Origin: an uncultured Clostridia bacterium
Lineage (GTDB): Bacteria > Bacillota > Clostridia > TANB77 > CAG-508
DNA length: 64,000 nt
NCBI GenBank assembly: GCA_947629045.1
Contig: CANRCF010000002.1
Location: forward strand, 32,012 to 96,011
Direction: 5' to 3'
This document shows positions 1-64,000 of this stretch, piece after piece (within the stretch, counting starts at the first letter, position 1; the number at the start of each line of letters is the position of its first letter). A program made the translations under genes and the position numbers. The notes beneath the pieces were generated by a model that searched no databases, was not told where the DNA came from, and saw only the letters and a program-made list of their open reading frames with translations.

Positions 1-1224
1 TCTTGCATGTATTATGATTACCCTGCTGAAAAGCTTAATATGATTGGGATTACTGGTACAAAGGGTAAGTCTACAACTGCTTACTATATTAAAAGTATTT
101 TAGATGATTACATGAAAGAGCATGGGCTTCCTGATACTGCTATAATTTCTTCTATTGATACTTATGATGGTAAAACTTTGAAAGAGTCATTAATTACTAG
201 CCCTGAGTCAATTGATATGCAGTATTATATTAGAAATAGTGTTGATTGCAACATTAAGAATTTGGTTATGGAAGTTAGTAGCCAAGCTTTAATGCTTCAT
301 AGAGTTCATGATATTATGTATAAAGTTGGTGCCTTCTTAAATATTTCTGAAGACCATATAAGTAGCATAGAGCACCCTACTTTTGAAAATTATTTTGAAT
401 GTAAATTAAGATTTTTTGACCAAGTAGAAACTGCATGCGTTAATTTAGATTCTGATTATATTGACGTCATCTTAGAGCATAGTAAAAAAGCGAAGAAAGT
501 AATAACATTTAGTCAAAAAGACGAAAATGCAGATGTTTATGGTTATAATGTTCAAAAACAGGGTCATAACAATATTTCATTTTGTGTGAAAACTCCTAAC
601 TTTGAAAATGAAATTTTGCTTACTATGCCTGGATTATTTAATGTTGAAAATGCTTTAGCTGCTATTTCAATAGCAATTGCATTAGATATTCCATATTCTA
701 ATATTTATAATGGCTTAAAGGTTGCAAGGGCAAGTGGTAGAATGGAATCACATGTAAGTAAAGATGGCAGTATTATTGTTATTGTTGATTATGCTCATAA
801 TAAGCTAAGTTTTCAAAAATTATATGAATCGACTAAACAAGAATATCCTGATAAAAAAATTGTAACTGTTTTTGGCTGTCCGGGTGGCAAAGCACAGCTT
901 CGTAGAAGGGATTTGGGTACTTTAGCAGGCATTCATTCTGCAATTAGCTATTTAACTGCTGAAGACCCCGGACCTGAAGATGCCGTTGATATTTGCAAGG
1001 AAATTGCTGAGTATATAAAAAATGGACCCGGTGATTATAAAATTATAGAAGACCGCGGAGAAGCTATTAAAGAAGCTATTTTAGAAAATCCTAATAGTGT
1101 AATTTTAATTACTGGAAAGGGAAATGAAACTAGACAAAAGATTGGAAAGCAATATGTTCCTTGCCTTACAGATACTGAGTATGCTACTGAAGCTTTAGAA
1201 GAGTATAATAAGAAGATTTCGTAA
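1..1224 (+). CDS. murE: Mur ligase family protein, MurE-like (UDP-MurNAc-tripeptide synthetase); 5' end lies outside the window
   Basis: Frame is open from base 1. P-loop GITGTKGKSTT, DYAHN and C-terminal ITGKGNE motifs are typical of MurE-type ligases. Confidence 0.75.
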   Translation, partial: SCMYYDYPAEKLNMIGITGTKGKSTTAYYIKSILDDYMKEHGLPDTAIISSIDTYDGKTLKESLITSPESIDMQYYIRNSVDCNIKNLVMEVSSQALMLHRVHDIMYKVGAFLNISEDHISSIEHPTFENYFECKLRFFDQVETACVNLDSDYIDVILEHSKKAKKVITFSQKDENADVYGYNVQKQGHNNISFCVKTPNFENEILLTMPGLFNVENALAAISIAIALDIPYSNIYNGLKVARASGRMESHVSKDGSIIVIVDYAHNKLSFQKLYESTKQEYPDKKIVTVFGCPGGKAQLRRRDLGTLAGIHSAISYLTAEDPGPEDAVDICKEIAEYIKNGPGDYKIIEDRGEAIKEAILENPNSVILITGKGNETRQKIGKQYVPCLTDTEYATEALEEYNKKIS

Positions 1225-1310
1225 TTAAAATATTATTCACAAGAATATTATTTATAATAATTATTATTCATAAGAGGTATTAGCTCATAAAAAGTATTAC
1301 TCAAAAATTG

Positions 1311-1348
1311 AAAAGGTTATAGTTTTTACATAACTATAACCTTTTTTA
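1311..1348. terminator. bidirectional intrinsic terminator between convergent murE and smc
   Basis: Perfect 12-bp stem AAGGTTATAGTT/AACTATAACCTT with a 7-nt loop. An A-run precedes it and a T6 run follows. Confidence 0.65.
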
Positions 1349-1410
1349 TTTTATGTACAAGTATATATTATTAATGTTAAATATTGCTTTAGTGTCTAAA
1401 TTCCTTTGAT

Positions 1411-4400
1411 TTACCCTTTAAGTTTTAGCGACAATAATTTACTAATACCGTTTTCCTCCATAGTTACACCATATACTGTCTGTGCTACTTCCATTGTTCC
1501 TTTTCTATGTGTAATTATTAAGAATTGTGTGTCTTTGCAGAATTTCTTTAAGTATTCTGCAAAACGATATACATTGACATCATCAAGTGCCGCTTCTATT
1601 TCGTCTAATATGCAGAATGGTGCTGGATTAATACGCAAAATTGCAAATAATAGTGCTATTGCAGTAAATGCCCTTTCTCCACCTGATAATAGCATCATAT
1701 TTTGAAGCTTCTTTCCTGGTGGTTGTACATGAATATCTATTCCACACTCTAAAAGTTCTTCTTCATTTTCTAGTATTAATTCTGCCTTTCCTCCACCAAA
1801 TAACTCTTTAAATACTTCACTAAAGTTTTTGTTGATTTGCTCAAATTTTTCTTTAAATTGCTTTTTCATTGTTTCTGTCATCTCAGAAATTACTTTTCTT
1901 AACTTAGTAGCTGTATTTTCTAAATCTAAACGTTGCTCAGACATAAAGTCGTATCTTTCTTTGGTTTTTTTGTATTCTTCTATTGAGTCAATGTTTATGC
2001 TTCCTAGGTCTTTTATTTTGTTTCGTAATTTGTTTACTTCTTTTTGTGCCTGTGCTACATTTGCTGGTTTTTCATAGCCTTCTGTGTTGTTTGGTGTTAA
2101 TTCATATTCGTTCCAAAGCTGTTCTGTGACAAGACTTAAATCTTGTTCTAATTTTGCTTTCTTAACATCTAATTTAACTAAGCCCTCTTTTAATGTTTCT
2201 AATGTAGAAAATTCATTTGATATTCCCTCTTCTACTTTTGCTAGTTCTTCATTTTTAGAAACTCTTTCTTGCTTTAAGCTTTCTATTTTACTAGAACTAT
2301 TTGCAACCTCTTGCTTTATTTCTTCTATTTGTTTTTCAAAATTTACAATTGCTTCTTGTAATTTTTGATTTTCTTCTTCTACTGATGCAATGGTTTGTTT
2401 CTTTACTTCTATGCTATTTTGCTGATTTTGAATATCTGTATTTATTCTTTCTACCATCTCATCAATTGAGCTTTCGCTTTCATCAAATGAACCAACTGAA
2501 ATTTTAAGGTTTGTGATGTCCATATTTAAATTGTCTATATATGTTTGCTTATCCTTATTTTCTAATGCAAATTGTTCAACAACTTTGTTTAACTCTTCTA
2601 TTTCTTGTGATAAGCTTTCTATTTGATTATTCTTTTCTTCTTTTTGTTTTATGCCATCTTCTTTTTGTTTATCTATTGATACTTGCTCTTCTCTTAGCTT
2701 TTTTAATCTTTCTTCTAGTTTGCTAATTGATTCTTCTAGTGATACCATTTTTTGATTTTCCGTAGCGTAAACAATATCTATCTCTTGTAACTCTTTTTCT
2801 AGCTTTGCTGTTTCTTCGATAATATTACTAATAGATGAAGCATATTCTTCTTTTTCTTCTGTTTTTTGAGAAATTTGTTTTTCTAACTTTTTAAGCTCTT
2901 TTTCTAGTTCTTCTATTTCTCTGCTTCTTCCTAAAATATTTACAGTTTTATTCGCTACACTACCACCTGAAATAGAGCCACTAGGGCTTATTATATCTCC
3001 CTGCAAAGTAACTATTCTAAAAGAATATTTATCTTTTTTAGCAAGTGTTATTGCTGTGTCCATATCTTTTACTACAACAGTTCTACCTAATAAGCTTAAA
3101 ATAATTTGCTCATATTTTTTATTAGCTGTTACTAAGTCTGATGCGATTCCAATAACACCATCTATTTTAGTTAATCTATCTAGCTTTTTGCCTTGTACTG
3201 ATGCTATTGGCAAAAATGATGCTCTACCTAAATTATTTTGTCTTAAATATTCAATCAATTTTTTAGCATCTTGCTCTGTTTGTGTTACAATGTTTTGAAG
3301 GCTTTGACCTAAGCACATTTCTATTGCAAGCTCATATTCTTTATCTACTGAGATTAAATTTGCTAAAACGCCGTGCATTCCTTGCTTTAAGCCACCATTT
3401 CTTTCGCAAGCAATAAGTAATTCTTTTACAGTTTTATGATAGCCTTCTTTCTCCTTTTCTGTTTCTATCAAAAACTGGCGTCTTGACATCTTCATTCTTT
3501 GTGTATATGTAAGTTTATTTATTTCTTCTTCATATTGCTTTAACTTAGCCATATTTTCTTCTTTTGTTTTACTTGCTTTTTCTAATGCTGAAGCTGATGC
3601 ATTTCTTTTTCCCTCAAGCTCATAAAATCCTTTTGAAAGTTCTTGTTTATTGCCTCTACTTAAATCTAACTCAGAAATTACAGAATCTATTTCATTTTTA
3701 ACTTGTTTCTTTCTTTTTTCTAAGTTTTCTGAATTTGCATCTATTGCATTTATTTCACCCGCTAATTGATACTTTAAGTCTGTATTTTGCTCTATTTTTT
3801 GCTTTTTAGCTTCTATTTCTAGCTCTTTAGTAGATAATTTTTGTGTAAGCTCTAAAAGCTCTGCTTCTTTTTCTGCTAAATCTTTTTGAAATCTTTCTTT
3901 ATTTGCACTTAAAGAAGTTTTCTTTTCTACTTTTTGCTTTTGCTCTTCTTGTAGTTCAGTAATTCTAACATTTACTTCTTCTATTTCTTTTTCTAATCTT
4001 TCTTTATTAGTTTGGTTATTTTGTATTCTTTCCTTGCTAATTCCTATTTCAGAATTTATTTTTTCTATTTTATTTGTGCTACCAAATCCAATATTTTGCA
4101 TTTCTTCAACTTGAGTAGTTATATTTTCCACTTCTAACCTTAAAGCTTCTTTTCTAGCTTGTAAACTCTCCATTTTAGAATCTTCATCTGCTTTTTGAGA
4201 ATTCATAATTTCTTCATCTTTTAAAAGCTCAGCTAGCTTTTCTTTATATACCCCAATGTTATATACAAAAAGACCTACTTCAATATTTTTTAATTCTTCT
4301 CTTAAATTTAAAAACTCTTTTGCCTTATCTGACTGTAATTTTAAAGGTTCAATACTACTTTCTATTTCTGACAAAATATCATTTATACGAAGTAAATTTA

Positions 4401-4956
4401 ATTTTGTTTGCTCAAGCTTTTTCTCTGATTCCATTTTTCTAGTTCTATATTTTACAATTCCTGCTGCCTCCTCAAAAATGTGCCTTCTATCTTCTGATTT
4501 ATTACTTAAAATTTCATCAATTTTACCCTGCCCAATAATGCTGTAACCATCTCTACCAATTCCTGTATCCATAAATAGTTCTACAACATCTTTTAAACGG
4601 CATGGAGTTTTATTTATTAAATACGCTGTTTCTCCACTTCTATATACTTTTCTTGTAACTGTTACTTCTGAATATTCAATAGGAAGTTTTCCATCTGTGT
4701 TATCTATAACAAGTGAAACCTCTGCAAAGCCTAGTGATTTTCTTGCTTGCGTTCCAGCAAAAATAATGTCCTCTGATTTAGAACATCTAAGTAACTTTAA
4801 GCTTTGCTCACCAAGTACCCAACGGATTGCATCTGAAATATTGCTTTTCCCAGAGCCGTTTGGGCCGATAACTGATGTAATTCCCTCTTTACATTCTAAT
4901 ATAGTTTTATCTGCAAAAGATTTAAAACCTTGTAGTTCAATTCTTTTTAAATACAT
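1411..4956 (-). CDS. smc: chromosome segregation protein SMC
   Basis: Walker A GPNGSGKSN, long coiled-coil arms, hinge region, signature LSGGE and Walker B ILDEIEAALD. The likely start is ATG at 4956, preceded by AGGTGGA; the track start at 4965 is a GTG inside that RBS. Confidence 0.95.
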   Translation of the reverse strand: MYLKRIELQGFKSFADKTILECKEGITSVIGPNGSGKSNISDAIRWVLGEQSLKLLRCSKSEDIIFAGTQARKSLGFAEVSLVIDNTDGKLPIEYSEVTVTRKVYRSGETAYLINKTPCRLKDVVELFMDTGIGRDGYSIIGQGKIDEILSNKSEDRRHIFEEAAGIVKYRTRKMESEKKLEQTKLNLLRINDILSEIESSIEPLKLQSDKAKEFLNLREELKNIEVGLFVYNIGVYKEKLAELLKDEEIMNSQKADEDSKMESLQARKEALRLEVENITTQVEEMQNIGFGSTNKIEKINSEIGISKERIQNNQTNKERLEKEIEEVNVRITELQEEQKQKVEKKTSLSANKERFQKDLAEKEAELLELTQKLSTKELEIEAKKQKIEQNTDLKYQLAGEINAIDANSENLEKRKKQVKNEIDSVISELDLSRGNKQELSKGFYELEGKRNASASALEKASKTKEENMAKLKQYEEEINKLTYTQRMKMSRRQFLIETEKEKEGYHKTVKELLIACERNGGLKQGMHGVLANLISVDKEYELAIEMCLGQSLQNIVTQTEQDAKKLIEYLRQNNLGRASFLPIASVQGKKLDRLTKIDGVIGIASDLVTANKKYEQIILSLLGRTVVVKDMDTAITLAKKDKYSFRIVTLQGDIISPSGSISGGSVANKTVNILGRSREIEELEKELKKLEKQISQKTEEKEEYASSISNIIEETAKLEKELQEIDIVYATENQKMVSLEESISKLEERLKKLREEQVSIDKQKEDGIKQKEEKNNQIESLSQEIEELNKVVEQFALENKDKQTYIDNLNMDITNLKISVGSFDESESSIDEMVERINTDIQNQQNSIEVKKQTIASVEEENQKLQEAIVNFEKQIEEIKQEVANSSSKIESLKQERVSKNEELAKVEEGISNEFSTLETLKEGLVKLDVKKAKLEQDLSLVTEQLWNEYELTPNNTEGYEKPANVAQAQKEVNKLRNKIKDLGSINIDSIEEYKKTKERYDFMSEQRLDLENTATKLRKVISEMTETMKKQFKEKFEQINKNFSEVFKELFGGGKAELILENEEELLECGIDIHVQPPGKKLQNMMLLSGGERAFTAIALLFAILRINPAPFCILDEIEAALDDVNVYRFAEYLKKFCKDTQFLIITHRKGTMEVAQTVYGVTMEENGISKLLSLKLKG

Positions 4957-4994
4957 TTTTTCCACCTAACTTGCTATTTATATTATTTAATTTT

Positions 4995-5112
4995 GCTAAA
5001 AATATTATGTTTTGCAAGCACCGCTTAAGCGTCCTAAACGAAACGAAGTGAAGCGCGTTTGGAGCAACTTTATGTTGCGACAGCAAGGTGCAAAAAACAT
5101 AATATTTTTAGC
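4995..5112 (+). repeat. GC-rich structured intergenic element, copy 1 (short form, no nested hairpin)
   Basis: AT-rich inverted arms GCTAAAAATATTATGTTTT...AAAACATAATATTTTTAGC enclose conserved blocks ACGAAGTGAAGCGCGTTTGGAGCAAC and GTTGCGACAGCAAGGTGCAAA, shared with copies at 6936 and 9401. Confidence 0.85.
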
Positions 5113-5291
5113 TATATTTAAATGACTATGTATTTTATATCATTTTTCGGCAAAAAAGTAAATTGTTTTACATTTATTTTTTTATTATAATAAGCTTGTT
5201 ATAACAATTTATTTTTAAAAATACATAAAAATTATAGTAAATTTCAAACTAGTATGGTAAAATAGTATTAAAAGTGGAGAGGAATGGTTAT

Positions 5292-5633
5292 ATGATAGAT
5301 GAAAGAACAAAGAAAATTTTAATGGCAATTGTAAAGCATTGCAATATAATAGAAGAAACCAAATTATATTTTGGAGATAATTATAGCAATTTTGAAGAAA
5401 ATAGTATATATCAAAATGCAATACTTACACCAGTAACTCAAATTGGTGAATTGGTAAAACGATTATCAAATGAATTTAGACAAGAAAATAGTGAAATTCC
5501 TTGGAAAAATATCGCAGGAATGAGAGATATAGTAGTTCATAATTATGAAACAATTGACAAACTTATACTTTGGAATGTTGCTGATACAGAAATTGAAAAA
5601 CTAAAAAACTTTTGTATTAATCTTTTGAAATAA
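5292..5633 (+). CDS. hepT: HepT-like (DUF86/HEPN) toxin, predicted RNase
   Basis: RX4HXY motif present as RDIVVHNY, and the ~113 aa size fits. ATG at 5292 lies 8 nt after GGAGAGG; the track start at 5274 is a GTG in the RBS. Confidence 0.8.
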   Translation: MIDERTKKILMAIVKHCNIIEETKLYFGDNYSNFEENSIYQNAILTPVTQIGELVKRLSNEFRQENSEIPWKNIAGMRDIVVHNYETIDKLILWNVADTEIEKLKNFCINLLK

Positions 5634-5645
5634 GGAGGACTACAA

Positions 5646-5939
5646 ATGTCAGAATTAGAAATAATAAGTAAAAAGATAAAACCTGTTGCTCAAAAATATA
5701 ATCTTATGTATGTATGGATATTTGGTTCATATGCTAAAAAGAAACAAAGAAAAGATAGTGATATTGATATTTTAGTACGAACAGAAGATGTTGCAGAAGG
5801 ATTTAAAATCGTAGAGGTAAAATTTGCATTAGAAGAAGTTTTGGAAAAGGAAGTTGATATTGTTACAACAGGTAGTATAAAAGGTTCATTATTAGAAGAT
5901 GAAGAATTAGGCGAAGTTTTAGTATACCAAGCTGAATAA
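5646..5939 (+). CDS. mntA: MNT-type minimal nucleotidyltransferase (cognate antitoxin of HepT)
   Basis: GS-X9-DSDID motif (FGSYAKKKQRKDSDIDILV), 97 aa, RBS GGAGGA, and a 12-nt gap after hepT. Confidence 0.8.
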   Translation: MSELEIISKKIKPVAQKYNLMYVWIFGSYAKKKQRKDSDIDILVRTEDVAEGFKIVEVKFALEEVLEKEVDIVTTGSIKGSLLEDEELGEVLVYQAE

Positions 5940-5969
5940 AATAGTGCAAAAGAAATAAAGGAGATACAA

Positions 5970-6908
5970 ATGTTTAAAGAGAAAGTAGATTTTTATAGCC
6001 CAGTTAGTTTAAAATCGTATAACTTAGACCAAGTAATGCGTTATCAATTAGATGTATTAGAAAGATTAGATCCGTTTACAAGACGACATAGTGAAAATGT
6101 TGCTAATTTAGCTTGTAGAATTTGTGAATATTTGCATTGTACACAAGCATTTACTATTCATTGTACAATTTGCGGATATTTGCATGATGTTGGAAAAATG
6201 TTCATTCCAGTTGAAATTTTAAGTAAGCCGACTAGATTGACTGATGAAGAATATGAAATTATGAAAAAGCATACTACTTTTGGTTATCAAATGTGTATGA
6301 AAGATATTAAATTAAGACCTTATGCATTAGCTGCATTAGACCATCATGAAGCCTTAGATGGCACTGGTTACCCAAATGGTATTACTAAAAAAGACATTCC
6401 TTATGAAGCTCAAATTATACGTGTTGCAGATGAATATGATGCAATTGTTACTAAAAGACATTATACTACTCACGTTAATATTTCTGAAACGCTAAAAGAT
6501 TTAATTAAAAATGCTAAGCCTGATCCTAAATTTCTTGCTCTTGATCAACTTGCTGAAAAACGTAAAGAGGGTAAAGTTAATGGCCTTATTTTAAGAAAAT
6601 TATTTAAAGTTGTTATTGATGATACTTTATATGAAATTAGTGGAATTGTAGACTATGTAAATTACTTAGAACAACAAATTAAACGTCTAGAAGTTATAAA
6701 AGGATATCAGAAAAAAGCTGATAATTCTAATAAGGAAAAAACAAAAAATTATTATCATGAAGGTATGAGATTATTATTACAAGAGGGAGAAACCTTTGAG
6801 AATTATGACACTATATTAAATGAATATAAGGAAGCTCTTGTTAATCGTAATAATTTAATTCAAAGATTATATGACGAAATTAAGATTATTAAGAGATTAA
6901 GAGTTTAG
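5970..6908 (+). CDS. HD-GYP domain phosphodiesterase with a C-terminal coiled-coil-like extension
   Basis: HD (LHDVGK), HHE and GYP (DHHEALDGTGYPNG) motifs. RBS AAGGAG; 30-nt gap after mntA with no intervening terminator. Confidence 0.8.
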   Translation: MFKEKVDFYSPVSLKSYNLDQVMRYQLDVLERLDPFTRRHSENVANLACRICEYLHCTQAFTIHCTICGYLHDVGKMFIPVEILSKPTRLTDEEYEIMKKHTTFGYQMCMKDIKLRPYALAALDHHEALDGTGYPNGITKKDIPYEAQIIRVADEYDAIVTKRHYTTHVNISETLKDLIKNAKPDPKFLALDQLAEKRKEGKVNGLILRKLFKVVIDDTLYEISGIVDYVNYLEQQIKRLEVIKGYQKKADNSNKEKTKNYYHEGMRLLLQEGETFENYDTILNEYKEALVNRNNLIQRLYDEIKIIKRLRV

Positions 6909-6935
6909 AAATTTAAATATATAATTTTTAAAAAA

Positions 6936-7086
6936 AATATAGTTTTTGTGTAGTGGCGCGCAGCGTTCAAACGGAACGAAGTGAAGTGCGCTTGGAGCAA
7001 CCATCATATATTGAAAAAAGATGTAGATATTCTACATCTTTTTTCATAAAAAGTTGCGACAGCAAGCTACAAACAAAAGCTATATT
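6936..7086 (+). repeat. GC-rich structured intergenic element, copy 2 (with nested terminator hairpin)
   Basis: Arms AATATAGTTTTTGTGTAG / CTACAAACAAAAGCTATATT. The same conserved blocks as copies 1 and 3 are present. Confidence 0.85.
7014..7044. terminator. bidirectional intrinsic terminator nested inside repeat copy 2 (serves the HD-GYP gene and the PBP gene)
   Basis: A6-GATGTAGA-tat-TCTACATC-T6, between convergent genes. Confidence 0.7.
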
Positions 7087-7124
7087 ATTTTTTATATTAT
7101 TTACTTATTTTTAATTAAATTTTT

Positions 7125-9347
7125 CTATTTACTAAGTGTTATTTTTACTACTGTTCCTTCTTCTACTGCAGTTCCTTCAATAGGATCTTGGCTAATTACT
7201 GTTCCTGAGCCACTTACACTTAGATTTAAATTTAGATTTCTTAGTTCGGTTTTCACTTGTGATAAGCTTTTACCTATTAAATTTGGAACTTGTTTTGATA
7301 TTCTAGTATCTTCTGAGTTTGTATATAATTTTACAACTGCATTTTTCATAAGTGATGTTCCTTTTAAAGGATACTGTTCTGTTACAATTTCAGTAGAATC
7401 TGCTGATGTACTACATATAAATCCAGCATTTTCTATTATTTTTTTAGCTTCTGCTACTGTTTTATTTACTACATTTGGTAAATTTGTTGTTTTATTTGCA
7501 TCAGTATTCTCTGAACTATCTGATGGGACTTGTAAATATGGTAGTACTTCTTTTAAAATTTGACTTGCAACTGGTGCTGCAACACTACTTCCATAGTGAC
7601 CTTTCGGACCATCTGGGTCATAAAGGGTAACAAGTAACACTACTTCTGGATTTTCTGTTGGTGAAATTGCTAAGAATGATGCTGTGAAGCCTTCATCAGG
7701 ATTTCCTGGATCTGGTTCTGAAGTACCTGTTTTTCCAGCTATTGAATATCCTTTTACTTTTGCTTTTTTACCACTTCCAGTTTCTACAACAGTTTCTAAC
7801 ATATCAAGCATTGTATCTGCTGTTTCTTTTGACACTACTTGTCTTACTTGTACTGGGTCTACTGTTGTTACTGCTCCTGTATCTGTGTTTTTAATTTCTT
7901 TTACTATACGTGGTTGCATTAAAATTCCATCATTTGCAATAGCAGAGGCAGCTGTAATCATTTGAAGTGGTGTTATTTTAAATCTTTGGCCGAATGACAT
8001 TGTTGCAAGCTCTATTTTTCCTACATCTTCTAAATCCCAGAAAATAGAACTATTTGACTCTCCTGAGGTTGCTATTCCAGTTTTTTCAAAAAGGCCAAAA
8101 GCATTATAATATCTGTAACACGTAGATGCTCCTATCTTTTGTCCTAGTTGAATAAATGCTGGGTTACATGAGTTTGATAATGCTTGTCTTAGACTTTGTT
8201 TTCCATGTTTAGTTCCTTCTGAGCATCTCATTTTAATGCCTGACACTACCTGATATCCTATACAATTAAATTCATTTGCCACGTCTGGTTCTTCTATATT
8301 TTCTTCTAATGCTATTGATGCTGTAATTATTTTAAATACTGAGCCTGGTTCATATTTATCTGTTACTGCACGATTTCTATACAAAGAATAAATTGCATTC
8401 ATTCTTTCTTCTGAGCTCATTTTATCCCATTTTTCTTTTTCTATATTTATTGGCATTTCTAATGGCTCATTTAAGTTATAGTCTGGATATGTTGCCATTG
8501 CTAAAATATCACCAGTTTTTGGGTTCATCATTATTGCATTTCCGCCTCTACTACATTTATTTTCAAGGCAAGCTTGCTTTAAATATTTTTCCACAATTGT
8601 TTGAATATTAGCATCTATTGTTAATGTAATATTACTACCATTTTGTGCTGGTATGTATGTTTGATTGCTATCTGGAATAGCGCCTTGAAGTGCATCTTGT
8701 GATTCTACTATTTTTCCAGGGGTTCCAGTTAAAACATCATTCCATGCAGCTTCTAAACCTTCTGCACCTACATTATCTATATTACAAAATCCTATTAATG
8801 AAGATGCTAAATTTTCATAAGGATAATATCTTTTTGTATCTTCATCTATGTTTATTCCTGAATAGATTTCTTCTTCATTCATCCATTCTCTTAGCTTGTC
8901 CACTTTGTCTTTTTCTACTTTTCTTGCTATAACAGAATATGAGGAATTACTATGTAATTTTTCTAAAGTTTCATCATAATCTAATTCAAAAATTTCAGAA
9001 AATGTTTTTGCAAGTTTTTCTTTTAAAGCCTCTGTTTTTTCTTCATCCTTTTTGTCACCTGTATATTCAACTATATTTTTTGGCTCTACACTTACTGTAT
9101 CTACTTGTGCACTTGTAGCCAAAGCCTTGCCTGTTGAATCATATATTGTTCCACGCTTTGGGCTTATTATCTGGTTTTTAGTAGATTGGTAATACATTTT
9201 TTCTTTTAATTCCGCACCTTGCACAAATTGAATAAAGCCAAGACGAATTATTAATGCTAAAATTAAAAGCATAAAAACTATCATGGCTATTCTTAATTTT
9301 TTTGAAATTGTATACACTTTTTTTTCTTTGTTTTTGTGTGTACTCAT
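7125..9347 (-). CDS. class B penicillin-binding protein (PBP2B/SpoVD-like transpeptidase) with two C-terminal PASTA domains
   Basis: N-terminal TM anchor. SxxK (SVFK), SxN (SNS) and KTGT motifs, plus two PASTA-like repeats at the C-terminus. Confidence 0.9.
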   Translation of the reverse strand: MSTHKNKEKKVYTISKKLRIAMIVFMLLILALIIRLGFIQFVQGAELKEKMYYQSTKNQIISPKRGTIYDSTGKALATSAQVDTVSVEPKNIVEYTGDKKDEEKTEALKEKLAKTFSEIFELDYDETLEKLHSNSSYSVIARKVEKDKVDKLREWMNEEEIYSGINIDEDTKRYYPYENLASSLIGFCNIDNVGAEGLEAAWNDVLTGTPGKIVESQDALQGAIPDSNQTYIPAQNGSNITLTIDANIQTIVEKYLKQACLENKCSRGGNAIMMNPKTGDILAMATYPDYNLNEPLEMPINIEKEKWDKMSSEERMNAIYSLYRNRAVTDKYEPGSVFKIITASIALEENIEEPDVANEFNCIGYQVVSGIKMRCSEGTKHGKQSLRQALSNSCNPAFIQLGQKIGASTCYRYYNAFGLFEKTGIATSGESNSSIFWDLEDVGKIELATMSFGQRFKITPLQMITAASAIANDGILMQPRIVKEIKNTDTGAVTTVDPVQVRQVVSKETADTMLDMLETVVETGSGKKAKVKGYSIAGKTGTSEPDPGNPDEGFTASFLAISPTENPEVVLLVTLYDPDGPKGHYGSSVAAPVASQILKEVLPYLQVPSDSSENTDANKTTNLPNVVNKTVAEAKKIIENAGFICSTSADSTEIVTEQYPLKGTSLMKNAVVKLYTNSEDTRISKQVPNLIGKSLSQVKTELRNLNLNLSVSGSGTVISQDPIEGTAVEEGTVVKITLSK

Positions 9348-9400
9348 TTTTTCCTTTCATTATTACATATATTTCTTTATTTTAAATTTATTATTTCAAC

Positions 9401-9554
9401 AATATAGCTTTTGTGAAGCCACCGCGCAGCGTTCAAGCGAAACGAAGTGAAGCGCGCTTGGAGCAACCAACATACCATTGTAATAAATTGTAGAGAATCT
9501 ACAATTTATTACATAAGGTGGTTGCGACAGCAAGGTGCAAACAAAAACTATATT
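9401..9554 (+). repeat. GC-rich structured intergenic element, copy 3 (with nested 35-nt palindrome)
   Basis: Arms AATATAGCTTTTGT / ACAAAAACTATATT. Conserved blocks ACGAAGTGAAGCGCGCTTGGAGCAAC and GTTGCGACAGCAAGGTGCAAA. Confidence 0.85.
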
Positions 9555-9605
9555 GTTCAGTATATTTAATCAATCTATAATAAGCAATTATTGTTTTATA
9601 AGCAA

Positions 9606-11423
9606 TTACTGCTCATTAAAAATTTGGTCGAATTCTTCTCCATCAATTTTTTCTTTTTCTAATAATACGTTGGCAACTTTTGTAAGTTTATCCATATTAG
9701 CTTGTAATATCTCTGAAGCTTTACGGTAAGCAAAATCAATAATGCTTTTTACTTCTTCATCAATTATAGATGCAGTTTCTTCTGAGTATTCTTTTTGTGT
9801 TGCAAAGTCTCTACCTAAGAATACTTCTTCTTGGCTAGATCCTAATGTGATTGTTCCTAATCTTTCGCTCATACCATATTTTGTTACCATGCTTCTTGCA
9901 ATTTGAGTTGCTCTTTCTATATCGTTACTTGCACCTGTTGATATATCATCTAATACTAATTTTTCTGCTACTCTACCACCTAAAAGTGAAACTATATTTT
10001 CTACCATTTCTGTTCTAGACATAAATGATTTATCTTCGGTAGGACGATACATTGTGTAGCCTCCTGCCATTCCTCTTGGTACAATTGAAATTTGGTGAAC
10101 TGGGTCTTGTGTAGGTAAAAATCTACTTACTACTGCGTGACCTGCTTCGTGGAAAGCTACTAATTTTTGTTCTTTTTCGCTTCTAACTCTTGTTCTCTTT
10201 TCAGGTCCCATTGTAACTTTTACCATGGCATCTTCTACTTCTGCCATTCCAATTACACTTAAATTTCTTCTTGCAGCTAAAAGTGCTGCTTCATTTAAAA
10301 TATTCTCTAAGTCTGCTCCTGAAAAACCTGATGTATTTTTAGCGATTGTTTTTAAGTCTACATCATCACCTAATTTTTTCTTTCTACTATGAACTTCTAG
10401 AATTTGCTCTCTTGCTTTTACATCTGGGTTTGATACTACTATTTGTCTATCAAATCTTCCTGGTCTTAATAATGCTTTATCTAATATATCTGGTCTATTT
10501 GTTGCAGCAAGTACAATAACGCCTTCATTTGCTGAGAAACCATCCATTTCAACTAATAATTGGTTTAATGTTTGCTCTCTTTCATCATGTCCTCCACCTA
10601 AGCCTGCACCTCTTTGACGACCAACTGCATCAATTTCGTCTATAAATACTATACATGGTGCTTTTTTCTTTGCTTCTTCAAATAAATCTCTTACACGAGA
10701 TGCACCAACACCAACGAACATTTCAACGAAATCTGAACCACTAATAAAGAAGAACGGTACACCTGCTTCACCTGCAACAGCCTTTGCTAAAAGAGTTTTA
10801 CCTGTACCAGGGTGACCTACTAATAAAACGCCCTTTGGAATTCTTGCTCCCATTTCTGTGAATTTTCTAGGATTTTTTAAAAATTCTACTATCTCTTCTA
10901 GTTCTTCTTTTTCCTCATCTACACCAGCTACATCATCAAATGTAACTCTGCTTTTGTCTGTTGGGTTAATCATTCTTGCTCTGCTTTTTCCAAATGACAT
11001 CGTTTTTCCACCAGCACCATTTCCAGCGCCTCCGGCTCCACCCATTACTAAGAACCAGAATACAAAGAATATAATTACTATTCCAAATGGTGTAAGTAGG
11101 CTAAGTAGAACCATCCAAAATGCTTCTGAATCTTGCTTTACTGTTATTTCTCCTGTTTTCATACTGTTATTTAATGTTTCCATTAAATGATCTACACTTG
11201 GAATATTAACTTCTTTTTTGAAGTTTTCTCCTTTTAACTTTACTTCTGCTTTAGTGCCTTCTGATGATATCTTAATTTCTGTAACATCTCCTGCTTCTAT
11301 TTTTGCTACTAAATCAGAATATGCAAGCTTACTATCTGAATTTTCTAATATAGAACTTATTAGAACTATTAAAATCACACCTATTATTAGCCACATTGCT
11401 AATGTTTTAATACTATTTTTCAA
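9606..11423 (-). CDS. ftsH: ATP-dependent zinc metalloprotease FtsH
   Basis: Two TM segments, Walker [12 protein letters not shown] region and zinc motif HEAGHA. The likely start is TTG at 11423, 6 nt after AAGGAGGA; the ORF is open to 11447. Confidence 0.93.
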
Positions 11424-11574
11424 ATCAGTTCCTCCTTGTAATTTCATTTAATTATTTTTATCTTATAAAATATTTTGTTTTTAAAAATATTTTGCTTTCT
11501 TAAAAAACATTTTGTTTTCAAACAATATTTATTTTATAACTACTATTTTATTAGTTTATATTTTTTACCCATGG

Positions 11575-11607
11575 TAGACTATACCATACTAAACTTTTAA
11601 TTTCAAG
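11575..11607 (-). promoter_or_regulatory. putative sigma-A promoter for ftsH
   Basis: On the minus strand, TTGAAA-17 nt-TATAGT with an extended -10 TG (TGgTATAGT). Confidence 0.5.
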
Positions 11608-11640
11608 TATTTTTTTAAAGTTTTTTCTCCTAAAATGTAG

Positions 11641-12750
11641 CTATTTCAAGGCTTTTCTTACGGAAGCTCTACTTTGTTTACTTAAAAATATTTTTCCTTT
11701 TTTTACAAAAATTTTTATATTTTTATGAGGAGATAAATACTTATTTCCTATATTGTTATTACATAATTTTATTATGTCCTCTAAATGTATCTTTGCAATT
11801 CCATTTGTTGTTCCTACTACCTTATTTATAGAATATAGCAAAAGTCTTGTTTTTATTACTTTTGGAAGTATATTAAACTTTTTTAAATCTAAAATAATCT
11901 CGTTTTCATTTTCCCCTATTTTTAAAGTTTCATACTCTTTGTTTACTATTTGAGTAAAATACTCTTCATCTTCTTTTGCTAAATCTGATAGTCTATTTAT
12001 TGTTTCTATTATATTTGGATTGAATTCTTCTTGTAAATATGGAATAAGCTTATTTCTAATTTTATTTCTGGTATATATATTTTCTAAGTTACTTTTATCT
12101 ATTTTTGGATTTAATTTTTTTTCTTTGCAATATTCTTCTATTTGGGCCCTTGTACATTCTCTAATTGGTCTAATATATGCTATTTCAAGTTTAGCTTTTT
12201 GTTTATTCTCTTTTTTAGTTATATTTTTTGATACATATTTTATTTGTTTTAAATTTTCATTTTGTGTATCTATTAGAGCATCTCTTTTAATTTCTATTCC
12301 TTTTAGTCCAGAAACAGCACTTCCTCGTAATAAATTCATTAAAACTGTTTCTACATTATCATTTATTGTATGTGCTGTTGCAATTTTATTTGCCTTTTCT
12401 TTTACTGCTACTTCTTCAAAAAATTCATAGCGAATTCTTCTTCCCATTTCTTCTGTCCCTAGCTTTTGCTCATCTGCTAATTTTTTAACATTTTCTTTTT
12501 TTACATAGCATGGAATATTATGATTTTTGCAATATTCTTGTACATATAAAGTTTCTTCGTCTGCTTCTTTTCGTATTCCATGGTTTATGTGGCATACTAT
12601 AATTTTAATTTGTAATTTTTCTTTTAAATCGTACAAAGTATCTAGCAGACACATTGAATCAGGTCCACCAGATACCCCTACTATTACTTTATCATTTTTT
12701 TCAATTAATGAGTTTTCTTCAATTGTTTTTAAAACTTTTTCTTGTAACAT
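11641..12750 (-). CDS. tilS: tRNA(Ile)-lysidine synthetase TilS (short form)
   Basis: PP-loop SGGPDS near the N-terminus. Classical position immediately upstream of ftsH. Confidence 0.85.
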   Translation of the reverse strand: MLQEKVLKTIEENSLIEKNDKVIVGVSGGPDSMCLLDTLYDLKEKLQIKIIVCHINHGIRKEADEETLYVQEYCKNHNIPCYVKKENVKKLADEQKLGTEEMGRRIRYEFFEEVAVKEKANKIATAHTINDNVETVLMNLLRGSAVSGLKGIEIKRDALIDTQNENLKQIKYVSKNITKKENKQKAKLEIAYIRPIRECTRAQIEEYCKEKKLNPKIDKSNLENIYTRNKIRNKLIPYLQEEFNPNIIETINRLSDLAKEDEEYFTQIVNKEYETLKIGENENEIILDLKKFNILPKVIKTRLLLYSINKVVGTTNGIAKIHLEDIIKLCNNNIGNKYLSPHKNIKIFVKKGKIFLSKQSRASVRKALK

Positions 12751-12911
12751 TTTTACTCCTGCTTTTGTTTTATTACTTTTAAATTATTTATCTTTTATAT
12801 GTTAAGTACATTTTCATTAATACTATTCAGTTTGTTTATTAATATAAATTTCTTTTTATTTTACTATATTAGTGCTTAATACTACTTTTTATTATAATTA
12901 CTTTTGCTTCT

Positions 12912-14240
12912 TTACTCTCTATACTTGTTTGCAAATTTTGTATAATTTCCAAGGAATAATAGTTCAACAGTTCCAATAGAGCCTGCTCTGTGCTTTGCTA
13001 GTATTACCTCTGCTAAATTTTTATTTCCTTCATCATTTGGATTATAATATTCATCACGATATAAAAACATAACAATATCAGCGTCCTGCTCAATCGCACC
13101 AGATTCACGAAGATCTGATAGCATTGGTCTATGGTCAGGTCTTTGTTCAACAGACCTTGAAAGCTGTGAAAGTGCAATAACTGGAACATTAAGCTCCTTT
13201 GCTAATATTTTTAGTGAACGACTTATTTCTGATATTTCTTGTTCACGAGATGCACCTTTTCTGTTTGTTCCTTGTACTAATTGAATATAATCTATAACAA
13301 CTAAGCCTATATCTCTTTCTAGCTTCATTTTTCTACATTTTGCACGAATTTCCATTATTGAAATCCCTGGTGTATCATCTATAATAATTTGTGACTGAGA
13401 AAGTGCGCCAGATGCTTCTGCAAGCTTTTGCCAGTCTTCATCATCTATTTTTCCTGTTCTTACTTTATTTGAATCTACCATTGCTTCACTACATAATATA
13501 CGGTTTGTCATTTGCTCTTTTGACATTTCTAAGCTAAATATAGCTACTGGTGTATTATTTCTTACTGCTGCATTTGTTGCAATATTTAGTGCAAATGCTG
13601 ATTTACCCATGGCAGGTCTTGCAGCAACAATTACTAAGTCTGATTTTTGAAGTCCTGCTGTAATATTGTCTAAGTCTGTAAATCCTGTTGGAATACCTGT
13701 AATATGTTGTTTTTGATTGTATAGTTGCTCTAATTGTGTAAATGAATCTACTAAAATATCTTTAATTAAGCTATAACCCTTTTGATTTCTATTTTGAATT
13801 ACATCAAATATCTTTCTTTCTGCAACATCTAAAATGTTTTCTACTTCTTCCGTTTGGTCATATCCTAACGTAATTAATTCATTTGCTGTTTTTATTAAGG
13901 CTCTTAAAGCTGATTTTTCTTCTACTATTTTTATGTATTGCTCAACATTTGCAGTTGTTGGAACTTTGTCTGGAAGCTGTGCAATATATTCTAGTCCACC
14001 AACAGCTTCTAATTGTTTCATAGCTTGAAGTTCAGTTTTTACTGTTATAATGTCAACTGGCTCAGATCTATTATATAAATTTAAAATTGCACTATATATT
14101 TGTTTATGATCATCACGATAAAAATCATCTTCTTTTAGTGCCTCTACTGCTAACATTATAGCATCTTTATCTGTAAGTATACTTCCTATAACTGCTTGCT
14201 CTGCTTCTATATCGTGTGGTGGAATTTTTCCTAGTTCCAT
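12912..14240 (-). CDS. dnaB: replicative DNA helicase (DnaB family; DnaC in Bacillus nomenclature)
   Basis: N-terminal PPHDIEAEQAVIGS and Walker A ARPAMGKSAF, RecA-like C-terminal domain. ATG at 14240 lies 5 nt after GGAGGAG. Confidence 0.93.
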   Translation of the reverse strand: MELGKIPPHDIEAEQAVIGSILTDKDAIMLAVEALKEDDFYRDDHKQIYSAILNLYNRSEPVDIITVKTELQAMKQLEAVGGLEYIAQLPDKVPTTANVEQYIKIVEEKSALRALIKTANELITLGYDQTEEVENILDVAERKIFDVIQNRNQKGYSLIKDILVDSFTQLEQLYNQKQHITGIPTGFTDLDNITAGLQKSDLVIVAARPAMGKSAFALNIATNAAVRNNTPVAIFSLEMSKEQMTNRILCSEAMVDSNKVRTGKIDDEDWQKLAEASGALSQSQIIIDDTPGISIMEIRAKCRKMKLERDIGLVVIDYIQLVQGTNRKGASREQEISEISRSLKILAKELNVPVIALSQLSRSVEQRPDHRPMLSDLRESGAIEQDADIVMFLYRDEYYNPNDEGNKNLAEVILAKHRAGSIGTVELLFLGNYTKFANKYRE

Positions 14241-14325
14241 TTTTGCTCCTCCAATTTTCACTTTATATCAAATATTGTTTATTTGATAAAACTGTATTTA
14301 ATATGGTTTTAATTTAATTCTTTAA

Positions 14326-14775
14326 TCATTCTGCTGTAACAATTTGTACTTTTAAATTTCCTATTACACCTTCATATAACCTAACTGATACTGTAAAGCT
14401 TCCTGTCATCTTTATTGGTTCTTTTAAATCTATTTTCTTTTTATCTATTTCCATTTTATATTGCTCTCTTAGATTGTCTGCAATTTCTTTTGAGGTAATT
14501 GAGCCAAATATTTTACCATTTTCACCTGTTTTTACAGGAATTTTTAATAGAATACCTTTAAATTTTTCAGCAATTTTCATAGCTTCTTCTTTTTCTACAT
14601 TCTTTTTATATTGATTTGAATCTTGTTTTGCTTTTAATTTACTCATATTTTCAGCATTTGCTTCTACTGCTAGTTTTTTAGGAAATAAGAAGTTTCGTGC
14701 ATATCCATCACTTGCATTTATTATTTCATCTTTTTTCCCTACACCTTTAATATTATCTAATAAAATTACCTTCAT
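14326..14775 (-). CDS. rplI: 50S ribosomal protein L9
   Basis: MKVILLDNIKGVGKKDEIINASDGYARNFLFP is a typical L9 N-terminus. ATG at 14775 follows GAGGTGA. Sits upstream of dnaB as in other Firmicutes. Confidence 0.93.
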   Translation of the reverse strand: MKVILLDNIKGVGKKDEIINASDGYARNFLFPKKLAVEANAENMSKLKAKQDSNQYKKNVEKEEAMKIAEKFKGILLKIPVKTGENGKIFGSITSKEIADNLREQYKMEIDKKKIDLKEPIKMTGSFTVSVRLYEGVIGNLKVQIVTAE

Positions 14776-14888
14776 AATATTTTTCACCTCAATTTTTTTA
14801 TTTGTGCTCTTTTATATTTAATTTTACTTTTAATAATCTTACCTTTTATATTACTTCAATTTTTATCTTTTAAGTTTTTTACTTCTAT

Positions 14889-14917
14889 ATAATAACTTAA
14901 AATAAGCTTTTTTTCAA
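14889..14917 (-). promoter_or_regulatory. putative sigma-A promoter for rplI-dnaB
   Basis: On the minus strand, TTGAAA-17 nt-TATTAT, directly downstream of the adhesin terminator. Confidence 0.4.
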
Positions 14918-14925
14918 GTAATTTC

Positions 14926-14966
14926 AAAAAATAAGCAATAGAATTTAATTCTATCGCTTATTTTTT
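14926..14966 (-). terminator. intrinsic terminator after adhesin gene 1
   Basis: 14-bp stem ATAAGCAATAGAAT/ATTCTATCGCTTAT with one mismatch, flanked by A6 and T6. Confidence 0.6.
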
Positions 14967-15012
14967 ACATAAATTGCTATTTACTTTGAAACATTCTCAA
15001 AGTTCCACTCAC

Positions 15013-16225
15013 TTAAATTACAAATTTCTTGATTAGAACTACTCCACCCGCTAAGATGCTAATTACTACTAAAGTTAATCCTATATATGTTGGTACACTA
15101 CCTGTTGCTACACCTAATAATACTGGTGCATCATCTATATCGTCTTCTCCTGGCTTATTATTTCCTGGCTCAGAATCTATATCTGGTGAATGTGGCTCGT
15201 TGTCATCTTTATATATTTCTGCCCAGTTTACTTTCTCTCCTAAGTTGTTCTTATTGTTTATCCATGTTAGTATGATTTCTACTTGGGCGCTCTCTCCTGG
15301 TTGCAATAGTGTATCTTTTAATTGGTCTGTTAATACCTTTCCGTCTTCTTCTCTCCATTGCGGATTATCTTTTGGATCAAATCTTAATCCTTGTGGAATG
15401 TAGTCTATTAACTCTTTTGCATAGCCTGCTATTTCTCCTTCGTTTGTTACTTTTATTACGAATTTGAATTTGACTGTTGTTTTATCTATTCTACTTCCTC
15501 TTATTTCTACTTTTGCTGGTGGTTCTGGGTTTTCATCCCCTGTATGTCCTGTCTTTGTTACTGTCGTTTTTCCACCGTATGTTACTATTGATTCACTTAC
15601 CCATTTCTTTAAGCTTAAGTCAAAGTATTGTACTTTTATTTTTTCTTCGTCTATATCGTCTTCTTCTGGCTCATCATTGTCTGGTGTAGAGTCTACATCA
15701 TCTACTGGCTCATTATTCTCATCTCTATCATCTGTTATTTCTGCTGTGTTTATTATTATTCTGTCTGATGTATTTGGCTCTGATACTTTGAAGGCTATTT
15801 TTACATCTCTATAATCTGGCATTGTCATTGTTTCTTGGTCAAATGCTTTTAATAAGTTTGCATTTTCTTCTTTTTCATTTTCTTTTGCTAGATAATCTGT
15901 TTCAATATATTTTGCTTCTTCTACATTATTTGTTTCTTTACCTTCTTCTGTATACATCTTCCATCTATACTCTACGTTTGTTTCATGGTCTGGTAAGAAA
16001 GTTAAGCCCTCTGGTAAATCATCTTTTATTTTGCTTGCATACCCTGCTATTTTTCCTTCATTAAATATTCTTAATGTATATGTTACTATGTTTCCATATG
16101 CAACTTGTACTGGATCCTTTGGATGCTCATATTTAAATTCTGTTTCACTTACCTTTGTAAATACTGGTACTCTATTTGTTATATCTGTATCATTTACTTT
16201 TGTTATGAATTTTCTTAATGCTAAA
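15013..16225 (-). repeat. ~1.2-kb near-identical block shared with 21950-23162 (3' ends of adhesin genes 1 and 2)
   Basis: Collinear at a constant offset of 6937 nt. I can see only about six amino-acid differences across ~404 residues. Confidence 0.9.
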
Positions 16226-19200
16226 TCAAGCATATAGTTATCTATTTTTATAAATATTGTATCATCATCTACGTTTGCAGTTAAGTTTGTTTTTCCTACT
16301 GTTGCATCTTTTTCTTCGCTTCCTAAAGTTACTGAATTTCCTTTGTTAGATGAACCTTCCGAACTTGATGAACTATTTGAATTTTCATCTACTATTTTAA
16401 TTGTTTTTGCTACATATTTACCTTTTTCTATTCCTGTTGTAACTGTAATTGTAATTATATCTGTACTTCTGCTATAACCTTCTGGAGCTTTTGTTTCTTT
16501 TATTTTAAGTGTTTGTGTTTCTAGTTTTGTTATTGGTAAATCATCTATATTTAAAATTCCATCTTTATTTGTAGTAAGTGTTCTCTTACTTCCGTCTGGT
16601 AATGTTATTTCAAATTCTGCACCCTCTAATTTTTCTTTTTCATTTTGTCCATTTATTTTTTCTAGTTTTAAGTTATAACTTCCGTCTTTTGCTTTTTCTA
16701 GAATTAAGTCCTCAAAGTCATCATCGTCTTCTTGGCTCTCATCTCCATATTCGTCCTTTTCTACGTTGTCTGGTGTAGAATCTCTGTCTTCTACAGTATC
16801 GTCTCCATGTTCATCACTATGTTTTGTAATTTCAGCTATATTTTTTAGAAGTTTATCGGTTTCGCCAGCCTCTGCTACTACTTCGCACTCTATTTTTAAA
16901 TCTTTATAGTCTAAGTTTTCTCCATCAAATGCTTCAATTAAATCTTCTGCTAGATGTTCTGTTTCTATTGTTCTTCCGTCACCATTTGGATTTGTCCAAC
17001 CATACTCTTTATTTACTTCACTTTCTGGTAGGAATTTTAATCCTTTTGGTAAATAGTCTGTTACTTTCTTAGCATAGCCTGCTATTTTTCCTTCATTGTA
17101 TACTCTTATGATGTATATTACTTTATCTCCTGTTTGAACTACTAGTGGCTCTTTTGAGTGTACTTTTTGTGCTGTTGTTCCATCATCTAAGCTTGCTGAA
17201 CCATTTGCTAATTTTTCTAATTCTTCATCTGTTATTACTGGCTCTCTACTGTATTTTGGTTGATTTGCTGTTTTTAGTTGTGTTTCTTGTAATACTTCAC
17301 TTTGTGGTATTGGTTGTGTTGGGTCTGGTGTTTCTTCAGGTGCTTTTTCTGTTTCTGCTAATAGTTCTTTTCCTGCAATGCTTATTATGAATTTTCTTAA
17401 AGCTAAATCTAGTTTGTAGTTCTTCATTTGAATGTATATTTTTCCATTTACTACATTTGCTTTTAATTCTGTTTTGCCTGATGTTACTTCTGTTAATGTA
17501 CTATCTATTGTTTTTTCATCTATTACTATTGATTTTGCAAGATATTTACCATCCTCTAGTACTGTATTTACTTTTACTATAATTGTATCTGTACTTTTAC
17601 TATAACCTTCAGGGGCTTTTGTTTCTTTTATTGTAATTGTTTGTTCGCCTGCTTTTTCTATTGCTAAATCTTTAATAGAAATTTTACCTTTGTCACTACT
17701 TGTATATGTTTTTGTTTCTCCACTTGGTAAAGTTATTTCAAATTCTGCATTTGCAAGCTTTTTATTTAAGTTTTGTCCATCTGCTTTTTCTAGTTCTAAT
17801 TCATAGCTTCCTGTTGCTTTTTCTAGTATTAATCTTTCAAAATCGTCATCATCTTCTTGGCTTTCCTCACCGTATGTGTCTTTATTTACATTTCCCGGCT
17901 CTGAATCTCTATCTTTAACAGTTTTGTCATCATGCTCATCACTATGTTCTGTTATTTCTGCTATATTTTTTAATGAGGTTTCTGTTTCTCCTGGTTTTGC
18001 TACAACTTCACATTCTATTTTTAAATCCCTATAGTGTAGGTTTTCTCCATCAAATGCGTTTAGCAATTTATCTTTTAAGTATTCTGTTTCTATTGTTTTT
18101 CCATCTTCATTAGGATTTGTCCAGCCAAATTCTTGATTTATACTACTTTCTGATTGTGGTACAAATTTTAGTCCTTCTGGTAAATGGTCTGTTACCTTTT
18201 TAGCATAACCTGCAATTTCTCCTTCGTTATATACTCTAATTGTATATACTACTTTATCTCCTGTTTTTACTATTAATGGGTCTTTTGTATGCACTTTTTC
18301 TGCTGTTGTTCCTTTATCTAATGTAGCTTCTCCATTTTTTAATTTAGTTTTTTCTTCTTCTGAAATTTTTGGCTCTCTTGCAAGTGTACCATCTTCATTT
18401 TCTACATTTTTTCCTGCTATGCTTGTTATGAATTTTCTTAATGCTAAATCTAATTGATAGTTCTCCATTTGAACTTTTATCTTATTTCCTTCTTGACTTG
18501 CTGTAAATCCTTTTAGTTCAGTAGTTCCTGATGCTCCTGCATTTTTAACCCCTGAAGATTCAATGCTTTTTACTACATATTCACCATCTTCTAATGCAGT
18601 TTTTACTGTTAATGTTATTGTTCCACCTTGATTGCTATAACCAGCAGGAGCTTTTGTTTCTTTTATTGTAACTGTTTGTGTTCCTTCCTCTGAAATTGGT
18701 ACATTGCTAATTGTAATTTTTCCTTGTGAATCTGTTTCATAGATTCCTGTTTCATTTAATACTTCGCCATCAACTTTTACTTCGAATTTAGCACCTTGTA
18801 ATTTTAAGTTTGTATTTCTTGAATCAACTTTTTCAAGTTCTAATTCATATTTTCCTTCAGCTTTTGGTAAAATTAATCTTTCAAAGTCGTCATCATCTTG
18901 CTTACTTGTTTCTCCATAATCATTTATTGGAACATTGTTTGGCTGAGAATCTCTATCGTCTACTGTTGTATCTTTATATTCATCACTGTGCTCTGTTATT
19001 TCTGCAATATTTTTTAGTTCTTTTGATGTTGCTCCTGGTTTTGCTACAACTTCACATTCTATTTGTAAATCTTCATAATCTAAATGTTGTCCATCAAATG
19101 CATCTAATAATTTGTCTGCTAAATGTTCTGTTTCTATCGTTCTTCCGTCTGCACTAGTACTTTTCCAGCCATATTGTGTGTTTATATCGCTACCTTCTAC

Positions 19201-27472: not shown

Positions 27473-29473
27473 TTAACTAGATACTTCTGAGAAATACTCG
27501 TTTATTCTGTTAATTAATTCTTGTTTTACTTCTTCTATAGTCATTCCTTCAACCTGTGCTCCTGCTAAGGTTATATGGCCTCCACCGCCTAATTTTTCTA
27601 GTATAACTTGTACATTTATATCACCTATTGAACGCCCACTTATGTATACTTTATCACCTATTTTTCCTATAACAAATGATGCTGTTATATCACTAATTGT
27701 AAGAAGCTCATCTGCTGCTTTTGCACAAATAAGGTTTGCTTCTTTATCGTTTTGGTCATAAACTGAAATTCCTATTGTTTCGTTTACTATTTCTGCATTT
27801 TCTACTATTTTTGAAATCTTGTTATATGTTTTTAAATCACTTTGGAACCATTTCTTTACTTTTATAATATCTATACCGCATTTTCTTAAATATGCTGCTG
27901 CTTCAAATGTTCTTACACCTGTTTTAAATGTAAAGTTTTTAGTATCCATCATTATTCCTGCATATAAAGCTTCCGCTTCTATTGTTAATAGCTCAATTTC
28001 TTTTGGAGCATATTCTAATATTTCTGTAACAAGCTCTGATGCTGATGAAGCATATACTTCATGGAAGGTAAGTATTGCATCCTCGATGCAATCTGGGCTT
28101 TTTCTATGGTGGTCTATTATAACAACTTTGCTAGTTTCTTCTAATAGCTCTGGAACTTCTACATAGGTTTGTTTATGAGTATCTACAACTATAAGAAGTG
28201 TGTCTGGCGAAATTTTAGACATTGCTTCTGCTTTGTTTATAATAATCTGAGCATATTCCTCATTTTCTTTTGCAGTTTCAATGAAATTGTCTAAGTTTGT
28301 TCCCGTATTGTTATTTATAACATAGGCTTCTACACCTAGAGTGTTAGCTAAACGATATAAGCCCATGCTAGCACCCATTGAGTCCATATCTCCATTTGTA
28401 TGGCCCATTATCATTACATTTTTTGCTTGCTGCATTAATTCTTGCAAAGCATGTGATACAATTCTTGCTTTTACCTTTGTTCTTTTTTCTACTTCTTGGC
28501 TTTTTCCACCAAAGAAAATATACTTTCCATCTTCTTCTCTAACAACTGCTTGATCTCCACCTCTACCTAATGCAATATCTACACCTGCTTGTGCTGACTT
28601 ATACTTTTCGTAGTTTGATTCTCCTTCTTTTGAAATAGCAATACTTAGAGTTACTGGTATTTTTTCTGAAATTTCTAATTCCTTTACTGTATCTAATATA
28701 TTAAATTTTTGCTCTTCTAACATATTTAAATACTTTTGCTCAAAAATACAAATAAACGTATCTCTTTCAGACTTAATAATCAACCCTTCAAATGTTCCTG
28801 CCCAGTCATAAAGTGTTTTTTCAATTGCAGCAAGTAGTATTGGCTTTTGCTCGTCCTCTATTCTTTGATTTATCTCTTCAAAGTTATCTATCATGATAAC
28901 ACCAACACATATTTTAGATTCTTCATAATTGGTTTTAAGTTCAACGTTTTTGGTTTCATCTAAGAAATATAGAGTTAAAATATATTCTTGTTTTACCTTC
29001 GTGTAATTACCTAAAATTTCATAGATTTTATTTCCTACTTCTAATTCTTTGTGAACCTTCTTTTCTGGGTCTTCTTCATTGTTTTCTATTTCTAGCTTAA
29101 TTTCTTTTATTGTTTCATCTAAAACACTTTTGATATCAGTATTTACAAATTCTTTTTCAAATTTTGCACTTTTCCAAAGTATATTTCCATTTGTTTCGAT
29201 AATTATTAATGGAAATGGTGTGTGCATTAGTGTATTTTTTGCTGTTTTGTCTAAGTGAAATGTTAAATCCTGTATATGCTCTGTTAGCTCTGTTTTATTT
29301 TTTTGATTATTGAAGTATGTGTAAATAAGTACCATGGCATAAAATAAAATTGCTGGTGCAATATAGGCTACGTTTAAAACGCATATTATTACTAATAGCA
29401 CAGCAATAATAATTAAATATATTTTCGTTTTTGACAATATTCCTTCAAATAATTTTTTATTGTCTTTTTGCAT
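27473..29473 (-). CDS. gdpP: GdpP-type c-di-AMP phosphodiesterase (TM-PAS-degenerate GGDEF-DHH/DHHA1)
   Basis: Two N-terminal TM helices. DHH-family motifs (HTNGDMDSMGA, VVDTH, IIDHHR) and DHHA1 GGGGH. Confidence 0.85.
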   Translation of the reverse strand: MQKDNKKLFEGILSKTKIYLIIIAVLLVIICVLNVAYIAPAILFYAMVLIYTYFNNQKNKTELTEHIQDLTFHLDKTAKNTLMHTPFPLIIIETNGNILWKSAKFEKEFVNTDIKSVLDETIKEIKLEIENNEEDPEKKVHKELEVGNKIYEILGNYTKVKQEYILTLYFLDETKNVELKTNYEESKICVGVIMIDNFEEINQRIEDEQKPILLAAIEKTLYDWAGTFEGLIIKSERDTFICIFEQKYLNMLEEQKFNILDTVKELEISEKIPVTLSIAISKEGESNYEKYKSAQAGVDIALGRGGDQAVVREEDGKYIFFGGKSQEVEKRTKVKARIVSHALQELMQQAKNVMIMGHTNGDMDSMGASMGLYRLANTLGVEAYVINNNTGTNLDNFIETAKENEEYAQIIINKAEAMSKISPDTLLIVVDTHKQTYVEVPELLEETSKVVIIDHHRKSPDCIEDAILTFHEVYASSASELVTEILEYAPKEIELLTIEAEALYAGIMMDTKNFTFKTGVRTFEAAAYLRKCGIDIIKVKKWFQSDLKTYNKISKIVENAEIVNETIGISVYDQNDKEANLICAKAADELLTISDITASFVIGKIGDKVYISGRSIGDINVQVILEKLGGGGHITLAGAQVEGMTIEEVKQELINRINEYFSEVSS

Positions 29474-29539
29474 ATTTTATTTAATCAATCCCTTTCTTCC
29501 TTTGTACAAAGACTTATTTTTGCCTTTGTATACATGCAT

Positions 29540-29568
29540 ATTGTACTATTATTTATTGCTTATGTCAA
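29540..29568 (-). promoter_or_regulatory. putative sigma-A promoter for gdpP
   Basis: On the minus strand, TTGACA-17 nt-TACAAT. Confidence 0.45.
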
Positions 29569-29640
29569 TTGCTAAGGCTAAAATCATTGATTTTATGTGT
29601 CTAAAATTCTTAATTTTTTCGTCTATATAGACTTACATTT

Positions 29641-29661
29641 TAATATATATATATATATATA
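29641..29661. repeat. (AT)n dinucleotide microsatellite, about 9-10 units
   Basis: TAATATATATATATATATATA read directly from the sequence. Confidence 0.9.
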
Positions 29662-29733
29662 GTGCATATTAAGTATAAAGTGCATATAAAGAAAGTTTCT
29701 GAGTAACATTAAACAAATTTGTTATATAGCTAC

Positions 29734-29772
29734 AAAAATAGGATGCTCAATTAAAGTGAACATCCTATTTTT
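29734..29772 (-). terminator. intrinsic terminator after rpoC
   Basis: Stem ATAGGATG/CATCCTAT with a 15-nt loop, flanked by A5 and T5. Confidence 0.55.
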
Positions 29773-29856
29773 ATGTTTAATTTACTTATTTAACTATACT
29801 TTTATTCTATTTATTCAGCTGTAATACTTTATATTATTCATTAATATATAGTCCTT

Positions 29857-32800
29857 TTATTCTACAGTAGTTGTTTCTGCTTCATTAGCATTTTCAGTAC
29901 TTTCCTCTTCATCTTTTTCTGTGCTTATATGTGTATCTTTGTAAATTGGAAGTCCTGTTCCTGCTGGAATTAGTTTACCAATAATTACGTTTTCTTTTAA
30001 GCCTATTAACTCATCAACTTTACCTTTAACAGCAGCTTCTGTTAATACTCTTGTTGTCTCTTGGAATGATGCAGCTGATAAGAAGCTTTCTGTAGCAAGT
30101 GACGCTTTTGTAATTCCTAGTAAAATACGTTTTCCAGTAGCTGGTCTCTTTCCTTCTTTAACTGCTTCTTCGTTCTTGTCTTCAAAGTCATGTACATCTA
30201 CTAATGAGCCTGCAAACATATCTGTATCTCCATTGTCTTCTACTCTTACCTTCTTAAGCATTTGTCTACCAATTACTTCAATGTGCTTGTCGTTGATATC
30301 AACACCTTGGTTACGATAAACTTTTTGAACCTCTTGAATTAAGTATTCATATACACCTTCTGGTCCTTTAATTGCTAAAATTTCATTTGGATTTATAGCA
30401 CCTTCTATTAAGGCATCTCCTGCTTGCACCTCGTCTCCGTCTTTTACACGAAGTTTTGACCTAAATGGAATTGTGTATGTTTTTGAGTTATCTTTTGATG
30501 TAACAATAACTTCTTTCTTCTTTTTGTCTTCCGAGATTTTAACAGTTCCGTCTATTTCAGTAATAACTGCTAATCCCTTTGGTTTTCTTGCTTCAAATAG
30601 CTCCTCAACCCTTGGAAGACCTTGTGTAATATCTGCTACACCTGCAACACCACCAGAGTGGATAGTTCTCATTGTAAGCTGTGTACCAGGCTCACCAATT
30701 GATTGAGCTGCTATAATACCAACAGATTCACCAATGTTTACTTCATCACGTGTTGCTAAGCCCATACCATAACATTTACGGCATACACCATGTTTTGTAC
30801 GGCATCCTAGTACAGAACGAACTTTAACTTGTTCCATACCTGTTGCAACTATTTTTTCTGCTATTTTTTCTGTAATCATTGTGTCTGGGTCTGCTATAAC
30901 TTCTTTTGTTGTTGGATCTATAATTGTTTCTAATGGATATCTACCAATTAATCTTTCTGATAATTTTTCTATTACTTGGTTTCCATCTTTAATGTCTGAT
31001 ATTACTATTCCTTCATGTGTTCCGCAATCGTCTTCACGAACGATAATGTCTTGTGATACATCTACTAATCTTCTTGTTAAGTAACCAGAGTCTGCTGTTC
31101 TTAAAGCTGTATCTGCTAAACCCTTTCTTGCACCATGGGCAGAAATGAAATATTCTAGTGCATCAAGTCCTTCACGGAATGATGATGTAATAGGAATTTC
31201 TACTGTTTTACCTGTTGTACTTGCCATAAGTCCACGCATACCTGCAATTTGTCTTAATTGGTTTAAGTTACCTCTTGCTCCAGATTGGCTCATCATATAT
31301 ACTGGGTTTAATTCTTCAAAGTTATTTTTCATAGCTTCTGTAACATCATCTGTTGCTTTCTCCCAGATTTTGATAACTGAGTTATATCTTTCATCGTTAG
31401 TTATTAAACCACGTTTATATTGTTTTAATACTTCATTTACTTGTACATTTGCATCTGCTAAAATTTGTTTTTTAGCTTCTGGTACTTTAACATCATCTAC
31501 TGAAACTGTAATACCAGCTGTTGTAGAGTGTTTGAAGCCCATTGATTTAATGTAGTCTAGTAATTCTGCTGTTGCACTTAAACCATTGCTGTTTATTGAT
31601 TTTTCAATGATTTTTCCTAAGTTTTTCTTAGCAACTGCAAAATTAATTTCTGGTTCAAATAAGTTTTCTGGTTTTGTTCTATCAACAAAGCCTAAGTTTT
31701 GAGGAATACCCTCATTGTATATAAGTCTTCCAACTGTTGTTTCTATTTTACGAGTTTCTAAAACTCCGTCTACTTCTTTTTGAACTCTTACTTTGATTTT
31801 AGCATGTAAGCCTAAGTCATGGTTTTCGTAAGCAATTACTGCTTCTTCTGGTGAAGAATAATAATTTCCTTCTCCCATTTCTCCTGCTACTTCCATTGTT
31901 AAGTAATAACTTCCTAAAATCATATCTTGTGTAGGTACTGTAACTGGTTTACCATCTTGTGGTTTTAAAAGGTTATTTACTGAAAGCATTAAATATCTTG
32001 CTTCTGCTTGTGCTTCTGGTGATAATGGTAAGTGAATAGCCATTTGGTCACCATCGAAGTCTGCGTTAAATGCAGTACATACTAATGGGTGAAGTTTAAT
32101 TGCTCTACCTTCTACTAATACTGGCTCGAATGCTTGAATACCAAGTCTATGTAGTGTTGGAGCACGGTTTAGAAGTACTGGGTGATCTTTAATAACATCT
32201 TCTAGAATATCCCATACTTCTGGTCTTAATCTTTCTACCATTCTTTTTGCATTTTTAATATTGTGTGCTAGGCCTCTACCTACTAATTCTTTCATAACAA
32301 ATGGTTTGAATAATTCTACTGCCATTTCTTTTGGCACACCACATTGATATAATTTTAATTCTGGTCCTACTACTATAACTGAACGTCCTGAATAGTCAAC
32401 ACGTTTACCTAGTAAGTTTTGACGGAATCTACCTTGTTTTCCTTTTAATAAATCTGATAAAGATTTTAAAGGTCTATTTCCAGCACCTGTAACTGGTCTT
32501 CCACGTCTTCCGTTATCAATTAGGGCATCTACTGCTTCTTGTAACATTCTTTTTTCGTTACGTACTATAATTTCTGGAGCACCTAATTCTAATAATCTTT
32601 TTAAACGATTATTTCTGTTTATTACTCTACGATATAAATCGTTTAAGTCTGATGTTGCAAATCTACCACCATCTAATTGTACCATTGGTCTTAAATCTGG
32701 TGGAATTACTGGAATTACGTCCATTACCATCCATTCAGGTCTATTTTTAGATAAGCGGAAAGCTTCTACTGTATCTAATCTTTTTACTAATTTAGCCTTC

Positions 32801-33408
32801 TTTTGTTCACTTGCTTTTTCAAGCTCTTTCTTTAATTTTTCAGCTAATTTATCAACATCTATTTCTCTTAATAATTCTTGGATAGCTTCTGCACCCATTT
32901 TTGCTTTAAAAGAGCCTACCCCATATTTTTCTTCTGCATCATGATATTCTTTTTCAGATAATACTTGACCTTTAGTTAGTCCACTTGTACCTTTATCTAC
33001 TACTATATATGATGCAAAATATATAACTCTCTCTAAGCTTCTTGGTGTAATGTCAAGCATTAAACCAATTCTACTTGGAATTCCTTTAAAATACCAAATA
33101 TGTGCAACTGGTGCTGCAAGCTCGATATGTCCCATTCTTTCACGTCTTACTTTAGATTTAGTTACTTCTACACCGCATCTATCGCAGACAATACCTTTAT
33201 ATCTTACTCTTTTATATTTTCCACAGTGACATTCCCAGTCTTTTGTTGGTCCAAATATTCTTTCACAGAATAGACCATCTTTTTCTGGCTTTAAAGTTCT
33301 GTAGTTGATAGTCTCAGGCTTTTTAACTTCACCTTTTGACCACTCTCTAATTTTTTCATCTGATGCTAATCCAATTTTAATCTTGTCAAAAATTTCTAAT
33401 TCATCCAC
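29857..33408 (-). CDS. rpoC: DNA-directed RNA polymerase subunit beta'
   Basis: NADFDGDQM catalytic motif and the zinc-binding CHCGKY...CDRCG. 1183 aa, GTG start about 10 nt after GGGGG. Confidence 0.97.
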
Positions 33409-33671
33409 GTTTATTTAGCCCCCTATATTTTATTTTCTTATGATAAAGGCTTTGCTCTTGCTCTTATCATATTTGTTGATGGCTTTTTCCCTTGCCATCT
33501 TTGGTTTTTCATAATTTACTTTAAAATAGTATACACCGCTGAACAATTCCTTATTTGAAACTATTTCAAGTATTTATGAAGGCTATTTAATTTTTTTCAC
33601 TTTATTATTTAGTATTATATATCTAATCTACTTTTCACTTGACTTAAAATTTAAAAGTACAATTTGAAAAC

Positions 33672-36600
33672 CTATTCCCCATCATCATCAAGCAAATCTT
33701 GATCATTTAAAAGGTTATCTTCTCCTAAGTCTGTATCATCTAAAAGAATTTCCTCATCATCTAAATCTTCAAATAGACTATCATCATCTGCCATATCATC
33801 ATCTAAGCTGTCTGTGTCTTCCCCTTCTTCTGTATAGCCATCTGATAATTCTGATTCATCTATAACTTGGTCGTCTATTTTCTTAGCATCTTCTACACTG
33901 TTAAAGTCAATTCCGTCATCAATGTTTTCTTTTAGCTCAAGCTCTTGGTTATCTTCTGATAGAAGTCTTACATCTAGTCCTAAAGATTGAAGCTCTTTTA
34001 TAAGTACTTTAAATCCTTCTGGTACTCCTGGCTCTGGTACATTTTCACCTTTAACTATTGCTTCGTAAGTTTTTACTCTTCCTACGATATCATCTGATTT
34101 AACTGTTAACATTTCTTGTAATGTATATGCAGCACCATAAGCTTCTAGTGCCCAAACCTCCATTTCACCAAAACGCTGTCCACCGAATTGTGCTTTACCT
34201 CCAAGAGGTTGTTGTGTAACAAGTGAATATGGTCCAGTTGAACGAGCATGTATCTTGTCATCTACTAAGTGATGTAGTTTTAACATATACATTACACCAA
34301 CTGTAATAGGGTGATCAAAAGGCTCTCCTGTTCTACCATCATATACTACTGTTTTTCCATCCTCGCTAAGTCCTGCTTTTCTAAATAGTTCTTTTATTTC
34401 TTCGTCTGTTGCACCATCAAATACTGGTGTTGCTACCTTCCAGCCAAGTGCTCTTGCTGCCATACCTAAGTGTACTTCTAGAACTTGACCTAAGTTCATA
34501 CGTGAAGGAACACCTAATGGGTTTAATACGATGTCTACTGGTGTACCATCTGGCATGAATGGCATATCTTCTTCTGGTAATATTCTTGAAATAACACCTT
34601 TGTTACCATGACGACCAGACATTTTATCACCAACAGAGATTTTTCTCTTTGTTGCAATATAGCAACGAATTACTTGATTTACTCCTGGGGCTAATTCGTC
34701 TGAGTTGTCTCTAGTAAATATCTTAACATCTACTATTGTTCCTGCTTCACCATGTGGTACACGAAGTGATGTATCTCTAACTTCTCTAGCTTTTTCACCA
34801 AAGATTGCTCTTAATAATCTTTCTTCAGCAGTAAGTTCTGTTTCTCCTTTTGGTGTAACTTTACCAACTAGGATGTCTCCAGGTCTTACTTCTGCACCAA
34901 TTCTTATAATTCCGTTTTCATCTAGGTCTTTTAAGCTATCATCACCTACGTTTGGAATATCACGTGTGATTTCTTCTGGGCCTAATTTTGTATCACGACA
35001 TTCGCAGTCGTATTCTTCAATGTGAATAGATGTGTATACATCTTCTTTAACTAATCTTTCGCTAATTAAAACAGCATCCTCATAGTTATAACCTTCCCAA
35101 GTTGTGAATGCGATTAGTACGTTTCTTCCTAATGCCATTTCTCCATTTTTAGTAGCTGGACCATCGGCAATTAGTTCTCCTTCTTTTACTTTTTCGCCAA
35201 CACTTACAACTGGTCTTTGATTTATACATGTACCACCATTTGTTCTTTTGAATTTTCTTAAATGGTATACATCTAATTCATCTTTCTTATTTCTAATTTG
35301 AATTTCATCACCAGTTACTTTTTCTACGATACCATCATTTTTAGCAATAACTGTGATTCCTGAATCTCTAGCTGCTCTATATTCAATACCTGTTCCTACT
35401 ATTGGTGCTTCTGGCATAAGTAGTGGAACTGCTTGACGTTGCATGTTTGCACCCATTAGAGAACGTTTTGCGTCATCATGCTCTAAGAATGGAATCATGG
35501 CTGCTGCTACAGATACTAATTGTTTTGGTGATACGTCTACGAAATCTACTTGGTTTTTATCTACCATTGTTATTTCTTCTCTGTGACGTACACGAATTCT
35601 ATCATTTACAAATCTGCCTTTTTCATCTACTGGTTCAGATGCTTGCGCAATTATGTATTTATCCTCTTGGTCTGCTGACATATATACTACTTCATCTGTT
35701 ACAACACCAGTTTTGTGGTCTACCTTTCTGTATGGTGTTTCTATAAATCCATATTCGTTTATAATAGCAAATGATGAAAGTGCTGAAATTAAACCTACGT
35801 TTGGTCCCTCTGGTGATTCTATTGGGCATAGTCTTCCATAGTGTGTATAGTGAATATCACGAACTTCGAAGCCTGCTCTCTCACGAGAAAGTCCTCCAGG
35901 TCCTAATGCTGAAATTCTTCTTTTATGAGTTAATTCTGATAGTGGGTTTGTTTGATCCATGAATTGTGATAATTGTGAACTACCAAAGAATTCTCTAATT
36001 GAAGATGTTATTGGTTTTGTGTTAATTAAAGTTTGTGGAGTAACTATATCTAAGTCTTGAATTGTCATTCTTTCACGAACAACTCTTTCTAGTCTTGTTA
36101 AACCAATTCTAAATTGATTTTGAAGTAATTCTCCAACGCAACGAATACGTCTATTTCCTAAATGGTCAATGTCATCTACATTTCCTAAACCATGCTCTAA
36201 GTTTAATAAATAGCTAATGGAAGCTATAATATCTTCTGTTGTAACATGTTTTGGAATAAGCTCATCAATTCTTTCTTTAATTACATCATGTAAATCTTTT
36301 TTGTTTGTTGTATCAATTATTGATTTTAATACTGTGTAATTTACCATTTCTTTAATATGTAAATCACTTAAATCTACTTTTGGTAAAACACTATGAATGT
36401 TAACTGTGGCATTACCAATTACTCTAACTGGTTTTCCATCAACATTAACATCTACCATGTTAATTCCTAAGTCTTGAATTTTAATTGCTACATCTTCTGT
36501 AATTGTAGCATCTTTTTCTACTAATACTTCGCCTGTTTCTGAATCTACAATGTCACTATATGCAATTCTGCCTGTAATTCTTGTTGCTAAGTTTAATTTT

Positions 36601-37430
36601 TGGTTGAATTTGTATCTACCAACTTTTGCTAAGTCATATCTTCTTTTATCGAAGAATAGACCATTGAATAAGTTTCTTGCAGCATCTGCTGTTGGAAGTT
36701 CACCTGGTCTTAATTTTCTGTAGATTTCAATTAAAGCTTCATCTTGAGCTTTTATAGGGTCTTTTTGGATTGTTGTTACTAATTTGTTTTCTTCTCCAAA
36801 TAGTTGTATCATCTCTTCATCAGTAGTAATTCCTAATGCTCTTAATAACGTTGTAACAGGAATTTTTCTTGTTCTATCTACTCTAGCGTAGAAAACATCA
36901 TTTCCGTCTGTTTCATATTCTATCCATGCACCACGAATAGGCATAACAGTAGAGGTGTAAATTCTTCTACCTGTTTTGCTATCAAAGTCTTGTGCATAAT
37001 AGCATCCTGGTGAACGAACTAACTGGCTAACAACAACTCTTTCTGCACCGTTTATTACGAAAGTTCCACTATCTGTCATAAGTGGGAAATCACCAAGATA
37101 AATTTCTTGCTCTTTAATTTCTCCTGTCTCACGATTGATTAGTCTTACTTTAACGTGTAATCTTGTAGAATAAGTTGCGTCACGCTCTTTAGCTTCTTCT
37201 AGTGTGTATTTTGTTTTTTCCTCCATGTAGTAGTCTAAGAATTCAAGTACAAGATTTCCAGAATAGTCAACAATTGGGGAAATATCTGCAAGTACTTCTC
37301 CTAATCCTTCTTCTATAAACCAATTGTAGGAATCTTTCTGAACTTGAATTAAGTTTGGCATTTCGATTGAATCGCCGATTTTTGCAAAAGTTTTGCGAGA
37401 ACATTTCTCGTGTTTAATTTCTTTTAACAA
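33672..37430 (-). CDS. rpoB: DNA-directed RNA polymerase subunit beta (with a long acidic C-terminal tail)
   Basis: Full-length RpoB similarity, for example [13 protein letters not shown]. The likely start is TTG at 37430, 8 nt after AGGGG; the track start at 37439 is a GTG overlapping the RBS. Confidence 0.97.
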
Positions 37431-37648
37431 AAAAATCACCCCTAATAAATATTAAGCAGAAAAAAATATTTATGATGATTAAATAAAAAGTCCTTCTTGT
37501 TTCTATAATTGGTTTACGAAATGATTTGTTCCTGCTCTCCAAACATCCCATTTCCGTAAAGAATTATAGAACAATTCCTCTTTTTATTTAAATTAACATA
37601 ACAAGATTTAAAGTGTGTTTTATGTATATTTTTAAAATTTACCCAATA

Positions 37649-37678
37649 AGTATATCATATTTATAAAGCTTGTGTCAA
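37649..37678 (-). promoter_or_regulatory. putative sigma-A promoter for rpoB-rpoC
   Basis: On the minus strand, TTGACA-18 nt-TATACT. This implies a ~210-nt leader. Confidence 0.45.
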
Positions 37679-37798
37679 TGGTTTTGCTTGGTTTTTTTGT
37701 AAGAATTTTGTAAAAATTTTGCTTTTATGTAATAGCATTTAATAAAATTGTAAAACTAATTAATTTTTGCATAAATTAATCTAACCTTTAAAATTGTA

Positions 37799-37827
37799 TT
37801 GACTAATAAAAAAATAGTTGCTATAAT
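37799..37827 (+). promoter_or_regulatory. putative sigma-A promoter for the small membrane protein gene
   Basis: TTGACT-17 nt-TATAAT, about 34 nt upstream of the ATG at 37861. Confidence 0.55.
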
Positions 37828-37860
37828 AACATCATTAAAATAAAGAAAAGAGTTCAAATT

Positions 37861-38349
37861 ATGCCAGTTATATTAAAATATTTAATTACGTTTTTTGTAG
37901 GTATGGTTCCTATTATAGAGCTAAGAGGTGCTATTCCAATAGGTGTTGGTATGGGCCTATCATATTTTGAATCATTTGTATGTAGCTTTATAGGGAATAT
38001 CGTTCCTATTTATTTTATTGTTAAATATATTCGCCCTTTATTTGATTTTTTTGGAAGATGGAAACCTTTTAGAATAATCATAGACTGGGCTTCTGCAAAA
38101 GCAACAAAGAATATTGAAAATAACCCTAGACTTCAAAATTTTACTGCCTTAGGTTTATTTTTATTTGTTGCTATTCCGCTTCCTGGTACAGGAGCATGGG
38201 TAGGTTCGCTTATTGCTAACTTTTTGAATTTACCACCTAAAAAAGCAATTCCTCCAATTGTTATCGGTGTACTTACAGCTGGAATTATAGTTCTTACAAT
38301 TACAGCTATTTCGTTTGGTGGAATCGGTTATATCTTTTCGCATACATAA
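37861..38349 (+). CDS. small multi-TM membrane protein (putative small multidrug export protein family, COG2426-like)
   Basis: 162 aa with 4-5 predicted TM helices. The N-terminal IELRGAIPIG motif is as I recall it for that family. Confidence 0.55.
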   Translation: MPVILKYLITFFVGMVPIIELRGAIPIGVGMGLSYFESFVCSFIGNIVPIYFIVKYIRPLFDFFGRWKPFRIIIDWASAKATKNIENNPRLQNFTALGLFLFVAIPLPGTGAWVGSLIANFLNLPPKKAIPPIVIGVLTAGIIVLTITAISFGGIGYIFSHT

Positions 38350-38373
38350 TACTTTAAATTAAAATATAAATTT

Positions 38374-38425
38374 AAAATGAACAATATAATTTTCCAAAAT
38401 AAATTATATTGTTCATTTTTTATTT
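38374..38425. terminator. bidirectional terminator (TGAACAATATAAT hairpin family) between convergent genes
   Basis: 19-bp perfect stem AAAATGAACAATATAATTT/AAATTATATTGTTCATTTT with an 8-nt loop, followed by a T-run. Confidence 0.7.
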
Positions 38426-38459
38426 TCAAATTCTAATTTTTAGGCTTTAATCCTAATCT

Positions 38460-40451
38460 TTAATCTTTAATTTTAAATTCAATAGTCACCTTAAATAAAT
38501 CTCCATCTAAGTATATTTGAAATTTTCCACCTTGAAGCTCTGTAAGGCTAGTTGCTATTGAAAGTCCAAGTCCGCTTCCTTCGGTATTTCTTGATGCCTC
38601 TCCTCTAACAAATCTTTGCATTAACTCATCTGCGCTGATATTTAGCTTATCCTTAGATACATTTTTCATATTAATAACAACATTTTCTTTTGCTTTTTTT
38701 ACATCCACATAAACTCTAGTATTTTCCATTGCGTATTTAGCAGTATTTGCATATATATTTTCTAAAATTCTATACATATATCTTCCATCTGCTTCTATGT
38801 ATACCGCTTCTTCTGGAACTGTCATTATTTCTGTTAATTTGCTTTCTTTGAATTTATCTTCAAATTCTCCTGATACTTGCTTTACAAGCTCTATTACATT
38901 TAATTTTTCCATATTTAATTTTATATTTCCTGAAGATGCTTTTGATGCCTCTACTAAATCTTCTGTTAGTTTTTTTAATCTTTGTGATTTATTTTCTAAT
39001 ACCATTAAATATTCTTGTGCTTTTTCATTTGGCATCTTTTCCTTTTTTAATAAATCTACATAATTTATTATAGATGTTAGTGGTGTTTTAATGTCATGTG
39101 ATACATTCGTAATAAGCTCTGTTTTTAGCCTTTCACTTTTTAAACTTTCTTGTATGGCATTTGATAGTCCTCCTGCAATATCGTCGATGTATATTGCCAT
39201 TTTTTTAACATCGCCATTAAATTCATTTGGATTTATGTATACTTCTGTGTTCCCTTCATATATATTTTTAAGAGCTTCTTTTACTTTTTCAAATTCTTTT
39301 AACTTTTTAAATAGTAAATAGAATGTTGTAATTGCAAGTATTATTAGCATAATTAACCAAAAGAATGCACTTTTACTACTATATGAATTCATAATTCCAA
39401 CTGTACAAATAAATCCTGCTAAGCAAAAACTTCCATAGAATAATACTAATTTTGTAGTAATTTTTCTATTTCTGACTAATTCAGCTATCTGGTGAAATAC
39501 AGCATATATCAAGCTAGATTTTATTATAGTATGCGTTTTTATTCTTTTTACTGTTGTTTCTAGTAACAAAATTAGCATTAAATAAATAAATATTAAACTT
39601 GTTATTATTCCAATAATTCCAATTGGCCATCTTAATATACTATCTAATACATCAAAGCACATTATAAATGCAATAGTAGATAAAATAATTATAGATAATA
39701 TTATAAAAGTTACTATTTCTAGTTTCCATTTGTCAAACCATGTTAAATGTATTTCTTCATATTTAGCCGTTTTTCCAATTCCATTAATTATCGAAATTAC
39801 TGCTATAATTAATGCTATCATTGATAATGGTAATAAAATTATTGAGTAGTTATAAAAATACTTGCATACTTGAAAGGCTATTTTAGTAAATACTATTGAA
39901 TCATTGTATGGCATTTCATCTATTATAGCACTATATATATCTACATTTTCCTTATTATATTTTATTGTTTCAAAATTACTATCGTAATATATATTTTCTT
40001 CTTTTAAGGCTTCTGCACTTGTATCTATTTTTTCATTCACATAATTCCAGTATATTTCATTTTTTCCAATGTATGTTTTTATTTCATCTATTGTGTCAGT
40101 GTATGTAGTTTTCTGCACGCTAGTATATGCTGTACCTGTCTTTTTATTAATAATTAAAAAAATAATATTTGAATTTCTATCCCAATTATATACTATGTTT
40201 TCAGAATTCCCATATTGATTTTTAGAAAGCTCATAAGTTCTTACATCGTGATTATTTAACCATAGATTTTTTAAATATTCATTTGTGAATATAGAGCTTT
40301 CATAATAATTATTGGTATGCTTCAATTCTACATTTTGCTCTACTGTTATTAACGATAATATACATAAAATAAATATAGCTAAGAATATTGGCACAAAAAA
40401 ATATTCTATGTTTTTTACTATTCTAGCTGTACAAATTTTTTTATTATGCAT
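38460..40451 (-). CDS. sensor histidine kinase with a large N-terminal extracytoplasmic domain and a multi-TM region
   Basis: H-box SHDIKTPLTSI, and N and G boxes (GSGLGLSIA) at the C-terminus. Confidence 0.88.
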   Translation of the reverse strand: MHNKKICTARIVKNIEYFFVPIFLAIFILCILSLITVEQNVELKHTNNYYESSIFTNEYLKNLWLNNHDVRTYELSKNQYGNSENIVYNWDRNSNIIFLIINKKTGTAYTSVQKTTYTDTIDEIKTYIGKNEIYWNYVNEKIDTSAEALKEENIYYDSNFETIKYNKENVDIYSAIIDEMPYNDSIVFTKIAFQVCKYFYNYSIILLPLSMIALIIAVISIINGIGKTAKYEEIHLTWFDKWKLEIVTFIILSIIILSTIAFIMCFDVLDSILRWPIGIIGIITSLIFIYLMLILLLETTVKRIKTHTIIKSSLIYAVFHQIAELVRNRKITTKLVLFYGSFCLAGFICTVGIMNSYSSKSAFFWLIMLIILAITTFYLLFKKLKEFEKVKEALKNIYEGNTEVYINPNEFNGDVKKMAIYIDDIAGGLSNAIQESLKSERLKTELITNVSHDIKTPLTSIINYVDLLKKEKMPNEKAQEYLMVLENKSQRLKKLTEDLVEASKASSGNIKLNMEKLNVIELVKQVSGEFEDKFKESKLTEIMTVPEEAVYIEADGRYMYRILENIYANTAKYAMENTRVYVDVKKAKENVVINMKNVSKDKLNISADELMQRFVRGEASRNTEGSGLGLSIATSLTELQGGKFQIYLDGDLFKVTIEFKIKD

Positions 40452-40536
40452 TGTTCATTCCTCCTATTAAATTTTTTATTAGGCTATTAATTTTTTACTA
40501 TTGTTTATTTTTACTTTTCATTATTTGTTTTGCTAT

Positions 40537-41247
40537 TTAGTTTTTATTTAAGTTTTCAATTTTATAGCCTATTCCCCATATTACTTTTAAATACTTAGGT
40601 TCTTTTGGATTTATTTCTATTTTTTCTCTAATATGTCTTATGTGAACTGCTATTATGTTATCTGCCCCAAAGCTTTCCTCCTCCCACACATTTTCATAAA
40701 TTTGCTCTATTGAATACACAATTCCCTTGTTTTTAGTTAAAAATTTTAATATGTTATATTCTGTTGGTGTTAACTTAACATCTTTACCCTCCACAGTAAC
40801 TTGTTTTGTATTATCATTTATTATTAAGTCTCCTGAGCGGTATATATTTTCTTGTGGTTCATTTTCTACCATAGAGCCTAAAAGTGTATATCTTCGTATC
40901 TGCGAATTTACCCTTGCTATTAATTCTAATGGATTAAATGGTTTTGTTATATAATCATCCGCACCATTATTAAGTCCTGCTATTTTGTCATAATCTTCTG
41001 ATTTAGCAGATAGCATAATAATTGGTATTGCTTTATCTTTTCGTATTAAATTTGCTGTACTTATTCCGTCTAATTTTGGCATCATTATATCTAATATGAT
41101 AAGGTGTATGTCTTTATTTTTCTCTACTACTTTTAATGCTTCTAGTCCATTATATGCTTTTAATACATTGTAGCCTTCTTTACTTAAATAAATTTCTATT
41201 GCGTTTACTATTTCCTTATCATCATCTACTACTAAAATATTATACAT
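40537..41247 (-). CDS. OmpR-family response regulator
   Basis: Receiver domain (VVDDD...DIMMPKLDG...K) plus a winged-helix C-terminus (GIGYKIE). Confidence 0.92.
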   Translation of the reverse strand: MYNILVVDDDKEIVNAIEIYLSKEGYNVLKAYNGLEALKVVEKNKDIHLIILDIMMPKLDGISTANLIRKDKAIPIIMLSAKSEDYDKIAGLNNGADDYITKPFNPLELIARVNSQIRRYTLLGSMVENEPQENIYRSGDLIINDNTKQVTVEGKDVKLTPTEYNILKFLTKNKGIVYSIEQIYENVWEEESFGADNIIAVHIRHIREKIEINPKEPKYLKVIWGIGYKIENLNKN

Positions 41248-41440
41248 AACTTTCCCCTCATTTTTTATTTTATATTTTTTACTATGTATTCTATATTTTT
41301 ATATCTATTTTTCATTTGATTTCTCTAATAGTATTATAACAGTATAATTCTTAAGAAAAAAGAGGTAAAATTATTAAGTTTTTCTTAATAAAAATGTGCC
41401 AAATGTTAATTTTAACACCTGACACATTAAATTTAAAATA

Positions 41441-43784
41441 TTATTGATCATTTACTTTTATAATATAAACTGGGCTTTGAGCATAGTTAGTACCATTTGT
41501 ATATACTATTTCTCCTAATTTAAATAATGTACTAAAGTTTTTATCAGTAGATTCACTATATTCTAAATTTCCAATATAAATATAATCAATGTCATATTTT
41601 TCTATTAATGATTTTACATATTCTTTATCTTCTGAATTATATATTTGAAAAATATCATTCCATCTTGCATCTACTTCATCAGGCACACTATAATCTGCTT
41701 TTGCTCTCCATACCCATTCATGGCCATGCCATCCTAAAACTGTTGGATTTGCAGTAAATGCTGATATTCTAGTAGATAAAGTATAACTTCCATCCACTTT
41801 TTGTAAAATTACTGAATCTCTATCTAGGTTTTCTTTTATCCATTGAATTGCAACATAATCATCTGGAAGCATTACCTTAATATAATCTTCTACATTTTTA
41901 ATGTCCATTGTTTTATTTTTTAGTCCATTTGTTGCATAGCTAATAGTATCTATTCCATAGCCTATTGTGGTTATAAAGATTATCAAAATAATTACTGTAG
42001 CTGTCTTCTTAACTACTGAAGATTTTTGATAAATATGTTTTACTAATATATAACTCGTAGAAATATGGAATAATGTTATAGCATTAAATGTAAGTTTAAA
42101 CATAGTATTAGCTCTTTTGTAATCATCAGCATATATATCTTTTAAATATATAATTTCAGGTAGTAATACTAGTCCTATTGCACAAAGGCCTATAATAATT
42201 ATATATATATCTGATAAATTCATATTATTTATATAAGCAAATATACTACCCTTTTTCTCTTTAAAATATTTGTACAAAATTGTAATTATATTAACTATAA
42301 CACATAATGTTGGAAGTCCCCATAAAACACCTAGTTTATATAATGGTGACATTATGTTTGTAAAATGTACTTGTGTTGCACTAATATATAACTGCATTGA
42401 AAAGGTTAAAGTTAATAGCTCTTCTAATACCACTATTTGTGCTAATTGTGCAAGAGTTACTAGAAATTTTTCTTTGAAATTTTTGTATTTAATAAAGTTT
42501 TTAACTGTAACTACTGCACCTATTATTACTAAATATATTGGGAAATCCCAATAATTTGTCATTTTTTGAATTGCTAACAAAATGCCCATCAAAATTATAT
42601 TTAAACTAAAAAACTTTCTCCATTTTTTCTTGTTTTTATTATCTATATTTTGCATGCTATTTTTGTTATTTATATTTTGCTTAATATTTTTATTATTTAT
42701 ATTTTGCTTGCTATTTTTATTATTTTTAATTTCTATTTTTTGTTCTGTATCATTTTCATCATCTTTTGCAAGCATATATTGTAGCAATAATGCAAGCATT
42801 GTAAGTGCAAACATTGTATCTATATGGTGTGCATGTAGATCACCCTCTATATTCATATATGAAGGAAATGCTGTAATAGTTTTATCTGGCACATCTGGTC
42901 TATACCCTATATAATAGCAAGGATCTGCATAGAAATAATTTGGGTCATTTAATGCTAATTTATATATAGAATAATAGGTTGTACCACCTAAACAAGTTGA
43001 AAGCCCTGCAAGTATTGCTATGATTATTGGAACCACCTTTGCAATTTTTTTAGTTTCATCTTTTATTAAATTATTACCTAAATTTTTGCCAATTGAATAA
43101 GGTAATGTAATTAAAAATGCGGCAAGTAATGCAAGCATTAAATTATAGCTTTCTTCTACGTGTGTAGTTGATATTTTATTCAAAAATGCTGTAATATACT
43201 GCCCAAAATAATAGTAATTTATATTATTACCTGAAAGCCATATATCTTCTACTGGTAAATAGTCTGAATTCATTAATTTATTTATGAAGCCATAATTCAT
43301 AAAATGCTCTGTACTATTATTCAATACAGGGTTAAAACTTCTTATATATACCCATGCCATAAATGCTACTAAAAAAATTATTTCTATTATTAATACATTT
43401 GTTAGTATACTATTTAGATTATTTTTGATTTCCTTAAATTTATCTTTTTTAAAATATAAAACCACTAAATTTATGGCTAGCATAATTCCCATTATTATAT
43501 AACAATTTAATGAGTTAAATTTAAGTATTTTTAAATATGATAAATTCCACAATATTAATCCTGAAATTCCTAGTCCTAGTATTTTTGAAAATGCCCATCC
43601 TTTGTCATCAAACTTATTAAAAACTAATGATGTAATTGGAAAGAAGATAATTCCAACTATTAATAATGTTGCCCACCATTTTAATACATATTTAAAATTT
43701 TCATGTAATAAAAATATTCCGGCCTACTAGTACAGCTAATAATATTAAACCTAATACACTTATTTTAATTATTTGCTTTTTCAT
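41441..43784 (-). pseudogene. DUF2298 / YYY-motif polytopic membrane protein (GT-C-like), N-terminus split by a 1-nt frameshift
   Basis: The main ORF 41441-43552 has only a TTG start, but its frame stays open and protein-like upstream (ENFKYVLKWWATLLIVG...) to a TAG at 43724. An ATG ORF with RBS AAGAGG (43701-43784, MKKQIIKISVLGLILLAVLVGRNIFIT*) is one frame off. The NINYYYFGQY motif is present. Confidence 0.65.
42641..42721 (-). repeat. 3 x 27-bp in-frame tandem repeat inside the YYY membrane protein gene
   Basis: Units at 42641, 42668 and 42695 encode NKNSKQNIN / NKNIKQNIN / NKNSMQNID. Confidence 0.85.
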
Positions 43785-43916
43785 ACTACCTCTTTTCTAA
43801 TATCATCTTTCGTTTTACATTTAGTTTTCTTTTGAATTTATTTTAATGTTTCGATTTATGACATTGATTTTTATCTTTATATTGATGCATATTTTAAATA
43901 ATTATTTAATTAATAA

Positions 43917-45035
43917 CTAATTTTCTGCTCTTTTTGTTTTATATTCTATATACTCTTCTATTAGCAACTTAACTACTGTGCATATTGGCACTGATAAGAA
44001 CATTCCAAGTACGCCAAAGTATGCTCCACCTACTGTTACTGCAAAAATTACTAAAAGTGGACTAATTGATAATGAGTTTCCTATAATTTTTGGATTTATA
44101 ATATTTGCATCTATTTGTTGAAGTATAATTACTACTATTGCCATTATAAGTGCTTGACCAAATCCGCCTGTAAATAGTGTTACAATAATTGCAATTGCTA
44201 CTGCTATAATTGCACCAAAATATGGAATTAAGTTAAATAAGCCTATTGTGAAACCTAATAAAACAGCATATCTTACACCTAAAATTGACATTGCTATTGA
44301 TGTTAAAATTCCAACTATAATTGCATCTAACACTTGCCCTGCTATATAACTAAAAAATACTTCGTTTGATTTGTTGAAATATTTGCTAACCATTTCATAA
44401 GTTTCTTTTGGAAATATAGCACCTGATAACCTTTTTAAGAATTTTAGTATTTGACTTCTTTCTGACAATAAATATACTGAAACTATGAAGGCAACAAATA
44501 CTCTAAATATTCCGCTTACTGCACTAATTGCACCTTGTGCATATTGCATTAATTTTTCTATATTTAAATATTCTTTTAAATCAATTTGATTAAAACTTTG
44601 AATGATATTCATTACCGTATCACTTTTCCAAAATGAATCTTCTGGTAAGTTTTGTATGCTTTCTAATGTGTTATTGTAATAAGTTCCAAAGTTTGCCACA
44701 AAATCTGCTATACTTTTTGCTATGTTTGGTACTACAAATGTTAAAGCAAGCACTATTATTAAAATTGCAATTATATATACAGTAATAATTGATAATCCCC
44801 TAGCTCGTTTAGATAGAAATTTTATTTTTTTATATCTTCTCTCTAACGCTCTACATGGAATATAAAATAGATATGCTATTAATAACCCTACTACAAATGG
44901 CATTAATATATTTAATAGTCCTGTTAAAAAATTAGTTATTGGGCCTAGATTATCAAGTAATTTATATACTGCAATAATTGCAACCCCTAGCATAAACCAA
45001 TATAGCCATTTAGTTAATCTTCTTTTCTCTCTCAT
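43917..45035 (-). CDS. AI-2E family transporter (PerM-like permease)
   Basis: 372 aa with about 8 TM helices. Overall composition and layout are typical of the UPF0118/AI-2E family. Confidence 0.7.
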   Translation of the reverse strand: MREKRRLTKWLYWFMLGVAIIAVYKLLDNLGPITNFLTGLLNILMPFVVGLLIAYLFYIPCRALERRYKKIKFLSKRARGLSIITVYIIAILIIVLALTFVVPNIAKSIADFVANFGTYYNNTLESIQNLPEDSFWKSDTVMNIIQSFNQIDLKEYLNIEKLMQYAQGAISAVSGIFRVFVAFIVSVYLLSERSQILKFLKRLSGAIFPKETYEMVSKYFNKSNEVFFSYIAGQVLDAIIVGILTSIAMSILGVRYAVLLGFTIGLFNLIPYFGAIIAVAIAIIVTLFTGGFGQALIMAIVVIILQQIDANIINPKIIGNSLSISPLLVIFAVTVGGAYFGVLGMFLSVPICTVVKLLIEEYIEYKTKRAEN

Positions 45036-45136
45036 AATTGTTTGTAATACATTTTAAGACGTATTACTTCTCCTTTCTTTTTTATAAATAACTCTTACTT
45101 TATAAACTTCTGTTTTTATTATTATAATAGGTTACT

Positions 45137-45904
45137 TTATAGATTGCAAATTAATCCAACTGGGCAATGGTCGCTTCCCATTACTTCATCATATATACTG
45201 CTTTCCTTAATTTTGCTTTCTATTGATTTTGATACTATAAAATAATCTATTCTCCAACCTACATTCTTTTCTCTTGCATGAAACATATATGACCACCATG
45301 TATATGCATTTTCTTTTTCTGGGTATAAATATCTAAAACTATCTGTAAATCCAGCATCTAGAAGCATAGTCATTTTATTTCTTTCTTCATCTGTAAATCC
45401 AGCACTTCTATGATTTGTTTTTGGATTTTTAAGGTCTATTTCTTCATGCGCTACATTAAAATCTCCACAATAAATTACTGGTTTTGTTTTATCTAATTCT
45501 AATAAGTAATTTCTTATTTCATCTTCCCAAACCATTCTGTAATCTAGTCTTTCTAGTTCTCTTTTTGAATTCGGCGTATAGCAATTTACTAGAAAAAACT
45601 TCTCAAATTCTAATGTTATTACTCGTCCTTCTTGATCGTGCTCTTCTTTTCCTATACCATACGTTACTTTAATTGGTTTTTGCTTTGTAAATACTGCTGT
45701 CCCAGAATAGCCTTTTTTTATCGCACTATTCCAATATGAATTGTAGCCTTTAAAAATGCTTTGAATTTCTAAGTCTATTTGGTCTTCTTGCATTTTAGTT
45801 TCTTGCAAGCAAAATATGTCTGCATCTATATTTTCAAAAAATTCTTTAAAGCCTTTATTTATAACTGCTCTCAATCCATTCACGTTCCATGATATTAGTT
45901 TCAT
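45137..45904 (-). CDS. xth: exodeoxyribonuclease III
   Basis: MKLISWNVNGLRA N-terminus, ...QETK..., and C-terminal SDHCPV, as in ExoIII/APE family members. Confidence 0.92.
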   Translation of the reverse strand: MKLISWNVNGLRAVINKGFKEFFENIDADIFCLQETKMQEDQIDLEIQSIFKGYNSYWNSAIKKGYSGTAVFTKQKPIKVTYGIGKEEHDQEGRVITLEFEKFFLVNCYTPNSKRELERLDYRMVWEDEIRNYLLELDKTKPVIYCGDFNVAHEEIDLKNPKTNHRSAGFTDEERNKMTMLLDAGFTDSFRYLYPEKENAYTWWSYMFHAREKNVGWRIDYFIVSKSIESKIKESSIYDEVMGSDHCPVGLICNL

Positions 45905-46028
45905 ATTTTTCTCCTAATATATTTTTTCAGTTATTAATATAACATATATTTTTATCATTTTCAATTATTTTATATAATACTACAAGATTATATAATAACT
46001 TACTTTTAACTATTGTTGTTTCGGAAGT

Positions 46029-46070
46029 AAAAATAAAATTGGCTAGATGCTTCTAACCAATTTCATTTTT
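46029..46070 (-). terminator. putative intrinsic terminator after the SleB-like hydrolase gene
   Basis: Stem AAATTGGCTAG/CTAACCAATTT with one mismatch and A/T-rich flanks. Confidence 0.35.
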
Positions 46071-46108
46071 TATAAATTTCTTAGATTACATTTTTAAAAT
46101 TGCATTTT

Positions 46109-47113
46109 TTACATTGCATTAAAATATACGTTTCCACCTATATTAACACCACTTGCACAACCTGCTGCTCTAAATGATAAATAATTATGGTTTCTTTTTC
46201 CGTTTAATGCATCTATAACTGCTTGTTTAACACGATCTGGATAATTTCCATTTAATCTTCTTCTCCAATAATTATCTATTGAATAACAGAATTGATTTTT
46301 TGCTTTGTATTGGCTTAATGGGTCTGTTCCGTTGTGTCTCCATCTTGAACTTTCTGCTCTGTTACAAGCACATGTGATAACAGCTAAAGCTCCTTCATAG
46401 CTTGATGAACATTCTTGTGCTGTTATAGCACATATTAAGTCAAGCTCAGCATCTGTATAGCTCCATTTTCCAGCATATCTTGTTGCAGTTCCACCTCTTG
46501 ATATAACTTGTTGCTTATTTCTTACTTCAACAATTTTATCAACTGGCTCACGTATTATTTTTGATGAAATTTCTTTCTTTTCTATTTCTTTTTCATTTTG
46601 ATATTTTACTTTATAAGTAACTTCTTTTAAGCCATCTACACCATATTGTACTATTTTATCTTGTTTTGCACCTGAACCAGATGCTACATTTTTTGTAATA
46701 GTTTCATAAGGTATTTTAACCTTTTCTACCACGATTTTTTCTACTATATCATCATAGCTTGCTAAAATTTGCTCTACATCAACTTCTGAAGAATTTTCAA
46801 TTACTTCTGGAAGTGCTATTTCTTCATCTATTTTCTTAGTAATTTTAATCGTATTATTATCAGGTAATTCAGAATCTAAATCTGGGGTTACCTTTTCATC
46901 ATCTAATAAAATTATATGATTTTCATCAAGTATCTCTGATATTTTTTTCTTACCAGTTAGTACATTCATTTCGTACCCACTTGCAAGAACGATTTTTACA
47001 TTATTTATTTTTACATTTGTAGCAGATACAACTACTGTCATTATAAAAATAAATAATATACTAATACAAATGATTTTTTTCAGCGATATAGATGCTTTAT
47101 CATCATTTTTCAT
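46109..47113 (-). CDS. secreted cell-wall hydrolase: DUF348 + G5 + SleB-like (Hydrolase_2) domains
   Basis: N-terminal TM/signal sequence and a DUF348-like beta segment. G5-like segment (VQYGVDGLKEVTYKVKYQNEKEI). Cys-rich SleB-like C-terminus (ICAITAQEC...NQFC). Confidence 0.7.
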   Translation of the reverse strand: MKNDDKASISLKKIICISILFIFIMTVVVSATNVKINNVKIVLASGYEMNVLTGKKKISEILDENHIILLDDEKVTPDLDSELPDNNTIKITKKIDEEIALPEVIENSSEVDVEQILASYDDIVEKIVVEKVKIPYETITKNVASGSGAKQDKIVQYGVDGLKEVTYKVKYQNEKEIEKKEISSKIIREPVDKIVEVRNKQQVISRGGTATRYAGKWSYTDAELDLICAITAQECSSSYEGALAVITCACNRAESSRWRHNGTDPLSQYKAKNQFCYSIDNYWRRRLNGNYPDRVKQAVIDALNGKRNHNYLSFRAAGCASGVNIGGNVYFNAM

Positions 47114-47573
47114 AGTTAATTTGTTCCCTCCTTTGAAAGCAACAACTATATTATACCATTTTTGAAAAATAATGTCAAATTTTATCGCATCTTTTGTAGC
47201 TGTTTGTCCATTTGGCTTTCAAGCTTTTATTATGTAATTTTGCTTCATATACCTTAAGTTATAATTTTTTTATTTTTTATTATATGTGTAAATTAATATA
47301 GTTCTGTTTCATTTTTATTTAGGAATTTTTTTTAGTTATATGTGCATACTATTAATTATATTTAGTTTGTACAAAATCTGTACATATTACAATTATATTC
47401 AGGCTTGTACAAAAATATGACAACTTTAAAAAAATATTTATAATTTTAGATATTTTTTCTTTTTTACATGAATAAATTTATTAAGTGTAAATATAAATTC
47501 GATTTTTGCGATATTGTATTTATTTTTATAATGTGATATTATAGTAGAAAATAAATTAAAAGGAGTGAATTTT

Positions 47574-48128
47574 ATGTGGTTATGGATTATTTTAGCAATT
47601 GTTGCAGTATTAGTTATTGCTATTATTGGTGTTTACAATAGCTTAGTAACTCTAAGACAACGAGTTAAAAATGCATGGAGCCAAATTGATGTTCAATTAC
47701 AAAGGAGATTTGATTTAATTCCTAATTTAGTAGAAACAGTAAAAGGTTACATGGCTCATGAAAGCGAGGTTTTAACAAAGGTTACAGAGCTTCGTACATC
47801 TTGGGCAAACGCACAAACAGTAAAAGAAAAGGCTGAACTAGATAATCAGTTATCTGGGGCTTTAAAAACTATTATGGCAGTTTCAGAAAATTATCCTGAT
47901 TTAAAAGCTAGTCAAAACTTTTCTGAGTTACAAGAAGAACTAAGAAATACAGAAAATAAAATTTCTTATTCTAGACAATTCTATAATGATAGCGTAACAA
48001 GATACAACACAAAAATAGAGCTTTTCCCATCTAATATTATTGCTTCTATGTTTCATTTTCAAGCTGAAAGCTTATTTGAAGCTGATAGTGATGAGGCTAG
48101 AAAGAATGTAAAAGTAAATTTTAATTAA
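47574..48128 (+). CDS. lemA: LemA family membrane protein
   Basis: N-terminal TM followed by [29 protein letters not shown], typical of LemA. ATG at 47574 lies 8 nt after AAGGAG. Confidence 0.88.
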
Positions 48129-48141
48129 TTTATATTTGAAT

Positions 48142-48173
48142 TTAAGCTAAATTTGGAATTAAATTTAGCTTAA
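48142..48173 (+). other. perfect 13-bp hairpin between lemA and htpX (attenuator, terminator or RNA processing site)
   Basis: TTAAGCTAAATTT-ggaatt-AAATTTAGCTTAA. The downstream T-tract is weak. Confidence 0.4.
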
Positions 48174-48207
48174 AAATTTATTTAAAAGGTGGAATTTATT
48201 TAAAACA

Positions 48208-49113
48208 ATGTATGAAGATATTAGAAGAAATAAAATAAAAACAGGAATTATTATAAGCATTTTTATTTTTATTATAACTTTAATTGTTTATTACATTTGT
48301 ATGGCTTTTGATTTAGGTGCAGTTTCTATTGTAATTGCTTTAGCATTTTCAATAGCTTCTGCATGGAGCTCTTACTATTATAGTGATAGAATTATTTTAT
48401 CATTAAATAGAGCTCGTCCTGCTACACCTGAAGAAAATAAACAATTAGTAAACATTCTTGACGGGTTAATGGTGTCTTCCGGTCTTACTTCTAAACCTAG
48501 ATTATATATAGTTGAAGATGCTCAGCCAAATGCTTTTGCAACTGGACGTAACCCTGAAAATGCTGTTATTTGTGTAACTACCGGATTATTAGAAAAGCTA
48601 GATTATTATGAGCTAGAAGGCGTTGTAGCACACGAGCTTTCTCATATTAAAAATTATGATATTCGCTTATCTGCTATTGTTACTGTTATGGTTGGACTTG
48701 TTGTTATGCTTTCTGATTTAGTTTCTAGAATGTTTCTTTATGGTGGTAGTAGAAGTAGGAGCAATGATAATGATAATGCAAACCCTATTTTAATGCTTTT
48801 AGGTTTAATTGCACTTATTTTAGCACCTATTTTTGGTCAGCTTATGAAGCTTGCTATTTCTAGAAAAAGAGAATATTTAGCAGATGCTACTGCAGTTGAA
48901 TTTACTAGAAACCCTGATGGTTTAATTTCTGCTCTTGAAAAGCTAGAAGCAGATAACAATGAACTCAAAACTGCTAATAATTCTACTGCACATATGTATA
49001 TCATTAGTCCATTTAAGAAAAATGCTGATGGTAAAAGAAGAAGAACAAGTAGCCTTTGGTCTACTCATCCTTCTACTGAAGATAGAATTGAAGCTTTAAG
49101 AAATTTAAAATAG
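48208..49113 (+). CDS. htpX: zinc metalloprotease HtpX (M48 family)
   Basis: HELSHIKNYD (HEXXH) and 4 TM helices. The LemA-HtpX pairing is common. Confidence 0.9.
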   Translation: MYEDIRRNKIKTGIIISIFIFIITLIVYYICMAFDLGAVSIVIALAFSIASAWSSYYYSDRIILSLNRARPATPEENKQLVNILDGLMVSSGLTSKPRLYIVEDAQPNAFATGRNPENAVICVTTGLLEKLDYYELEGVVAHELSHIKNYDIRLSAIVTVMVGLVVMLSDLVSRMFLYGGSRSRSNDNDNANPILMLLGLIALILAPIFGQLMKLAISRKREYLADATAVEFTRNPDGLISALEKLEADNNELKTANNSTAHMYIISPFKKNADGKRRRTSSLWSTHPSTEDRIEALRNLK

Positions 49114-49171
49114 TTAATAGTAATTTTATAATAATATTTTTTATATCTAATAATTATTTAAATAACATTCA

Positions 49172-49200
49172 AAAAGAACCATTGTACATATGGTTCTTTT
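49172..49200. terminator. bidirectional terminator between convergent htpX and tatD
   Basis: Stem AAAAGAACCAT/ATGGTTCTTTT with loop TGTACAT. It overlaps the tatD stop codon. Confidence 0.55.
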
Positions 49201-50167
49201 AAATTTCTATATTTCTATTTTTTACTAATTTAAATAACTTTATGGCATTTTCATAGGTTATTTTTGCTATTTCTTCTACTGGAATATTTTTAATTTTTGC
49301 TATTTTTTCTGCAATATATTTCACATTTCTTGAATCGTTTCTTGTTCCTCTATTTGGCTCTGGAGCTAAATATGGGCTATCTGTTTCAATTAGCATTTTA
49401 TCTAATGGAACCATACTTACCACTTCTTCTACATTTTTGGCATTTTTAAAAGTTATAATTCCTGCAAACGAAATATAAAATCCTAATTTTAATCCTTCTC
49501 TAACTAAGTCTACATTTAGTGGGCAACAATGAAGAACACCTTTATTATCTGAAACATTATTAGAAATATTATTAGAAATTTTATCTGGAACATTATTAGA
49601 AAGTTTCTCCTGCTTTAAAATTTCTAATGTATCATAAATTGCATCTCTTGTATGGATTACTATTGGTAAATCCAATTTGTTTGCAATTTCTATTTGTTTT
49701 TTAAATGCTAATTTTTGATCTTCTTTATTTTCTTTGTCCCAATGATAATCTAGCCCTATTTCTCCTATTGCTACTACTTTTGGGCTTTTAGCTAACTTTT
49801 CTATTTGTTCTAATTGTTTATTTAGCTCTGCTTCAAAATTTATTTTGCTTTGTGGTGTTTTGATTTCTGGATTTATTTCTTCTTCTTTTTTTATTTTTTC
49901 TGCTTCTTGCATATTTATTTGTAACCCAATATTATTTTTCTCCTCATAATCTGAACCACCAGGAATATTGCTTGGATGAATTCCTACTGTGGCATAAATA
50001 AAATCATGGTTACTTGCTATTTCCACTGCTTTTCTTGAGCTTTCTATATCATACCCCACACATACTAATTTTGTAATTCCGCTTTCATATATTTCATTTA
50101 AAATTTCTTCTTTATCTTCCTCAAATTTTTCATCATTATAATGTGCATGTGAATCAAATAATTCCAT
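49199..50167 (-). CDS. tatD: TatD family metal-dependent hydrolase with two low-complexity insertions
   Basis: DSHAHY N-terminus, IGEIGLDY, HTRDA and ETDSPYLAP motifs. Lys/Glu-rich and Asn/Ser-rich inserts. Confidence 0.88.
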   Translation of the reverse strand: MELFDSHAHYNDEKFEEDKEEILNEIYESGITKLVCVGYDIESSRKAVEIASNHDFIYATVGIHPSNIPGGSDYEEKNNIGLQINMQEAEKIKKEEEINPEIKTPQSKINFEAELNKQLEQIEKLAKSPKVVAIGEIGLDYHWDKENKEDQKLAFKKQIEIANKLDLPIVIHTRDAIYDTLEILKQEKLSNNVPDKISNNISNNVSDNKGVLHCCPLNVDLVREGLKLGFYISFAGIITFKNAKNVEEVVSMVPLDKMLIETDSPYLAPEPNRGTRNDSRNVKYIAEKIAKIKNIPVEEIAKITYENAIKLFKLVKNRNIEI

Positions 50168-50211
50168 TTTTTCCTCTTTTCTTTATTTACATTATTTTTA
50201 AATAAATTTAA

Positions 50212-50281
50212 TGAACAATATAATTTTATGTAGTAGTATGGAAATTATATTGTTCACACTATATGTTTATTATATTGTTCA
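50212..50281. repeat. TGAACAATATAAT hairpin-family element (15-bp stem plus an extra half-copy) between acpS and tatD
   Basis: TGAACAATATAATTT (50212-50226) pairs with AAATTATATTGTTCA (50242-50256). A third arm ATTATATTGTTCA lies at 50269-50281. Confidence 0.75.
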
Positions 50282-50301
50282 TATTATCTTCAAATATTAT
50301 A

Positions 50302-50673
50302 TTATTCAAATAAAATTGTAAAGCTTGCTACTGCATATTCTGATAGATGTGATAAGCTTAAATCCATGTCTACAATGCCTTGTATATTAAGTTTGCTTAA
50401 ATTTGCATATGGCTTTCCATCTTTATTATTTTTTATTTCAATTTTGTTCCAAATATCATCTTTTTCAAAAATTCTTGATGATATTGCCTTAAATATTGCC
50501 TCCTTTGCTGCAAAACGTGCAGCATAATGTTGATATTCCATCTTTCCTGTATTATTGCAATACTCTATTTCGTCAGAGGTATAAACTTTATTTAAGAATC
50601 TTTCTCCATCTCTTTCTATCGCTTCTTTTATTCTTTTTACTTCTATAATGTCTACTCCTGTTTGTATTTTCAT
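50302..50673 (-). CDS. acpS: holo-[acyl-carrier-protein] synthase
   Basis: 123 aa. GVDIIEVKRI N-terminus and FAAKEA motif. Confidence 0.88.
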   Translation of the reverse strand: MKIQTGVDIIEVKRIKEAIERDGERFLNKVYTSDEIEYCNNTGKMEYQHYAARFAAKEAIFKAISSRIFEKDDIWNKIEIKNNKDGKPYANLSKLNIQGIVDMDLSLSHLSEYAVASFTILFE

Positions 50674-50813
50674 TGTTATCTCCTATTTTTAATTACAATA
50701 AATAAGTTTTATATTTACTTATAACTTGTAACTTTACTTTTTACTTTACATATTTTTTTATTGATTACATTATCTAATAAAAAGTATTTATTATAATGCT
50801 AATATTTTATTTC

Positions 50814-52037
50814 TTACTTAAAAAATATATTAATTAAACTTACAACAGCTAATATTGCAACAGCTATGGCAATCCACTTATTATGCTTGTTCGTTCTTTC
50901 TATATTATACTCTTTATATAATAAATCATATCCATTTTTTAATTTTTCAAATGTTTCGTCTAAGTTTTGTGCCTCACTATAATACTTTTCTAGAATTATA
51001 CCTTTGTCATTATTAGTTACTTCATAAGTCCAGCTGTTTCTCGAAAAATTTATAAATTCCTGTTGTATGCTTTTGAAATTACTTGTTTGTGAAAATTCAT
51101 AATTTAACTGCTTTAAATATATCTTTTTGTATAGGTTATAAATAAAATGATACAAGCCTTCATTTTCATATTCAAAAAGTAAATTTGTATAATTTTTCAT
51201 ATTACTAGCTGATGTAAGTAACATCGTACTATTATTAGAAAATCCATAATATGCATATTTTTCTTGGTAGATTTGTTTACTATTCATTTTCGCATCAACT
51301 GTTTGCTCACCTGCTGGCCTTATACGATAGTATTTTTCAAATTCCTTTTCTATAATTTCTGGATTTGTATTTTCATTCCAGCTTTCTGCTTCTAAGCAGG
51401 TATAAGAATAAGTAATTAAACGGTTAGTGTCTAGATTAACCTTTTTAGCCTTTAGATTAGAACCTGCAATACGCTCTATAAAGTTTGAAAAGGTTTGCAT
51501 ATTTCTAAATTTTGTAGTTTGTATTTTAATATTATCATATTCTCTTGGTTGCACTATTTTAGACTGAATGTCTCTAAATTTATAATTAAAGTTAAGAACA
51601 TCAGAAAAATTTGATCCTTCGCTTAACATAGTTTTAACTAATAAAAAGCATAGTCCTGTTGAAAAACATATAATTTCCATTCTGTTAATATCAAAGAAAA
51701 TTCCTCCGCCTTCTCCTATTTTAGCTGGTATATCTTCTCTTATATTATATTCAAAAATACAGGCTTCTTTTTTACTCAAAACTGTGGCTCTCATCCTATT
51801 ATCTAATGAATTATAATCTCTTAAACCTTCTTTACTTAAATATAAGGACCAAAACATTTTATTTTTTATTTCTGGCAAAAAATATGAGTCAATTTGAATG
51901 TCTTTCTTTTTATCAAATAATTTTAATTCACATTCGGGTTTTCTTAACAAACTATGCAAATAATTTACATAGTCTTTTTTCTCCACAAAATATGGATAAA
52001 TAAAATATGTATATTGATATTTTGTCTTTAGTTCCAT
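50814..52037 (-). CDS. hypothetical protein, cytoplasmic alpha/beta plus helical region with a single C-terminal TM anchor
   Basis: 407-aa ORF with coding-like composition and a hydrophobic tail WIAIAVAILAVVSLINIFF. I recognise no family motif. Confidence 0.5.
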   Translation of the reverse strand: MELKTKYQYTYFIYPYFVEKKDYVNYLHSLLRKPECELKLFDKKKDIQIDSYFLPEIKNKMFWSLYLSKEGLRDYNSLDNRMRATVLSKKEACIFEYNIREDIPAKIGEGGGIFFDINRMEIICFSTGLCFLLVKTMLSEGSNFSDVLNFNYKFRDIQSKIVQPREYDNIKIQTTKFRNMQTFSNFIERIAGSNLKAKKVNLDTNRLITYSYTCLEAESWNENTNPEIIEKEFEKYYRIRPAGEQTVDAKMNSKQIYQEKYAYYGFSNNSTMLLTSASNMKNYTNLLFEYENEGLYHFIYNLYKKIYLKQLNYEFSQTSNFKSIQQEFINFSRNSWTYEVTNNDKGIILEKYYSEAQNLDETFEKLKNGYDLLYKEYNIERTNKHNKWIAIAVAILAVVSLINIFFK

Positions 52038-52119
52038 TTTGATTCCTCATTTTCTTATTTATCTTAGGTTTAATATTCTTTGTTTATCATTTTAAATTTC
52101 TGAAATTATTGTCTTACTA

Positions 52120-53646
52120 TTATTTATCTGTATAGTAATTTAAATTTAAATCTTCTCCTCTGTGCCATTTTCCTATAAATTCAATAATAGAATTATTTTC
52201 TAGTCCATAGGCTGGTGTAATTACTTCTTCTCCTTTAGAATTTATGCATCCCCACATTCCGTTTTTCTTTACACTTGCATAACCAAACTCGTTTTGCTCT
52301 TTCGCATCATCATAAATGTAATTTACTACTACTATGCCATCTTTATTTACATATCCATATTTGCCATCTTTTTTTGATAAGAATAATGTATTAGTTGTTA
52401 ACAACTCAATATTGCTTTTTTCTTCAAATTTGAAATTATAGTATTTATATTCTCCATTTGTTCTTATTTTCATATATCCATTTTCTACATTTATTTCTGA
52501 TAAAATTCCTGTTTGTTTTACAGTAAAATCGGTTCCTATAAATTCTGTTTCAAATGAATCCTTCTTTGTGCCTTCTAAAAATCCTACATCTGCTCTATAT
52601 ATAAGCTCCTCATATTCTGGTTTTAGAGTAACCTCGCCAGAAGAGTTCATAACACCATATAAATTATTCTCTTTATAAATGTATTTATCATCAAATGCAT
52701 AATTCATATCTTGATATTTAACTGCTACTTTTTCCTCTGCTGTATCTAATGTAAGTATTCCATATTGATTTTTTCTTTTAATTACTGCCATATTTGATTT
52801 AATATTAATTACTTCATCAAATTTACCTTTTAAATAAGTATTTCCGTCTTTATCGATAATTTCCCAATCTTGTCCGTCTTTAACTACATATTTATCATCA
52901 CTGCATATTGGTTTAATATCATCATATTTTATTTCTACTGCTACTACATCATTGCGTTTTACTACTCCCATTTTTTTAGAGTCATCTGTTACAATATAGC
53001 CATCTTCTGCTTTTGTAGAAACTGGCTTAATCTCTGTATATTTTTCTTCTATTACAACTGCACCAATATTATCTACTAAACCTACTTTTTCATCTTTTTT
53101 AGCTACATAGCTATTTGTAATTCCTTTTAGAGTTTCTATTTCATCATATTCACATTTCAAAAGTTCTTTACCTTTAAAATCTATTAATCCGTATTTGTCA
53201 TCTTTTTTAACTAATAGTACATCCTTTTCATACCACAAATTATTATTGCTATCATAATTTTCTAATGGTAGTATTGCATCATAGCCTGTAATAAATTCTT
53301 CACCTTTGCTATTTAATACTTCTGTACGATATGTTCCATCATTGTAATTTACATCATATACACATAAGAATAAATCTTTTGTATTGTCTGGAATAATAAT
53401 TGCTTCTTCATAATCAGGCTTTATTATGATTTCACCTTTTGAGTTTATAACACCCCATTTACCATTTGTATATACTGCAAAATATTGATTTGGAACTGTT
53501 TTACTTGATGTTGTAGTACTTTTGCTAAACATTTTTACAATTCCAATTATTGTTATAACAATTACTATTAATGCTATTAGAACTGCTACAACTTTTTTCA
53601 TATTTAGTTTTTGTCCTTCTCTTCCATATCTTTTTCCTCTACCCAT
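52120..53646 (-). CDS. membrane-anchored WG (KWG)-repeat protein
   Basis: N-terminal TM helix, then about 9 repeats of the type K(W/Y)G(V/L)I(D/N)..G..(I/L)....Y(D/E). RBS GGAGGT lies 8 nt upstream of the ATG. Confidence 0.75.
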   Translation of the reverse strand: MGRGKRYGREGQKLNMKKVVAVLIALIVIVITIIGIVKMFSKSTTTSSKTVPNQYFAVYTNGKWGVINSKGEIIIKPDYEEAIIIPDNTKDLFLCVYDVNYNDGTYRTEVLNSKGEEFITGYDAILPLENYDSNNNLWYEKDVLLVKKDDKYGLIDFKGKELLKCEYDEIETLKGITNSYVAKKDEKVGLVDNIGAVVIEEKYTEIKPVSTKAEDGYIVTDDSKKMGVVKRNDVVAVEIKYDDIKPICSDDKYVVKDGQDWEIIDKDGNTYLKGKFDEVINIKSNMAVIKRKNQYGILTLDTAEEKVAVKYQDMNYAFDDKYIYKENNLYGVMNSSGEVTLKPEYEELIYRADVGFLEGTKKDSFETEFIGTDFTVKQTGILSEINVENGYMKIRTNGEYKYYNFKFEEKSNIELLTTNTLFLSKKDGKYGYVNKDGIVVVNYIYDDAKEQNEFGYASVKKNGMWGCINSKGEEVITPAYGLENNSIIEFIGKWHRGEDLNLNYYTDK

Positions 53647-53774
53647 TACTTATTACCTCCAAATAGGTTGAAAGCTAAATATAGTATAGCCTATTTTATA
53701 GCTATACTATATCACATTTTTATATTAAATTACAAGGATTTTGTCAATTTTTATAAGATTGTACTTAGTTATTC

Positions 53775-56312
53775 TTACGAAACCTTTGCTACAATTACTG
53801 TCATGTCATCTTTTTGCATTCCGTATTCACTATCAATTGCTTCATTTAAAATCATGTTAGCTATTTGCTGTGCGTCGTCTGTTTGCAAATCTTCTAGCAA
53901 ATATTTTACCCAAAGCTCTTTATTTATGTATTCTGTATTTGCATCTATAATTCCATCACTACACATTACTAAAATATCACCTGCTTGTAGGTCGTAATCA
54001 TATACAATTAAATCTGTATTTTCTAATATTCCAGTTGGCAAAGTTAAAGCTTTTAATAATTGCACTTCTTTGTTTCTTTTTATAAATGTTGGACACGCAC
54101 TACTTTTAATAAATTCCATATTTCCTGCATATAAGTCTAATATTTGCATATCTAAGGTCGCATACATATCTTCTTTGGTGTTTGCTACTAATGTTGCATT
54201 TATTAAGTTTAGTGATACCTCTTTGTTAAAGCCTGCTTTTAGCAATCTTTCTAGCATTTTTATTGCTATTTTACTGCTTTTCATTGCTTCTGGACCAGAA
54301 CCCATTCCGTCACTAATTGCAATTAAATATTTTCCGTCTTCTAGTTTTGTTTCAGTGTGGCTATCTCCAGAAACTGGTGAGCCATTTTTAACTGCGCTTG
54401 CTACGCCTACTTGTAATTTAAATTTATCTTGTGAATAGTAGCTAAATTTACAGCCTTGTTTTTGCTCTCTTAATCCACATTCTTGTGCCTGTATAACGAA
54501 CTTATCTTTTAATACTTTTTCTAATATTTTAGCTATTTTTTTGATATTACATTTATTTCCTTCTATGTCATCACATAGCTTTGTATATACTTCTACATAG
54601 TACCTGCCTGAAGGATTTTTCTTTATTTTCAAGCTTTCTATGGCTATTTCTTTTTGCTCTAATAGACTTCTTATTTCTTTTTCTTCTGTTTCAAACGGAT
54701 TTTTTTCTTCTTCCTTCATTTCTTCTGCCATTGATGAAATTGCTTTTGATACACCATCTAATTGTGATGATACGCTCTTTTTGTTTTCTTCTATTTTTCT
54801 TTTCCAAATGAAGTTTACTTTACTAATTCTATATGCTGAGTTTATTGCTTTTATCATTTTTGAAACATCTTCTACAATTTGCTCATTTTTTTCTTCAAAG
54901 CCTATGATGTATTGATTATGCTTTTCAAATATTCTTACTAATTCCTTTTCCGTAATTACTTCTTGCTCTAATAAATGTGAAAATACTTCATCTATAATTC
55001 CGTTTTCACTATCAGATATTTCATCATATAAAATATTATCTTCTAATTCTAATAAATTGCCTTCTAGCTCTTCTTTAAATACTTGCTCATTAGATAGCTC
55101 TTCTGCTTTTAAATCTTTTTCATCTAATATTGTGCTTGCCGCTTCTTCATAGCTTTTTGCTAAGTCGCTAATTGTTTCTGACATACTGTTTAATTTAAAT
55201 ATTGTGTCTTTATTTTCTGTTATAGCTCTACCAGTAGTCTCTGGAAGTAGTTTATTTTTTCTGTTATATAGGTCTTCAATGTTAATTTCAAATCTTTTTG
55301 GTACAGCTAAAAGCCCTAGTGATGCTATTAATATTTCTTGAATTAGAATTACTGGTGCAGTATTTCCATTTGCTACATAATTTAGAATAACATTTCCTAA
55401 AATAAATCCGGCTATTACACCTATTCTTCCAAGCTTATAAAACAAACCTGCTATCATTCCTGAAAGTGCATATGCTGCAATAAGTATAGGGTCACTATTT
55501 CCTATAATTCCAAGTACCACGCCTATTGTAACGCCACCAGTAGCACCTACTAGTATTCCATTTTTCCAACCTAGAATTAAAACTATAAGGATGCTTATTA
55601 TGTGGCATACGCTATACCCAAATATATTTAAATTTCCAAATGCCATACTTGCTATTGCAAGAAGAAGGCTTGTCCCCATAACTTCTTCTATTGCAAATGC
55701 TTTTTTTATTTTAAATTCACTTATCATTAAAATTGAATTTGCAAATATTTTGTAAAATACGATGCTTGTAATTGTAAGCATTATACTTGTTAGCAAGTCA
55801 TAGAAATAGAAGGTTCTAAAAAACATAGGTATAACTTGCACTACTAATACTGCTATTCCTAAGTGCACCCCTACTCTTTTTTGTTCATTTGTGTTTTCTT
55901 CTTCTTTTGGCTGTTTTATAAGAATCAAAACAAAGAATAACAAGCTTGTTAAAAAGTACAATAATAAACTATTAGGTCCAAAAGAAATAAATGTACCTAA
56001 TAATGTAAATAAATATGCAATACCTATTGTTTTACGGTTTGCTACCATTGCTGATATAAAGCTTATGGCAAATGGGCTCATACTAAGTACAATACTTTCA
56101 CTTTTAAAGCCTACCATTGATACCATAAAAGAAATTAAATATAATATGATATTTTGCAAAGAAAATAACTTAGTTATTATTTGCTTTGCTTTATTTGAAC
56201 CATTTTCATAATCTAAATCGTCTGAATTTAAACCATTTAAATTGCTATTTCTATATGAATAATTTTCATATTCTTGTTCATCATTATTTTCTCTTTGTAT
56301 ATTTTGAAACAC
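53775..56312 (-). CDS. spoIIE: stage II sporulation protein E (polytopic membrane PP2C phosphatase)
   Basis: About 10 TM helices, a central regulatory region and a C-terminal PP2C (ISDGMGSG..., CSDGIIDA, DDMTVIVAKV). The start is uncertain: GTG at 56312, or GTG at 56324 overlapping the RBS. Confidence 0.88.
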   Translation of the reverse strand: MFQNIQRENNDEQEYENYSYRNSNLNGLNSDDLDYENGSNKAKQIITKLFSLQNIILYLISFMVSMVGFKSESIVLSMSPFAISFISAMVANRKTIGIAYLFTLLGTFISFGPNSLLLYFLTSLLFFVLILIKQPKEEENTNEQKRVGVHLGIAVLVVQVIPMFFRTFYFYDLLTSIMLTITSIVFYKIFANSILMISEFKIKKAFAIEEVMGTSLLLAIASMAFGNLNIFGYSVCHIISILIVLILGWKNGILVGATGGVTIGVVLGIIGNSDPILIAAYALSGMIAGLFYKLGRIGVIAGFILGNVILNYVANGNTAPVILIQEILIASLGLLAVPKRFEINIEDLYNRKNKLLPETTGRAITENKDTIFKLNSMSETISDLAKSYEEAASTILDEKDLKAEELSNEQVFKEELEGNLLELEDNILYDEISDSENGIIDEVFSHLLEQEVITEKELVRIFEKHNQYIIGFEEKNEQIVEDVSKMIKAINSAYRISKVNFIWKRKIEENKKSVSSQLDGVSKAISSMAEEMKEEEKNPFETEEKEIRSLLEQKEIAIESLKIKKNPSGRYYVEVYTKLCDDIEGNKCNIKKIAKILEKVLKDKFVIQAQECGLREQKQGCKFSYYSQDKFKLQVGVASAVKNGSPVSGDSHTETKLEDGKYLIAISDGMGSGPEAMKSSKIAIKMLERLLKAGFNKEVSLNLINATLVANTKEDMYATLDMQILDLYAGNMEFIKSSACPTFIKRNKEVQLLKALTLPTGILENTDLIVYDYDLQAGDILVMCSDGIIDANTEYINKELWVKYLLEDLQTDDAQQIANMILNEAIDSEYGMQKDDMTVIVAKVS

Positions 56313-56654
56313 TTTTAAAATCACCCCTACTTTTTTAATTTGCTTTTATTTTAGTACAAGCTATTTAAAATTTTTGTCGTTTTGAATACTCAAATTAAAA
56401 AAGTTTTCTTTCTTAATTGTCATCTTTAGTGTTCTTTTTATTTTTTTCTCTCTTATTTGTTTTCTATTCTATCGTAAAATGTCTAAAAATACAAGCTTTT
56501 GTTATGTTATTTTTAAATTTTAATTAAGAATAATTTTGTCTTGCTTTTGAAGGTTACTTTTACAACTTATCACAATTTTTAGCGTGTTTTATTTTTACTA
56601 ATAATTATTATAATTCACATTTCATTTAAAAAAGATTTTTATATTTATTTAACT

Positions 56655-56697
56655 AAAAAAGAAGACTGTTTCAAAACTTGAAACAATCTCCTCTTTT
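56655..56697 (-). terminator. intrinsic terminator after adhesin gene 3
   Basis: Stem CTGTTTCAA/TTGAAACA around an AACT loop, extended by GA..TC pairs, flanked by A6 and a T-run. Confidence 0.55.
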
Positions 56698-56712
56698 ATT
56701 ATTTACAATGTC

Positions 56713-59700
56713 TTATTTTTTAAGTATTGTTTTCTTAATAACAATTACTGCTACTGCAATTATTGCTACTACAAATATACTTAATCCAATGTATAAGTAA
56801 TGTGTACCAAATGGTGGTAATATAACTACATCCTCTGCTCTACTTGCATCTGGTTCTGCAGGACTCATTGCTGGGTCTTGATTTCCTTGTATTGAGAATG
56901 CCATTCTTCTTCCTACAGTATTTGAAATTGATACTATTTCTGCCATATTCTTATATAATAAGTCGTCTCCTGAATTTTGTGCTGTTATTGTTTGTGTTAA
57001 TACTAATGTTGTTCTATCTATACTATCTTCTTCATTTCCGCTTCCTAATGGTTTTAATTTTTTATTTAAGTCATCTGTAGTAAGAATTGTATTATATTTT
57101 CCTTTTATTGCATTTTGTACTTCTGGACTTACGTATTTATTTGCACTGATATCAGCTTCTGTGATTGGTGTCCATTTTGATGATGTATTATTCTTAGGTT
57201 CATATTTTAAGTTGTTTGCTACATAGTCAATTACTAAGTCTGCACTTGTTGTTACCATGCTATCTTTATTTTTTACATCACCTAGATAATAGAATGATTT
57301 ATCGTTGTAGTCTTCCTCACCAATATTCTTTACTGTCATATCATATGTTATTTGAATTGTTGTACCATGCATTATTTCTTCATCCATTGTTGCTTGTATT
57401 AATCCGTTTTGGCCATTTACTATTGTCTTAATATGATTTAATACATAGTCTCTAAATTCTTTATATCTAGTGTAATCGCTATATACATATTGTTTATTTT
57501 GAGTAGCAGTTGGTCCTACATTATCATATCTTGTTTCTGTCTTCTTGTCATTTACATTGTATACGTGTTTTGATACCCAAATTAAGTTGTCTGCTTTTTG
57601 TGATGCATCAAATAATACTGTACCATTTGCAAGTGTTATCTTTACATTGCCTACTTGTTTATTTAGTTCTAATCCTGCTTTTGGTCTTTCTTCTAAGCCT
57701 AAGTCTAAGTCTTTGATATAGTAATTTCCATTAAATTGATTATCATTATTATGTTGTATACCATTATCATTTCTTTCTTGGTTATTTCCTTTTGAAGATT
57801 CCCTATTGTATTCTACTTCTACTCTTATTACACCTGTATAAGCCATCATAGGAAGTCTTCCGCTTTCTTGTTCTTTTGCTCCTTCATATGATACACTGTT
57901 TGCATATTTGCTATTTGTTGATTCTCTTAAGCTCCAGATATCTTTTGCATCTGATACAAGTAGTCCAGCGTTATCTGCTTTTGCTATACTGTATCCATAA
58001 GTTCCAGGTTCATTTTGTCCTTCTACATCTGTATAGCCAACATAACCTGATTTATTTTGTCCACTAATATCAGTTCTACCATTTTGGTCTATTTTTGCTC
58101 CTGTTGCTAAATTCATTTGATAACTTGTTGATTTATAGTCTTGTGCATTATATGTTTCTCCATTATAAGTGAATCTTACAACATAATCTCCTGGTACATA
58201 ACCATCAAAACTATATTTACCATTTGCATCAGTTATTGCAGTTCCTGGTACCCATTTATTAGTAGCATTATCATATACTTGTGCTATATTGTCATTTACT
58301 ACGCCATTTACTACTTCATGTAATGTTACTTGTATTCCTGCTATTCCAACTTCACCAGTTTCTCTTACGCCATTTCCTATTAATGCATTTGTTCCACTTG
58401 GTGAATATGTTCTCTTATCTTCCCATGTTGTTCCGTCTATTTTTCTAACCCAATCATCATCAGCATATATTTTGATGCCTCTTGCTTCATCTGAATCATC
58501 CTCTTTAGCAATTATATAGTTACCTGGATTAGAATCTATATCTATGATACCAGCATAATCGTTTGTGCCTTTTTTAATTCCGTTTGGTAGTGTAGTATTG
58601 TTATTATACCATGTTGTATAACCATTTATTTCTGCAATATTGTGTTTTGCTGAATTTCCTATCTTTTCGTCTAAACATAATCCGTTTCCAGCTGGTACTT
58701 TATCTTTTACTTTAAATGTTAAGTATAAGTATAAGTTATCTCCTGGAACTAATTTATGTTTATTGCCATCATTTAATTTAACATATAATTTGTTATAACC
58801 GCTCATATTAGATTCTGTTGTTCCGCCATATTGTGAATAATCACGATATCTTCCATTTCCGGTTTTATTATCATCATTAATTGATGTTACTTGTTTAAAG
58901 TTTTTAAATGATCCTTGTCCATAGTTTATGCCGTTTGAATTTAACATTTCAGTATATACAGCATTTGAATTTGGTATTCTTGTAATTGAATAGTCGTTTT
59001 GATCATCTTTTTCATCATAATACATTGCCCATGACATATTGTCTACAAAATCATAATCCTCATCAAAGTAGTCAACAACTTCATCTATTTGTGAAACAAT
59101 TCCTAAAGAAGCATTGTGTATTACTAATTTATATGTAACATATACTTGTAATCTTTCATCTGCTGATATATCTGTATTTAAGTAAGATTGTGCATCTGAT
59201 TTATATAATGCTCTATTATATGTAGATGAGTAATAATCTGCACTATTTAATCTTACAGTTATGTCCCAAGGTTTTTCAATATCAGTTTTATTTCCATTTT
59301 CGTCTACCACATAATCTTTAGTTCTTGAATCATATTCATAAGTTTGTGCTTGTCCATTTACTGTTACGCCTACTTTATAAACATCTTTACTTAATGATAA
59401 ATCAGTTTGTGGTCTTCTTGTTAATCCTAAGTTTATATGCATTGCGTGAGTATAAATACCTTCATGATATTCATGTTGCACAAAAACTTCAACCGGTTTT
59501 TCGATATAAGTGCCAGTTTCCTCGTCATATTCTTTGTAATATTCTGTCCATGAACTTTCATAAGGTGAAGTTTCATAGTACATTTCTATATAGTCATTTT
59601 TAACTACATATTTATCATAATTATCTACTAATTCACTGTTTTGTGGTTTTGTGTATGCTGTTATTTTACAATCTTCAATAAATTGTAATTTTCTTTGTAA

Positions 59701-64000: not shown

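Follow-up and report, generated by a model that had tools for sequence, protein, structure and literature searches.

A Probable Family of Palindromic Interspersed DNA Repeats with an Invertible GC-Rich Core in Uncultured Rabbit-Gut Clostridia

Introduction

ERIC/IRU, Correia, BOX, and RUP repeats are non-coding, multi-copy intergenic elements of less than 200 bp whose termini form a long hairpin (PMC2229807, PMC3049150). Such MITE-like repeats occur in long and short forms through internal insertions and deletions, are present or absent between relatives, and are predicted to fold in transcripts (PMC2229807, PMC3049150). REP, BIME, and REPIN sequences are mobilised by RAYT (Y1 HUH) transposases, and REPs, simple imperfect palindromes of 20-40 bp that number in the hundreds, are recognised in the form of folded single-stranded DNA (PMC3733652). 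In plastids, small hairpin-associated "flip-flop" inversions have been described: inverted repeats of about 10-50 bp enclose a short spacer that has one orientation or the other in related genomes, an effect attributed to recombination in the stem (PMC6824564).

The elements described here share with the MITE-like repeats their size, intergenic copies, paired termini, long and short forms, polymorphism, and predicted folding. Unlike those repeats, they showed neither TA ends nor a clear target-site duplication, they have no known cognate IS, and their core is inverted between orthologs. It was also seen that the terminal repeats are the least conserved part and the core the most (mean pairwise identity 52% in the arms and 83-87% in the core), the opposite of a classical MITE. 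SPRITEs are likewise enriched near gene 3′ ends and between convergent genes, they too have an unusually long duplex beside a T-rich tract, and both kinds of repeat are candidate co-opted terminators; a SPRITE, however, is a simple hairpin with a U tract and lacks a conserved GC-rich asymmetric core or nested palindrome.

The likeness to REPs lies in the palindromic form, in the location between unidirectional and convergent ORFs, in a target-site duplication not being expected, and in the GTAG that about 9 of 23 copies have before the inner stem; the replication-strand bias described below would also fit a single-strand mechanism. In contrast to REPs, the units are built around an asymmetric core of 75 nt and are modest in copy number. 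Assignment to REP/REPIN was rejected, as the units measure 118-168 bp instead of being GTAG/CGTC-tagged palindromes of 20-40 bp and GTAG lies beside the inner stem in only those 9 or so; no RAYT gene was found in the sequence examined. Integron attC sites were also considered and rejected: GAGCAAC and GTTGCGA fit RYYYAAC/GTTRRRY only at AAC/GTT, inside the outer helices, and the copies flank core genes and form no array. As in plastid flip-flops, a spacer between inverted repeats occurs in either orientation among related genomes, but those are single-locus, non-repeated, and organellar, whereas here a conserved multi-copy core is found in bacteria. Invertons (fimS, hin, and the invertible promoters of Bacteroides and Clostridioides) also have inverted repeats flanking a segment found in both orientations; in the present elements, unlike invertons, no promoter, recombinase, or common recombination site was found.

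Copies in the Window and Their Genomic Setting

A preliminary description of the window, the whole 64,000-nt stretch of DNA analysed here, had reported three GC-rich intergenic segments that share two conserved blocks. The segments were recovered as described, and two of them bound a gene:

4995-5112, + strand, copy 1, short form (covariance model 98.9 bits)
6936-7086, + strand, copy 2, full form (model extent 6930-7094, 169.9 bits)
9401-9554, + strand, copy 3, full form (model extent 9395-9562, 156.2 bits)
7125-9347, − strand, PBP (SpoVD-like) gene bounded by copies 2 and 3 (gene tables)

Both blocks were exact and in the same orientation on the + strand in all three copies: block 1 (ACGAAGTGAAGYGCGYTTGGAGCAAC) at 5043-5068, 6976-7001, and 9442-9467, and block 2 (GTTGCGACAGCAAGSTRCAAA) at 5074-5094, 7053-7073, and 9521-9541, with shuffle expectations of 0.00 and 0.02 matches, respectively. 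The outer arms were also those quoted, and those of copy 1 were found by inverted-repeat search to be 28 nt long and 89% complementary. The enrichment in G+C, earlier counted by hand in copy 3, extended to all copies, at 51-61% against 29% in the window (core fractions of 0.51 in copy 1, taken from P2 to P2, 0.59 in copy 2, and 0.61 in copy 3; window 0.294). The inner arm pairs stay complementary, as had been claimed, but in copy 3 the stem reads CACC/GGTG and carries a bulged C, instead of GCACC/GGTGC.

Copy 1 comprises the arms, P2 (GCACC/GGTGC), the core, and P4b, the last with a closing loop of 5 nt, and has no counterpart of the nested palindrome found in copies 2 and 3. The gene contexts agreed with those first given. 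Copy 1 is located 30 nt before smc and is divergent from a HepT gene, copy 2 falls in the gap where the HD-GYP and PBP genes converge, and copy 3 separates the co-directional ftsH and PBP genes. No further intact copy was detected in the 64-kb window by the covariance model scan.

About 25 further copies were found, all from a clade of low-GC uncultured rabbit-gut Clostridia. There were 16 exact-pattern loci in 5 rabbit-gut MAGs, and the covariance model added divergent copies, remnants, and one copy in a relative with a PBP 73% identical. No copies were found in the JGI metagenomes, viral contigs, plasmids, or phages searched. With 0 matches at the gathering threshold over the window, and noise only at E<=10 over 4800-9800, the novelty proposed with respect to Rfam held. 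The sequence family is absent from the databases searched here and belongs to a poorly studied, uncultured gut lineage.

All copies are intergenic. The settings of 24 of them are 9 convergent, 13 co-directional, and 2 divergent, at distances to gene ends of mostly 8-60 nt, and their neighbours have housekeeping functions. At co-directional sites the motif strand was antisense to the flanking genes in 10 cases and sense in 3. The motif strand is the C-rich strand in 21 of 25 copies.

Architecture and Pairing

The elements are non-coding, without a conserved ORF, and measure approximately 118-168 bp. Long AT-rich arms in inverted repeat (20-45 bp), bordered by runs of A and T, enclose a 5-bp inner stem, an asymmetric GC-rich core, and usually a nested AT-rich palindrome. 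The arms fall into at least 3 sub-families and are always present and complementary. Their sequences are common to non-orthologous copies (GAACAATATAG.. in at least 7 loci, GCTAAAAATATTATG.. in 5 loci) and, judged from such comparisons, the arms are part of the element. The helices of copy 3 are as follows:

9398-9414, unstranded, P1 5′ outer arm, pairs with 9541-9557
9541-9557, unstranded, P1 3′ outer arm, pairs with 9398-9414
9418-9423, unstranded, P2 5′ strand, pairs with 9534-9538
9424-9457, + strand, putative P3 hairpin, GCGCAGC (9424-9430) pairing with GCGCGC (9452-9457)
9458-9468, + strand, TTGGAGCAACC, P4a 5′ strand (TTG), GA internal loop, and P4b 5′ strand
9480-9512, unstranded, nested AT-rich palindrome P5, GTAATAAATTGTAG ... 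CTACAATTTATTAC
9520-9541, + strand, conserved block 2 as GGTTGCGACAGCAAGGTGCAAA, P4b 3′ strand, GACAG internal loop, P4a 3′ strand, and P2 3′ strand

The counterpart of P5 in copy 2 is located at 7013-7045. The core also has traits typical of structured RNAs, namely, a three-way junction, a helix (P3) with G·U but no A·C cells, and hairpins that are optional and vary in length but not in position and have GAA or GTAA loops.

Covariation had been put forward as the test of these elements, and pairing-preserving substitutions were indeed abundant across copies, with 97.6% of the cells paired. Changes on both sides were observed in 12 of 13 pairs of P1 and in 13 of 14 pairs of P5; P2 covaried in 5/5 pairs (e.g., GCACC/GGTGC, GCAAC/GTTGC, GTGTC/GACAC, and ACGGC/GCCGT), and P4b covaried in divergent copies (GCAATTTTC/GAAAATTGC in L026 and GCTAGCAATC/GATTGCTTAGC in L012). 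Counting P1, P2, P4b, and P5 together there were 739 Watson-Crick cells, 5 G·U, and 4 A·C. Since the pairs are almost purely Watson-Crick, the complementarity of these stems is most simply read as kept in DNA. Both strands folded equally well (z-scores from -5.6 to -8.8). The test, therefore, did not discriminate between an ncRNA and a MITE/REP-like element, the stems being true DNA palindromes.

The putative P3 is the only helix of the core specific to one strand; with its conserved, purine-rich loop it makes up the core's strand-asymmetric part. Its cells were 96 Watson-Crick, 37 G·U, and 0 A·C, and no two-sided change occurred, only G-C to G·U. Considering that a competing helix, CAARCG/CGYTTG, suits the opposite strand in 15/23 copies, against 8/23 for the fit to the motif strand, the strand assignment of the core is ambiguous.

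Gain, Loss, and Inversion

The site of copy 1 is empty in the related contig L028, where the 5′ arm is absent and the distal 3′ arm is found as TAATATTTTCAAT. The L006a site is empty in L043, with 12 nt between the genes and no pre-existing hairpin, and at the pnp and HD-GYP sites copies are missing in more distant relatives. Such empty sites could be precise deletions and not ancestral states. A possible target-site repeat is TAAT at copy 1 and maybe TTA at L036, in AT-rich, partly palindromic flanks; at neither site could a clear target-site duplication be recognised.

Decay was also observed. The ortholog of copy 2 in L028 is a remnant whose core was deleted at a GCAG microhomology, and the window contains three bare hairpins with the outer-arm sequence TGAACAATATA:

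27322-27362, unstranded, bare hairpin AGAACAATATAATA / TATTATATTGTTCT, with adjoining runs of A and of T, behind a gene
38375-38420, unstranded, bare hairpin with adjoining runs of A and of T, between convergent genes
50209-50259, unstranded, probable core-deleted remnant with TGAACAATATAATTT arms and a loop (TATGTAG..TATGG) like the inner-arm ends of intact copies, homology to these being judged by eye

Block exchange was seen between the orthologs L036 and L043, which differ by GTGGG vs GACAA, by another mini-hairpin, and by two paired arm changes.

The core was inverted relative to the flanks in 3 of 4 orthologous comparisons. That of copy 3 was inverted with respect to L008 and L028, where the flanks are identical; between L003 and L004 the flanks are 95-96% identical, and between L036 and L043, 95%. 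The L001/L010 pair was not flipped. Within species, the orientation was the same in 3 assemblies of the window species (3 sites) and 4 of the bin14 species (2 sites), all of them consensus assemblies. This absence of flips in 7 same-species assemblies, in whose consensus a minority orientation would not be visible, speaks to some degree against fast phase variation.

Nature of the Elements

Taking into account the presence and absence of copies, the deletion remnants, and the block exchange, the MITE/REP-like side of the initial either/or reading is favoured; an RNA role is conceivable, though unlikely, for the asymmetric core. We consider it probable that the three elements are intact members of an undescribed family of palindromic interspersed DNA repeats, MITE/REP-like, whose core recombines and can invert. 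Their appearance is that of a selfish mobile repeat located at gene ends and not that of a conventional RNA gene. Recombination or gene conversion, either from one arm to the other or with further copies, would account for the inversion and for the co-evolution of the arms, and this would be a DNA-level process in which selection on an RNA fold is not needed. Because the core has flipped between orthologs, the arms appear to recombine, and their concerted evolution would explain the covariation without selection on RNA.

The alternative that survives best, which we nevertheless judge unlikely, is that the core is a structured non-coding RNA (a multi-copy gene, a cis-acting processing or stability element, or a ribozyme) and that the arms are merely its closing stem. 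The multi-stem architecture is kept across genus-level divergence, the P3b and P5 hairpins vary in length at fixed positions, P4b has compensatory changes in L026 and L012, P3 tolerates on the motif strand only the G-C to G·U change, the core is far more conserved than the arms, and the orientation is non-random. However, nothing in Rfam matched even at the permissive cutoff, no promoter or terminator is consistent across copies, the core flips with respect to its neighbours in most ortholog comparisons, and in L028 the core was deleted and the hairpin retained. The covarying stems, moreover, do not show the G·U pairs to be expected in an RNA helix, most copies have their motif strand antisense to the flanking genes, and the competing helix prefers the opposite strand.

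A bolder proposal, to which we give rather little credence, is that the folded core, as DNA or RNA, directs replication-coupled strand-specific copying by some enzyme, or is itself a self-processing or functional RNA. In the first case, what the enzyme recognises would be a three-way junction whose purine-rich loops are conserved. Such recognition would explain the conserved loop versus the drifting termini, and also the orientation shared with respect to GC skew in spite of frequent flipping. Copying of this kind, if true, would define a new class of bacterial mobile element, one borne on a hairpin and recognised via its loop and not its termini.

It is quite improbable that only the core and the innermost arm segment are mobile and insert into the loops of host terminator hairpins, the outer arms belonging to the host. 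The occurrence in the window of bare hairpins that share the outer-arm sequence and occupy terminator positions, the A and T runs that flank the arms, and the distal 3′ arm already present at the empty site of copy 1 would agree with it. Against it, no hairpin of any kind exists at the empty site in L043, that in L028 has no 5′ arm, whole arms are common to copies at unrelated loci, and at least 2 bare hairpins are demonstrably or probably deletion products. Least probable is an inverton, in which a site-specific recombinase would flip the core between the arms and switch neighbouring genes on or off: inverted repeats do bound a segment seen both ways at three loci, and some -35 or -10-like hexamers occur in arm or core (e.g., TTGCGA-17-CATAAT in copy 1), but the orientation is uniform within both species, the copies have no conserved promoter (most show a spacing of 21 nt), no recombinase gene is found among the neighbours, the arms differ between copies so that there is no common recombinase site, and an invertible segment of about 100 nt is very short for protein-mediated looping.

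Returning to a palindromic mobile repeat, the core would be the part recognised by the copying machinery, given its conservation relative to the arms and the strand bias, perhaps in the form of a single strand folded at the replication fork. As neutral flipping would not sustain it, the bias towards the C-rich strand also counts against a repeat with a freely invertible core. Conserved loop, fast-evolving termini, and replication-strand bias together hint at a mobilisation unlike that of classical MITEs. No transposase, recombinase, or autonomous full-length element was found in the 459 kb of sequence examined, and tblastn with an approximate IS200 TnpA query gave no match among the copy-bearing loci.

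The repeats probably serve incidentally as terminator-like hairpins. If transcribed, the long hairpin flanked by A/T runs would act as a bidirectional terminator or 3′-end stabiliser, a role that would explain the persistence of core-less remnants behind genes. A consensus scan of 4800-9800 (G+C-rich stem, short loop, and T run) found 0 canonical terminators; the position behind genes and the A/T runs are no more than suggestive of such a role.

The family offers a natural example of palindromic repeats that mimic RNA covariation, since recombining arms co-evolve and keep their pairing with no selection on RNA, and it calls for caution in covariation-based ncRNA discovery. Able to sit in the smc 5′ leader, the elements probably shape gene order and transcript ends. 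They also mark points of rearrangement: the essential PBP gene between copies 2 and 3 is inverted with respect to the gene order of four outgroup genomes, and a toxin-antitoxin cassette lies between two other copies.

Anatomy and Distribution of the Elements

The interpretation best supported for the GC-rich intergenic elements is that they form a new MITE/REP-like family of palindromic interspersed repeats. The preliminary description had proposed either this or a structured noncoding RNA; the core may still have a structured single-strand role, as DNA or RNA. The sequence agreed with that description in the position of the three window copies and in their neighboring genes (smc, PBP, and ftsH).

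Copies of the element and adjoining genes in the window
1411-4965, - strand: smc, flanking copy 1
4995-5112, + strand: copy 1
5274-6908, + strand: HepT/MntA pair plus HD-GYP, bracketed by copies 1 and 2
6936-7086, + strand: copy 2
7125-9347, - strand: SpoVD-like PBP, between copies 2 and 3
9401-9554, + strand: copy 3
9606-11447, - strand: ftsH, flanking copy 3

Each of the two conserved blocks was found exactly three times in the window, always on the + strand, for a chance expectation of none, and the G+C content of the cores was 51-61% against 29.4% for the whole window. The elements had not been recognized as any Rfam family, and the Rfam scan gave 0 matches at the gathering threshold in the window and only noise at E≤10 in the region 4800-9800. 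One common plan was shared by all the copies.

Paired stems of the element
P1: outer AT-rich arms, 20-45 nt when extended
P2: inner stem, 5 bp
P3: GC-rich hairpin GCGYAGC/GYGCGY with a purine-rich loop
P4a and P4b: TTG/CAA and GCAACC/GGTTGC; the internal loop between them is GA opposite GACAG
P5: AT-rich palindrome nested inside P4b, in most copies

Modules are optional or variable between copies: P5 is absent from copy 1 and from L014b (L numbers denote related loci and a letter an individual copy), ACGAAGTGAA is missing from the P3 loop of a "short" sub-family, and the mini-hairpins at the ACGAAGTGAA position vary in length by copy (AC-GAA-GT, GC-GTAA-GC, GCTAC-GAA-GTAGC, and GTGGC-TT-GCCAC). 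The P3 loop (e.g., window 9436-9451) carries one to three RYGAA pentamers or else a mini-hairpin whose length varies and whose own loop is GAA or GTAA, and it is unlike even in orthologs with 95% identical flanks (L036:3470-3500 and L043:5200-5240). The arms are the fastest-evolving part, with a mean identity between copies of 52%, the core reaching 83-87%.

Several known signals were considered and discarded. The 17-aa ORF opened by GGAG-N7-ATG in copy 1 is not conserved by eye in other copies; the sigma-70-like TTGCGA-17-CATAAT is limited to copy 1 and L011, the spacing elsewhere being 21 nt, with no enrichment. Inspection by eye also rejected a sigma-54 site (wrong GG/GC spacing), a kink-turn in the P4 internal loop (wrong GA/bulge order, and a variable loop with GACAG, GACAA, GTGGG, or GACAC), and the integron attC and Xer dif sites, whose likeness falls within the variable P2. 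The CGTTC/GAACG hairpin in the P3 loop is lost in variant copies.

By an exact-pattern scan with one genome per species we found 16 further loci, all of them in five rabbit-gut "uncultured Clostridia" MAGs. A scan of the same kind gave only chance matches in JGI metagenomes, in coding DNA of unrelated contigs (39-73% G+C), and no match in viral contigs, plasmids, and phages. According to PBP homologs the window groups near "Clostridium sp. CAG:567"-like low-GC Clostridia; PNPase was too conserved as a marker to single out the window species, and the homolog search gave no close orthologs of the PMT_2 protein. A covariance model was made from 19 copies, among which the constancy of block 1 is due in part to the pattern used to find them. 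In the window the model detected no intact copy beyond the three, and it recovered the following in related loci.

Loci found with the covariance model
L006:6323-6459, L012:5139-5257, L014:4124-4231, and L043:5140-5281: more divergent copies
L003:2544-2661: decayed copy
L028:2475-2540: deletion remnant
L026:8611-8778: copy in a relative with a PBP only 73% identical

The whole data set amounts to about 25 copies from a handful of related MAGs. Copies tend to cluster, two or three together at distances of 1-4 kb, with a second copy in 4 of the 16 8-kb loci (L003, L006, L012, and L014); the window has three copies inside 4.6 kb (4995-9554) and none in the remaining 59 kb. This clustering may come from local spread or local rearrangement.

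Pairing of the Stems

The pairing-preserving substitutions expected for an RNA are abundant: in a model-based alignment of 23 copies the paired cells were 97.6%, versus 75% in shuffles, and 33 of the 47 pairs had changes on both sides. They do not discriminate in favor of RNA, since the stems are more simply explained by DNA-level symmetry. Three grounds argue for such symmetry, namely, the Watson-Crick-only stems, the equal folding of both strands, and the recombining arms. The P1, P2, P4b, and P5 cells comprised 739 Watson-Crick, 5 G·U, and 4 A·C pairs; in RNA helices under thermodynamic selection G·U is normally tolerated far better than A·C. The two strands folded equally well, with z-scores of -5.6 to -8.8 and energies of -44.1 versus -40.4 kcal/mol in copy 1 and -59.7 versus -62.4 kcal/mol in copy 3. 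Considering that the arms recombine, a change in one arm can reach the other without selection; the L036 and L043 orthologs had two paired arm changes at just 5% flank divergence.

The P3 cells gave 96 Watson-Crick, 37 G·U, and 0 A·C pairs, with changes only from G-C to G·U and two variable columns that were free positions in the search pattern; this would fit a helix on the motif strand, which carries the conserved blocks. Another helix, CAARCG/CGYTTG, competes with it: on the opposite strand this helix pairs throughout in 15/23 copies, and on the motif strand in 8/23. Wobble pairs were rejected as a pointer to any functional strand, P3 favoring the motif strand and CAARCG/CGYTTG the other.

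Inversion, Gain, and Loss

The core was found reverse-complemented between colinear flanks at three orthologous sites.

Sites with a flipped core
ftsH-PBP: window copy 3 versus L008 and L028, flanks 86-89% identical
unnamed site: L003 versus L004, flanks 95-96% identical
pnp-GT2: L036 versus L043, flanks 95% identical

The orthologous pair L001/L010 has the same orientation. In the copy 3 flip an arm mismatch (C/T) moves together with the core, so the exchange must lie within the outermost ~10 bp of that arm. Recombination between the arms would flip the core and keep the stems complementary. Assembly artefacts are an improbable source of the flips, as orientation agrees in independent same-species assemblies, in three samples at three sites for the window species and in four samples at two sites for the bin14 species. 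The same reproducibility speaks against fast phase variation. An inverton is an unlikely reading of the elements.

For the family of interspersed repeats, gain and loss were also visible. The copy 1 site is empty in L028, with flanks ~99% identical; the window is 112 nt longer, the extra DNA lying between two TAAT, with insertion boundaries uncertain because the surrounding DNA is AT-rich. The distal 3' arm of copy 1 matches TAATATTTTCAAT already present at the empty site. Copy L006a is absent from L043, where the convergent genes are 12 nt apart with no hairpin. Both empty sites contradict a model in which a core-only unit is inserted into terminators already in place. Arm sequences are common to copies at unrelated loci, and the arms move together with the core. 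Among more distant relatives (L029-L035 and L040-L042) the intergenic DNA has diverged too far for boundaries to be placed at empty sites.

In L028 the ortholog of copy 2 has been reduced to a plain hairpin by deletion of the core between GCAG microhomologies. Bare AT-rich hairpins that carry the outer-arm sequence TGAACAATATA occur at window 27322-27362, 38375-38420, 50209-50259, and 50270-50281, flanked by A and T runs in terminator positions. The loop of the hairpin at 50209-50259 resembles the ends of the inner arms in intact copies, so this hairpin is probably a remnant that has lost its core; an extra half arm follows it. The L036 and L043 orthologs differ by whole blocks (GTGGG versus GACAA, and a different mini-hairpin), both variants occurring in other copies, which points to conversion between copies.

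Gene Setting and Strand Bias

The orientation of 24 copies relative to their flanking genes was tabulated, as the preliminary description had proposed.

Gene arrangement around 24 copies
convergent flanking genes: 9 copies
co-directional, motif strand antisense to the genes: 10 copies
co-directional, motif strand sense: 3 copies
divergent flanking genes: 2 copies

The distance to the adjoining ORFs is mostly 8-60 nt. The neighbors are housekeeping genes (PNPase, Pol I, pseudouridine synthases, Sua5, and glycosyltransferases), with no transposase or recombinase among them, and a search with an approximate query sequence gave no Y1 transposase in the 459 kb of loci. Because these 459 kb contain no solo half-elements, the idea of an autonomous element in which a gene separates the two blocks was rejected. 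The placement behind genes, the A/T runs alongside, and the survival of hairpins without a core suggest that the element may serve, incidentally or by co-option, as a bidirectional terminator-like hairpin. On the - strand of window 4966-5130, copy 1 is inserted upstream of the ribosome-binding site of smc, ~20-30 nt from it, so smc transcription must run through the element or start from it; a weak promoter-like match, TAGTCA-18-TATTAT, is seen on the - strand in the copy 1 arm.

The motif strand is the locally C-rich strand in 21/25 copies (binomial p = 0.0009) and at 15/16 nonpolymorphic sites, convergent sites included; the exceptions are mostly flipped orthologs. Such a bias is not expected from frequent neutral flipping. 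It might be caused by strand-specific, replication-coupled copying, as in IS200/IS605 and REP-RAYT, or by selection against one orientation. Unlike classical MITEs, these elements conserve the core and not the termini and have a strand bias.

Rearrangement around the Copies

HD-GYP and PBP lie side by side in the same direction and converge with ftsH in four outgroup genomes (L026, L029, L031, and L034). The SpoVD-like PBP gene (7125-9347) of the window lineage is inverted with respect to this order, and the breakpoints are occupied exactly by copies 2 (6936-7086) and 3 (9401-9554). Each element contains both arm orientations, so any two elements with similar arms would offer inverted repeats for rearrangement. 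Copy 1 separates smc from its former upstream region, and the HepT/MntA toxin-antitoxin pair between copies 1 and 2 stands where the outgroups have amidohydrolase genes. HepT/MntA and HD-GYP (5274-6908) are + strand genes amid a - strand context. Elsewhere in the window, two genes end at their 3' sides in direct repeats that share ~96% identity (15011-15347 and 21948-22284), as seen in the BLAST comparison of L024 with the window.

Follow-up and report, generated by a model that had tools for sequence, protein, structure and literature searches.

The bases at 5034-5062 of the DNA analysed here, a 64,000-nucleotide stretch from an uncultured Clostridia bacterium (the window, in whose coordinates positions are given), lie in the conserved GC-rich core of a nested-palindrome repeat that behaves unlike an RNA gene. 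We consider this repeat to be probably a selfish DNA element, small and non-autonomous and of the MITE, REPIN or Correia kind, forming a new repeat family. Three copies lie in the window, and their extents and parts are collected in Table 1. G000 denotes the genome holding the window and G007-G021 its congeners; C and L numbers denote contigs and excised loci.

Table 1. Extents and internal parts of the three repeat copies in the window. R1 is the covariance model of the element.
Feature	Position	Strand	Details
Copy 1, whole element	4986-5116	+	R1 match G000:C2:36997-37127, 134.3 bits
Copy 1, palindrome proper	4995-5112	+	sequence reading
Copy 1, outer stem P1, left arm GCTAAAAATATTATGTTTT	4995-5013	+	partner 5094-5112; read and folded
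Copy 1, outer stem P1, right arm	5094-5112	+	partner of 4995-5013
Copy 1, P2, 5' strand GCACC	5018-5022	+	partner GGTGC 5087-5091
Copy 1, P3 mini-hairpin, GCTTAAGC variant	5023-5030	+	
Copy 1, hairpin of the initial annotation	5034-5062	+	CTAAACG 5034-5040, 15-nt loop AAACGAAGTGAAGCG, CGTTTGG 5056-5062; not the conserved fold
Copy 1, P4' arm	5038-5054	+	N-C 5038-5039 with G-N' 5053-5054; interior GAA / ACGAAGT / GAA
Copy 1, P5 arm	5059-5083	+	TTG 5059-5061 (P5ext) with CAG 5081-5083
Copy 1, P5 tandem G-A	5062-5063 and 5079-5080		
Copy 1, P5 helix	5064-5068 with 5074-5078		GCAAC with GTTGC; loop TTTAT
Copy 2, whole element	6921-7096	+	R1 match C2:38932-39107
Copy 2, P3 mini-hairpin	6958-6964		GCGCAGC
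Copy 2, counterpart of the hairpin at 5034-5062	6967-6995		TCAAACG 6967-6973, loop GAACGAAGTGAAGTG, CGCTTGG 6989-6995; third pair A x C
Copy 2, P4' arm	6971-6987		A-T
Copy 2, P5ext	6992-6994 with 7060-7062		
Copy 2, P5	6997-7001 with 7053-7057		
Copy 2, P5 apical palindrome	7014-7044	.	A6, stem-loop, T6
Copy 3, whole element	9386-9564	+	R1 match C2:41397-41575
Copy 3, P3 mini-hairpin	9424-9430		GCGCAGC
Copy 3, counterpart of the hairpin at 5034-5062	9433-9461		TCAAGCG 9433-9439, loop identical to copy 1, CGCTTGG 9455-9461
Copy 3, P4' arm	9437-9453		G-C
Copy 3, P5ext	9458-9460 with 9528-9530		
Copy 3, P5	9463-9468 with 9520-9525		
Copy 3, P5 apical palindrome	9479-9513		

The genome G000 (1.36 Mb, 28% G+C, 34 contigs) contains 37 copies when searched by nhmmer with an HMM of the core, and 38 matches were obtained with R1, a covariance model made from 12 short copies in which the outer stem, P2 and P5 alone are specified. 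R1 also matched 35 times in G015, 26 times in G017, 11 times in G021 and 1-5 times in each of six other congeners, and gave no match in 14 further congeners or in 16 genomes from other families of the order. The family is confined to a subclade within a single genus of uncultured, low-GC gut Clostridia, known as bins from rabbit-gut metagenomes. The element is 115-190 bp long and non-coding, and every copy is intergenic according to gene calls made as simple ORFs. Rfam 15 gave no match at gathering score across the whole window and, at E values up to 10 around the copies, chance-level matches only; plasmid and phage collections gave no match to the element. A whole-collection pattern scan with GAAGYGCGYTTGGAGCA returned 112 matches, mostly chance, in unrelated phyla, and R1-true copies among them came only from two rabbit-gut bins and one bin named "uncultured Clostridium sp.".

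To examine the interior of the fold, we parsed 90 distinct copies, drawn from nine genomes in the genus, by sequence anchors alone: CAA-N-CG, which follows P3, and positions at set distances from GAGCA. The interior was aligned without gaps, with the variable tips replaced by a TTTT placeholder, which left 60 distinct rows. An A+T-rich outer stem P1 of 19-25 bp and a 5-bp P2 enclose a junction. All 19 family-wide pairs of P1 carry double changes and 97.3% of its cells are paired, terminal inverted repeats being present and the arm sequence varying among subfamilies; P2 has double changes at 5/5 pairs and is 98.2% paired. P1, P2 and P5 together are 97.7% paired with 699 double-change cells against 171 in shuffled alignments, figures that are somewhat inflated because this alignment was fitted to those helices; double changes occur in 28/29 pairs and none of 500 shuffles scored as high. 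P3, a hairpin of 3 bp closed by a GNA loop, reads GCGNAGC in 71/90 copies; its support consists of one compensated variant (CAC-GCA-GTG) and of variation limited to the loop.

P4' is an arm of 2-7-bp helices with GNA or GNNA caps and GAA/GAA internal loops between them, and it lengthens or shortens by units of about 5-10 nt. At its base, N-C and G-N' close a 3x3 loop of GAA/GAA (or GGA, GTA) beneath the tip hairpin; the tips include ACGAAGT, GCGTAAGC and GCTAC-GAA-GTAGC, while in the short type the whole arm is reduced to GCGAAGC, and C-GNA/GNNA-G is found in the P4' arm of 88/90 copies. P5 consists of the 3-bp P5ext, a tandem G-A/G-A step, the P5 helix and a variable A+T apical palindrome that is sometimes terminator-like. 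That of copy 2 looks like a two-way terminator as judged from its letters; a simple terminator scan did not call it, the stem having too few G-C pairs. The apical palindromes, including those of copies 2 and 3 and many copies genome-wide, form small families of their own (GTAATAAATTGTAGAG.ATCTACAATTTATTAC; A6-GATGTAGA…TCTACATC-T6). They recur with different arms and P4' types, and the element is therefore a mosaic of exchangeable modules.

Covariation in the interior supports P4' and P5ext. The base N (5038; A/G at 5038/9437) covaries with N' (5054), the Y of GAAG-Y-GCG, the states in the 90 copies being A-T 59, G-C 21, G.T 6, C-G 3 and AxC 1, so that 89/90 are pairable and copy 1 of the window has the sole A x C of the family. 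The C-G pairs arise in G010 and the G-C pairs in copy 3, the short type and the types of G007, G009 and G016, so that several independent events are represented. Similarly, G5061 covaries with C5081, the first base after the 3' GTTGC-GA (G-C 80, C-G 6, T-A 1, GxG 3). For P4', P5ext and P5 together, 95.5% of cells are paired against 85.8% in shuffles, 56 cells show double changes against 13, and the covariation score is 0.339 against 0.138, a value reached by 0/500 shuffles. Descent links many copies, so these cell counts overstate independent events, of which there are at least three for N-N' and at least two for P5ext. An RNAalifold alternative that pairs GCGC with GCGX was rejected: its support came from G-U-compatible changes alone, and it fails in the L227 variant, in which P3 is compensated.

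The initial annotation had drawn a different helix, a seven-pair hairpin at 5034-5062 with a conserved 15-nt purine-rich loop and a compensatory change at the third pair from the loop, and had taken the two as the mark of selection on an RNA or ssDNA structure. Its letters and coordinates for the three copies are correct (Table 1), and the third pair is indeed A-T in copy 1 and G-C in copy 3. With 90 copies, the compensation disappears: the third pair (N with X of CG-X-TTGG) is pairable in just 38%, the commonest state being A x C (AxC 35, G.T 15, A-T 12, AxA 12, G-C 7, GxA 5, CxA 3, other 1), and it is unpaired in 36 of the 60 distinct rows. None of the seven pairs has a change on both sides in these rows, the covariation score (0.102) lies below the mean of the shuffles (0.121) and is equalled or exceeded by 493/500 of them, and the outer C-G pair is broken in 7/7 copies in which the G differs. 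The loop, said to be identical, occurs exactly in 3/90 copies and exists in 29 variants of 3-27 nt; at the site orthologous to copy 1, both G015 and G017 have a version 10 nt shorter (...TCCT-AAGCGAAGCGCGTTTGG), with P4' in the short GCGAAGC form. No part of the core is less well conserved than this loop. In the 90-copy comparison, then, the stem pairing is not preserved and the loop is variable, the two outcomes that the annotation itself had held to tell against its hairpin.

The hairpin can be drawn in copy 1 and lies within the DNA minimum-free-energy fold, yet it is not the conserved fold. It could be thought of as a real alternative conformer that competes with P4' and P5ext in some copies as a two-state switch, since the two arrangements are mutually exclusive and 7-8 pairs are possible in copy 1 and the short F-type copies. 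We regard such a switch as extremely unlikely, given that no pair shows a double change, that the third pair is unpairable in 62% of copies, and that in all seven copies with an altered outer G it is the P5ext partner that tracks the change. What stands of the original proposal is its general part: a single-strand fold does constrain the element, as the outer stem, P2 and P5 show, but not through the hairpin drawn at 5034-5062. When only two or three copies of a palindromic repeat are compared, a compensatory change is weak evidence, and here it indicated the wrong helix.

The premise that only structural selection gives complementary changes was also incomplete, as exchange at the DNA level yields the same pattern. 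Arm-to-arm recombination and template switching in closely spaced inverted repeats also produce complementary changes, without any selection on RNA. Such exchange occurs in this element, as the frequent inversions in place show. When the ±500-bp flanks of the relatives' copies were compared with G000, 43 sites were filled in both genomes, and at 17 of them the core is inverted relative to its flanks, some of these flips possibly reflecting in part mixed populations from which the assembler picked one state. Between copy 3 and its G015 orthologue, for example, the flanks and arms are the same and the interior is reverse-complemented; an arm mismatch is carried to the opposite side, which places the breakpoints within the outermost arms.

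Of the two forms of nucleic acid that had been proposed, ssDNA fits the data better than RNA. RNA families usually tolerate many G-U and few A-C pairs. In the element the stems are near-pure Watson-Crick, with 30 G.T and 18 A.C among about 2700 stem cells. In G000 the cores, 0.18% of the genome, contain 39 GCGNAGC sequences on their element strand and two on the opposite strand, against 63 in the rest of that genome, and the P4' arm matches GCGNAGC or GCGNNAGC in 43/90 copies. These are letter for letter, and on one strand, the mini-hairpin DNAs of Hirao and colleagues, with P3 reading GCGCAGC or GCGTAGC and the P4' tip GCGAAGC or GCGTAAGC (PMC13037366); for d(GCGNAGC) and d(GCGNNAGC), melting temperatures of 70-76 °C are reported (PMC13037366). 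The known natural examples differ in being single sites (ssDNA phage and plasmid priming origins, phage N4 promoters) and not a dispersed chromosomal repeat. In nearest-neighbour folding the core alone is no better than shuffles (z -0.2 to -0.9) on either strand, as DNA or as RNA; this calculation, whose parameters do not capture the exceptional thermal and nuclease stability of such folded DNA, is uninformative for the core, so that the case for mini-hairpins depends on the identity of the motifs. Mismatches of the GAA/GAA and G-A/G-A kind persist amid complementary surroundings, which suggests that the folded single strand itself is under selection.

The purine-rich, motif-bearing strand lies mostly antisense to co-directional neighbour genes (antisense:sense 21:6 in G000, 18:5 in G015, 16:1 in G017 and 6:2 in G021; about 80% overall), so that ordinary read-through transcripts carry its complement. 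An orientation bias of about 80% together with frequent flipping calls for selection or orientation-dependent loss. We tried GC skew as a means of splitting replication polarity from transcription polarity and set it aside, as it is confounded by gene strand.

An alternative to be weighed against these observations is that the element is a structured small RNA or a cis-acting RNA family whose purine-rich strand is transcribed, for example as a protein-binding or processing signal. P1, P2, P4', P5ext and P5 covary strongly and the unpaired purines are conserved, as such a family would have it; GUAA and GAAA loops and tandem G-A are RNA motifs too, GNRA-type loops and tandem G-A being found in both nucleic acids; T.G is frequent in P5ext (UG 28 against UA 24 of 60 rows); and the whole element folded as RNA is far better than shuffles (z = -5). 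We nevertheless hold an RNA family to be unlikely. The strand in question is the one that read-through transcripts mostly do not carry, no promoter is conserved across arm types, and G.U pairs account for just about 1% of the stem cells, being no commoner than A.C. Moreover, the core orientation flips among close relatives, the taxonomic spread is patchy with copies lost, and Rfam holds no match.

In our preferred account of a selfish DNA element, the purine-rich strand would work as ssDNA, its motifs being those of hyperstable DNA mini-hairpins, and, once folded, would be recognised by a putative mobilising or host protein. Arm complementarity would be maintained via arm-to-arm recombination or template switching, the same process would flip the core, and selection on RNA would be unnecessary for explaining the complementary arms. 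Any effect on neighbour genes, for instance through a terminator or a long hairpin formed in read-through RNA, would be a by-product.

The frequent flipping brings up a further explanation, in which the copies are multi-locus invertons whose cores are flipped by a master invertase, an outward promoter in the core switching the neighbour genes. The segment between the inverted repeats is seen in both orientations between genomes (17/43 orthologous cores), an AAAATAT-type motif is common to the arms, and in copy 1 a TTGCGA-17-CATAAT sequence reads out of the right end. Homologous invertible-promoter families in gut Bacteroides are mentioned in one account (PMC10403206). We judge this explanation very unlikely: the promoter-like match is tied to one arm type and has a spacing of about 21 nt in copies 2 and 3, the region contains 23 promoter-like matches against 27.2 in shuffles, and the conserved non-Watson-Crick motifs and the covariation of the core stems have no promoter role. 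Furthermore, closely spaced inverted repeats can flip without a dedicated enzyme.

Copies are not only flipped but also lost. At sites filled in the relatives, G000 retains one-arm remnants at C3:29421, C32:72806, C1:69172 and C14:34907, both arms with the core lost at C8:40425-40479, and no palindrome at all at C19:10843, C5:39121, C32:5120 and C32:44950. The absence at C32:44950 is a loss, because the element is present there in both G015 and the more distant G007. Some sites are common to G000 and G021, G007, G010 or G012 at a flank identity of 70-90%. The filled/empty comparisons gave no clean insertion with a target-site duplication, their junctions looking like deletions at short repeats or at the palindrome base, and for each informative empty site a deletion is an equally available reading; the case for mobility is therefore one of copy number and subfamily structure only. 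At the site of copy 2, R1 has no match in G015 or G017. The G017 site was considered as a clean empty target and rejected, as the intergenic sequence is too diverged and has an ordinary small hairpin there.

The region beside copy 1 is a variable spot adjoining the repeat. In the window, two small plus-strand genes (5274-5890) separate copy 1 from the next gene. G017 is without their counterpart, the sequence after copy 1 joining straight to the homologue of 5890-6907, and G015 has ~1.76 kb of different DNA after copy 1.

These patterns bear on the possibility that the element is a host-domesticated ssDNA signal, for priming or primosome loading or as recombination or replication punctuation, kept as useful to the chromosome. 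Similar mini-hairpin motifs mark ssDNA priming sites in phage G4 and in ssiA of RSF1010 (PMC13037366), the motifs have a strong strand polarity along with the orientation bias, and some sites are common to species whose flanks are only 70-85% identical. Yet the element is missing from the majority of species in the genus and from every sister family sampled, copies are readily deleted, and the orientation at a given site is not fixed. If genes follow replication, the folding strand would be mostly the leading-strand template, which is unexpected for lagging-strand priming. We therefore consider a domesticated signal quite unlikely.

There are also signs of exchange among copies. All G021 copies bear a G021-specific core signature (CGATT..., extra base after GA), and such genome-specific signatures at old shared sites point to exchange among copies within a genome. 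Copy 1 itself has the look of a short-type copy into which an A-type tract was transferred, with its end immediately before N'; this would account for the unique A x C of copy 1. Three G015 copies (L171:5936-6081, L181, L185) have GCGTGGGCAAGG in place of GCGACA(A/G)CAAGG after P5, and this 4-nt replacement at three loci may be a further sign of inter-copy exchange.

A mobilising partner was sought in the genomes. PF01797 (Y1 transposase/RAYT) is absent from G000 and G015, the two copy-richest genomes, and turns up in certain congeners, some carrying the element and others lacking it. G017 encodes a 256-aa RAYT-like Y1 transposase (ORF 3079-3849 of L241, G017:C3:7000-13500) between a PBP1A gene and dnaJ; R1 found no element beside it, and it is bracketed by inverted copies of its own hairpin AAGACAATGGGACGGGGTTTTTGTCTT (L241 2901-2930 and 4180-4210). 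We rejected RAYT/Y1 as the partner on these three grounds: absence from G000 and G015, presence in genus members whether or not they carry the element, and flanks in G017 that are a different hairpin. A hairpin similar to AAGACAATGGGACGGGGTTTTTGTCTT, TAAGACAACGGACTGGCTTTTTGTCTTAAG, lies in G000 at about C18:18740, though G000 is without a Y1 gene. As for an autonomous IS with the same ends, no IS-length arm pair was found in G000, the one genome scanned, and its only extra arm pair encloses another small core.

There is also a small chance that the element is a new ssDNA mobile or replicative unit, in which one strand, folded into a junction of hyperstable GNA mini-hairpins and sheared G-A steps, would be the substrate of a non-Y1/HUH enzyme, and the flips and copy-specific complementary arms would be products of its reaction, for example of hairpin-primed or template-switch synthesis of one arm from the other, rather than of passive recombination. 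Should there be an enzyme partner, the element would be a lead to a new ssDNA-recognising activity.

Among known repeats, the element is closest in behaviour to Correia elements and REPINs, and the defining features of both fail. Correia elements (CREE/NEMIS of Neisseria) are likewise intergenic, about 100-160 bp long and present in many copies, with long terminal inverted repeats that fold on themselves as a long hairpin. Both kinds of element undergo loss and gain between strains, outward promoter-like sequences lie at the ends of CREE as one promoter-like match does at the right end of copy 1, and CREE are documented as inverting in place (PMC10969869, citing Elbeyioglu 2017). There is, however, no sequence similarity, and no TA duplication was seen at the element. 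Correia elements have their own conserved 26-bp repeat, whereas the arms of the Clostridia element differ between copies and its core has a conserved multi-branch structure that contains GNA mini-hairpins as well as internal helices that covary, in a low-GC Clostridia lineage and not Neisseria. REPIN/REP sequences share with it extragenic hairpin-forming palindromes, a proposed folding as ssDNA, long persistence at vertically inherited sites and the tetranucleotide GTAG, found in many P3 hairpins (GCGTAGC); compensatory changes on both sides are common in REPINs too (PMC3116915). The element differs from them in its asymmetric core set in unrelated A+T-rich arms, which is not a REP doublet, and in the Y1/RAYT findings described above. 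Having no 26-bp repeat or TA duplication and no cognate RAYT, it is therefore filed as a new family of small palindromic intergenic repeats.

Other likenesses are looser. Bacterial MITEs are also short (under about 300 bp), non-coding and multicopy with terminal inverted repeats, but no autonomous IS sharing the ends of the element was found in G000. BOX elements of Streptococcus pneumoniae are modular intergenic repeats whose internal module varies in copy number and which have a predicted stable structure; their boxB units are about 45 bp, against 5-10-nt units in one hairpin arm here, and there is no sequence relation. The flip/flop terminal hairpins of parvoviruses offer an analogy in their long outer stem with small internal hairpins, T- or cross-shaped as ssDNA, and in an interior found in two orientations. 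Those hairpins are the ends of linear viral ssDNA genomes and invert by hairpin transfer, whereas the element is internal to a chromosome, and we know of no Rep-type nickase for it.

The element represents a repeat family not described before, from a gut lineage that has never been cultured, and it unites in one unit a long-arm palindrome, letter-perfect one-strand mini-hairpin DNA motifs and frequent inversion in place. It could be usable as a strain marker for these bacteria, and it is a natural case for how palindromes persist, flip and are deleted in a small A+T-rich genome.

Two related kinds of palindrome were seen elsewhere in the genome. A second small palindromic family, outside the window (G000 C4:43640-43790 and C1:133886-133973), has 24-bp perfect arms of the same type (…AAATGAAAATATTATGTTTTT) around an unrelated core of ~98 nt (TTCACTCCATCCCTGCTTCGTAAC…), and this core is also present, 100% identical, in G017 (L187:3531-3628); judging from these letters, the arms may be a module common to more than one core type. 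In addition, perfect palindromes of arm-like sequence without any core occur in G000 at C12:16975-17000, C34:67040-67075 and C6:10450-10495 (for example CTAAAAATATTATATTTTTAG), and they are either remnants of core loss or the kind of hairpin in which cores settle.
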